Shown here: positions 1-4,239 of the stretch, in pieces | How positions within the stretch are numbered: position 1 is the stretch's first letter | Layout: each line of letters opens with the position of its first letter | Virus record (IMG/VR): IMGVR_UViG_648276671_000009 | Coordinates: 1 to 4,239 of that record | Strand: one strand, 5' to 3' | From: a virus | Taxonomy: Duplodnaviria > Heunggongvirae > Uroviricota > Caudoviricetes | Length of the DNA: 4,239 bases | The notes under the pieces: generated by a model | Database searches by the model: none | What the model was told of the DNA's origin: nothing | The model's input: only the letters and a program-made list of their open reading frames with translations | Program-made: the position numbers and the translations under genes

Positions 1-246
1 CCGAGAGTATACTGGAAGAACATGGACTGGATAGTCGCCCATAAAGGACAACTGGTGGAGCGGTTGATGCGGCTTAAAAAATTTCCCCGAACGCTTTACG
101 ATCGTAAAAAGTTGAATATCCTGTTAAGAGTGGTTACTACGCCACACAGCTTAAACCCGCCGATGAGCGGGTTTTTTATGCCCGAAAAGTGGCACAGGGC
201 GTTAAACGCGCTGGTGGTTGCGAATGCAGGCCTCTCAGTTTGCTGA
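1..246 (+). CDS. hypothetical protein, 3' portion (5' end outside window); possibly a late-gene regulator (Q-like) by position only
   Basis: Frame 1 is open from position 1 with no in-frame stop until TGA 244-246; the track ORF 22-246 is the internal Met. Followed by an AT-rich spacer, a promoter-like element and the tRNA array, as downstream of Q in lambdoid phages. No diagnostic motif recognised, so the product is a guess. Confidence 0.45.
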   Translation, partial: PRVYWKNMDWIVAHKGQLVERLMRLKKFPRTLYDRKKLNILLRVVTTPHSLNPPMSGFFMPEKWHRALNALVVANAGLSVC

Positions 247-376
247 TTTTTTAGACAAGATTTATTTAGCCAGGCGTATCCAAAATAAAAATAATCGTTA
301 TATATGAGAATTTTTTCTTATTTTTAGAAACAAGAAAAATATATGCGGATATTTACGATTGCTGACGTTATCTTTA

Positions 377-405
377 TTGAGCTCGTTCGAGGGGATTCGT
401 ATTAT
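377..405 (+). promoter_or_regulatory. candidate sigma70 promoter for the tRNA array (possible late promoter pR' analogue)
   Basis: TTGAGC (377-382), 17-nt spacer, TATTAT (400-405); predicted start near 412, about 25 nt upstream of the first tRNA. A -10-like AATGAT lies at 421-426 in the initial transcribed region. Confidence 0.35.
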
Positions 406-436
406 ACGCCGCGCCAGCGCAATGATGCGACGGGCA

Positions 437-513
437 GGCCCTTTAGCTCAGTTGGTCAGAGCGAGCGACTCATAATCGCCAGGTCGCTGGTTCAAATCCA
501 GCAAGGGCCACCA
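437..513 (+). tRNA. tRNA-Ile2 type, anticodon CAU (lysidine type; automated tools often call it tRNA-Met)
   Basis: 77 nt with cloverleaf: acceptor GGCCCTT/AAGGGCC, D-arm GCTC..GAGC, anticodon loop CTCATAA (CAT at 471-473), T-loop TTCAAAT, encoded CCA. Close to my recollection of E. coli ileX. Confidence 0.85.
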
Positions 514-514
514 A

Positions 515-587
515 CCGCCACTAGCTCATCGGGAAGAGCGGCAACTAAATGTTGTAGTACGAGGTTCGAGGCCCCGGTGGCGGTCCA
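515..587 (+). tRNA. tRNA-like element with aberrant anticodon arm (pseudo-tRNA or non-canonical tRNA)
   Basis: 73 nt: perfect 7-bp acceptor stem CCGCCAC/GTGGCGG, D-arm GCTC/GAGC, T-arm with GTTCGAGG, encoded CCA. The anticodon arm GCAAC-TAAAT-GTTGT has only a 5-nt loop, so no canonical anticodon can be assigned. Confidence 0.5.
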
Positions 588-589
588 GT

Positions 590-665
<76 letters not shown>

Positions 666-668
666 TAT

Positions 669-743
<75 letters not shown>

Positions 744-1108
744 GCATTTGAAACAAGCCTTATTGTATTGTGGCACTGGCGTATTTTTTTATTACGTGTG
801 AGCAGGTTGTATTGAAAAAGCATTCTGTTCTCTGGCTATGATTTGAGGCCGGGTGTAGCCTCAGTGCTGATTTTTTTACGGCAGCAGAATGGTGCATTAT
901 CGGTGGAGATTTTGTATTTCCTGGCAGGGGCGGTGATGCATCATTCTGGTGTTGTAAAAGCACCGCAGAGGCGTTCCTCAGTGCGAGGGTGGTTTAAAGA
1001 GTCGGTTTAGCGGGAAACCACAGTATCCATACAGAACGGAATACTTCGGGAGGCACCCGACGCCTCGATTCTATTACAATTAAAAATTCATCCTTTGCAT
1101 TGACCAAC

Positions 1109-1132
1109 CGCCTCCACCAGGCGATTTTTTTA
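1109..1132 (+). terminator. putative rho-independent terminator
   Basis: Stem CGCCT (1109-1113) / AGGCG (1119-1123), loop CCACC, then A plus T7 (1125-1131). Confidence 0.45.
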
Positions 1133-1223
1133 TTCTGAATTCAGTTTCTCCAGGCTCGCTACGGCGGGCCTTTTTCATATCCGCGCCACGCCCGGCGCAC
1201 ATCAAAAACCACAGAGCCTTTCA

Positions 1224-1293
1224 GGGGTGAGCTTACGGGATGGTCAGTGTGACTTTCTCTGTGGGCTGGTCACCCCCGGGCGCAGGCTCACCC
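1224..1293 (+). promoter_or_regulatory. repeat-rich leader upstream of the TerB-like gene (candidate operator or RNA structure)
   Basis: Inverted repeat GGGTGAGC (1225-1232) / GCTCACCC (1286-1293); direct repeat GGGATGGTCAG (1237-1247) / GGGCTGGTCAC (1263-1273); short complementary pair GTGAC (1249-1253) / GTCAC (1269-1273). The RBS AGGA 1301-1304 lies just downstream. Confidence 0.3.
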
Positions 1294-1312
1294 ACTAAAA
1301 GGAAAAGTCACG

Positions 1313-1738
1313 ATGTTTGGTATTTTCAAAAAGAAAGCACGTAAAACTTTCACCGAAGTTAAGAAGTTTGAGAACCGCGACGCAGTGGAGGCGACCGTCT
1401 GGGGCGCGTATTCCATTGCATTTGCCGACGGCACCTGCGATGCGAAAGAAATCGCGGTACTGGAGAAAACCATTGCAGCACTTCCTGCTTTTGCGCCGTT
1501 CTCCGGTGAGATTGCACAAATGAGTGCAAATATCCGCGCCCGTTATGAAGCGTCGCCGCGTTCAGCCAATGCCGAAGCCCTCCGTCAGCTGGCTGATGTC
1601 GCCGGTACTGATGACGCGGTGAATGTGCTGTGCCTGTGTCTGGATATTGCAGACCAGGATGGCATTGGTCCGGATGAAGAAGTGCAACTCAAGAAAATTG
1701 CTCAGGCGCTGCAGTTACCACTGGAGCAGTACCTGTGA
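1313..1738 (+). CDS. TerB-like domain protein (tellurite-resistance TerB fold), 141 aa
   Basis: ATG 1313 preceded by AAAAGGAAAAG RBS. Two copies of the TerB-type helix-pair motif: IAFADGTCDAKEIAVLEKTIAAL and LCLDIADQDGIGPDEEVQLKKIAQAL. Typical E. coli codon usage; overlapping ORFs in other frames look like junk. Confidence 0.7.
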   Translation: MFGIFKKKARKTFTEVKKFENRDAVEATVWGAYSIAFADGTCDAKEIAVLEKTIAALPAFAPFSGEIAQMSANIRARYEASPRSANAEALRQLADVAGTDDAVNVLCLCLDIADQDGIGPDEEVQLKKIAQALQLPLEQYL

Positions 1739-1887
1739 AAAGTGCGCGCCTTGTGCTGGCTGCCATCCTGCTGTTTCTGGTAGTGGCGGTGGATTTCACC
1801 GGACGGCTGATGTCGGTGCTGGCAGATGGTGTGCTGGTGGCGGTGGTGCTGGTCGTGATCCGGCCTTTACTGCGCAAGCCTGAATAA
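1735..1887 (+). CDS. small hydrophobic two-helix membrane peptide (50 aa), translationally coupled to the TerB-like gene
   Basis: GTG 1735-1737 overlaps the upstream stop TGA 1736-1738 (GTGA); GGAG at 1722-1725. Translation VKSARLVLAAILLFLVVAVDFTGRLMSVLADGVLVAVVLVVIRPLLRKPE, stop TAA 1885-1887. Below the track's length cut-off. An alternative ATG start at 1810 would give a 25-aa product. Confidence 0.45.
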   Translation: MKSARLVLAAILLFLVVAVDFTGRLMSVLADGVLVAVVLVVIRPLLRKPE

Positions 1888-1896
1888 CACCACACA

Positions 1897-1919
1897 AAAG
1901 GCATCTGCGGGTGCCTTTT
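1897..1919 (+). terminator. putative terminator hairpin (first of a tandem pair)
   Basis: 9-bp stem AAAGGCATC / GGTGCCTTT with tetraloop TGCG, ending in TTTT. Confidence 0.45.
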
Positions 1920-1938
1920 ACGGGGTGTTGTTTTTTAC

Positions 1939-1960
1939 GGGCCGCTGGTGGCCCTTTTTT
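1939..1960 (+). terminator. rho-independent terminator
   Basis: Stem GGGCC (1939-1943) / GGCCC (1950-1954), loop GCTGGT, followed by T6 (1955-1960). Confidence 0.7.
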
Positions 1961-1978
1961 ATTTACAGGAGAAAAAGT

Positions 1979-2373
1979 ATGTCTGAACCCTTGTCCGGCT
2001 CCGGTACGGCTGCGGCGCTCGGTGGGGCGACGGTATTCGGGCTGTTTACCGGGACGGATTTCGGGATTGTGTTTGGCGCGTTCGCCGGGGCGTTATTTGT
2101 GGCAACGATCCACAGGCAATTTCAGCCTGGCGGGTGGCAGCGCATTTTCTGGTGTCGTTCATTATCGGCGTGCTGGGCGCAGAGGTGCTGGCATCCTTGC
2201 TGGTAAAGCATACGGAGTTTGACGGTGCGCCTGTCGACGCATTGTGTGCCGTGCTGGTTTCGGTGGTGTCGGTGAAGATTCTGTCGTTCATCCACCAGCA
2301 GGATATCGCATCACTGGTGTCCGGCCTGTTCTCCCGTCTGCGTGGCGGAGGAGGTGGCGGCAATGTTAAGTAA
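1979..2373 (+). pseudogene. class I-like holin (3 TM) interrupted by a 1-nt frameshift in a G-run near 2129-2136; intact gene would encode about 131 aa
   Basis: ATG 1979 with AGGAG RBS. Frame 2 gives MSEPLSGSGTAAALGGATVFGLFTGTDFGIVFGAFAGALFVATIHRQ and then W/C/R-rich nonsense. Frame 1 from about 2134 gives two clean helices (AAHFLVSFIIGVLGAEVLASLLV, ALCAVLVSVVSVKILSFI) and a tail ending RGGGGGGNVK, stop TAA 2371-2373. The span is 395 nt, which is 396 (132 codons) with one added base; the junction is ggcgggtgg. Confidence 0.6.
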
Positions 2374-2638
2374 CCTTCCCGGATTGCTGAATGTGGCGGT
2401 ATGCACGGTTATCGTGCTGACGCTCTTTTTTTATCGTCGTCGTGACTCCAGACATAAACCGCTGATGTCATGGCTGGCCTGGCTGCTGATGCTGCTGTAT
2501 GCCTTTGCACCCCTCAGCTATCTGTGTGGTCGCCCGTTAGCAACGGGCTGGCTGGAAGTGTTTTTTAATCTGCTGTTCTGCGTGCTGGTGATACGTGCAC
2601 GCGGGAACGTCGCAAGAATCTTTCCATTGTTGAGGTGA
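2363..2638 (+). CDS. holin-like / antiholin-like membrane protein (3 predicted TM), 91 aa
   Basis: ATG 2363 preceded by GGAGGAGG; overlaps the upstream stop by 11 nt. Hydrophobic segments LLNVAVCTVIVLTLFFY, LMSWLAWLLMLLYAFAPLSYL and WLEVFFNLLFCVLVI, with a basic C-terminus. Stop TGA 2636-2638 sits 2 nt before the endolysin start. Confidence 0.7.
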   Translation: MLSNLPGLLNVAVCTVIVLTLFFYRRRDSRHKPLMSWLAWLLMLLYAFAPLSYLCGRPLATGWLEVFFNLLFCVLVIRARGNVARIFPLLR

Positions 2639-2640
2639 AT

Positions 2641-3018
2641 ATGTCGGGTAAATTCAGATTCAGCCGTCGTAGTGAAAAAAATCTGGAGGGCGTCAAACCA
2701 CAGCTGGTTGCTGTCGTTCGCCGTGCGCTGGAACTGTCGGAGGTTGATTTCGGTATTACGGAAGGCCTGCGCACGAAAGAACGCCAGAAGCAGCTGGTCG
2801 CGGAAGGGAAAAGCCAGACCATGAACAGCCGCCACCTGACCGGTGATGCGGTGGATGTTGTTGCCTGGGTTGGCAGTCAGGTGTCATGGGACTGGCCTCT
2901 GTACGAGAAAATCGCGCAGGCATTTAAGCAGGCTGCCGCAGAGCTGGGAACTGCCATCGAATGGGGCGGGGACTGGCGGACGCTTAAAGACGGCCCACAT
3001 TTTCAATTGAAGCGATAG
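2641..3018 (+). CDS. endolysin, peptidase M15 family (L-alanyl-D-glutamate endopeptidase, T5 Lys-like), 125 aa
   Basis: ATG 2641 with GAGGTG RBS. Zn-peptidase motifs SRHLTGDAVDV, WGGDW and DGPHFQL (His/Asp/His ligands). Lies immediately after two holin-like genes. Confidence 0.9.
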   Translation: MSGKFRFSRRSEKNLEGVKPQLVAVVRRALELSEVDFGITEGLRTKERQKQLVAEGKSQTMNSRHLTGDAVDVVAWVGSQVSWDWPLYEKIAQAFKQAAAELGTAIEWGGDWRTLKDGPHFQLKR

Positions 3019-3035
3019 CCTGCAAAACATACAGG

Positions 3036-3058
3036 GCCGCCATGAGCGGCTTTTTTAT
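3036..3058 (+). terminator. rho-independent terminator after the endolysin
   Basis: Stem GCCGC (3036-3040) / GCGGC (3046-3050), loop CATGA, then TTTTTTATT. Confidence 0.65.
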
Positions 3059-3088
3059 TGCTCAAAAAAAGAAAGAACGGAGGTACGT

Positions 3089-3370
3089 ATGTACGCACTG
3101 AAAAAAATCACGGTAACGGAAGATGGGCGTCAGGTTGAAGAAGTGCATGTTCTGGGGAATATGTATCGCCTGGAATTTTACCCGCGCAACACTCACCTTG
3201 CTGCCCGGGTGGAGTATTGCCGGGATGGAAATGTGCCATGCATTTCGGTGGAAAAAACGGATGAAGCCTACATCACCACGCTGGCGGGTGACACGGTGCG
3301 TTGTATCTGTCGCGGTAACAGTAAAGCCCGGGATGAAATAGCAAAATGTCGCAACACTACTGATAAATAA
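3089..3370 (+). CDS. hypothetical Cys-rich soluble protein, 93 aa
   Basis: ATG 3089 with GGAGG at 3079-3083 (5-nt spacing). Five Cys (44, 51, 72, 74, 87) including a C-x-C; no TM segment or signal peptide. Not recognised as Rz. Confidence 0.7.
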   Translation: MYALKKITVTEDGRQVEEVHVLGNMYRLEFYPRNTHLAARVEYCRDGNVPCISVEKTDEAYITTLAGDTVRCICRGNSKARDEIAKCRNTTDK

Positions 3371-3376
3371 AAAGTC

Positions 3377-3409
3377 AAAACCCCGGCTGGGGGAACAGTC
3401 CGGGGTTTT
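3377..3409 (+). terminator. strong, probably bidirectional, terminator
   Basis: Perfect 10-bp stem AAAACCCCGG (3377-3386) / CCGGGGTTTT (3400-3409) with a 13-nt loop; U-rich 3' arm on the + strand and a T-run also follows on the - strand. Confidence 0.7.
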
Positions 3410-3443
3410 GTGTATTCTGACCTTGAGTAAGGCAAGGAAGAAC

Positions 3444-3626
3444 ATGGAGAAGTATAAACGAATTCTGTTGAGGTTGACTATGAAAAACGGCCTTGAATTG
3501 AAAGCGCCTGTAACTGATGACATCAGCAGAGCGGTGGCTTTTGCTATTAAGTGGGTGGCGGTTGGCATCGCCGTGTCTCCGATGCTGTATGGGCTGGCAA
3601 AATTGATTGTTGCTCTGAAATCGTGA
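3444..3626 (+). CDS. small membrane protein with C-terminal TM helix, 60 aa (alternative start ATG 3480 gives 48 aa)
   Basis: ATG 3444 after AAGGAAG; the alternative ATG 3480 follows GAGG with 6-nt spacing. Hydrophobic C-terminus AVAFAIKWVAVGIAVSPMLYGLAKLIVAL. Stop TGA 3624-3626 is 8 nt before the next start. Confidence 0.5.
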   Translation: MEKYKRILLRLTMKNGLELKAPVTDDISRAVAFAIKWVAVGIAVSPMLYGLAKLIVALKS

Positions 3627-3634
3627 GTGGTGAT

Positions 3635-3817
3635 ATGACGCGAAAACACTGGACACACAGAATGCCGCGAACGGCGGCGAAATGGGCACTGGTAGCGATA
3701 CTGCTGCCTTTTTTATTGGTGGGGTGCGTCAGCCTGGATAAGGCGCGTCAGGTTATTCACATAGCAGAGCAGGTCTGCGAAATTGTCGACAGTGTCCGGC
3801 AGTGTATGCAGAACTGA
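3635..3817 (+). CDS. small predicted lipoprotein, 60 aa precursor with about 30-aa mature part (alternative start ATG 3662)
   Basis: Signal peptide with positive n-region, hydrophobic core WALVAILLPFL and lipobox LVGC; mature part CVSLDKARQVIHIAEQVCEIVDSVRQCMQN has 3 Cys and is not proline-rich, so unlike Rz1. Confidence 0.6.
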   Translation: MTRKHWTHRMPRTAAKWALVAILLPFLLVGCVSLDKARQVIHIAEQVCEIVDSVRQCMQN

Positions 3818-3829
3818 ACGCCTGTGAGC

Positions 3830-3889
3830 GCAGAATATTTTGCTGAAAAATGTCGGTGATTACGCTGTCCGGAAAGCATGAAATTCTGC
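3830..3889. repeat. imperfect 15-nt inverted repeat separated by about 30 nt (candidate operator or RNA stem-loop)
   Basis: GCAGAATATTTTGCT (3830-3844) pairs with AGCATGAAATTCTGC (3875-3889) at 13 of 15 positions. Confidence 0.4.
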
Positions 3890-3987
3890 ATTTGTGGTCA
3901 TTCAATAAAATAAATTCTTTCTGCTGCTGTAAATACACAAATGTGAACCGAACCCGGTGCGGCGACGGGCTTCGATATGAGGAGACG

Positions 3988-4239
3988 ATGATGGAAAAAA
4001 CAGAAAACAAACCGATTGTAATTGGTGCTGATGCTGCTCCGTTTAAGTTTGAGTTGTCTCAACTGGTGGAGATGCGCATCAGTGATGAATGGGGTGAGGT
4101 TAAAGCCCGCGCGCAGTATGCGGATGGCGAAAACCAGTACTTACTCCACTACAAAGCTGCTGATGGTCGCGCCACGACGGAGTGGTTTGGTGAGTCAATG
4201 CTGGAAGCAACAGAAGATGATGATCATCCGGGCTGGTCC
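3988..4239 (+). CDS. hypothetical acidic protein, N-terminal 84 aa (3' end outside window)
   Basis: ATGATG 3988-3993 preceded by GAGGAG; frame open to the window end. Begins MMEKTENKPIVIGADAAPFKFELSQLVEMRISDEWGEV. Absent from the track because no stop is reached. Not similar to lambda Nu1 as I recall it. Confidence 0.6.
   Translation, partial: MMEKTENKPIVIGADAAPFKFELSQLVEMRISDEWGEVKARAQYADGENQYLLHYKAADGRATTEWFGESMLEATEDDDHPGWS

Follow-up and report, generated by a model that had tools for sequence, protein, structure and literature searches.

In a recent view, phage tRNAs serve to counter immune systems that cleave tRNAs, and to our knowledge every characterized phage counter-measure tRNA works by decoding. 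The closest described systems are nuclease-resistant rescue tRNAs, represented by tRNA-Lys(UUU) of T5, countering PARIS AriB, and by phage tRNA-Thr(UGU), which counters P2-OLD. These tRNAs are reported to keep both a 7-nt loop and the anticodon of the target, to act by decoding, and to carry substitutions or a shortened stem (PMC11464382, PMC12409363, PMC12445682, PMC10264068). The P2-OLD study identifies the host tRNA-Thr(UGU) as the main, lethal target in P2-lambda interference and shows that Thr(UGU) tRNAs of phages, among them lambdoid phage 21, can make up for its loss (PMC12445682). For PARIS, Lys(UUU) and Thr(UGU) are named as prime AriB targets, and the authors raise the possibility that viral tRNAs might compete non-productively with host tRNAs (PMC12409363).

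A tRNA-shaped acceptor/T/D core is also put to non-decoding use in the tRNA-like domain of tmRNA, in the bacterial Y-RNA-like YrlA, in mascRNA and in viral 3' tRNA-like structures, none of which the element matches in sequence or model. These RNAs have RNase P and CCA-type ends, like the element described here, but they exchange the anticodon arm for other modules, whereas the element keeps a 5-bp stem and shortens only the loop. Two bacterial tRNAs, the cell-wall tRNA-Gly of Staphylococcus and tRNA-Other of Bacillus cereus, are maintained by selection for roles outside normal decoding and have T-stem pairs that weaken EF-Tu binding; both have 7-nt loops and are demonstrably aminoacylated. In contrast, the element has a loop of 5 nt.

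The window, by which we mean the whole stretch of 4,239 nt that was analyzed (positions 1 to 4,239 of IMG/VR virus record IMGVR_UViG_648276671_000009, Caudoviricetes), contains a tRNA array with the order tRNA-CAU, slot X, tRNA-Thr(UGU), tRNA-Gly(UCC). We use slot X for the position that follows the ileZ-type tRNA(CAU) and precedes the next tRNA of the array; its occupant differs among phages. Arrays of this type separate the Q antiterminator from the lysis genes, and the neighbors in the window encode TerB-like and DUF3927 proteins, holins and an M15 endolysin. None of these genes qualifies as a linked protein partner of the element, as they also accompany arrays of the Lys type and are hence not specific. 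Homologs of the first tRNA are labeled tRNA-Ile in RefSeq. The tRNA-Thr(UGU) is 100% identical to the host chromosomal gene (thrU in E. coli), as is the case in 5420 of 5426 E. coli genomes. A promoter-like site ~30 nt upstream of the first tRNA likely drives the array itself. Most related arrays have a conserved sigma-70-type site, TTGCRT-17-TGTGTATCAT (extended -10), that ends ~9 nt before the first tRNA.

Table 1. Features of the tRNA array and of the short-loop element in the window.
Feature	Position	Strand	Basis
Sigma-70-type promoter-like site, TTGAGC-17-TATTAT	377..405	+	consensus match only
tRNA(CAT), ileZ-type, Ile2-like or Met; first gene of the array	437..513	+	ARAGORN; Rfam tRNA, 71.8 bits
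Short-loop tRNA-like element, 73 nt, slot-X (argN-type) prophage tRNA family	515..587	+	sequence, ARAGORN, homology
Acceptor stem, CCGCCAC / GTGGCGG, 7/7 paired	515-521 / 577-583	+	sequence
D stem, GCTC / GAGC, 4/4 paired	524-527 / 536-539	+	sequence
Anticodon-arm equivalent, GCAAC/GTTGT stem enclosing loop TAAAT	541..555	+	sequence, alignment of relatives
T arm, CGAGG (560-564) / CCCCG (572-576), T loop TTCGAGG (565-571)	560..576	+	sequence
Discriminator T584, followed by encoded CCA (585-587)	584..587	+	sequence
tRNA-Thr(TGT)	590..665	+	ARAGORN; Rfam tRNA
tRNA-Gly(TCC), last gene of the array	669..743	+	ARAGORN; Rfam tRNA

The minimum free energy fold of the element is a cloverleaf with a 5-nt loop in place of the anticodon loop. 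Canonical features of the remainder of the molecule are a 7-bp acceptor stem, a D arm whose loop ATCGGGAA contains G18 and G19, and a T arm with the TTCRA motif and the G53-C61 pair; the variable region has 4 nt (AGTA). The anticodon stem (541-545 / 551-555) begins with a G541·T555 wobble followed by four Watson-Crick pairs. It encloses positions 546-550 (UAAAU in RNA), of which 546-548 form a hypervariable triplet and 549-550 (A, T) a conserved R-U. This loop departs from the canonical seven nucleotides, in which position 33 is U and position 37 a purine, and forcing it to seven places U at position 37. The preliminary description of this DNA had recognized the perfect acceptor stem and D arm, the 5-nt loop and encoded CCA, which are read directly from the sequence, and the spacing of 1 nt (A514) after the upstream tRNA and 2 nt before tRNA-Thr. 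Its sole error was to call the T arm perfect as well, since A562 and C574 are mismatched in the T stem (A·C at 51:63), a feature conserved in relatives.

Standard tools handle the element poorly. ARAGORN labels it tRNA-Phe(aaa), which is achieved only by opening the closing C545-G551 pair, at a cost of ~4.5 kcal/mol, to give a 7-nt loop. The Rfam tRNA model (RF00005, gathering threshold 29 bits) gives the three neighboring tRNAs 66-74 bits; the element fails to reach the threshold, with no plus-strand match at E<=10 in the 93-nt stretch searched. ARAGORN found no tmRNA in the window, and the Rfam search of the element returned no YrlA match; the only plus-strand match was to mascRNA (11.3 bits; threshold 42.5). 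Short-loop tRNA-like genes were likewise not described in the literature covered by full-text searches. The fold z-score of the element alone is weak (-1.7); the case for an element beyond chance rests on homology and conservation.

In many E. coli prophages the occupant of slot X is a canonical tRNA-Lys(UUU); in Stx2 phages it is tRNA-Arg(UCG) (argN) and in many other viral contigs tRNA-Arg(UCU). Canonical family members swap the anticodon (UCU, UCG, UUU) on the same body. The element is 78-84% identical to these tRNAs over its whole length and shares with them the acceptor stem, the D stem and the CAAC/GTTG anticodon stem. With the Lys and Arg(UCG) types it additionally shares the T stem with its A51·C63 mismatch, whereas the T stems of the Arg(UCU) relatives are perfect. 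The canonical relatives have a 7-nt loop with a normal anticodon and are called as tRNAs by ARAGORN, and RefSeq or GenBank annotates them as tRNA at most of the loci checked, the Lys type being unannotated in some records. These comparisons show that the element descends from a canonical tRNA of slot X in the arrays of lambdoid prophages, and that three loops lost length in the short-loop lineage: the anticodon loop (7 nt to 6 or 5), the D loop (9 nt to 8) and the variable loop (5 nt to 4). The lineage further differs from the canonical tRNAs in having G at T-loop position 60, a flipped 27:43 pair and no fixed 'anticodon'. The element has the family's position downstream of Q and the homology of its arms, and does not have an Arg- or Lys-reading loop. 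It is a derived slot-X (argN-type) member that lacks the anticodon-loop feature by which a tRNA is defined. We also considered CAAC-N5/6-GTTG as a boxB-like or other protein-binding hairpin, an att core or a restriction-modification palindrome; these readings lack specific support, as the stem is ancestral to the family's canonical tRNAs.

The short-loop lineage comprises ~50 loci in viral contigs, enterobacterial genomes, metagenomes and complete E. coli genomes. The exact anticodon-arm segment of the element (window 536-564) is present in 11 viral contigs and occurs twice in the source genome (GCA_000176655.2), whose contig GL884382.1 matches the window at 100% identity. A body pattern that fixes parts of the D and T arms (28 body positions) and allows 11-23 nt between them matched 26 viral contigs, 13 metagenome contigs and 6 species-representative genome assemblies, the latter from Citrobacter braakii, Cedecea neteri, Yokenella regensburgei, Pseudescherichia vulneris, Rosenbergiella sp. 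and an unclassified Enterobacteriaceae bacterium. Every match has an RCAAC/GTTGT stem around a 5- or 6-nt loop, and none has a loop of 7 nt. A looser pattern (15-34 nt for the arm) returned the same set and one new locus, again with 5- and 6-nt loops only. A sister variant, whose loop is CCAGGT, is present in 5 of 5426 complete E. coli genomes and lies unannotated in RefSeq between tRNA-Ile and tRNA-Thr. Among the records of the cultured-phage collection INPHARED the lineage is absent.

A second scan placed its anchors only in the two flanking tRNAs and, with anchors shared with one clade of arrays, recovered 113 arrays with 31 distinct inserts. All inserts are either canonical Arg(UCU) or of the short-loop type, and they include a new subclade with the T stem CGGGG/CTCCG; no badly decayed short-loop copy was found among them. 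Explicit cloverleaf parsing of the family gave 50 distinct sequences, 31 short-loop and 19 canonical. The short-loop lineage comprises three subclades, and a sister subclade has G52·U62 in the T stem instead of the 51:63 mismatch. The preliminary description had proposed to ask whether the short loop is conserved in related phage tRNA clusters, and it proves to be a fixed trait of the whole lineage. It had also envisaged that homologous prophages carry a normal 7-nt-loop tRNA at this position, which is the case, and that the present copy is a singleton lesion, which the ~50 loci contradict. Likewise, a sequencing artefact is incompatible with the occurrence of the exact segment in 11 viral contigs and many independent assemblies. 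A previously unannotated, conserved family of non-canonical tRNA-like prophage genes across enterobacteria is therefore well supported.

Nineteen loop variants occur in the lineage. Eight are 5 nt long (TAAAT, TTAAT, TGAAT, TTTAT, ATAAT, ATGAT, GTGAT and CAGGT) and eleven are 6 nt long (CACGAT, CACGGT, CATGGT, CGTTAT, CACAGT, CATAGT, CCAGGT, CCAGAT, CTTGGT, CTTGGG and CTCAGT). They form a network of almost entirely single steps and follow the rule NNN-R-T (U in RNA) for 5 nt and C-NNN-R-T for 6 nt. The short loop corresponds to a normal Y32-U33-NNN-R37-N38 loop from which one or both 5' pyrimidines are missing. We compared the triplets with codon mimics, with complements of neighboring anticodons and with known nuclease targets, and no consistent pattern emerged.

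Divergence was compared in the 69 pairs of short-loop arrays from the neighbor-anchored scan whose flanks align over at least 1 kb. The mean divergence per site is 0.072 in the kb-scale flanks, 0.018 in the body, 0 in the anticodon stem and 0.30 in the loop. The body thus diverges 4-fold less than the flanks, which are mostly coding and differ by 7.2% on average among the comparable pairs and by up to ~13% in individual pairs. Parsimony assigns at least 20 changes to the loop, with its at most 6 sites, compared with 18 to the 68 sites of the body (P=1e-12) and none to the 9 sites of the anticodon stem (P=1e-8). Among the 31 distinct short-loop relatives, this stem is invariant except for position 541 (A/G), the CCA is invariant and 96% of the cells in stems are paired. 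Pairs were counted on the cloverleaf parse; the MAFFT alignment of the family misregisters the 3' anticodon strand between short-loop and canonical members. In the D stem, a compensatory change replaced G10-C25 by A10-U25. The sites that change freely are the loop triplet in the place of the anticodon, position 27, one base of the D loop and the discriminator (among the 31 relatives, A in 22 and T in 9).

Our data are best read as strong purifying selection on the body of an element that is selectively maintained, with a loop triplet that is unconstrained and possibly accelerated. Many substitutions have built up in the neighboring tRNA(CAU) of some arrays (L007, L037) whose element is intact; in contrast, E. 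coli 08-00022 carries a Lys-type copy that is truly decaying. Conservation of the body persists in the scan anchored only on the neighboring tRNAs, which argues against an artefact of the search pattern. We also considered a hypermutation or mutator mechanism acting on the loop. The ratio of loop divergence to that of the kb-scale flanks was only 1-2.5x in a smaller first sample and then ~4x in the neighbor-anchored sample, and we rejected the mechanism on these values.

Two registers were considered for decoding. If seven nucleotides are forced, U invariably occupies position 37, and only 4 of 8 variants have U at position 33. In the NNN-R-U register the triplets ATA, ATG and ACA begin with A34, which bacteria avoid outside Arg-ACG, while TTA and TCA would read stop codons. 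Neither register yields a bacterial anticodon loop, and the element is therefore most likely non-decoding. Its sequence suggests that it probably acts in something other than codon reading. The supply of a depleted isoacceptor, a function suggested in the preliminary description, is unlikely for the same reason. The element resembles the rescue tRNAs in being phage-borne and in the concentration of changes in the anticodon arm; unlike them, it has a truncated loop, and its relatives, with 19 loops, do not conserve a triplet or retain the anticodon of a target. These differences make rescue by decoding unlikely. That loop length never returned to 7 fits selection against presenting a random anticodon on a well-folded and possibly chargeable body.

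We tentatively favor, as an explanation of the whole, a selectively maintained non-decoding tRNA-like RNA that may be an uncleavable tRNA mimic. The element would be co-transcribed with the neighboring tRNAs of the array and released in tRNA-like form by RNase P and 3' trimming. It would then work through its tRNA-shaped body without codon reading, its most likely role being that of a stable mimic that cannot be cleaved and that occupies tRNA-targeting factors. The short loop would render it useless to the ribosome, hence the random 'anticodon' would be harmless, and might also make it a poor substrate for cleavage. The leading candidates for the factors would be the anticodon-arm nucleases of anti-phage systems, as their known targets either adjoin the element (Thr-UGU) or fill slot X in relatives (Lys-UUU). 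With an extra Thr(UGU) gene, Lys(UUU) in the slot of relatives, and both being published nuclease targets, the array looks like a counter-defense cassette. A selected body with a loop that is too short and free to vary, beside copies of attacked tRNAs, points to a second, non-decoding use of the tRNA fold. The selected loop variant, tRNA-like decoy and processing element offered as alternatives in the preliminary description are candidates that all agree with the data.

The elements may more specifically constitute a new class of anti-defense RNA, in which decoys that are invisible to the ribosome and resistant to cleavage bind and neutralize anticodon-arm nucleases and the fast-changing triplet tracks the specificity of those that each phage encounters. 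PARIS AriB, OLD-family Toprim nucleases, PrrC/RloC and tRNase colicins would be the candidate nucleases; we regard this joint reading as possible but rather doubtful. Compared with the P2-OLD and PARIS reports (PMC12445682, PMC12409363), the anticodon stem of the element contains neither the CNG motifs of P2-OLD nor the UAAUCA site of AriB, and any binding would consequently use other contacts.

A stoichiometric decoy facing a catalytic nuclease would require high abundance. A factor blind to the loop would leave the conserved R-U, the leading C of the 6-nt loops and the fast evolution of the loop unexplained, while for a factor that reads the loop the triplets show no obvious match to known nuclease targets.

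A decoder resistant to cleavage is an unlikely alternative. The shortened loop would lack the 5' pyrimidines 32 and 33, which adjoin the site cut by anticodon-loop nucleases, and present N34-36, R37 and U38 stacked on the 3' side, and by sequence a 6-nt loop may still present positions 34-38; the different anticodons of different phages would rescue an attacked host tRNA, suppress stop codons or shift the reading frame. The variable triplet lies exactly at the anticodon position and, like the anticodon of every tRNA, precedes a conserved purine, and the faster evolution of the loop than of the flanks is expected under diversifying selection on specificity. The switching of anticodons on one body in canonical relatives (UCU, UCG, UUU) provides a precedent, and several triplets equal real anticodons (UUU, GUG, GUU, ACG, CAG, UUG, UAA and UGA). 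However, no member has a 7-nt loop, U33 is absent and the 5-nt loops lack the nucleotide that bridges the turn, while opening the closing C-G pair carries the energetic cost given above. The A34 triplets (ATA, ATG, ACA) and the stop-reading TTA and TCA are avoided by real bacterial decoders, a discriminator that is A on some and U on others of a set of identical bodies would be unusual if the amino-acid identity were fixed, and the element goes unrecognized by the Rfam tRNA model.

After a loss of decoding, the fold could also be kept as a processing scaffold, in which RNase P cuts at the 5' ends of the element and of tRNA-Thr to separate the array. The spacers of 1 and 2 nt (1-3 nt across the array) are too small for sites of another endonuclease, and separation by RNase P alone is known for closely spaced tRNA operons of E. 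coli. Conservation of the acceptor stem, T arm, elbow nucleotides and CCA agrees with this proposal. Yet the anticodon arm is not needed by RNase P, and its stem has 0 changes where the loop has at least 20; trimming of the upstream tRNA would be easier with an unfolded trailer. Moreover, the upstream tRNA(CAU) decays in some arrays in which the element is intact, and the fixed loop length and conserved R-U are left unexplained. We consider the scaffold improbable, and less plausible than a decoder.

A decaying pseudogene, the first reading offered in the preliminary description, is very unlikely. A deletion in the loop would have killed the slot-X tRNA, and the conservation would stem from recent spread of the array or from hitch-hiking. 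Canonical 7-nt relatives do occupy the same slot, shortening of the loop appears stepwise (7 to 6 to 5), one T-stem pair is non-Watson-Crick, and genuine decaying copies exist in the Lys type (such as L153). A dead gene should nevertheless change at equal rates in body and loop, whereas the observed ratio is ~16:1 in favor of the loop, with an unchanged anticodon stem, a body that is conserved relative to mostly coding flanks and a compensatory stem change. Three subclades, 19 loops, a presence in several genera and the divergence of the flanks exclude a recent sweep, and loop length stays within 5-6 nt. Prokaryotic tRNA pseudogenes and fragments resemble the element in that covariance models fail and a usable anticodon loop is missing. 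They differ in decaying throughout and in being lineage-specific, while the element has an intact cloverleaf in several genera; neither relaxed constraint over the whole gene nor a sporadic, lineage-restricted occurrence was found. The change concentrated in the loop, the conserved body and the ~50 loci contradict the pseudogene reading.

A charged tRNA that serves outside the ribosome, aminoacylated by a synthetase independent of the anticodon, kept from EF-Tu by a weak T stem and used as an aminoacyl donor outside translation, a sink or a sensor, has the least to recommend it. The invariant CCA and acceptor stem, the conserved non-Watson-Crick pair at 51:63 or 52:62 (the region of the T stem that tunes EF-Tu affinity) and the Staphylococcus and Bacillus cereus precedents speak for it, but the element lacks the identity set for Ala, Ser, Leu or His (3:70 is G-C, with no long variable arm and no G-1), its discriminator is not fixed and no linked transferase gene is present within the window.

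The element exposes a blind spot in the annotation of tRNA genes. RefSeq leaves ~78 nt unexplained inside the short-loop arrays, and ARAGORN assigns misleading identities to members of the lineage, which include Phe, Leu, Ser, Pro and 'Stop'.

Anticodon-arm remodelling in the tRNA family found at the array position after tRNA(CAU) (slot X) is not confined to the short-loop lineage. A solitary 82-nt member, labelled Val(aac) by ARAGORN, retains intact acceptor, D and T arms at both loci where it was found (L024 and L038), and its anticodon arm is remodelled in another way, reading ATAACA-CGTAT-TGTTGT with a long variable region. This gene is a second, independent instance of anticodon-arm remodelling in the family. 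Its position is downstream of a CAU-Lys-Thr-Gly array of the canonical type, at a distance of approximately 650 nt.

Features of the window and of related loci
Feature	Record	Coordinates (strand)	Remarks
Intrinsic-terminator-like hairpin, strong (AAACCCGCCGATGAGCGGGTTTTTTAT)	window	107-180	upstream of array promoter
tRNA-Thr(UGU)	window	590-665
tRNA-Gly(UCC)	window	669-743
Phage_holin_8 gene	window	1979-2373	single-T deletion at 2109
argN (Arg-UCG), Stx2 phage	L004	1578-1654
Lys-type slot-X gene, decaying	L153 (E. coli 08-00022)	3078-3154	unannotated in RefSeq
Duplicated array region, first copy	L243	1131-1598
Duplicated array region, second copy	L243	1964-2431	the copy in the window
Solitary 82-nt slot-X-family tRNA	L024	1469-1550 (-)
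Solitary 82-nt slot-X-family tRNA	L038	3739-3820 (-)

Genuine decay has a different appearance. The Lys-type slot-X gene of E. coli 08-00022 carries lesions in both the D stem and the T stem and is a decaying copy, in contrast to the intact short-loop lineage. In the canonical slot-X Lys(UUU) genes of E. coli prophages (L001-L003, L154), C33 replaces the universal U33 within the loop CCUUUAA, and positions 36-41 read UAAGUU, as against UAAUCA at the site in host tRNA-Lys that is cleaved by the PARIS nuclease AriB. This suggests that these genes are candidate PARIS-resistant rescue tRNAs. The argN gene of the Stx2 phage combines a G3·U70 pair with an A51·C63 mismatch; G3·U70 is the classical alanine identity element.

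The tRNA-Thr(UGU) of the window matches the chromosomal gene perfectly (100%) in 5420 of 5426 E. coli genomes and is thus an extra copy of the host tRNA that P2-OLD and PARIS attack, not a resistant variant. Altered Thr genes occur in some arrays (loci L035, L119, L132 and L145): copies of tRNA-Thr(UGU) with a changed 3' anticodon-stem strand and, in L145, a Thr-like gene whose loop has 8 nt. They are possible escape variants from anticodon-stem nucleases. The Thr and Gly genes of the window are separated by 3 nt. Among the Salmonella records in the collection searched, an annotated tRNA-Tyr accompanies matching Thr and Gly tRNAs.

The source contig GL884382.1 (L243) contains a tandem duplication with a period of 833 nt, comprising the entire four-gene array and approximately 350 nt upstream. 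The two 309-nt arrays are 100% identical, whereas identity between the upstream parts is only 71-97%.

Relative to the otherwise identical read-assembly contig L244, the window lacks a T at the deletion site in the holin gene; the gene is thereby split, and the resulting two ORFs, which overlap, are at 1911-2222 and 2134-2373. Instead of a true frameshift, the deletion could reflect a homopolymer error in the draft assembly. A search of the hairpin against Rfam gave only a weak, sub-threshold Trp-leader-like match. Because the array lies downstream of Q, the hairpin may represent a late-operon terminator.

Follow-up and report, generated by a model that had tools for sequence, protein, structure and literature searches.

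The window analysed here, a stretch of 4,239 nucleotides, corresponds to the late region of an Escherichia prophage of the lambdoid, P27-like kind. It opens with the end of a gene that in the closest relative, A36, encodes the Q antiterminator. There follow a homologue of the late promoter pR', an array of tRNA genes, the element considered in this work (744-1135) and two intrinsic terminators; beyond the terminators come genes for a TerB-family protein, a DUF3927 protein, two holins and an M15 endolysin. The signals and tRNA genes surrounding the element are the following.

96-124, + strand: homologue of the Stx-phage promoter pR' (TTTACG, 16 nt, TATCCT), from alignment with PA28 (L013:1392-1419) and H-19B, directly after Q
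155-183, + strand: first terminator-like hairpin (155-177) and T-run, candidate tR', conserved with Stx phages and phiP27
226-250, + strand: second terminator-like hairpin, from the terminator scan
377-415, + strand: candidate promoter of the tRNA array (TTGAGC, 17 nt, TATTAT, then the G+C-rich discriminator ACGCCGCGCC), from the promoter scan and direct reading
437-743, + strand: prophage tRNA array called by ARAGORN, with Met-CAT, a doubtful call at 515-587, Thr-TGT and Gly-TCC
1107-1131, + strand: intrinsic terminator at the end of the element (stem CGCCU/AGGCG, U7 at 1125-1131), from the terminator scan
1152-1176, + strand: second, back-up intrinsic terminator 5' of the TerB, DUF3927 and holin genes, from the terminator scan and also present in A36

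The Rfam tRNA model backs three of the four ARAGORN calls. The tRNA-Gly gene ends at position 743 and the element is the 3' trailer of the array. We infer that the promoter-like site at 377-415 serves these tRNA genes; in related prophages, the promoter scan likewise reports other promoter-like sites 5' of their own tRNAs. In phiP27 the slot 3' of the tRNAs is occupied by stx2e, and related prophages carry LT-II genes in the adjoining lysis region.

The segment 96-183 aligns with the post-Q segment of Stx1 and Stx2 phages and of phiP27, all of which display the arrangement TTTACG-16-TAT(C/A)(C/T)T followed by a hairpin and a T-run. The pR' hexamers were called promoter-like in PA28 as well, and the counterpart of 155-183 was listed by the terminator scan in both A36 and PA28. 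From this alignment, pR' is predicted to fix the start of the Q-dependent transcript. The first-pass annotation had seen in positions 744-1108 the equivalent of the region that yields 6S-like late-promoter transcripts and contains the terminator that Q must override. That reading is misplaced there because pR' and the first terminator-like hairpins, at 96-250, precede the tRNA genes, and the analogy with 6S and StxS would belong at about 96-250. Q-modified polymerase has to pass the terminators at 1107-1131 and 1152-1176 on its way to the lysis genes, yet these are not tR'.

StxS is an Hfq-bound RNA released by RNase E, with a 258-nt precursor in the Sakai strain (PMC7547250) that, judging from distances and counted from this promoter, would end at the PA28 terminator L013:1657-1686. 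The element resembles lambda 6S and StxS in being a prophage RNA delimited by a terminator that the Q-modified polymerase passes. It differs in that those RNAs start at pR' beside Q and end at the first terminators, whereas the element lies about 610 nt further 3', beginning at 744 after four tRNA calls. In the established lambda/82 mechanism, Q acts at a promoter-proximal pause and not on a distant RNA, and roughly 300 nt of tRNA genes separate the element from pR' and its first hairpins; both points speak against a Q antitermination target or a short late transcript of the 6S/StxS type. Despite a location in the late operon and an end in terminators that the Q-modified polymerase must pass, we consider both of these roles very improbable.

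The absence of a credible open reading frame, already noted in the first pass, was borne out. The ORFs of the window at 843-1010 (+), 760-963 (-) and 994-1107 (-) have no Pfam match, and neither do the 'hypothetical proteins' annotated across the homologues. Among the 45 full-length homologues listed, 11 lack an ORF of at least 40 aa on both strands, and in the others frame, strand and position all vary. Close homologues are separated by indels of 1-2 nt, for instance in a T-run of 6-8, which shift the frame. No frame is conserved across the homologues and no family match was obtained. The protein-coding reading was dropped on account of these missing Pfam matches, inconsistent ORFs and frameshifting indels: the region 744-1131 is non-coding. 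The same observations bear on the idea that the element is the remnant of a decayed cargo (moron) gene or harbours a small protein gene. The stx2e gene in the equivalent slot of phiP27, the LT-II genes nearby in relatives and the hypothetical ORFs that some annotators call here would fit such an origin, but called ORFs inconstant in strand, frame and length and absent from many homologues, the frameshifting indels between close relatives, the want of any Pfam match and the compensatory nature of the helix substitutions described below leave it hardly any credibility.

Homologues of 745-1150 were found in 435 of 5,426 complete E. coli genomes (about 8%), at 70-96.5% identity; in 228 of the 435 the match spans 80% of the query or more. 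Annotation is lacking for nearly all of the homologues, and some are plasmid-borne. The element is present in only two phage records, and IMG/VR holds about 100 more copies. At the chromosomal and phage loci inspected, it sits directly 3' of a phage tRNA gene (Gly in nearly all cases, Arg in one), on the late strand and 5' of the TerB and holin genes; on plasmid pRM11911 it lies 3' of a degenerate tRNA amid IS and Tn remnants. The succession of last tRNA, element and intrinsic terminator on one strand was observed at all loci inspected. The reach beyond Escherichia was probed with the exact 17-mer TTCGGGAGGCACCCGAC only, a search blind to diverged copies, which gave 40 matches in a collection of one genome per species. 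Escherichia ruysiae is the only species among these matches that carries the element, as confirmed by BLAST and model R2; the other 39 matches fall in unrelated, mostly G+C-rich taxa and were read as chance. The possibility that the region is poorly conserved, degraded remnant DNA is refuted by this conservation together with the compensatory changes.

Folding of the whole region was compared with that of shuffled sequences and gave z = -4.19 on the + strand and z = -1.01 on the - strand. Comparative analysis reveals three structured domains on the + strand, D1, D2 and D3, each maintained by compensatory changes. The + strand was taken as the RNA strand because switches from G-U to A-U or G-C pairs are frequent. 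The domains and the segments next to them are arranged as follows.

772-868, + strand: D1, four-way junction with closing helix 772-778/862-868 and hairpins 779-797, M (798-832) and 2 (834-860)
871-877, + strand: conserved U7 run, 2 nt 3' of the D1 closing helix and also part of the 5' base of the D2 hairpin
873-960, + strand: D2, long, near-perfect, G-U-rich hairpin of about 32 bp
968-1066, + strand: D3, five-way junction with helices P1 (968-973/1061-1066), P2 (976-979/985-988), P3 (989-994/1016-1021), P4 (1022-1045) and P5 (1046-1050/1056-1060, loop AGGCA)
1067-1106, + strand: A/U-rich linker, no structure predicted

Pairing was counted on alignments of related sequences and compared with slid controls that leave part of the effect of relatedness in place: in the 5' module, 96.6% of alignment cells are paired against 32-53% in these controls and 15 pairs have changed on both sides against 4-7, while in the 3' module (D3) the corresponding figures are 95.0% against 40-47% and 11 against 1-4. 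The modules are separable in nature. Strains 503440 and 06-00048 possess the 5' part (D1/D2) and the terminator without D3, and in ZYB62 D3 is preceded by a divergent D1 and by another hairpin in place of D2.

D1 is held together by the closing helix GGCACUG/CAGUGCU, with almost no linker nucleotides in the junction. When this helix was enforced, the energy equalled that of the unconstrained minimum free energy (MFE) fold in 25 of 27 diverse homologues, and the junction forms in nearly all 27 although the sequences of hairpins M and 2 have diverged between lineages. The closing helix reaches 99.5% pairing on the MAFFT alignment A3. On alignment A8, which was fitted to the model and therefore leans towards it, and which includes three weak antisense matches, 93.7% of the cells of D1 are paired (35-52% in slid controls), with changes on both sides in 20 of 32 pairs. 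Folding z-scores for this domain are -2.74 on the + strand and -1.75 on the - strand.

The first-pass annotation had described a stem TGAGGC/GCCTCA at about 834-853 followed after 7 nt by a T7 run. The stem does exist, about 10 nt away at 844-849/858-863, and is followed by GTGCTGA and then by T7 at 871-877, but an alternative pairing is favoured. Across the homologues, 88.9% of its cells are paired and it is gapped out in 6-9 of 27 sequences. In the competing fold, GCC of this stem pairs with GGC of GGCUAU (834-839), and its CA joins the closing helix strand CAGUGCU (862-868) paired with GGCACUG (772-778). On comparative grounds, this D1 fold is better supported than the stem. The stem at 844-863 with its U7 run was considered as a terminator and set aside, the 7-nt spacer and the comparative data making it a weak alternative fold. 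The D1 closing helix with U7 could act as a transcriptional pause or partial terminator.

D2 shows the most pronounced bias, with a folding z-score of -8.12 on the + strand and -2.97 on the - strand. On the MAFFT alignment, 97.6% of its cells are paired and nine pairs have changed on both sides; many are G-U to A-U or G-C switches, which make sense on the + strand only. D2 is the strongest feature of the region and does not figure among the stems listed in the first pass. When D1 and D2 were compared with all Rfam families at a permissive threshold, no meaningful family match emerged, the matches to miRNA precursors merely reflecting the long D2 hairpin. D1 and D3 had been raised as possible tRNA-like structures, being compact junctions adjoining tRNA genes. 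Their arm sizes do not fit, and neither ARAGORN (tRNA and tmRNA) nor the Rfam tRNA model (E up to 10) reported anything within 744-1135.

In D3, the RNAalifold consensus agrees with the single-sequence MFE fold. The closing helix P1 occurs as GGCG/CGCC, GGUG/CACC, GACG/CGUC and GAUG/CAUC. A second stem of the first-pass annotation, GTGGTTT/AAACCAC, was located exactly, at 989-995/1015-1021 with a 19-nt loop, and is conserved: it corresponds to helix P3, in which 98.6% of cells are paired and the changes are of the G-U kind only. A third, GGAGGC/GCCTCG, fared less well. Its sequences are present, at 1049-1054/1062-1067 instead of about 1040-1058 (some 10 nt off), only 5 bp can pair, folding is no better than in shuffled controls and the pair that closes the loop is lost in 18 of 36 sequences. 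Covariation replaces this stem by pairing CGCCUC (1061-1066) with GAGGCG (968-973), and also CGGG (1047-1050) with CCCG (1056-1059).

The linker that follows D3 takes the position of the PasD region in which the predicted seed of that sRNA is found and, by analogy, is a candidate Hfq-binding and seed region. The most stable duplex between 1067-1108 and other parts of the window reaches -22.7 kcal/mol, the mean of shuffled sequences being -22.5, and no cis target was found. The terminator at 1107-1131 is conserved in all homologues. Its stem reads AACCGCC/GGCGGUU in relatives and is weakened in the window, where GGCGA stands in place of GGCGG.

Covariance models link the 3' part of the element to a known sRNA. 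Rfam family RF02076 (STnc100) can be aligned over its full length to 941-1135. The score of 18.5 bits (E = 0.035 for a 221-nt stretch) is far below the gathering score of 47 bits, which no homologue of the element reaches either. In this alignment, the CGGGAGGCACCCG hairpin is placed at high posterior probability and the outer helix confidently as well. The hairpin is identical in the true STnc100 copies of Stx1, Stx2 and Klebsiella phages; such copies score 81-208 bits; PA28 and H-19B have theirs 3' of stx, and further ones come from 06-00048 and a Klebsiella phage. In the reciprocal direction, model R1, a covariance model built from the core of the element family alone and giving rough E-values, matches three true STnc100 copies over their full length with E = 2.4e-4 to 5.4e-4 (L011:4238-4358, L013:3528-3649 and L015:2998-3113). 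On the fourth copy, that of H-19B (L014), its match is marginal (E = 0.72), and in those STnc100 loci it found nothing besides STnc100. Because of these reciprocal model matches and of the common hairpin, D3, the linker and the terminator (about 964-1131) were filed as a divergent relative of STnc100/EcOnc27, a predicted kinship whose detection is reciprocal but weak.

The two families have much in common. Both are encoded on the late strand of a lambdoid late region, 3' of pR' and 5' of the lysis genes, and the element, in its lambdoid prophage, lies between Q/pR' and these genes. Both fold as a closing helix round several hairpins, among them the identical CGGGAGGCACCCG hairpin and a CCYC-GUGCG-GRGG hairpin, continued by an A/U-rich single-stranded tail and an intrinsic terminator. 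In both, a hairpin just 5' of the core precedes the stretch UGUUAAAAA / UUGUAAAAG that comes immediately before P1. The differences are equally clear: the element remains at 18.5 bits against the required 47, with similarity at the level of BLAST confined to the hairpin motif; its P1 is GAGGYG/CRCCUC and that of STnc100 AUGGUG/CACCAU; it lies 3' of tRNAs and has two extra domains, whereas STnc100 lies 3' of a toxin or moron gene; and the Rfam scan detected no convergent antisense partner of the AsxR/AgvB type at the element. More generally, the scan with all Rfam families at a permissive threshold gave no match to AsxR, AgvB, Esr41, RtT, C4 or tRNA within it.

STnc100, which is the EcOnc27 or sRNA103 of EHEC prophages, is an Hfq-bound RNA encoded at the pR' moron site (PMC4104026). 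Many EDL933 prophages express it, and it has been verified by northern blot (PMC5331693); it has been placed 75 nt 3' of stx2B (PMC12370729). PasD is an Hfq-dependent sRNA of EPEC (PMC8550237), and a common ancestry of PasD and STnc100 has been reported (bioRxiv 10.64898/2026.05.13.724894). In other strains, EcOnc27, STnc100_4 and PasD have been demonstrated as discrete Hfq-bound sRNAs (PMC4104026, PMC5331693, PMC8550237). D3, the linker and the terminator would be distantly related to PasD too. PasD1 and PasD2 of EPEC E2348/69 share with the element a prophage late region and the order closing helix (GCAUGGUG...CGCCAUGC in PasD), seed-bearing linker and terminator. They differ in the signature hairpin, which is degenerate and lacks its ACCCG half, and in their position 3' of a DUF3927 gene, the element being 3' of tRNAs. 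Model R1 had no match at E up to 1 in the PasD1 and PasD2 loci (L016 and L017), and in a comparison of the window with the PasA, PasC and PasD loci of E2348/69 only the DUF3927 gene was similar. A literature search on the signature sequence and on this locus returned nothing. The earlier suggestion that the region could encode a prophage sRNA gains support from the STnc100-type architecture, hairpin, position, strand and terminator of about 964-1131.

Our preferred reading, held with moderate confidence, is that 744-1131 constitutes the 3' trailer of a tRNA operon and encodes a single multi-domain structured RNA of the + strand from which an sRNA would be derived. The RNA would be co-transcribed with the tRNAs, in lysogens from the promoter just 5' of the array, and during lytic growth from pR' under the control of Q. 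The promoter-like site at 377-415 and the sites found in relatives suggest that the tRNAs and the trailer are transcribed in lysogens up to the tandem terminators. Without Q, transcription would stop at 1107-1131, with 1152-1176 as back-up, and the holin and endolysin genes would be shielded from read-through. The trailer would be freed by tRNA maturation. A cut in or next to the D2 duplex, by RNase III or by RNase E in AAAAGCACC (about 957-965), would then release D3, linker and terminator as a 3' piece of about 165-170 nt, and this fragment may act through its single-stranded linker as an Hfq-dependent base-pairing sRNA in the manner of STnc100/EcOnc27 and PasD. Long duplexes such as D2 are the kind of substrate that RNase III cuts, and the AU-rich stretch 3' of D2 could be an RNase E site.

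RNAs of tRNA-operon trailers have precedents in 3'ETS-leuZ and RtT of E. coli, the latter an Rfam family, and, in phage T4, in the stable RNAs C and D encoded by the tRNA cluster. Like them, the element is a non-coding RNA between the last tRNA and the operon terminator, presumably freed by tRNA processing; it differs by its larger size and its three covarying domains, and shares no sequence or Rfam similarity with them.

A rival reading is an sRNA gene transcribed from its own promoter inside the element, as seems to hold for PasD and possibly for STnc100, and not an RNA processed from the tRNA or late transcript. PasD has a TATTAA-like -10 element a few nt 5' of its mapped 5' end (PMC8550237 supplement), TGTTAAAAA is found at the equivalent place in STnc100 and the invariant GUGUUGUAAA at that of the window. 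However, GUGUUGUAAA lacks the key -10 positions (A2 and T6) and a -35 partner, and it is the paired 3' arm of D2, whose partner is conserved too; moreover, the promoter scan of 744-1135 found nothing. An independent gene is quite improbable on this evidence. Because no convincing sigma-70 promoter was detected inside the element, nothing supports a promoter dedicated to the sRNA, and the route of processing given above is a guess.

It is also conceivable that the trailer works in cis only, stabilising the tRNA precursor and guiding its processing, and with its tandem terminators insulating the lysis genes from the tRNA promoter, and that no sRNA acts in trans. The constant association with a phage tRNA in the loci inspected agrees with such a role, as do the tandem terminators, the strains 503440 and 06-00048 in which D1/D2 and the terminator do without D3, and the lack of target complementarity inside the window. 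Yet a terminator alone would insulate these genes, and some 300 nt of covarying junctions far exceed that need. D3, linker and terminator are further built like a family of discrete Hfq-bound sRNAs (PMC4104026, PMC5331693), and D3 is also present in ZYB62, where D1 has diverged and the D2 hairpin has been replaced. We regard a purely cis-acting trailer as unlikely, and retain the trailer-derived sRNA as the preferred reading.

Within this preferred reading, D1 and D2 are separable modules that most likely serve processing or stability, or are an independent stable RNA. More tentatively, D1+D2 (772-960) may represent an undescribed, autonomous structured-RNA family that travels with phage tRNA-Gly genes and has a function of its own, a possibility to which we attach limited weight. 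If autonomous, this RNA, present with or without the STnc100-like domain, could for example be a mimic or decoy for nucleases directed against tRNA or dsRNA, or a partner of the phage tRNAs against host defence, similar in this to the unexplained stable RNAs of the T4 tRNA cluster. By the same logic, the conserved five-way-junction core of the entire STnc100 superfamily would serve to bind a protein or a ligand and would not be a passive scaffold for the seed.

Several Hfq-dependent sRNAs that rewire host regulation, such as AsxR, AgvB, StxS, EcOnc27/STnc100 and the Pas RNAs, are known to come from the late regions of prophages in pathogenic E. coli. To the STnc100 superfamily the element would add a lineage that current annotation misses, since it remains below threshold in Rfam and unannotated in nearly all inspected genomes. 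The lineage is found in ETEC, STEC and commensal strains, where P27-like and LT-II/Stx2e-type prophages carry it. The analysis also exposes two further covarying RNA domains, D1 and D2, without known counterpart, supplies seed alignments and structures from which new covariance models can be built, and corrects the positions of pR' and of its first terminator-like hairpins for this class of prophages. Finally, the physical joining of a putative sRNA to a phage tRNA operon suggests a biogenesis route resembling that of 3'ETS.

Short transcripts of the StxS/6S type, which derive from the late promoter pR', would arise in the window's prophage from the region upstream of the tRNA array that spans 96-183 and 226-250. 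The array itself is preceded by a candidate promoter.

Window features upstream of the tRNA array
Within 96-183: homologue of pR', the Stx-phage late promoter (TTTACG-16-TATCCT)
155-183: conserved hairpin with a T-run, 3' of the pR' homologue
226-250: second terminator-like site after the pR' homologue
377-415: promoter-like site (TTGAGC-17-TATTAT, then ACGCCGCGCC)

The last of these sites ends about 20 nt 5' of tRNA-Met, and its ACGCCGCGCC is similar to the G+C-rich discriminator seen in tRNA/rRNA promoters under stringent control. Within the array, ARAGORN assigned 515-587 to tRNA-Phe, with AAA as an unusual anticodon. Because the Rfam tRNA model did not report this interval at E values up to 1 and the same slot holds a tRNA-Arg in relatives, it is probably a degenerate tRNA.

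Further downstream, the TerB-family gene has a 135-nt leader (1177-1312) that is predicted to fold into a long imperfect hairpin with arms CCACAGAG.../...CUCUGUGG and GGGUGAGC.../...GCUCACCC (z about -2.4 for each strand). Two terminator-like hairpins, one on each strand, also lie back-to-back in 1893-1960, in the interval that separates the DUF3927 gene from the first holin gene.

Window features ahead of the first holin gene
1922-1893, minus strand: terminator-like hairpin
1939-1954, plus strand: terminator-like hairpin

The first holin gene (1978-2373) carries a 1-nt deletion at about 2105-2115 relative to E. coli A36 (GAT-CCACAGG in the window versus GATGCCGCAGG), which breaks it up into a pair of overlapping ORFs (1925-2206 and 2134-2373); this reflects either a sequencing error or a prophage that is defective. 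A sub-threshold, weak Rfam match to the P22 sar antisense RNA (3373-3459, minus strand; 22.5 bits, E = 0.37) overlaps the terminator region that follows the 93-aa ORF and is probably due to chance.

True copies of the prophage sRNA STnc100 are preceded by a hairpin (phage PA28, 3450-3500; locus L011, 4190-4235) whose 3' arm constitutes the first ~15 nt of the Rfam model. In view of this hairpin, it may be worth re-examining the 11 nt of 'complementarity to stxB' described in the literature.

The structured trailer also occurs at about 40 plasmid places in complete E. coli genomes. On large plasmids, a degenerate tRNA and the element lie outside any recognisable prophage late operon, surrounded by IS3/Tn3 remnants and adjoining a DMT transporter gene. 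The unit of tRNA-Thr/Arg, tRNA-Gly and trailer is present in some prophages as two diverged copies, which suggests that the unit as a whole was duplicated or recombined.

Loci carrying the element on a plasmid or the unit twice
Plasmid pRM11911, 2816-3290: degenerate tRNA and element
Phage SerU-LTIIb, 1122-1662 and 3028-3640: two tRNA/trailer units
L058, L080, L136 and L154: further loci with the unit twice

Follow-up and report, generated by a model that had tools for sequence, protein, structure and literature searches.

The window, i.e., the whole stretch of 4,239 nucleotides analyzed here, represents the late region of a lambdoid prophage. The initial ~170 bases match a part of related E. 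coli prophages where the annotation places the 3' end of a DNA methyltransferase gene. The window carries, in this order, a tRNA array, a two-gene cassette (tciAB), two holin genes, an M15 endolysin gene and small ORFs, which agrees with the placement of the cassette, made earlier from the sequence alone, in the cargo slot between Q and the tRNAs on one side and the lysis genes on the other. ARAGORN called four tRNAs in the array and the Rfam tRNA model three, missing the one at 515-587. The first holin gene is frameshifted by a 1-nt deletion in comparison to two intact homologues, and the prophage may for this reason be unable to finish its lytic cycle. None of terZ, A, C, D or E was found beside tciAB in the window, the neighbors being the tRNAs, holins and endolysin, and the window contains no helicase, ATPase or pore-toxin genes. 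The coordinates of all features are listed in Table 1.

Table 1 Features of the tciAB cassette and its surroundings, in positions of the window.
Feature	Position	Strand	Remarks
tRNA array: CAT-anticodon tRNA, degenerate tRNA-like 515-587, tRNA-Thr(TGT), tRNA-Gly(TCC)	437..743	+	ARAGORN
Weak intrinsic-terminator-like hairpin	1109..1132	+	5 bp, 1109-1123 + U7 run; -7.1 kcal/mol
Stronger terminator-like hairpin	1152..1176	+	8 bp, 1152-1171 + UUUUU; -15.5 kcal/mol
Conserved structured 5' leader RNA of tciA	1183..1312	+	130 nt; conservation, covariation
Leader P0 hairpin	1183-1187/1194-1198	+	loop ACGCCC; predicted structure
Leader pseudoknot	1189-1193/1278-1282	+	P0 loop CGCCC with GGGCG; predicted structure
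Leader helix H1	1209-1216/1257-1264	+	predicted structure
Leader invariant CCUUU	1217-1221	+	complementary to SD AAAGG 1298-1302
Leader G strand	1224-1232	+	possible partners 1270-1276 or 1286-1293
tciA, cytoplasmic TerB-fold protein	1313..1738	+	141 aa; ATG start
tciB, two-helix membrane hairpin (DUF3927)	1735..1887	+	50 aa; GTG start
First downstream terminator-like hairpin	1896..1936	+	10-bp stem 1896-1905/1910-1919, U-rich tail; folding
Second downstream terminator-like hairpin	1939..1960	+	1939-1954 + U6 run; -10.8 kcal/mol
First holin gene, Phage_holin_8	1979..2373	+	two Pfam half-matches; directly 3' of cassette

The first gene of the cassette encodes TciA, a soluble and stand-alone protein of TerB fold in which two acidic ADG...E motifs are conserved. 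It is 83.7% identical to TciA of phage P1 over the full length, and its match to PHROG 632 is likewise full-length (E 7.6e-63). The Pfam model TerB (PF05099) was passed narrowly, with 26.9 bits against a cut-off of 24.4 and over residues 22-57 only. A profile of 11 TciA proteins, reaching down to 30% identity, matched the solved TerB structure 2JXU with an E of 6.8e-18, aligning residues 13-138 to 19-145. In an AlphaFold2 model calculated from a 28-sequence alignment (pLDDT 88.5, pTM 0.83), residues 1-20 form a basic, disordered tail at the N-terminus, and six helices follow in an all-helical TerB-like fold. The motifs, AFADGTCDAKE at residues 36-46 and IADQDGIGPDEE at residues 111-122, lie on conserved columns, with D39, G40, E46, A113, G117 and E122 invariant or near-invariant among the 11 proteins. 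Profile search and structure prediction thus bear out what the sequence-only reading had proposed, i.e., a TerB-family protein with two helix-pair motifs. With a dN/dS of 0.06, tciA is under purifying selection. A search against NCBIfam returned a sub-threshold match to DjlA alone, covering residues 21-106. One TciA homologue is mislabelled DjlA in its source database.

The second gene, tciB, starts at a GTG inside ...CTGTGA that overlaps the tciA stop codon (GTGA). TciB matches Pfam DUF3927 (E 3.8e-15) as well as PHROG 1470, which is described as 'TciB-like', and an identical protein (100%) exists in E. coli TA280. Alignment of the family revealed R5, D20, S27, D31 and P44 as conserved residues. 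The dN/dS of tciB is 0.41 in frame compared to 0.83-0.93 in the other frames, which identifies it as a real gene. The idea that TciB might be a TerC fragment was rejected, as hhalign of the TciB family profile against a phage TerC revealed no similarity.

The cassette is the tciA-tciB accessory operon of phage P1, found here in a lambdoid prophage and without tciC, since 1887-1979 holds terminators only and no ORF. The gene pair is already known, being named and routinely annotated in RefSeq, PHROGs and Pfam, and the earlier reading, in which it was not recognized as a named system, has to be corrected: it is tciA-tciB of P1, PHROG 632/1470, and Pfam TerB plus DUF3927. Of 5426 complete E. coli genomes, 220 have the cassette in their RefSeq annotation, under the names 'TerB family protein' and 'DUF3927 family protein'. 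As in the P1-type tci operon, a TciA orthologue is followed by a DUF3927 TciB at an overlapping stop/start. In P1 (annotation by Lobocka et al. 2004; GenBank AF234172), TciA likewise has a DUF3927 TciB directly downstream, and genes for tRNAs and a DNA methyltransferase lie close by, as at this locus. In contrast to this prophage, P1 and P7 have a 35-aa TciC, and the P1 genes are located in the C1-repressed ban operon rather than in a late region that is probably Q-dependent.

Conservation of the arrangement was assessed among close relatives and, locus by locus, in distant phages, a tblastn search with a TciB peptide having given no match in the phage collection, presumably owing to masking by the low-complexity filter. 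Among the loci of close TciA relatives, tciB is kept in 83 of 84, the single locus without an intact copy being a rearrangement within tciB, and 81 of these 83 show the identical four-base overlap. A second allele pair, with 42% identity for TciA and 49% for TciB, keeps the layout. A DUF3927 protein follows TciA in P1, P7 and the Erwinia and Salmonella jumbo phages, in Pseudomonas phage ZY21 (where the annotated start lies too far downstream) and Pantoea phage LIET2, in the N4-like Salmonella phages SP058 and SP076, and in Yersinia, Nissabacter, Enterobacter and Plesiomonas prophages. TciB is missing in Vibrio phage MS02, where a TerC/Alx gene lies directly upstream of TciA, and in the Pseudomonas phages Zuri and AF, where a different conserved one-helix protein is encoded downstream. 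In every lineage checked, a membrane partner adjoins the TciA-type TerB. Judging by these sequence comparisons, tciA and tciB are coupled in translation and have been inherited together in phages of very different kinds. The stop/start overlap of the two ORFs and the two-helix membrane peptide as coupled partner, both read earlier from this one sequence, therefore hold across loci, and the pair occurs together in temperate as well as in N4-like and jumbo lytic phages.

In the literature, we found no experiment that assigns a function to TciA or TciB; other papers repeat the homology only, and the tci name in the P1 genome annotation rests on TerB homology as well. In a CRISPRi screen of P1, tciA, tciB and tciC were non-essential and dispensable for plaque formation (PMC10695390).

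The cassette is bracketed by terminator-like hairpins. Upstream, the hairpin at 1109-1132 named in the sequence-only reading is present, though weak, and its stem is longer in relatives (CCGCC...GGCGG). A stronger hairpin absent from that list lies at 1152-1176 directly 5' of the leader; its stem sequence varies between loci, with hairpin and U-run being retained. The tandem terminators proposed downstream were both recovered. For the first of them, a folding energy of -19.7 kcal/mol was obtained for 1888-1935, and since the scan called it on the minus strand, it is possibly bidirectional. Terminator-like sites are enriched in the window overall, with 15 compared to 4.7 +/- 2.3 in shuffles. 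Both ORFs have plausible Shine-Dalgarno sequences, an own RBS for the pair having been suggested earlier: AAAGGAAAAG for tciA, ending 8 nt 5' of the ATG, and GGAG at 1723-1726 for tciB, 8 nt 5' of the GTG.

A sigma-70-like site was not found in 1100-1320, even at a threshold of at least 8/12 matches, in a consensus scan that is blind to weak, activator-dependent or alternative-sigma promoters. The leader was also considered by eye as a sigma-54 or sigma-E promoter and rejected, with the key dinucleotides and the -35 element missing. Of the features of a moron, the cassette has its own terminator (1896-1936 and 1939-1960), and an own promoter was not found by the consensus scan. In lambdoid late operons, the downstream holin and endolysin genes are reachable only by Q-antiterminated transcription, and stx2, which is found in this slot too, also depends on Q. 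Most simply, tciAB is read as a part of the late transcript.

The genomic contexts point in the same direction. The tciAB slot precedes three different holin families in E. coli, Nissabacter and Plesiomonas prophages. In Yersinia and Enterobacter prophages, tciAB is located in the early-left operon beside kil, or has ydfABC-like genes on one side and ydfE-int on the other. In P1, the genes form part of the ban operon, and the pair is also found in strictly lytic N4-like and jumbo phages. All contexts found are lytic-cycle operons, and those in temperate phages are repressor- or Q-controlled. Some prophages carry frameshifted tciA copies, indicating that lysogens do not strictly maintain the gene. 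The lytic-phage and lytic-operon contexts and the frameshifted copies are therefore evidence against expression in the lysogen. Expression from the lysogen independently of late transcription, as envisaged earlier, is thus not upheld, given the lack of a promoter-like site in the scanned region, the two terminators upstream and the lytic-cycle contexts. For P1, tci transcripts have been reported that change during P1vir infection (bioRxiv 10.64898/2025.12.28.696737), and TciA peptides were detected in P1 preparations (PMC9024508).

The gene pair itself is ordinary, and the part of this locus worth pursuing is the 130-nt leader in front of tciA. Its median identity is 97.9%, compared to 90.6% for tciA. 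The conserved block begins at 1183 regardless of the upstream sequence, and a tciA allele always follows. A coding function was rejected, as a C run within it is length-variable and no ORF spans the leader on either strand. In Rfam 15, neither the leader of the window nor any of four paralogues had a match at E <= 1; the leader is a new part that matches no catalogued RNA family. A recognizable version is present in lytic Erwinia and Salmonella jumbo phages with TciA ~40% identical, and P1 is without the structured leader.

A structure consisting of P0, H1, a G-strand helix and a pseudoknot between the P0 loop and a downstream strand was tested on 21 sequences. The structure had been derived from the same sequences, which represent few independent lineages, and under this restriction 95.6% of the cells were paired, in comparison to 38-57% with the partners slid, and 8 pairs were changed on both sides, in comparison to 3.6 +/- 1.3 in shuffles (2/500 reach 8). 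The P0 stem occurs as four different sequences. Covariance model and nhmmer searches identified divergent leader paralogues in the same phages, located before a KilA-N gene and two further ORFs; the leader itself matched the covariance model with 168 bits and the paralogues with 35-59 bits. In the paralogues, the loop/partner pair CGCCC/GGGCG changes to GGCUC/GAGCC, UCUCAC/GUGAGA and CGCAC/GUGCG, and H1 is found in six complementary forms, with CCUUUC and the SD AAAGG unchanged in all of them. G-U variants occur on the plus strand only, which argues that the leader acts as RNA rather than DNA. As to the partner of the G strand, the tciA leaders fit both options listed in Table 1; the paralogues favor 1286-1293, and for the inner strand they favor pairing with 1270-1276. 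A search of two leader motifs, used as a strict pair, against 100,044 species genomes gave 6 matches, of which 2 were genuine and 4 due to chance, as expected. On this basis, the distribution of the leader appears to be narrow.

From its sequence features, the leader may be an operator that acts on the translation or processing of accessory genes. Functional analogues are SD-sequestering pseudoknot leaders (preQ1-II and SAM-II riboswitches, lambda cIII thermometer), which similarly combine a compact 5' UTR with a pseudoknot and a conserved anti-SD beside the SD. In contrast to these, the leader is without a sequence or model match in Rfam, and its family precedes unrelated phage genes. To a reading that goes further we assign somewhat less than an even chance: the leader would belong to a family of pseudoknotted cis-regulatory RNAs in enterobacterial phages that has not been described so far and that gates translation or processing of accessory genes, possibly in response to a cellular signal, e.g., a metal ion, and the strictly coupled TciA-TciB would then serve as a minimal, tractable model for TerB function. 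In that reading, the leader family travels with tciA, KilA-N/Bro-like and other accessory genes, in late or early transcripts. If regulatory, the leader would explain how phages control accessory genes within antiterminated transcripts.

TciA can be compared with several TerB-containing systems. The TerB proteins of ter operons (terZABCDE(F), R478, K. pneumoniae; 2JXU) have the fold and the two acidic motifs in common with TciA. Unlike in ter operons, TciA stands alone, and the place of the multi-pass TerC as membrane partner is taken by a hairpin of 50 aa. The defense systems Shango (SngABC), Bunzi (BnzAB) and Dionysus (DinABC) likewise combine a TerB domain with membrane-embedded components, and 'membrane surveillance' has been put forward as their role; the TerB subunit of Shango named in the sequence-only reading is supported by the literature. 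The cassette differs from these systems in having no helicase/ATPase, lipid-binding TerB fusion or four-helix pore toxin and in being phage-encoded, lytic phages included. A search of PADLOC-DB v2, with Shango and Bunzi included, gave zero matches at E <= 1 for both proteins and four neighbors. In DjlA, a TerB-like domain is likewise fixed to the inner membrane, an attachment that TciA would receive from TciB. Anchor and TerB form one chain in DjlA, followed by a J domain; in the cassette, a separate peptide would provide the anchor, and a J domain is lacking.

The role of TerB has been open since the 1990s and now bears on several anti-phage systems. Phage inhibition and protection from pore-forming colicins are known phenotypes of the ter cluster. 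PMC12054061 and two preprints refer to a TerC-TerB complex, to amphitropic TerB and to 'membrane surveillance'. With TerB and a small, dedicated membrane partner, the unit found in phages comprises just two genes and would be much easier to dissect than the ter operons or the three-gene defense systems. We are not aware of any demonstration that TerB acts independently of the remaining ter proteins.

Taking the observations together, we see about an even chance that tciAB encodes a TerB protein anchored by TciB, produced exclusively late and under control of the leader, that acts as a membrane guard or in exclusion within the induced cell. According to the positive-inside rule, both ends of TciB would be cytoplasmic, and TciB would be a dedicated partner tying TciA to the inner membrane on its cytoplasmic side. 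The pair would thereby represent a minimal phage version of the TerB-TerC-type unit of ter operons. In this prophage, tciAB would be transcribed solely along with the lysis genes, by Q-modified RNA polymerase that passes the flanking terminators, and the pseudoknotted leader would set its translation or mRNA fate, with the invariant CCUUU being able to pair with the SD. In the infected (induced) cell, TciAB would then guard membrane or ion status until programmed lysis. Alternatively, it may exclude secondary invaders such as other phages or pore-forming colicins, as the ter cluster does.

That tciAB instead forms a lysogenic-conversion module, in which TciA senses membrane perturbation and TciB depolarizes the membrane to effect superinfection exclusion or abortive infection in the uninduced lysogen, seems unlikely to us. 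TerB combined with membrane or pore proteins in the validated systems Bunzi, Shango and Dionysus, the phage inhibition and colicin protection by the ter cluster and the moron-like bracketing by terminators all speak for such a module, and a prophage TerB has already been listed as a putative defense gene with the same speculation on defense (PMC7371120). This view is opposed by the consensus scan, which revealed no promoter-like site, by the PADLOC models, which neither protein matched, and by the frameshifted tciA copies. Moreover, the temperate contexts are all repressed operons, and the strictly lytic N4-like and jumbo phages that carry the pair have no lysogen to protect.

We regard as distinctly unlikely a role in counter-defense, with the anchored phage TerB being a decoy or antagonist of host TerB surveillance by ter, Shango, Bunzi or Dionysus. 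Such a role would be consistent with the presence of the pair in many virulent phages, jumbo phages included, with the targeting of jumbo phages by the TerB-containing Dionysus, with the location of tciAB in lytic operons and with the dispensability of tci in a laboratory host lacking such systems. The argument is purely inferential, however; no sequence feature ties TciA more to defense-system TerB than to operon TerB, and the named systems are usually absent from the E. coli hosts of these prophages.

A function in lysis timing is very improbable. Here, TciAB would modulate holin triggering in an antiholin-like manner, e.g., by delaying membrane depolarization, which would fit the position of tciAB directly 5' of holin genes of three families and the size of TciB, a holin-sized two-helix membrane peptide. 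Against this, the pair also resides in early regions far from lysis genes (P1, Yersinia, Enterobacter, lytic phages) and resembles no holin or antiholin family in sequence. That the pair makes the host resistant to tellurite or metals, as suggested by database names and TerB homology, is hardly credible, considering that terZ, A, C, D and E are all absent, that the naming is by homology only, and that TerC-TerD is named as the minimal tellurite-resistance unit in the literature.

A TciA-TciB read-through protein (P0055) was found in one Logan contig, where it probably reflects a frameshift artefact; its model, used to co-fold the two proteins, was of low confidence, with a pLDDT of 63.6 and a pTM of 0.39.

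The tciAB cassette decays in some lysogens. Among the loci L023, L099, L112 and L051, tciA is frameshifted or truncated in some prophages, and in one prophage tciB has been joined to unrelated sequence by rearrangement. A single assembled Logan contig encodes a P1-type protein of 196 aa (P0055) in which TciA reads through into TciB; it most likely reflects a one-base assembly error, not a natural fusion. In Pseudomonas phage ZY21 the annotated start of the tciB homologue lies too far 3', and moving it upstream restored a full DUF3927 match (33.8 bits).

Where TciB is absent, TciA was observed next to a different membrane protein. In Vibrio phage MS02 the neighbor is a TerC/Alx gene. In the Pseudomonas phages Zuri and AF it is a conserved protein with one helix, unannotated in AF, that carries the motif YG(W/Y)QTERET.YA.FVGCMV in both phages.

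The closest match to the cassette in the phage database, L001 (PP818812.1; 94% DNA identity), was deposited as an Actinobacillus pleuropneumoniae phage. This host label looks doubtful, since L001 otherwise has the late region of a lambdoid phage of E. coli.

tRNA genes adjoin tciAB in unrelated phages, as seen in the window and in loci L003, L186, L187, L189 and L202-L204. In P1 and P7, tRNAs for Asn and Thr lie upstream and one for Ile downstream, jumbo phages carry Trp and Cys tRNAs upstream, and Pseudomonas phage ZY21 an Arg tRNA downstream. Additionally, a DNA methyltransferase gene often sits just upstream of tciAB (P1, the window, PPyecE, Nissabacter and Plesiomonas). Within the array of the window, ARAGORN called a tRNA-Phe whose anticodon, AAA, is impossible. 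The Rfam tRNA model gave no match at this position, even though the three flanking tRNAs were detected, and the stretch probably represents the degenerate remnant of a tRNA.

One stretch of the window also matches the sRNA family STnc100 weakly, scoring 18.5 bits and falling below the gathering score of 47. As related prophages hold full-scoring copies between the tRNAs and tciA, this stretch may be a decayed STnc100 copy.

Paralogues of the tciA leader RNA, the conserved structured leader 5' of tciA, precede other late-region genes, namely a KilA-N gene and ORFs starting MNMITVPFHG... or MKEMISVD.... Each of these phages contains both the tciA leader and a paralogue.

The first holin gene of the window (Phage_holin_8) is split into two ORFs due to a 1-nt deletion after ~2109, as determined by comparison to two intact homologues; it also carries an in-frame 3-nt insertion near its 3' end. 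Either the frameshift renders the prophage lysis-defective or it is a sequencing error. Downstream of the endolysin lie two 60-aa ORFs whose PHROG families have no known function. A hydrophobic helix is present at the C-terminus of one and a lipobox-like LLVGC in the other, and together they might form an unusual spanin-like pair.

Coordinates of features in the window and in compared phage or prophage loci.
Feature	Locus	Coordinates	Remark
tRNA genes	window	437-743	
tRNA-Phe call	window	515-587	
STnc100-like stretch	window	941-1135	
First holin gene	window	1979-2373	
ORF	window	3089-3370	PHROG 33497, function unknown
60-aa ORF	window	3444-3626	
60-aa ORF	window	3635-3817	
STnc100 copy	L255	3780-3992	full-scoring
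STnc100 copy	L264	7677-7870	full-scoring
Leader paralogue	L001	6948-7080	
Leader paralogue	L255	8797-8934	
Leader paralogue	L265	1295-1431	
Leader paralogue	L049	6100-6233	
Leader paralogue	L264	2500-2633	
tciB homologue	L187	1055-1174	ZY21
Membrane neighbor of TciA	L190	378-1397	
Membrane neighbor of TciA	L191	1943-2146	
Membrane neighbor of TciA	L205	~1130-1330

Follow-up and report, generated by a model that had tools for sequence, protein, structure and literature searches.

A covarying 5' leader of phage accessory genes, probably a translational gate with two competing folds

The locus described here raises the question of what a repeat-dense leader in front of a phage cargo cassette might do. 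The window, i.e., the whole 4,239-nucleotide stretch of caudoviricete virus DNA that was analysed (IMG/VR record IMGVR_UViG_648276671_000009, positions 1 to 4,239), has the gene order RusA, Q, tRNAs, leader, terB, DUF3927, holins, endolysin and terminase. Two features of a moron have been found in the cassette, namely that a terminator follows the gene and that the location is between Q and the lysis genes. The first gene had been called TerB-like in an earlier note made from the sequence, and a match to the TerB family (PF05099, 26.9 bits) has confirmed that call. The start of the DUF3927 gene overlaps the terB stop codon, and DUF3927 relatives carry a "TciB-like" annotation in related phages. 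Homology to other phages begins at position 1152 (hits H1 and H11), while conservation of the leader itself begins at 1183 in unrelated upstream contexts; a hairpin and T run equivalent to that at 1152 lies upstream of most copies of the leader family. No sigma-70-like promoter has been detected between positions 700 and 2100 of the window or upstream of the TAXI-type copy in L209, and in phage phi80 an extended -10-like sequence, TGATATAAA, was read by eye just upstream of the leader. The transcript of the window most probably arrives from upstream, the terminators at 1109-1130 and 1152-1176 being read through late, under Q antitermination. The features of the leader and cassette are collected in Table 1.

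Table 1. Features of the leader and cargo cassette, in window coordinates (SD, Shine-Dalgarno sequence).
Feature	Position	Strand	Remarks
Intrinsic-terminator-like hairpin and T run	1152..1176	+	Stem 1152-1171, then TTTTT; directly upstream of leader
P0, 5' hairpin GCGCC-ACGCCC-GGCGC	1183..1198	+	Start of conserved leader
PK0 5' half, P0 loop CGCCC	1189..1193	+	Partner 1278-1282; inverted repeat
A-rich single-stranded linker	1199..1208	+	Length variable, 4-20 nt across copies
A, 5' strand of helix A/A', CCACAGAG	1209..1216	+	Abuts anti-SD segment on its 5' side
L1, anti-Shine-Dalgarno segment CCUUUCAG	1217..1224	+	Partner 1295-1302
B, 5' strand of outer stem, GGGUGAGCUU	1225..1234	+	Partner B' 1284-1293
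hp, small hairpin GGUCA-GUG-UGACU	1242..1254	+	Contains first direct-repeat copy and GTGAC
A', 3' strand of helix A/A', CUCUGUGG	1257..1264	+	Inverted repeat, covariation
B'', alternative partner of B, UCACCCC	1270..1276	+	Overlaps second direct-repeat copy
C', 3' half of PK0, GGGCG	1278..1282	+	One base 5' of B'
B', 3' strand of outer stem, AGGCUCACCC	1284..1293	+	Pairs with B
CUAAAAGGA, anti-SD partner (1295-1302), includes SD AAGGA 1299-1303	1295..1303	+	Sequence, pairing statistics
AGUCAC 1306-1311, then start codon ATG 1313-1315	1306..1315	+	Complementary to GUGACU 1249-1254
TerB-family (TciA-like) cargo gene, 141 aa	1313..1738	+	PF05099 E = 6.5e-6, 26.9 bits, cut-off 24.4
DUF3927 (TciB-like) small membrane protein	1735..1887	+	PF13064 E = 3.8e-15
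Convergent terminator-like hairpins closing cargo cassette, upstream of holin genes	1893..1960	.	- strand 1922-1893; + strand 1939-1954, then T run

The three repeats pointed out in the earlier note are all present where it placed them: an inverted repeat, GGGTGAGC (1225-1232) and GCTCACCC (1286-1293), a direct repeat, GGGATGGTCA (1237-1246) and GGGCTGGTCA (1263-1272), with 9 of 10 positions identical, and a short complementary pair, GTGAC (1249-1253) and GTCAC (1307-1311). The inverted repeat can be extended to 13 nt (1225-1237 with 1281-1293) at 85% complementarity, and three additional inverted repeats had been overlooked, pairing CCACAGAG at 1209-1216 with CTCTGTGG at 1257-1264, GGGGTGA at 1224-1230 with TCACCCC at 1270-1276, and CGCCCGG at 1189-1195 with CCGGGCG at 1276-1282. 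When the interval 1200-1320 was compared with 300 dinucleotide-preserving shuffles, three perfect 8-mer inverted repeats were counted against a shuffle mean of 0.13, and seven 7-mers against a mean of 0.52, neither count being reached by any shuffle. The direct repeat proved to be at chance level in the same interval, with 11-mers of at most two mismatches matched in 62 of the 300 shuffles and 10-mers of at most one mismatch in 39, and its second copy is changed in other leader classes (GGGCTGATCA, GGGCAGATCG, GGGCGATCAC, GGGCGACCAC). Since the folding energy of the single sequence is only marginally unusual relative to shuffles (z = -1.6 to -1.8), significance has been drawn from the repeat count together with comparative data.

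These comparative data come from an unfitted MAFFT alignment of 53 sequences (A1) and from a structure-guided, hand-fitted alignment of 68 unique sequences, which fall into seven leader classes from lambdoid prophages and Erwinia jumbo phages. In the structure-guided alignment, the observed pairing of P0, P0 loop/C', A/A', B/B' and the anti-SD/SD helix was in each case reached by none of 500 shuffles, although such shuffle statistics overstate independence throughout, because the lineages are few (seven classes and about five divergent subfamilies). All five helices show compensatory changes across the seven classes. P0 is paired in 98.5% of cells in both alignments, with both-sided changes in two of its five pairs in A1 and in four of five in the structure-guided alignment, and its stem occurs as GCACC/GGUGC, GCGUC/GACGC, CACAC/GUGUG and ACAUC/GAUGU. 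The P0 loop and C' are 99.7% paired in the structure-guided alignment, with both-sided changes in four of five pairs and a 1-nt register shift needed for class 5; in A1 the pair 18-112 is CG in 41 sequences and UA in 12. The observed combinations of this pseudoknot (PK0) are CGCCC/GGGCG, CGCUC/GAGCG, GUGCC/GGCAC and GGCUC/GAGCC, with UGCCC/GGGCA, CGCAC/GUGCG and CGUAC/GUACG in divergent relatives. A/A' is 99.8% paired in A1, where both-sided changes occur in 10 of 53 and 17 of 53 sequences, and 99.6% paired in the structure-guided alignment; it has been found as CCUCAGAG/CUCUGAGG, CCUGCAGAG/UUCUGCAGG and CCGUAGAG/CUCUACGG, and in relatives as GAAAGU/ACUUUC, GAGAG/CUCUC and CACAGAA/UUCUGUG.

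The outer stem B/B', which the earlier note had read as a possible long-range stem in the RNA, is indeed a conserved helix. It is 94.9% paired in the structure-guided alignment, its distal pairs covary (U-A to A-U at 1234/1284), and across subfamilies its sequence is altered with complementarity kept (GAUGAGCCUUG/CAAGGUUCAUC, GAAAUGAGCCUUUG/CAAAGGUUCAUUUC, AUGAACCUCG/CGAGGUUCAU, GUGAGCCUG/CAGGCUCAC). The covariation analysis across homologous prophages that had been suggested as a check on this reading has given a positive result. The stem does not stop about 8 nt before the SD, as had been supposed, since pairing runs on between 1217-1224 and 1295-1302 into the AAGG of the SD. This anti-SD/SD helix is 87% paired in the structure-guided alignment and holds a conserved mismatch: in classes 1-4, 6 and 7 the combination at 1222/1297 is always non-standard (C.A, C.C or C.U), and in class 5 the mismatch is displaced by one position (A.A at 1221/1298). 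The neighbouring pair 1223/1296 covaries between A-U, G-C and C-G. Bases 1224-1230 of B can pair alternatively with B'', a helix which is 94% paired in the structure-guided alignment. In the terB and TAXI classes, where the G-rich B is invariant, B/B'' has one-sided changes only, C to U or the reverse and A to G, all of them pairable, and in L305, a divergent relative, both strands are altered together (GGAAAUGA with UCACUUC). The small hairpin hp is 100% paired in A1, with variation restricted to A-U/G-U; it is invariant in classes 1-6, missing in the jumbo-phage class 7, and relatives have other inserts in its place. Substitutions that preserve pairing only through G-U indicate that the constraint acts on the + strand RNA. 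In the divergent relatives every helix is retained with different sequences.

In these comparisons the leader is more conserved than the downstream gene and travels as a unit. Nucleotide identity was 99.2% for the leader as against 91.0% for the coding sequence in one comparison, 84.3 against 59.9% in a second, where the proteins are 42% identical, and 78.5 against 56.7% in a third; before a wholly different gene the leader was still 73-74% conserved. In copies with a decayed gene, the leader was found to be decayed as well.

Judged from the sequence comparisons and from folding models, the region 1183-1312 is probably a structured cis-acting 5' leader of the terB-DUF3927 mRNA, a portable translational gate in which two folds compete. 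In the closed fold (fold I), B/B' (1225-1234 with 1284-1293) would be prolonged into the anti-SD/SD helix (1217-1224 with 1295-1302) across a junction formed by a 1-nt bulge, A1294, and the conserved mismatch C1222/A1297, so burying the AAGG of the ribosome-binding site, with the P0 loop docking on 1278-1282 next to B'. In the open fold (fold II), A (1209-1216), which abuts the anti-SD, would pair with A' (1257-1264) in the loop of the long helix, and B could pair as well with B'' (1270-1276), the nearer of its partners. A/A' and B/B'' together would constitute an H-type pseudoknot in which the anti-SD is drawn off and the SD left free. RNA polymerase reaches A, B, A' and B'' earlier than B' and the SD, so that the open fold would be able to form first. 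Both sets of pairs find support in A1: the open-fold set is 95.8% paired, compared with 39-51% when partners are slid, and the closed-fold set 92.9%, compared with 35-48%. Cells with both-sided changes number 45 in the open-fold set against 10.3 in shuffles and 28 in the closed-fold set against 5.3, with none of 500 shuffles reaching either value. The RNAalifold consensus of the same 53 sequences recovered P0, A/A' and hp.

Energy calculations with a nested-pairs model, in which pseudoknot energies have no place, suggest that the closed fold would be the thermodynamic sink. The SD-sequestering fold is the predicted minimum free energy (MFE) structure in six of eight class representatives, while in the window's own class it lies a predicted 3.3 kcal/mol above an alternative using B/B''. 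When the RNA is truncated before B', the predicted MFE structure contains B/B'' in representatives of all seven classes. A further helix in the MFE structure of the window leader, 1231-1240 with 1257-1266, could not be placed in a consistent register across the other classes, so that the covarying A/A' has been preferred. The complementarity of GUGACU (1249-1254) and AGUCAC (1306-1311), which takes in the third repeat of the earlier note, has been set aside as a helix, since merely 3 nt would have to span 18 bp if it coexisted with the long helix; AGUCAC is invariant in classes 1-6, and both 6-mers are missing in the jumbo-phage variants L315 and L316. The structure is conserved on the mRNA strand with compensatory changes, as is expected of a cis-regulatory leader, and in the predicted fold the SD lies inside one of its helices, as is expected of a leader acting on translation initiation. 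Two sets of conserved pairings, one of which takes in the expression signal, are also mutually exclusive, as in riboswitches, the exclusion being argued from geometry. Because these incompatible helices are each conserved, we infer that the two folds alternate in vivo, with one of them as the default and some factor shifting the balance; a single strained pseudoknotted fold may exist in place of alternating ones. The suggestion of the earlier note that the cargo cassette would be under regulated expression is a reasonable deduction.

Control by other routes was also considered. No T run follows B' or any other helix in the leader sequence, and terminator-like sites occur only upstream of the leader (1109-1130 and 1152-1176) and downstream of the cassette. 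No conserved upstream open reading frame has been found, the frame in the window (GTG1227 to TAA1298) being interrupted in other classes. Control is therefore not exerted by transcription attenuation or by a leader peptide.

Of 5426 complete E. coli genomes, 1222 carry the terB-type leader, with up to six copies per genome, and many of the E. coli copies are nearly identical. The leader also occurs in phage phi80, where it is situated in a divergent intergenic region, and thus in DH5alpha, and in lytic jumbo phages that infect the plant pathogen Erwinia amylovora. Many of its hosts are gut Enterobacteriaceae. The same architecture, with other helix sequences, precedes many unrelated lambdoid accessory genes, usually just after a terminator. 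Behind the divergent relatives lie TAXI-type binding proteins, HNH endonucleases, Rha and at least 10 unknown proteins, and the wider family precedes at least 15 unrelated genes without a common metabolic theme. The terB gene and the TAXI-family solute-binding protein gene are both found behind the leader, and the jumbo phages have the two together. Between subfamilies the internal domain is exchanged freely, and the junction of the shared leader with different genes falls exactly at the start codon. In one leader copy, an ISEc20 element (IS110 family) is inserted.

The leader is not a general terB motif, as it is absent from phage P1 tciA, whose protein is 84% identical to that of the window, and from six other phage terB genes (Schitoviridae, Vibrio, Pseudomonas, Pantoea), which have short or unrelated upstream regions in which the covariance model finds nothing. 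A genome scan for TerB relatives gave seven loci, of which L002-L004 have unrelated leaders. Matches to the loose pattern GGGTGAG N{40,65} GCTCACCC were mostly due to chance among the matches listed, and a metagenome scan with a pattern excluding the common classes gave 30 stretches, of which one, from an Asesino-like phage, was real and none represented a new class. Searches against Rfam 15 (4227 covariance models) gave no match at E <= 1 that overlaps 1183-1312 or falls on the copies from jumbo phages in L313 and L316, and the TAXI-type copy in L209 was likewise without a match at E <= 5. Resemblances to a ZTP riboswitch (a GGUCGUGACU-like string), a T-box (UGGU) and the NMT1/xanthine motif were each without Rfam support, and no paper describing the leader was found in the literature searched.

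A wider reading, put forward tentatively and with considerable doubt, is that the family is a previously unrecognised, portable and self-contained double-pseudoknotted 5' UTR gate which couples the translation of moron genes in enterobacterial phages to a common signal, the DNA module serving in addition as a 5' homologous linker for cargo swapping. Candidate signals would be co-transcriptional folding (by Q-modified as opposed to ordinary RNA polymerase), a phage or host RNA-binding factor, or an ion. Should the model hold, one shared modular RNA device would exert post-transcriptional control over a large share of lambdoid-prophage accessory genes, among them those of TerB/TciA type, TAXI-type binding proteins, HNH endonucleases, Rha and many unknowns, and the silencing and release of cargo behind late-operon terminators would have an explanation testable by mutation. 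Common as it is in E. coli, the leader is unannotated and without an Rfam family; on this model it would represent a new family for RNA databases and a marker of cargo-cassette boundaries in prophage annotation.

Other roles could be proposed for such an RNA. Signals for RNase processing or protection occur in the lambda N leader and in the T7 intercistronic sites, and a constitutive element of this kind would use RNase III or RNase E signals to excise or stabilise accessory mRNAs from the late transcript, the SD being freed by cleavage. The 18-19 bp helix with its bulge and internal mismatch, the A/U-rich single-stranded linker beside a stable 5' hairpin, and the location in a polycistronic late operon directly after terminators or tRNAs are consistent with it, and unrelated downstream genes fit a generic mRNA-handling signal. 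The conservation and covariation of A/A' and of B'', the second partner of B, both in competition with the long helix, would nonetheless be left unexplained, and excision from a polycistron would be unnecessary for the phi80 copy, given its divergent intergenic position and its putative -10-like motif, so that this explanation is considered unlikely. A metabolite- or ion-binding riboswitch, with the pseudoknotted 5' domain as aptamer and a ligand selecting the fold, is improbable. Its complex covarying architecture, its two pseudoknots, an expression platform that includes the SD and the linkage to terB and a solute-binding protein would suit it, but the downstream genes lack functional coherence, the exchangeable internal domain leaves few conserved unpaired bases for a pocket, and no Rfam riboswitch was matched. 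In an RNA thermometer, the weak, mismatched anti-SD/SD helix, clamped by the strong B/B', would melt with heat and permit cargo translation at host body temperature. The SD pairing is short and imperfect, with a conserved mismatch and a bulge beside it, as is typical of ROSE- and fourU-type thermometers, and many hosts live in the gut. The reading is about as improbable, however, as the SD is predicted to be unpaired with almost the same probability at all temperatures between 20 and 50 C in eight class representatives (nested-pairs model, without pseudoknots or tertiary contacts), as the leader also occurs in phages of a plant pathogen, and as the covarying P0 loop/C' and A/A' would be superfluous for a simple thermometer.

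Two further explanations do without a functional RNA. The earlier note had also read the direct repeats as paired operator half-sites; more broadly, the inverted repeats might be a protein-binding or recombination site or, in a milder form, a homologous linker for cargo swapping. The repeats are dense, the junction with the gene at the start codon is what a recombination linker would give, and one copy has received ISEc20. The operator reading has found no support, with the direct repeat within chance and its second copy not conserved. Many of the changes, moreover, are pairable solely as G-U on the + strand, which is not what a duplex-DNA site would select for, and helices that remain complementary despite complete sequence change point to a folded strand rather than a sequence-specific duplex site. 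A DNA-level element is accordingly a very faint prospect; the role of linker may be real in evolution, but would leave the covariation unexplained. That the leader has no function, its repeats being due to chance and its conservation to the recent spread of one prophage module, has next to no probability and is already contradicted by the sequence comparisons. Many E. coli copies are nearly identical and single-sequence folding is not strongly unusual, as such an origin would have it, but against this stand inverted repeats above all 300 shuffles, a leader more conserved than the adjacent coding sequences, also in cases of 42% protein identity or of unrelated proteins, compensatory changes in five helices, and decayed leaders accompanying decayed genes.

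The two-fold translational gate favoured here has likenesses among known systems. Altuvia, Oppenheim and colleagues reportedly found that the start region of the lambda cIII mRNA adopts two mutually exclusive folds whose balance sets the translation rate, the structures being said to involve the start of the coding region and to be influenced by RNase III and temperature. Both are lambdoid mRNAs in which one fold hides the SD or start codon and the other exposes it (by prediction, for the leader), yet they have no sequence or architectural similarity, and the leader is placed wholly in the 5' UTR, has a P0 loop that would dock near the sequestering stem, and is portable before many genes. The preQ1-II, SAM-II and add adenine riboswitches are translational and use pseudoknots or SD sequestration, so that a covarying pseudoknotted 5' UTR in which SD accessibility is set by whichever pairing forms is a shared trait. 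The leader differs from these in its lack of an Rfam match, its unrelated downstream genes and its exchangeable internal domain, and no ligand is implied. Like ROSE and fourU thermometers, it has its SD in a helix that is short and imperfect, with conserved non-canonical positions beside it; neither of their sequence signatures is present, however, a G+C-rich stem of 10 bp clamps the SD helix, temperature is predicted to make no difference between 20 and 50 C, and there are extra covarying long-range helices. The isrK-orf45 mRNA of Gifsy-1, reportedly described by Hershko-Shalev et al. in 2016 as translationally inactive until activated in trans, would likewise be a prophage accessory mRNA silenced by its own structure until opened, but the architecture is different and the scans gave no IsrK Rfam match on the leader.

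The leader shares its neighbourhood, which in lambdoid prophages extends from Q/PR' to the lysis genes, with several small RNAs of the PR' "moron" site, namely AgvB and AsxR (PMC4104026) and PasA/PasC and STnc100 (bioRxiv 10.64898/2026.05.13.724894), and TerB genes have been reported at most 10 kb from PasA and PasC (bioRxiv 10.64898/2026.05.13.724894). No Rfam match to AgvB, AsxR or STnc100 was obtained on 1183-1312, and an identity with AgvB, AsxR, PasA or PasC has been rejected, as those RNAs lie 3' of the cargo gene and not in the leader. The five are short, terminator-ended and trans-acting, and are located 3' of moron coding sequences or between esterase and holin genes, whereas the leader constitutes the 5' UTR of its cargo gene and lacks a terminator of its own.

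In the leader, the ~130 nt that precede terB, the Shine-Dalgarno sequence (SD) of this gene forms part of the 3' strand of a long helix that is conserved and covaries. All the repeats reported there by the earlier note, an 8-nt outer inverted repeat around an 11-nt direct repeat and a short complementary pair, were confirmed at the positions given, and further inverted repeats lie at 1209-1216/1257-1264, 1224-1230/1270-1276 and 1189-1195/1276-1282. In 300 dinucleotide-preserving shuffles of window 1200-1320, the three perfect 8-mer and the seven 7-mer inverted repeats observed were each equalled in none. The direct repeat, read earlier as possible paired operator half-sites, is present but does not exceed chance, being equalled or exceeded by 39-62 of the 300 shuffles. 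The single-sequence folding energy of the leader is only mildly unusual (z ~ -1.7). Alignments of 53 and 68 sequences have confirmed the outer repeat as a conserved, covarying RNA helix, B/B'. This stem had been thought to end before the SD; instead, the pairing extends past a bulged A1294 as an anti-SD/SD helix with a conserved mismatch (1222/1297), inside which the AAGG of the SD is found.

Features of the window and pairing of the leader helices. Cells paired and both-sided changes are from a structure-guided, hand-fitted alignment of 68 unique sequences, with a one-base register shift in class 5 P0-loop/C'.
Feature	Position	Strand	Cells paired	Pairs with both-sided changes
tRNA genes	437-743			
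Terminator-like hairpins	1109-1123 and 1152-1171			
P0, 5' hairpin	1183-1187 with 1194-1198	+	98.5%	4/5
P0 loop with 3' partner C'	1189-1193 with 1278-1282	+	99.7%	4/5
A/A'	1209-1216 with 1257-1264	+	99.6%	2/9
Anti-SD/SD	1217-1224 with 1295-1302	+	87%	2/8
B/B' (outer repeat)	1225-1234 with 1284-1293	+	94.9%	2/11
hp, small hairpin	1242-1246 with 1250-1254	+		
B'', nearer, alternative partner of B	1270-1276	+		
TerB-family gene	1313-1738			
DUF3927 (TciB-like) gene	1735-1887			
Convergent terminators	1893-1954			
Two holin genes, then M15 endolysin	3' of convergent terminators			

RNAalifold, run on 53 sequences aligned by MAFFT without fitting, called P0, A/A' and hp unaided. In this unfitted alignment, P0, P0-loop/C', A/A', hp and B/B'' were together 95.8% paired, compared with 39-51% when partners were slid by 1-3 columns, and P0, hp and anti-SD/SD plus B/B' were 92.9% paired, compared with 35-48%; nearly all broken cells belong to class 5 rows, shifted one column by MAFFT. 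The covariation across homologous prophages that had been proposed as a check was detected for both helix sets, with the observed number of both-sided-change cells reached by 0/500 shuffles, in a sample of few independent lineages. Compensatory series occur in P0 (GCGCC/GGCGC, GCACC/GGUGC, CACAC/GUGUG), P0 loop/C' (CGCCC/GGGCG, CGCUC/GAGCG, GGCUC/GAGCC) and A/A' (CCACAGAG/CUCUGUGG, CCUCAGAG/CUCUGAGG, CCGUAGAG/CUCUACGG), as well as at pairs 1223/1296 (A-U, G-C, C-G) and 1234/1284 (U-A, A-U). Many remaining changes in the helices are G-C to G-U, which are neutral solely for the + strand RNA.

Around 200 leader copies have been gathered through TerB relatives and pattern scans of IMG/VR, a phage collection and E. 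coli genomes, searches that used exact patterns and are hence not exhaustive. The conserved block always starts at the equivalent of 1183, preceded variously by a tRNA, one or two terminators or unrelated DNA. Seven sequence classes were distinguished: classes 1-4 lie upstream of terB, with protein identity between them down to 42%, classes 5-6 upstream of an unrelated gene for a secreted solute-binding protein (281 aa, TAXI/NMT1_3 family), and class 7, from lytic Erwinia jumbo phages, directly after a tRNA and followed by terB, a small ORF and a TAXI gene. Conservation of the leader consistently exceeds that of the coding sequence behind it, and a decayed leader accompanies a decayed gene copy. 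The terB-type leader occurs in 1222 of 5426 complete E. coli genomes, at 2642 places and up to six per genome. With a covariance model trained on the terB/TAXI leaders, no match was found in P1 or six other terB phages; the element therefore represents a leader family that belongs to enterobacterial lambdoid phages and Erwinia phages rather than to terB as such.

AGTCAC (1306-1311), just 5' of the start codon, and GTGACT (1249-1254), the complementary sequence in hp, do not vary across classes 1-6, in which two different genes follow the leader; the jumbo-phage variants L315 and L316 lack both, and pairing is still possible in the Asesino variant (GUUACU/AGUGAU). The TAXI/NMT1_3 protein (PF16868, with a TIGR02122 score under its cut-off; L209 7363-8208, L313 1893-2713) is phage cargo, and its position directly behind the leader in some prophages, or downstream of terB and the small ORF in the Erwinia jumbo phages, suggests a functional link with TerB/TciA. 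In L312 4042-5500 (LC567818 and ten related records), the IS110-family element ISEc20 sits within the leader just past CCTTTCGGGGG (window ~1227), with neither the remainder of the leader nor terB nor the lysis genes present. Leaders are also interrupted after ~1283 (L262, L310) or ~1266 (L299).

The covariance model also revealed far more divergent copies at other sites within the same prophages, one subfamily having at least 120 loci in IMG/VR by pattern scan. Their whole architecture is kept with different helix sequences: P0 loop/C' as UGCCC/GGGCA, CGCAC/GUGCG or CGUAC/GUACG; A/A' as GAAAGU/ACUUUC, GAGAG/CUCUC or CACAGAA/UUCUGUG; B/B' as GAUGAGCCUUG/CAAGGUUCAUC, GAAAUGAGCCUUUG/CAAAGGUUCAUUUC, AUGAACCUCG/CGAGGUUCAU or GUGAGCCUG/CAGGCUCAC; and an anti-SD UCUUUCAG facing CUAAAAGG. 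At locus L305, B and B'' have changed jointly (GGAAAUGA with UCACUUC), which gives B/B'' the two-sided support lacking within the terB classes. The genes behind these copies encode HNH endonucleases, a Rha regulator and at least ten unrelated, uncharacterized proteins, and most copies have a terminator-like hairpin and T run upstream. A second subfamily occurs in 242 of 5426 complete E. coli genomes. One of its copies is carried by the phage phi80 prophage of DH5alpha (L473 2960-3115), a standard laboratory strain convenient for experiments; it lies between the lysis genes and terminase, flanked by Rha and the small terminase subunit, with a 243-aa hypothetical protein as the next gene and a candidate extended -10-like TGATATAAA seen by eye ~30 nt upstream of the 5' hairpin.

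The SD-burying fold is the nested MFE in six of eight class representatives, and in the window's class it lies 3.3 kcal/mol above the alternative with B/B'' (nested model). RNAs truncated before B' have B/B'' in their predicted fold in representatives of all seven classes. A adjoins the anti-SD, and A' lies in the loop, ~18 bp from the base of the long helix. Together, A/A' and B/B'' (or B/B') would form a pseudoknot of the ordinary H type, whose loop 1 is the anti-SD; such a geometry appears hard to square with complete zipping of the anti-SD/SD helix. Two alternating states are therefore expected for the RNA: an open, pseudoknotted one, which could arise first as the transcript is made, and a closed rod, where the SD would be buried and the P0 loop docked beside B'.

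This balance may be shifted by a general signal, a trans-acting factor, kinetic control or nuclease processing. A simple RNA thermometer is less likely, given that the SD is predicted to be equally accessible from 20 to 50 °C, and a metabolite riboswitch is hard to reconcile with unrelated downstream genes and an exchangeable internal domain. Leader-peptide control and transcription attenuation were rejected, since neither a conserved upstream ORF nor an internal terminator exists in the leader. The proposed alternation of folds is similar in principle to lambda cIII alternative structures, pseudoknotted translational riboswitches and RNA thermometers, and the leader is a member of none of these. 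No class matched the Rfam 15 models, RefSeq has no annotation at the site, and no description was found in the literature on tciA, terB/riboswitch, pseudoknotted prophage leaders or STnc100; prophage sRNAs of the neighbourhood lie at other positions (PMC4104026; bioRxiv 10.64898/2026.05.13.724894). Judging from sequence, the leader is rated as a new family with a known working principle.

The window represents the late region of a lambdoid prophage of the phiP27-like kind, the gene order in a close E. coli relative being RusA, Q, tRNAs, terB, DUF3927, holins, endolysin and terminase. As no sigma-70 promoter was found next to the leader in the window, transcription most likely reaches it by read-through of upstream terminators, plausibly in a Q-dependent fashion. 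By eye, a coding sequence, probably the 3' end of Q, ends at TAA 40-42, a strong terminator at ~153-178 (AAACCCGCCGATGAGCGGGTTTTTT) is a candidate tR', and a good sigma-70-like promoter (TTGAGC-17 nt-TATTAT, 377-405) lies 5' of the tRNA genes. ARAGORN places a tRNA-Phe (anticodon AAA) at 515-587, between tRNA-Met and tRNA-Thr, which is probably degenerate, since the Rfam tRNA model reports the other three tRNAs only. Window 941-1135 has a sub-threshold match to the prophage sRNA family STnc100 (RF02076; 18.5 bits, gathering score 47), which stops at the terminator 1109-1130; in phage P1, the stretch directly upstream of tciA (L347 1348-1467) scores 33.4 bits, also below 47. STnc100 and PasD have been described as related prophage sRNAs in a preprint. 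Between the DUF3927 and holin genes (1888-1978) lies a CA-rich stretch followed by the convergent terminator hairpins, a position equivalent to that reported for AgvB/AsxR (PMC4104026) and PasA/PasC-type prophage sRNAs (bioRxiv 10.64898/2026.05.13.724894), families for which Rfam gave no match there. The Phage_holin_8 gene is split over two frames, 1979-2203 covering profile positions 1-44 and 2134-2370 positions 54-121; this frameshift may leave the prophage lysis-defective, or may be a sequence error.

Follow-up and report, generated by a model that had tools for sequence, protein, structure and literature searches.

In this prophage lysis cassette, a single-base deletion between positions 2109 and 2110 breaks the frame of the first holin gene; very probably this reflects an error of assembly or consensus calling in the Escherichia coli TA280 draft genome and not biology. 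The real sequence would read ACGATTCCACAG at this point and would encode an intact 131-aa Phage_holin_8 holin, the deposited consensus having presumably lost one T of a TT pair. With this T restored, the lysis cassette is complete and ordinary.

The window, by which we mean the whole stretch of 4,239 bases that was analysed, matches positions 68457-72695 of scaffold GL884382.1 (E. coli TA280 draft, GCA_000176655.2) with 100% identity. It corresponds to a single 4.2-kb contig bounded in GL884382.1 by N-gaps on either side (20 N and 250 N), and it covers the late region of a lambdoid prophage that resembles phiP27. The antiterminator gene Q lies upstream of the window in the TA280 scaffold, and the prophage tRNA cluster 3′ of it occupies positions 437-743 on the plus strand, where ARAGORN calls four genes and Rfam confirms three; an Rfam scan of the whole window returned tRNAs only. 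The ARAGORN call at 515-587 is a tRNA-Phe with the unusual anticodon AAA, which falls below the Rfam tRNA gathering score reached by the other three, and ETEC1732 has an annotated tRNA-Lys in the corresponding place; the tRNA at 515-587 may be degenerate or a pseudo-tRNA. Further along the plus strand, profile matches identify a TerB-like gene (1313-1738) and a DUF3927 gene (1735-1887), which together fill the slot (1313-1887) that holds stx2e in phiP27. Just 5′ of the first holin, at 1899-1960, are two GC-rich hairpins with a T-run after each (GGCATCTGCGGGTGCCTTTT and GGGCCGCTGGTGGCCCTTTTTT), similar to the structures annotated as terminators between the holin and Q of phage HK639.

The lysis genes and their ribosome-binding sites also lie on the plus strand. 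Holin 1 has a Shine-Dalgarno sequence, AGGAG, at 1967-1971, read directly from the sequence 7 nt 5′ of its ATG at 1979. From this start codon, frame 0 runs to a TAA at 2204-2206 and gives 75 aa, and the rest of the gene continues in the -1 frame to a TAA at 2371-2373. The frame is thus broken in the window as the first-pass annotation had described, with two fragments that match PF16931 positions 1-44 and 54-121 in different frames. The native N-terminal part spans 1979-2109, that is, codons 1-43 and the first two bases of codon 44 (PF16931 positions 1-44, E=3.7e-10; delimited by alignments to ETEC1732 and to read-level contigs). The native C-terminal part spans 2110-2373 and comprises 87 codons and the stop, encoding predicted helices 3 and 4 and a Gly-rich tail, as judged from translation, alignment and the match to PF16931 positions 54-121. 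As deposited, the product of holin 1 would consist of 44 native residues and a 31-residue nonsense tail translated from 2110-2206 (HRQFQPGGWQRIFWCRSLSACWAQRCWHPCW, then the TAA), which has no match to the family profile. The gene is unannotated in E. coli TA280 owing to what is probably a consensus error near GL884382.1 ~70565.

The position of the lesion was resolved by homology. Between 1987 and 2203 neither frame contains a stop codon, so the slip cannot be located by open reading frame logic alone. Alignment to ETEC1732 (94.9% identity) places a one-base deletion between 2109 and 2110, equivalent to GL884382.1 70565/70566, where relatives read ACGATTCC or ACGATGCC and the window reads ACGAT-CCACAG. 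The window thus has AT|CC, against ATTCC (in full ACGATTCCACAG) in the three near-identical read-level contigs and ATGCC (in full ACGATGCCGCAG) in most E. coli homologues. Judging from these alignments, the lost base is a T (or a G), and the run it belonged to was no longer than a TT dinucleotide. Repair at 2109/2110 yields a protein reading ...VATIPQAISAWRVAAHF..., in agreement with the ...VATMPQALSAWRVAAHF... of homologues, and over a longer stretch ...FVATIPQAISAWRVAAHF..., which fits the family's ...FVATMPQALSAWRVAAHF....

The slip had earlier been mapped to a G-run at 2129-2136, which is 20-27 bases downstream of the site indicated by ETEC1732 and the three contigs. A base added in the G-run produces ...VATIHRQFQPGGVAAHF... 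(in longer context ...FVATIHRQFQPGGVAAHF...), which has no match in the family. One added base does restore the frame, giving 131 codons and a stop, so the proposal of a 132-codon frame repaired by one extra G stands as to the single base and fails as to its place and identity, the missing base being a T (or G) at 2109/2110. Likewise, because the alignments place the deletion there, the number of native codons in the first frame is 44 and not the 50 first counted.

Evidence that the deletion is an artefact comes from three independent read-level contigs that cross the site, assembled from runs SRR024214 (contig L064), SRR024231 (L067) and SRR024238 (L065). All three carry TT at 2109/2110 and an intact 131-aa holin, and L064 carries a called 131-aa PF16931 gene. 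The uninterrupted frame of ~125-133 aa that is absent from the deposited window, where it is split at 2109/2110, is therefore present in 3/3 read-level assemblies. Of the explanations first offered for the break, sequencing error is the one backed by these assemblies, which essentially supply the extra base and intact frame expected on resequencing, the extra base being a T at 2109/2110.

The three runs appear to be TA280's own reads, because the sequence identity extends beyond the window and the alleles are unique to them. A second contig from SRR024231 (L070) is 100% identical to the TA280 scaffold for 2,223 bp beyond the window, and contig L068 likewise for 900 bp. Compared with L070, the nearest other public assembly examined (L069) shows 29 differences in 3.6 kb, and the best identity among complete E. 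coli genomes is not above ~95%. The exact TerB and 93-aa alleles occur, in a 15 billion-protein collection, in TA280 and these three runs only.

The window and the read contigs differ at several other places. Four are differences in homopolymer length (A7/A6 at 2675, T7/T6 at 2426, T6/T5 at 2561 and GG/G at 4235) and two are mismatches, T/G at 1919 beside a T-run and A/C at 2058 at the tip of L065. Position 1919 falls within the T-run of the first of the two hairpins described above. Each of these discrepancies is seen in one run only and is contradicted wherever another run covers the site, leaving 2109/2110 as the sole site at which every read set differs from the deposit. The pattern of discrepancies among the read contigs is typical of pyrosequencing reads, and we infer that the TA280 draft was itself pyrosequenced.

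Assembly of the region is imperfect, since the 250-N gap that follows the window is really an overlap of ~424 bp, which read-level contig L070 spans straight through. The contig after that gap (8928-9601 of L066, a piece of the TA280 scaffold) repeats window positions 3815-4239 with 99.8% identity. On the other side, just before the 20-N gap, L066 3948-4668 is a second version of the tRNA region (window 95-813) with 92.5% identity, as expected if two segments of prophage are paralogous or if the scaffold is misjoined here.

The missing T could have arisen in either of two ways. The 2-mer TT may have been undercalled, or a column-wise consensus may have been taken over mixed ATTCC and ATGCC reads from paralogous prophages. 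The case resembles the false frameshifts of the pyrosequencing era in being a single-base indel in a draft contig that is contradicted by reads, with A7/A6 and T7/T6 miscalls in its neighbourhood. It differs from homopolymer errors of that era in that the affected run is 2 bases long, and mixed paralogous reads may contribute. Two points weigh against a consensus error: 454 classically miscalls long homopolymers and not a 2-mer such as this one, and if two near-identical cassettes existed, one intact and one deleted, read-level assemblers could have retained the majority path only.

A real loss of one base in the TA280 prophage, which would inactivate holin 1 and, with holin 2 and the endolysin intact, alter the timing or competence of lysis, is unlikely, although the deposited sequence does lack that base. 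Lysis genes of prophages do decay, and in 9/52 porcine STEC strains this holin is present only in part (PMC12571312). Fragment-only families also exist in PHROGs, where phrog_21855 (48 aa) and phrog_16047 (73 aa) hold the N-terminal-only or C-terminal-only part of holin 1; split annotations of the gene therefore occur in other phage or prophage records. Against inactivation stand the TT in 3/3 read-level assemblies of what is apparently the same strain, the lack of further decay in a region where holin 2, endolysin, TerB and DUF3927 are all intact, and the absence of the deletion from every other sequence examined.

These searches covered several collections. No gene in the protein collection encodes the exact product of either holin 1 fragment, which is weak negative evidence, and a deletion-specific 31-mer gave 0 matches in metagenome and viral collections. 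With the site at its centre, a 71-nt query spans 72 nt in each of the 12 best-matching genomes out of 253 complete E. coli genomes, so the deletion was not seen in these. In a 596 Gb genome collection, for which it is too short, a degenerate pattern of 19-20 nt in which one base was optional returned 62 chance matches in unrelated bacteria and 0 enterobacterial loci. All 27 of the 27 aligned full-length homologues are uninterrupted through the site, listed homologues being mostly ~125-133 aa long, and 20/20 matches in phage records are single pieces.

One homologue of holin 1, P0111 from a 5.14-Mb E. coli contig, bears a compensated double frameshift at residues ~30-46 (...TDFGAVVLVRSPGRYLWDRCRQALSAW...), the second shift lying near the same site as the window deletion. 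We also considered a conserved split gene, as suggested by the half-only PHROG families and by an HK639 match at residues 52-122, and rejected it: the HK639 gene is an intact 129-aa open reading frame with a divergent N-terminus, and the two-frame arrangement was seen in none of the homologues examined. Were the deletion real in TA280, which we doubt, the first of the two holins would be present as a naturally occurring null allele in a cassette whose second holin and endolysin are intact. Such an allele would offer a natural experiment on the share of each phiP27-type holin in lysis timing or toxin release.

A duplicated prophage or a heterogeneous culture could in principle supply both an intact and a deleted cassette, of which the deposit and the read assemblies report different ones. 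The 92.5%-identical tRNA-region paralogue just upstream of the window in the scaffold is compatible with this, as are the up to 7 cassette-matching places per E. coli genome and the breaking of read contigs at repeat boundaries, L064 and L067 both beginning at window position 704. The two cassettes would, however, need to be identical over >1.6 kb save for one base, and 0 read-level contigs have a gene call for the product of either fragment. We regard this reading as contrived and very improbable.

Programmed -1 ribosomal frameshifting, or the slippage-driven phase variation of lysis competence that the first-pass annotation had raised, deserves hardly any credence, since two overlapping open frames are all that speaks for it, no X_XXY_YYZ heptamer occurs where both frames are open, runs of >=4 bases are limited to GGGG at 2024 and 2087 and TTTT at 2145, away from a break at AT|CC that lies outside any repeat tract, and the two-frame layout is not conserved, aligned full-length homologues being single open reading frames across the site.

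The repaired protein gives further support to its assignment. The 131-aa sequence scores 79.3 bits against PF16931 Phage_holin_8 (cut-off 26.4) over positions 1-121 of 121; taken alone, the N fragment reaches 40.4 bits and the C fragment 35.5 bits. It also matches the holin family phrog_198 (E=1.3e-41). By these sequence comparisons, holin 1 is identified as a Phage_holin_8 member and an orthologue of phiP27 L28. The gene stands beside the endolysin in a late lysis cassette, as holins do, with Q, tRNAs, holin 1, holin 2 and M15 endolysin (TA280, ETEC1732, phiP27 and HK639). This cassette family is widespread in Enterobacteriaceae prophages, with 185 protein clusters (E<=1e-5) and matches in 368/5,426 complete E. 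coli genomes.

Repaired holin 1 is probably a small membrane protein, and its hydropathy indicates hydrophobic segments at residues ~10-24, 27-44, 53-74 and 86-103. An AlphaFold model of a 96%-identical orthologue (P0001) has four helices at ~7-24, 28-43, 50-79 and 84-122, with a mean pLDDT of 54.7 that is too low for more than helix boundaries. The deletion lies in the loop after the second predicted helix. The N-terminal part had been described as one clean transmembrane helix; the low-confidence model and hydropathy together suggest instead two short hydrophobic helices (7-24 and 28-43). The tail of the protein, ...SRLRGGGGGGNVK, is Gly-rich and weakly charged.

The downstream holin gene is intact, as had been noted from the sequence. 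Holin 2 (2363-2638) encodes a 91-aa Phage_holin_3_7 protein orthologous to phiP27 L29 (PF05449, 80.4 bits, E=1e-22; holin family phrog_217), and its first 11 nt are shared with the end of holin 1, the same arrangement as in ETEC1732, phiP27 and HK639. A likely Shine-Dalgarno sequence for holin 2, GGAGGAGG, can be read at 2347-2354, 8 nt 5′ of ATG 2363 and within the poly-Gly codons of holin 1, which probably double in this way as a translation signal. There is also an in-frame GTG seven codons 5′ of this ATG (2342-2365, MAEEVAAM...), and the annotated length of holin 2 varies, with a 98-aa form in the TA280 annotation and a 91-aa form in RefSeq. Being acidic, the extension does not resemble the dual start of a lambda-type antiholin.

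Holin 2 is followed by an intact gene for a 125-aa M15 family endolysin (2641-3018; PF13539; endolysin family phrog_465, E=6e-75), orthologous to phiP27 L30. 3′ of the endolysin are two small conserved open reading frames, at 3444-3626 and 3635-3817, whose PHROG matches are all to families of unknown function. One has a C-terminal hydrophobic segment and the other a lipobox-like LLVGC. These may be spanin candidates, because phiP27 is listed with unusually short singleton spanins (PMC6139136).

The cassette has close counterparts in characterized phages and prophages. In phiP27 (NC_003356.1), the L28 holin, L29 holin and L30 endolysin have the same gene order and the same holin overlap as in the window, the nucleotide identity over window 1900-2700 is 93.8%, and the cassette is 3′ of the tRNAs and the moron slot in both. 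phiP27 L28 is intact and has a longer annotated N-terminus (435 nt), whereas in the deposited window the gene is one base short. ETEC1732 also has this cassette in its annotation. HK639, a viable lambdoid phage, encodes the same holin pair as HK639_67 and HK639_68 (129 aa and 92 aa, with an 11-nt overlap), 3′ of Q and several terminators, but its holin 1 is only ~50% identical and it has another type of endolysin (209 aa).

A function for this family is suggested by work on porcine STEC, in which Stx2e prophages encode a 130-aa ‘putative holin’, WP_032083190, that is orthologous to holin 1 (PMC12571312). Deletion of WP_032083190 abolished enrofloxacin-induced extracellular Stx2e, and expression in trans raised release (PMC12571312). 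Holin 1 may make lethal lesions in the membrane and free endolysin at a set time, the evidence bearing on this being indirect and drawn from that work on its orthologue. The primers of that study map onto the window at 1979-1998 (0 mismatches), 2026-2047 (0 mismatches) and 2354-2373 (1 mismatch), with ATGTCTGAACCCTTGTCCGG and TTACTTAACATTGCCGCCTC fitting the window gene with 0 and 1 mismatch, respectively. The 3′ homology arm of the knockout corresponds to window 2374-2423, so that the whole first holin was replaced, ATG 2363 of holin 2 included. Because the start codon of holin 2 was also removed, the knockout phenotype is not assignable to holin 1 alone. The prophages of PMC12571312 are toxin-linked, partly degraded and lack the endolysin, whereas the window has no toxin gene.

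Earlier work had already described the family of holin 1, the cassette and its part in lysis and in the release of toxin, and the frameshift is most likely not a real feature of this prophage, so the case carries little biological weight. Its practical value lies in a corrected position for the lesion and in a warning about the region of GL884382.1 near ~70565; mapping the slip to the G-run would have steered follow-up to the wrong site. For single-base frameshifts in short, N-bounded contigs within prophage repeats of early drafts, read-level data should be checked before a pseudogene or phase variation is called.

Follow-up and report, generated by a model that had tools for sequence, protein, structure and literature searches.

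Outer-membrane disruption in phage lysis

Disruption of the outer membrane (OM) is, to our knowledge, the least understood step in the lysis of Gram-negative bacteria by phages, and spanins and a single disruptin are the only agents that we know to have been demonstrated for it; about 13–15% of phages have no assigned mechanism of OM disruption. The genes for two-component spanins, such as lambda Rz/Rz1 and the pair present in mEp390 and HK639, are located after the endolysin gene and before bor or the terminase, and lambda Rz1 alone is non-functional. The colicin lysis proteins (BRP; Lysis_col, PF02402), with precursors of about 45–60 aa and mature parts of about 28–30 aa, are made just before the breakdown of the cell envelope, and the lipobox of the ColE1 lysis protein is LVGC. 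Llp and Cor are also small, Cys-containing proteins that are targeted to the OM. In a spanin-less coliphage, the 56-aa phiKT gp28 disruptin stands in for the spanins (bioRxiv 10.1101/515445). The periplasmic lengths given in the census of Kongari et al. (2018) extend from 62 to 300 residues, the shortest pair, with 62 residues, being that of phage phiP27, in which an o-spanin (20706–20861) was paired with an i-spanin of 64 aa (PMC6139136).

Organization of the lysis cassette

The window examined here, i.e. the whole stretch of 4,239 nucleotides that was analyzed, corresponds to positions 6340–10578 of the E. coli TA280 contig GL884382.1 (locus L097). It contains the following features:

1979..2373, + strand: Phage_holin_8-type holin gene; Pfam PF16931 and phrog_198 match both halves
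2363..2638, + strand: second holin-like gene with 3 transmembrane (TM) segments, Phage_holin_3_7 (PF05449, E=1e-22; phrog_217, E=7.5e-39)
2641..3018, + strand: soluble M15 (L-Ala-D-Glu type) endolysin gene, Peptidase_M15_4 (PF13539, E=5e-12; phrog_465, E=6e-75)
3033..3053, + strand: terminator-like hairpin and T-run, 3' of the endolysin gene
3089..3370, + strand: 93-aa ORF with 5 Cys, phrog_33497; a moron-like variable insert between the terminators
3387..3403, + strand: terminator-like hairpin, 3' of the 93-aa ORF
3444..3626, + strand: TM60, a predicted 60-aa tail-anchored membrane protein, phrog_1115 (E=9e-42)
3635..3817, + strand: predicted 60-aa prolipoprotein, phrog_7528 (E=6.5e-34), with its lipobox at 3716–3727
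3988..4239, + strand: phrog_1935 gene, function unassigned, no TM segment

The elements listed in the preliminary description, viz. a frameshifted holin, a holin-like protein, an M15 endopeptidase, a terminator, a Cys-rich ORF, a second terminator, a TM protein and a lipoprotein, were all found in this order and where it had placed them. Alignment of the DNA with the intact genes from STEC313, phiP27 and phi1575 showed that the first holin gene is split by a 1-nt deletion (a missing G) near position 2110 into an N-terminal fragment (1979–2206) and a C-terminal frame (2134–2373); the intact orthologs are 130 aa long. Due to this frameshift, the cassette in TA280 may no longer be fully functional. 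The second holin gene shares 11 nt with the end of the first, and no signal or SAR sequence and no hydrophobic N-terminus were detected in the endolysin (2641–3018). The 93-aa ORF (cys93; dN/dS 0.17) is found in only a minority of the related loci and lies outside the conserved cassette. The copy of the phrog_1935 gene in the window ends early and is followed by a second copy in the source contig. The junction downstream of the window was shared by no complete E. coli genome, and a search of the genome contigs with the holin returned a single irrelevant locus.

Sequence characteristics of the lipoprotein

The gene for the lipoprotein starts 8 nt after TM60 in the window. The predicted signal peptide consists of residues 1–30, with a basic n-region, a hydrophobic core and the lipobox L28-V-G-C31, and it accounts for the only hydrophobic span of the protein (13–37), the C-terminus being polar. 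The mature part of 30 aa is amphipathic, with a hydrophobic moment of 0.53–0.60 over 18 residues and a net charge of −1, and it carries C48 and C57, both of which, together with the lipobox Cys, are retained even in the most distant relatives. The AF2 model shows a helix over residues 12–59 (pLDDT 79); as one continuous helix that includes the signal peptide, it is uninformative beyond helicity. Based upon pooled pairwise comparisons, the dN/dS is 0.175 for the entire lipoprotein and 0.127 for its mature part, the corresponding values being 0.10 for the M15 endolysin and 0.23–0.30 for the holins, and this comparative analysis shows the predicted lipoprotein to be the product of a genuine gene under purifying selection. 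An unusual QVIHIAEQ stretch in the window was considered as a possible result of frameshift compensation, which was rejected, since the stretch differs by a cluster of substitutions and contains no indel.

Searches with 40 members of this family against Pfam gave nothing at E ≤ 10, and no match to the lipoprotein was found in NCBIfam or PADLOC. A comparison by hhalign with the profile of the mEp390-type o-spanin returned a probability of 2%, and in a BLASTP alignment with the ColE1 lysis protein only the signal peptide and the lipobox aligned. Among 1.84 billion representatives, a profile search identified only 22 relatives, all of the same ~60-aa type, and none that were longer and spanin-like. 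In the literature, no paper on this lipoprotein was found beyond the 2018 census.

The BRP class consists of small lipoproteins (mature ~28–33 aa) that permeabilize the OM in a PldA-dependent manner, and in its size and its lipobox the lipoprotein fits this class; like these proteins, it would be made just before the envelope breaks down. However, it is predicted to be a helical amphipathic protein, contains two extra Cys and belongs to a phage lysis cassette and not to a colicin operon; as its similarity is limited to the signal peptide and lipobox, it is not a member of PF02402. The disruptin gp28 and the lipoprotein are both small and predicted to form amphipathic helices. However, gp28 is cationic and lacks a signal peptide or lipid anchor, whereas the lipoprotein has a net charge of −1, and a lipid anchor and export along the lipoprotein route are predicted for it. 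The two proteins are not homologous, and the lipoprotein differs from a disruptin in both charge and export signal. It also has no homology to Bor; in the L016-type loci bor (97 aa) is a separate gene, present on the opposite strand just downstream of the lipoprotein, as lambda likewise has bor after Rz/Rz1.

Absence of canonical spanins and the phiP27 census entry

No ORF with i-spanin architecture (an N-terminal TMD followed by a periplasmic helix) was found in the window, the TA280 flanks, the phiP27 genome or the compact cassettes, and there is no second lipobox ORF in the window. The spanins of lambda, GER2, sal3 and mEp390 gave no tblastn match in the window, in the 6.3 kb of the contig that precede it or in the 3.2 kb that follow it as far as the contig end, and scans of these TA280 flanks for lipoboxes and type-II TM segments also found nothing. 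The preliminary description had reported that canonical spanins were absent and had proposed a search downstream of the window; both Rz/Rz1 and u-spanins are indeed lacking from the window and the available flanks, including the 3.2 kb up to the contig end, and no canonical spanin was seen in the 42.6-kb genome of phiP27. Its remark on the small proteins, that they lack the length to bridge the periplasm, also holds, as the mature lipoprotein is 30 aa in comparison to 62–300 residues in the census; the mature lengths of Rz1 and the mEp390 o-spanin are 40 and ~56 aa. The lipoprotein resembles an o-spanin in being a predicted OM-type lipoprotein (lipobox, no Asp at +2) with conserved periplasmic Cys residues, encoded in the lysis cassette in the same slot as the two-component spanins. 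However, it has no cognate i-spanin and contains no prolines, and it is predicted to be all-helical and unable to bridge the periplasm. The combination of an N-terminal lipobox and a C-terminal TMD, which characterizes unimolecular spanins of the T1 gp11 type, is not present in it.

The view that the lipoprotein was unrecognized has to be revised, because its phiP27 ortholog, which is 82% identical to the window protein, is the protein catalogued as an o-spanin in the census (PMC6139136). The catalogued i-spanin partner (20348–20542) is antisense to a conserved minus-strand ORF of 90 aa and is interrupted by a stop in relatives; its ORF was found in only ~5 of the ~160 loci and is not present in the window. 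This i-spanin call appears, from the sequence comparisons, to be an antisense artefact, and the census minimum of 62 residues (PMC6139136) consists of the lipoprotein family plus this doubtful partner.

TM60 has a sole hydrophobic span at ~27–58 and a basic N-terminus of net charge +3, and because of this positive charge it is predicted to adopt an N-in (cytoplasmic) topology that leaves only 2–3 periplasmic residues. Its PHROG match and dN/dS (0.36, pooled pairwise) indicate that TM60 is a genuine gene and not a chance ORF. TM60 or its TM50 variant is located upstream of the lipoprotein in ~50 of 80 loci and is missing in ~30; in GER2 and in the O104:H4 Stx2a prophage a member of this family precedes Rz by 1 nt, and in PhiR5_2 one lies between R and Rz. 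The predicted TM60 protein is, by this distribution, an optional accessory small membrane protein that accompanies either kind of OM-disruption gene. The earlier treatment of the TM protein and the lipoprotein as one unit was not upheld, as the lipoprotein directly follows M15 in 28/80 loci and TM60/TM50 also precedes Rz/Rz1. TM60 was rejected as an i-spanin, being optional, predicted N-in and found with Rz/Rz1 elsewhere. It may be comparable to LambdaSo Lcc6 (65 aa) and the Mu releasin gp25, all three being very small, lysis-associated, single-TM proteins with a mostly cytoplasmic soluble part; Lcc6, however, has an N-terminal TM and its gene is far from the lysis genes, whereas TM60 has a C-terminal anchor and is encoded within the cassette.

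It could still be argued that the lipoprotein is a true o-spanin that works with an unrecognized partner, either TM60, TM50 or TM44, a holin-like protein, or a host envelope protein. Its listing for phiP27 and the admission by Kongari et al. of i-spanins with a C-terminal TMD (PMC6139136) favor this proposal, as do the conserved periplasmic Cys, seen in most spanins, and the translationally coupled gene for a small membrane protein upstream in ~60% of the loci. However, besides the doubtful status of the catalogued partner, no small TM gene is present between M15 and the lipoprotein in the 28 loci noted above, and the mature lipoprotein sequence does not covary with the presence or type of the upstream TM gene. 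Even if TM60 were oriented N-out, the 29 + 30 residues then available would be far below known spanin lengths, and in mEp390 and HK639 homologs of the holins occur alongside complete spanins. We regard an o-spanin with a hidden partner as improbable.

Distribution and genomic position of the lipoprotein gene

Two sets of loci, each consisting of 80, were assembled, one seeded with the lipoprotein (IMG/VR) and the other with the holin. The lipoprotein was present in 72 of the 80 holin-seeded loci, and three others were too short to judge. Among 5426 complete E. coli genomes, the lipoprotein gene was detected in 352 and the holin in 361. In all 80 lipoprotein-seeded loci, holin8, holin3_7 and either an M15 or a GH108 endolysin precede the gene. 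It is separated from the gene before it by 14 nt where this is M15 (28 loci), by 1 nt where it is TM50 (32 loci), by 4 nt for TM44 (15 loci), by 7 nt for TM60 (1 locus) and by −4 nt for GH108 (1 locus); in the two exceptions the distance is 54 nt, from a minus-strand ORF, and 498 nt, from M15. The putative lipoprotein gene is the conserved terminal gene of a phiP27-type cassette (Phage_holin_8, Phage_holin_3_7, endolysin, lipoprotein), and its arrangement shows a predicted coupling to the lysis genes that is both transcriptional and translational. Downstream of it at least four types of small terminase are found, and the cassette occurs with myovirus-type (phiP27) as well as lambda-like packaging/head modules; the linkage of the predicted lipoprotein is to lysis genes and not to a virion type.

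The occurrence of intact lipoprotein almost exclusively with the Phage_holin_8/Phage_holin_3_7 pair, even after an exchange of M15 for GH108, would also be expected if this protein regulated the two-holin system from the periplasmic face, in the manner of an antiholin or lysis timer, and did not disrupt the OM. However, the +2 rule predicts that the lipoprotein is targeted to the OM, whereas holins reside in the inner membrane. Distantly related holin pairs work with ordinary spanins and no such lipoprotein, and within this cassette itself Rz/Rz1 can take the lipoprotein's place. Of the explanations considered here, a holin regulator is the one to which we give the least credence.

Replacement of the lipoprotein by Rz/Rz1

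Canonical Rz/Rz1 and the lipoprotein are naturally interchangeable in nearly identical cassettes. In the locus L141 and the E. coli genomes L178 and L179, the holins and M15 are 86–97% identical to those of the window, and a canonical Rz with embedded Rz1 begins 15 nt downstream of the M15 stop; the compact cassette has the start of the lipoprotein at this position of Rz, 14 nt from the stop. The lipoprotein is absent from L141 and L179 and has lost its first 14 codons in L178, and in GER2 and the O104:H4 Stx2a prophage (S-R-TM50-Rz/Rz1) it is a pseudogene with 4 in-frame stops. Spanins also occupy this slot in the distant two-holin cassettes of mEp390, HK639, Chris1 and 118970_sal3. These comparisons show that where Rz/Rz1 is present, the predicted lipoprotein is missing, truncated or pseudogenized. 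Neither lipoprotein nor spanin was found in the cassettes L109, L119, L134 and L151 or in the LT-II prophages Rac-SA53 and SerU-LTIIb, and the lipoprotein is thus dispensable at least for prophage persistence.

The swap and the decay are also compatible with the neutral loss of a moron after recombination. The lipoprotein would then be unrelated to lysis, serving in receptor masking or superinfection exclusion like Llp and Cor, or in host fitness, and phiP27-type phages would be truly spanin-less. The sequence downstream of the endolysin gene has proved to be a hotspot for insertions, namely cys93, KilA-N, LT-II toxin genes, an ais-like gene and bor, and since morons such as bor and toxin genes are known from the lysis–terminase interval, position alone is no proof of a role in lysis. 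Moreover, some cassettes lack the lipoprotein entirely, it has no homology to lysis proteins, and with its small size, its Cys residues and its predicted targeting to the OM it is reminiscent of Llp and Cor. However, the genes for Cor and Llp adjoin tail or receptor-binding genes, are tied to a receptor specificity and are expressed early or in the lysogen, whereas the lipoprotein is always in the lysis cassette, accompanying the holin pair with no fewer than four terminase/virion types. It has no promoter of its own, its start mostly lying −4 to +14 nt from the end of a late lysis gene, it is replaced by Rz/Rz1 in its slot and is a pseudogene in prophages that carry Rz/Rz1, and it has no match in PADLOC. 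A moron is in our opinion unlikely, and the superinfection-exclusion module put forward in the preliminary description is disfavored by the linkage to the holin pair and not to a virion or tail module, the coupling to lysis genes and the decay in the presence of Rz/Rz1.

Proposed function of the lipoprotein

Of the three options initially raised for the small genes, a non-canonical OM disruptor or lysis lipoprotein has the best support, and it is the lipoprotein to which this applies. We propose that the lipoprotein may perform the OM step of lysis without a phage i-spanin, as a solo OM-anchored amphipathic lipopeptide, and assign to this reading, which is based upon sequence, a probability of roughly 45%. 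That a lipid-anchored amphipathic peptide of 30 residues, with no inner-membrane partner, might suffice for this step is a more tentative part of the proposal. The long basic signal peptide and the LVGC lipobox, with Val and not Asp at +2, would route the protein via Lgt/LspA/Lnt and Lol into the inner leaflet of the OM, where a strongly amphipathic helix of 29 residues would be exposed, with the two conserved Cys perhaps forming disulfide dimers or a hairpin. Once the peptidoglycan had been removed by the action of holin and endolysin, the tethered amphipathic peptide could destabilize the OM. As the mature part is only 30 aa and there is no i-spanin, a spanin-like mode of working is ruled out; the action would be that of a tethered disruptin or a lipopeptide resembling the colicin lysis proteins, rather than bridging and fusing in the manner of spanins.

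Significance

The cassette is common, being present in ~350/5426 complete E. coli genomes, and it drives the release of toxin-converting phages with Stx2e, Stx2k or LT-II neighbors. Complementation of lambda RzamRz1am offers a direct test of the hypothesis, given that in natural cassettes Rz/Rz1 can occupy the slot of the lipoprotein. Should the lipoprotein not work alone, phiP27-type phages would provide a clean E. coli model of spanin-less lysis. If it does work alone, it would represent a minimal, genetically tractable OM-lytic lipopeptide, and the census entry would be corrected. If the proposed function is true, the lipoprotein would constitute a third class of phage OM-disruption protein beside spanins and the disruptin, and ~6% of complete E. 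coli genomes would possess this class, with toxin-converting prophages, such as those of Stx2e and Stx2k, among its carriers.

Gene Content and State of the TA280 Copy

The window is an exact match to L097 (the source contig, GL884382.1 of Escherichia coli TA280) at positions 6340-10578, and the late region of the Stx2e phage phiP27 and many E. coli prophages are about 90% identical to it. The following features were recognized:

437-743, three tRNAs (Rfam at gathering threshold)
1313-1887, TerB/TciA-like gene (141 aa) and DUF3927/TciB-like gene (50 aa), overlapping by 4 nt
1979-2373, Phage_holin_8 gene, broken by a 1-base deletion near 2110 relative to intact 130-aa orthologs
2363-2638, Phage_holin_3_7 gene
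2641-3018, soluble M15 endolysin
3033-3053, terminator-like hairpin 3' of the endolysin
3089-3370, 93-aa ORF with five Cys, phrog_33497
3387-3403, second terminator-like hairpin, 3' of the 93-aa ORF
3444-3626, 60-aa TM protein (TM60), phrog_1115, sole hydrophobic span C-terminal
3635-3817, 60-aa prolipoprotein, phrog_7528, 8 nt after the TM protein, lipobox L-V-G-C31, mature part 30 aa
from 3988, phrog_1935 gene

No i-spanin-like ORF or further lipobox ORF was detected in the window, the 6.3 kb upstream of it or the 3.2 kb downstream, and the spanins of lambda, GER2, 118970_sal3 and mEp390 gave zero matches over the same span. The gene order and elements of the preliminary description, a lysis cassette without Rz/Rz1 spanins, were therefore borne out, and the downstream search that it had called for, run over 3.2 kb to the contig end, found no spanin.

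Several other features of this region may be noted. ARAGORN predicts four tRNA genes at 437-743 (Met, Phe with anticodon AAA, Thr, and Gly), three of them backed by Rfam; the 'tRNA-Phe(aaa)' call (515-587) probably marks the remnant of a tRNA gene that has degenerated. The TerB/TciA-like and DUF3927/TciB-like pair, for which PADLOC gave no match, adjoins the lysis cassette on its upstream side, both in the window and in many related loci, among them that of the distant phage LMessi. The 93-aa ORF has a moron-like layout, with a terminator-like hairpin on either side; it is found in a minority of related cassettes only (dN/dS 0.17) and gave no match in Pfam, NCBIfam, or PADLOC. Outside the window, a 148-aa lipoprotein gene on the minus strand (L097 5087-5533) lies between the Q antiterminator gene and the tRNAs, which is a moron-like position downstream of Q. 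PP818812.1 ('Actinobacillus phage vB_Apl-pPE4') is recorded as a phage of Actinobacillus pleuropneumoniae; its DNA shares about 90% identity with this E. coli prophage region, and the host assignment looks doubtful.

In L097 the phrog_1935 region is duplicated in tandem (10294-10572 and 10969-11256); the first copy stops at the window end and is truncated early (…HPGWS), and the duplication is followed by a 736-aa DUF1737/SASA esterase gene, with no terminase, before the contig ends. In view of the frameshifted first holin, this duplication and the esterase in place of a terminase, the TA280 prophage may be rearranged or defective. The lipoprotein ORF itself is intact. It carries nine substitutions within 18 nt (3752-3769) that change QLFDTASQ to QVIHIAEQ without any indel and keep the amphipathic hydrophobic/polar pattern of the mature part; this stretch resembles a patch taken from a diverged allele.

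The Lipoprotein Family and Its Upstream Neighbors

The lipoprotein family comprises 114 clusters at 90% identity, with source names that are almost all E. coli and a few members from Salmonella enterica, Citrobacter freundii, and other Escherichia. A profile search of 1.84 billion representatives recovered only 22 relatives, all of about 50-70 aa, in which the lipobox and two further Cys, 9-10 residues apart, are kept. The signal peptide has a basic n-region of unusual length (MTRKHWTHRMPRTAAK). A residue other than Asp at the lipobox +2 position directs lipoproteins to the outer membrane (OM) by the Lol sorting rule; as this residue is Val, Ala, or Thr in the family and never Asp, OM localization is predicted. 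In the AF2 prediction (pLDDT 79), residues 12-59 are helical. The mature part, with a hydrophobic moment of 0.53-0.60, is a strongly amphipathic peptide that lacks proline and bears a net charge of -1. No relationship to Rz1 was detectable, nor was one detected to the mEp390-type o-spanin profile (hhalign 2%); alignment with colicin lysis proteins was confined to the lipobox, and no family membership was found in Pfam, NCBIfam, or PADLOC.

Both the lipoprotein and the TM protein are real genes under purifying selection, with pooled pairwise dN/dS values of 0.18 (0.13 for the mature part) and 0.36, respectively, compared with 0.10 (M15) and 0.23-0.30 (holins). The preliminary description had treated them as a pair, a view which is not upheld by their distribution. 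In all of the 80 IMG/VR loci sampled with the lipoprotein as seed, this gene lies downstream of two holins and an endolysin, while its direct upstream neighbor varies as listed below.

Genes directly upstream of the lipoprotein gene in the lipoprotein-seeded loci
M15 endolysin: 28 loci, gap 14 nt
TM50 (50-57-aa TM protein variant): 32 loci, gap 1 nt
TM44 (further 44-aa TM protein): 15 loci, gap 4 nt
TM60: 1 locus, gap 7 nt
GH108 endolysin: 1 locus, 4-nt overlap
Other: 2 loci (minus-strand ORF, 54 nt; distant M15, 498 nt)

Whatever the upstream gene, the mature part of the lipoprotein is near-constant in sequence. The TM60/TM50 family, whose members are small tail-anchored membrane proteins, is also present in lambdoid phages with canonical spanins, where, at times with a second 43-44-aa TM protein, it recurs between endolysin and Rz. 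In PhiR5_2 (L003 4043-4371), TM60 and a 43-aa TM gene both sit between lysozyme R and Rz, and in GER2 (L006 2630-2782) and an O104:H4 Stx2a prophage (L177 1643-1795) a family member lies 1 nt upstream of Rz. Since the lipoprotein is kept across contexts and the TM protein is not, the former is the conserved element; by these comparisons, the TM protein is accessory and optional, accompanying the lipoprotein or Rz/Rz1 alike.

The Lipoprotein in the Position of Spanins

Four independent lines of comparison agree that the lipoprotein takes the slot directly after the endolysin that spanins otherwise fill. In 80 loci seeded with the holin and chosen without reference to the lipoprotein, the latter was present in 72; three loci were too short to judge, four were empty there, and one (L141) carried a canonical Rz with embedded Rz1. 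The Rz of L141 starts 15 nt 3' of the M15 stop, versus 14 nt for the lipoprotein in the compact cassette. Complete E. coli genomes show this M15-Rz/Rz1 layout too, with two different Rz alleles; their holins and M15 share 86-95% identity with those of the window. Where Rz/Rz1 is present, the lipoprotein is absent (L141 and EC9682), lacks its first 14 codons (strain E10) or is a pseudogene with four in-frame stops (GER2, L006 3986-4171; the O104:H4 Stx2a prophage, L177 3017-3178). Distant two-holin cassettes (holin identity about 40-45%) likewise have spanins at the slot: a 91-aa i-spanin and an overlapping o-spanin of about 75 aa in mEp390, HK639, and Chris1, and a 130-aa Rz-like gene in 118970_sal3. 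In L016-type loci bor lies just downstream of the lipoprotein on the opposite strand, an arrangement that lambda shows downstream of Rz/Rz1. The holin and the lipoprotein gene are almost equally prevalent in complete E. coli genomes (361 and 352 of 5426, respectively). In outbreak-type O104:H4 (L177) and in L006, the pseudogene and a phrog_1935 remnant are flanked by an ais-like gene on one side and the terminase on the other, and have the appearance of a scar left by an ancestral phiP27-type module.

The lipoprotein might instead be a late-expressed moron or exclusion lipoprotein within a known insertion hotspot, which we consider unlikely but worth weighing. The slot after the endolysin is a hotspot for toxin-gene insertion: in Rac-SA53 (L089 3916-5056) and SerU-LTIIb (L092 5219-6368) the two-holin cassette recurs, and its endolysin is directly followed by heat-labile enterotoxin (LT-II) genes, which fill the lipoprotein slot; neither spanin nor lipoprotein is present. 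The swap and decay patterns could also reflect neutral loss of a moron. The lipoprotein accompanies at least four small-terminase types, in phages with the myovirus-type phiP27 virion module as well as in others whose packaging and head modules are lambda-like, which argues against a receptor-specific exclusion function and disfavors the superinfection-exclusion module proposed in the preliminary description. Its other option, a lysis lipoprotein or OM disruptor, is strengthened by slot, swap, decay, and co-occurrence.

Relationship to the Spanin Census Entry for phiP27

In the published census, phiP27 is listed with a separated two-component spanin, the shortest pair there (62 periplasmic residues), comprising an o-spanin at 20706-20861 and an i-spanin at 20348-20542 (Kongari et al., 2018; PMC6139136). 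This o-spanin is the ortholog of the window lipoprotein (82% identity), and hence the family cannot be regarded as unrecognized. The listed i-spanin is a TTG-initiated 64-aa ORF on the plus strand, antisense to an unannotated 90-aa minus-strand ORF (L091 20332-20604, in phiP27) which is intact, at 45% identity, in the relatives L072, L172, and L162; in these same relatives the plus-strand frame has a stop and an indel. Of about 160 loci examined, only about 5 have the segment, and the window lacks it. This i-spanin looks like an antisense shadow of a conserved ORF. When all 42.6 kb of phiP27 were scanned, a second lipoprotein was not found in the late region, nor was a credible type II membrane protein found around the lysis genes. 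The family has thus been labeled before, yet comparison of these genomes indicates that it stands alone, as a lipoprotein without an i-spanin partner. That it is a true o-spanin, as the census entry has it, with a partner that has escaped recognition, seems improbable.

Proposed Role in Lysis

Our favored reading, with a probability of roughly 0.45, is that the lipoprotein has an OM-disruption role in lysis. The observations behind it are the coupling to lysis genes, the slot equivalence with spanins, the decay beside Rz/Rz1 and the purifying selection. The lipoprotein would be lipidated and sorted to the OM inner leaflet, and after the holin and endolysin had acted, the amphipathic helix, anchored there and possibly dimerized through a disulfide bond, would destabilize the OM without a bridge to the inner membrane. 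Any specific biophysical mechanism is given less weight than the role itself. Regulation of the two-holin system by the lipoprotein appears quite improbable. Besides the possible neutral loss mentioned above, the main weaknesses of the favored reading are that the mature peptide is not cationic and that the LT-II prophages and four IMG/VR cassettes (L109, L119, L134, and L151) have neither lipoprotein nor spanin. These four contain two holins and a variant M15 (C-terminus …FQLRR) ahead of the terminase, and are either defective or genuinely without an OM-disruption gene.

The proposed action is closer in spirit to that of the disruptin phiKT gp28 (bioRxiv 10.1101/515445) and of the colicin lysis lipoproteins than to spanins. 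Among phage OM-disruption genes, this one is best filed as an o-spanin-like lipoprotein without an i-spanin, and the possibility that it works by a distinct OM mechanism, acting solo, is a realistic one.

Follow-up and report, generated by a model that had tools for sequence, protein, structure and literature searches.

A small gene of lambdoid prophage late regions that is accompanied by a covarying terminator-like hairpin

Results

Organization of the locus

The 4,239-nt stretch of DNA that was analysed (the window) covers the beginning of the late region in a phiP27/Stx2k-type lambdoid prophage. Among deposited phages, phiSTEC1575-Stx2k, phiP27 and 'Actinobacillus' phage pPE4 are nearest to it, and the best complete E. 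coli genomes reach only about 90% identity over the window. It carries tRNA genes (437-743), a TerB-like gene (1313-1738), a DUF3927/TciB-like gene (1735-1887), a Phage_holin_8 gene split by a frameshift (1979-2373), a Phage_holin_3_7 gene (2363-2638) and, on the plus strand, the gene for an M15 peptidase endolysin (2641-3018; PF13539, E 5.5e-12; phrog_465, E 2e-75). The ORF under study, which encodes 93 amino acids on the plus strand (3089-3370), follows. Further downstream lie a phrog_1115 gene encoding 60 aa with a C-terminal TM segment (3444-3626), a phrog_7528 gene for a 60-aa lipoprotein-like product with the lipobox LLVGC and three further cysteines (3635-3817) and, after 3817, the start only of a phrog_1935 gene. 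The phrog_1115 and phrog_7528 ORFs occupy the position expected for spanin genes and are unlike the canonical Rz/Rz1 pair.

Two features further upstream may be degenerate or damaged. ARAGORN placed a tRNA-Phe with the unusual anticodon AAA at 515-587, between tRNA-Met and tRNA-Thr, which was not reported by the Rfam tRNA model and is likely a degenerate tRNA-like remnant. The split in the Phage_holin_8 gene results from a 1-nt deletion near 2109 (ATGCC to ATCC) relative to the intact 130-aa homologues in three related loci (L001, L011, L014), and represents either the frameshifted first holin of a decaying prophage or a sequencing error.

The terminator scan found 15 terminator-like sites in the window, compared with 4.7 +/- 2.3 in shuffled sequences. 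Two of these hairpins are located 3' of the TerB/DUF3927 module (1893-1960), and the second of them (1939-1954, followed by T6) ends 18 nt ahead of the holin start at 1979. The holin gene thereby shows the same order of hairpin, T-run, Shine-Dalgarno sequence and ATG as the ORF at 3089-3370, so terminator punctuation is a trait of the whole late region and is not special to this ORF.

The ORF is a conserved coding gene of a narrow family

The ORF begins with the ATG at 3089-3091 and ends with the TAA at 3368-3370; its product has the N-terminus MYALK and contains the motif AYITTLxGDTVR. Read from the sequence, a GGAGG Shine-Dalgarno element at 3079-3083 on the plus strand is separated from the start codon by a 5-nt spacer (TACGT), and SD-like AGGA or GGAG sequences are retained in the upstream flanks of homologues. 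The first-pass annotation had described the ORF as strongly initiated, with this spacing, and as lying directly after the endolysin gene, and both descriptions were borne out.

The product matched phrog_33497 over its full length (E 3e-49; residues 1-91 on profile positions 1-93 of 95), and the homologues P0031, P0013 and P0066 from Proteus and Edwardsiella matched this family too. This orphan family in PHROGs v4 is the ORF's own family, from which it does not differ and which brings no functional information; as the first-pass annotation had recognised no family, its reading was right in this respect. A search of 5.8 billion clusters gave 52 homologues, all named hypothetical, with hosts in E. 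coli, Salmonella, Edwardsiella, Proteus, Providencia and Xenorhabdus, nearly all of them Enterobacterales prophages; one Aeromonadaceae MAG also has a phrog_33497 gene. The profile search of 1.84 billion representative proteins (1.84e9) gave just 21 clusters and no remote relatives beyond these. The gene is present in 184 of 5426 complete E. coli genomes (~3%), and literature searches found no paper treating it.

The ORF is a real coding gene under purifying selection. The dN/dS values relative to the window copy were 0.08-0.23 where dS exceeded 0.5, and among 30 distinct 93-codon copies the variable sites were distributed 27/23/65 over the three codon positions. Conservation in related prophages, on which the first-pass annotation had made its reading depend, extends over six genera.

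Predicted properties of the protein

The 93-aa product has a GRAVY of -0.57 and a maximum 19-residue Kyte-Doolittle value of 0.35, so it has no TM segment or signal peptide. Its cysteines are at positions 44, 51, 72, 74 and 87, with C72 and C74 forming the C-x-C motif. The earlier description of a soluble protein with five cysteines, including C-x-C, and no membrane anchor was therefore correct in every part. Proteins of phrog_33497 are 77-93 aa long, and the residues invariant over the family are M1, Y2, A3, L4, K5, E17, G23, Y61, G67, T69, R71 and R75.

An AF2 model built on the family alignment (pLDDT 90.1) has seven antiparallel strands in a meander followed by a C-terminal helix (78-90), the latter being specific to the E. 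coli clade and missing from homologues of 77-82 aa. The product is thus predicted to be a soluble cytoplasmic all-beta protein with a seven-strand antiparallel beta meander. No match was found in Pfam, NCBIfam or PADLOC scans, the profile search of PDB sequences returned noise only (ubiquitin and the RuBisCO small chain, E >= 0.0015 over short stretches), and no informative structural neighbour was found for the model. A marginal hit of one Proteus homologue to AbiEi (E 0.002 over 32 residues) was judged spurious. Homology and fold give no readable function for the product.

A terminator-like hairpin upstream of the gene is kept throughout the family

Terminator 1, identified by the terminator scan on the plus strand at 3033-3058, consists of the stem GCCGC (3036-3040) and GCGGC (3046-3050), extendable to 3033-3053, and a T6 run (3051-3056). 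A terminator at 3036-3058 had been proposed in the first-pass annotation, and a hairpin of this kind is present there. Taken alone its fold energy is unremarkable (-12.8 kcal/mol, z -1.2), with a short stem of 5 GC pairs. The element is nevertheless retained whatever sequence lies further 5': in each of the 43 distinct upstream flanks a GC-rich hairpin with a loop of four or five nucleotides, followed by a T5-7 run, stands 23-33 nt 5' of the ATG. In an alignment of 31 upstream hairpins 91.9% of cells were paired, and four of the six stem pairs showed compensatory double changes (GC to AU, GC to CG). The covariation score was reached by none of 500 shuffles, and slid registers paired far less.

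The motif G[GA][TC]C[GA]C-loop-G[CT]G[GA][TC]C-T4+ occurred 52 times just upstream and 16 times just downstream of the gene, and 10 times elsewhere in 778 kb, counting both strands. The upstream hairpin has stayed with the gene in no fewer than seven contexts and in six genera. As judged from sequence and its conservation, the upstream element has the features of an intrinsic terminator, namely a GC-rich stem, a short loop, a U-run and an evolutionarily kept structure. A covarying terminator that always accompanies its gene is a mildly interesting feature.

The downstream hairpin

Terminator 2 (3377-3409) is terminator-like on both strands and has perfect 10-bp arms, AAAACCCCGG at 3377-3386 and CCGGGGTTTT at 3400-3409, as had been noticed at first reading. 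Its fold energy is -24.2 kcal/mol (z -3.5) on the plus strand and -23.7 kcal/mol (z -4.2) on the minus strand. On the plus strand the stem, which is strong, is followed by only U4 and then GUGU; the minus-strand tail is longer, T-rich and better. A terminator-like hairpin was found 3' of the gene in 29 of the 49 distinct downstream flanks, and in the flanks without a downstream terminator either a holin gene follows directly (22 nt) or the hairpin lacks a T-run. The terminator 2 hairpin also precedes the phrog_1115 gene in one locus (L010) where the ORF is not adjacent, so it may close one module at its 3' end or open the following one at its 5' end.

Genomic contexts and mosaic boundaries

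Terminator 1, the Shine-Dalgarno element, the ORF and terminator 2 together make up a mosaic accessory cassette on the plus strand (3019-3409) that is delimited by homology breakpoints. Homology to phiP27 and pPE4 stops at 3012 and 3017, respectively, at the end of the endolysin gene, and resumes at 3647 and 3635. The phage phiSTEC1575-Stx2k remains homologous across the ORF up to exactly position 3409, where the second hairpin has its last T. Both phiP27 and pPE4 have the same holin-holin-M15 endolysin set without the ORF and carry other cargo in the slot. In phiP27 (L002) this is an unrelated stretch with an unannotated minus-strand ORF of ~85 aa (3570-3830), and in pPE4 it is a KilA-N gene with its own terminator ahead of it.

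The upstream neighbour of the gene was surveyed in genomes and viral contigs, at 95 loci that could be classified. It was an M15_4 endolysin gene in 29 loci, a phrog_4298 gene in 25, a gene for a Mu-F-like head-morphogenesis protein, with scaffold and capsid genes downstream, in 17, a GH108 endolysin gene in six, a Q antiterminator gene in four, and an M15_3 endolysin gene and a MetE-like gene in one each; the remaining 12 had other neighbours, including tRNA genes. Family genes were located before holin genes, behind Q or tRNA genes and within the head-gene module, and they were always co-oriented with the late genes. The head-module arrangement was seen in L085 (2811-6083) and in about 16 similar Proteus viral contigs, where the gene lies between the Mu-F-like head-morphogenesis gene and the scaffold and major capsid genes with the same type of hairpin on both sides. 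Since the neighbours vary and the holins and endolysins come from unrelated families, the gene behaves as a mobile accessory gene and not as a dedicated partner of the M15 endolysin.

Several recombinant joints were found inside hairpins or T-runs (L049, L010-12). The L010-12 loci retain just the left half of the hairpin that follows the gene, and upstream hairpins of the window type and of the L010 type have only the 3' arm in common. In L049 (about 3943-4003) the T-run of the cassette is fused to GCTGCCTTTTTTATTG within the lipoprotein gene; the partner of the T-run, GGTAGCGATACTGGTGCCTTTTTTATTG, is the signal-peptide coding part of that gene (window 3691-3712). This joint looks like recombination at terminator-like microhomology, which truncated the lipoprotein gene.

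The phrog_4298 gene (L011 3715-3921; also in L007, L010, L018, L022, L024, L026 and L028) was the immediate upstream neighbour at loci from five genera. Its product, a Cys/His-rich protein of 68 aa ending in GCYWCCxxCHTS in the surveyed neighbour and of 68-85 aa overall, has no Pfam match and is the truly Cys-rich protein of the neighbourhood. The gene is not in the window; it could be a partner gene of the ORF family.

Discussion

Probable expression by read-through

No sigma-70-like site was found between terminator 1 and the ATG (3019-3088) by a consensus scan covering sigma-70-like promoters. What lies 5' of the hairpin shows no relationship from one context to another, which leaves no conserved promoter to accompany the gene; with neither a promoter-like site 3' of terminator 1 nor anything conserved 5' of the hairpin, transcription would have to come from upstream. 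A pR'-like promoter directly 5' of the hairpin was considered in the Proteus context adjacent to Q (TTGGTA-N16-TATAAC) and rejected, as its -10 element is poor and ends in C, the scan did not list it and it is not conserved elsewhere. In related loci Q antiterminator genes are located upstream on the same strand. Q-modified RNA polymerase ignores intrinsic terminators in lambdoid late operons, as summarised for phi80 (PMC11364771). Given transcription from upstream only and a polymerase that passes terminators, expression of the gene should be absent from lysogens and set in late. The first-pass annotation had held that the gene can be expressed by read-through only; the architecture (no sigma-70-like site, the covarying hairpin, Q genes upstream) agrees with this, and expression solely by read-through of the upstream terminator is plausible on the strength of the DNA sequence.

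Hairpins of this kind are not peculiar to the prophages studied here, since the phi80 record JX871397 annotates putative late-operon terminators before the holin gene and after Rz. These resemble the ORF's hairpin in being GC hairpins with a T-run between late genes, on the late strand and about 20-40 nt upstream of a start codon. The ORF's hairpin differs in that it travels with one gene and shows compensatory changes.

A late accessory cassette as the preferred reading

We consider it probable, with some reserve, that 3019-3409 is a self-contained, moron-like cassette in a Q-dependent late operon, encoding a dispensable late accessory protein and shuffled at its hairpins. The cassette would have been inserted into the late operon of a phiP27/Stx2k-type lambdoid prophage as a unit with a hairpin always 23-33 nt 5' of the start, usually a second hairpin 3' of the gene, and no promoter. 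The gene would stay silent in the lysogen and be transcribed only when Q-modified polymerase passes the terminators late in lytic growth, and the flanking hairpins might double as joints at which the cassette is shuffled among late-operon slots. The protein would then be a dispensable late accessory factor, most likely binding another protein, and would belong neither to the holin-endolysin-spanin machinery nor to the metalloproteins. Four points count against this reading: the short stem of terminator 1, the tail of only U4 at terminator 2, the absence of a moron-type promoter, and the location next to lysis genes in about two thirds of the loci, with the close spacing to the holin gene in Providencia-type phages.

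The ORF at 3089-3370 thus looks like an ordinary accessory cassette gene, not metal-binding and not a fixed lysis component. If this is right, it adds to the uncharacterised accessory genes of the variable stretch in Stx-type lambdoid prophages, and its family is found also in Proteus, Providencia, Xenorhabdus and Edwardsiella prophages. It would also make a modest architectural point: a gene that brings its own upstream terminator into many contexts shows how the cargo of late operons can stay unexpressed in lysogens and be exchanged at terminator hairpins.

Possible involvement in lysis

From the position of the ORF the first-pass annotation had suggested an endolysin regulator or a lysis-timing factor. 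Small soluble cytoplasmic lysis regulators encoded with the lysis genes are known, such as T4 RIII and P1 LydB, and a cytoplasmic regulator of holin or endolysin timing of this type, co-expressed with the lysis cassette, has a small but appreciable probability here. In about two thirds of the loci the gene is beside lysis genes: it follows an endolysin gene in 36 of the 95 and the post-lysis phrog_4298 gene in 25, or lies just ahead of holin genes. In Providencia-type phages the stop codon is only 22 nt from the holin start, with no terminator between. Because of these contexts and the tight coupling to the Providencia holin, a lysis-related role stays a minority possibility.

Several observations oppose it. 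The neighbouring endolysins belong to unrelated families (M15_4, M15_3, GH108, GH24), as do the neighbouring holins (PF16931/PF05449, PF05106 and others). In the 17 head-module loci the gene lies between head-morphogenesis and scaffold/capsid genes, and phiP27 and pPE4 do without it despite having the same holins and endolysin. Moreover, the Q-to-holin and lysis-to-terminase intervals of lambdoid phages are generic hot spots for morons. The hallmarks of lysis components, that is, a TM segment (maximum 19-residue hydropathy as above), a signal or lipobox, or a muralytic domain in Pfam and NCBIfam scans, were not found in the product, nor was fixed synteny with one lysis gene family, the upstream contexts numbering at least seven and including head genes, Q and tRNA. 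The ORF shares with T4 RIII and P1 LydB a small soluble product encoded with lysis genes; it differs from them in having no detected homology to any annotated family, in not being linked to one holin family, and in occurring also outside lysis cassettes. With four endolysin classes, several holin types, non-lysis sites and absence from close phages, the positional argument for an endolysin regulator or lysis-timing factor was not supported.

A possible silenced effector

A more ambitious version of the cassette reading, which we regard as unlikely, is that terminator, Shine-Dalgarno element and MYALK gene form a dedicated antitermination-gated cassette, that the covarying hairpin has been selected to silence a host-directed effector strictly until Q acts, and that the hairpins are portable recombination joints by which the cassette moves between late-operon slots across genera. 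The silenced effector could be, for example, a counter-defence factor, a host-takeover factor or a lysis-timing factor working with any holin. If true, the gated cassette would establish 'promoter-less, terminator-first' late morons as a class, together with a new small beta-sheet effector fold.

[quoted passage not shown] The ORF resembles it in encoding a small soluble protein in the variable lysis-packaging stretch of a Q-controlled late operon. The two products show no sequence relationship (hhalign probability 0.08%), and the divergent tai immune gene that accompanies atiEcA is absent beside the ORF, where no credible adjacent minus-strand gene was found; homology to Ati counter-defence proteins was rejected on these grounds. 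A counter-defence role for the ORF product may be suggested by pure analogy with AtiEcA. Because it combines a confidently predicted fold with no informative neighbour, the product is a reasonable, low-priority target for screens of late accessory proteins (counter-defence, lysis timing).

Comparison with classical morons

The preferred reading calls the cassette moron-like, and the comparison has two sides. The moron concept is reportedly due to Juhala and Hendrix. Lambdoid examples include HK97 gp15 and the lambda genes bor and lom, and a classical moron has its own promoter. HK97 gp15 is cited in PMC11364771. Like lambdoid morons, the ORF is an extra gene between conserved late genes, patchy among close phages, bounded by a terminator-like hairpin and with mosaic edges; it is present or absent among close relatives with sharp boundaries and has a terminator-like hairpin downstream. 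Unlike them, its cassette has no detectable promoter of its own, and the conserved cis element is the upstream terminator. A conserved terminator upstream of the gene implies late-only expression rather than expression in the lysogen.

That the ORF is nevertheless a classical moron, a conversion or defence gene expressed in the lysogen from its own promoter, seems improbable. It would fit the patchy distribution (184 of 5426 complete E. coli genomes), the variable slot with a terminator-like hairpin downstream, and a GC content slightly lower than that of the neighbouring endolysin gene (0.49 versus 0.56). It fits poorly with the absence of a promoter-like site upstream of the ORF, with the lack of a conserved promoter accompanying the gene, and with a terminator as the conserved element directly upstream; for a defence gene, the window protein gave no PADLOC match and the AbiEi hit was marginal and confined to one Proteus homologue.

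Metal binding

The first-pass annotation had also offered a metal-binding late protein, and had proposed structure prediction as a way to look for a zinc-ribbon fold. A zinc-ribbon-like protein using its five cysteines is very improbable. Five cysteines in 93 aa, with a C-x-C, might suggest it, and the close E. coli clade retains every one of them. Over the whole family, no cysteine column is invariant and the cysteines do not co-occur as a set: C44, C51, C72 and C87 are confined to the E. coli clade and give way to other residues in members from Edwardsiella, Proteus, Xenorhabdus and Providencia, C74, the commonest, is Ser in many Proteus sequences, and the more distant members are without most of them. 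The idea fails because the cysteines are not conserved over the family. There are also no CxxC knuckles in the product and no zinc-ribbon match in Pfam or the PDB, and the AF2 fold is the seven-strand meander with a helix, not a zinc ribbon. Metal binding by the product is thus largely refuted.

Minus-strand features

That the frame is a chance ORF, or that the real gene is the 198-aa antisense ORF at 3062-3658, is hardly credible: all 30 distinct copies of the E. coli type keep the antisense frame open, which is expected in the exactly opposed register because the sense strand avoids TTA, CTA and TCA, and against it stand the sense dN/dS of 0.1-0.2, the concentration of variation at sense third positions, the conservation of the sense protein over six genera and the lack of any PHROG match to the antisense product, so that the substitution pattern and the absent family match rule out the antisense ORF as a real gene.

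Elsewhere on the minus strand, 3373-3459 gave a weak full-model alignment to the P22 sar antisense RNA (RF00262), mainly through the terminator hairpin; with 22.5 bits against a gathering score of 43 and a 26-nt insertion, it is not a member of that family. It is like P22 sar in that an RNA of this minus-strand stretch would lie antisense to the RBS of the next gene. A promoter-like site on the minus strand (3480 to 3451) was at chance level in the promoter scan, and conservation of its hexamers is uninformative because they overlap conserved codons. An RNA from this site would run opposite the RBS and the first codons of the gene at 3444 and would end at the 3377-3409 hairpin.
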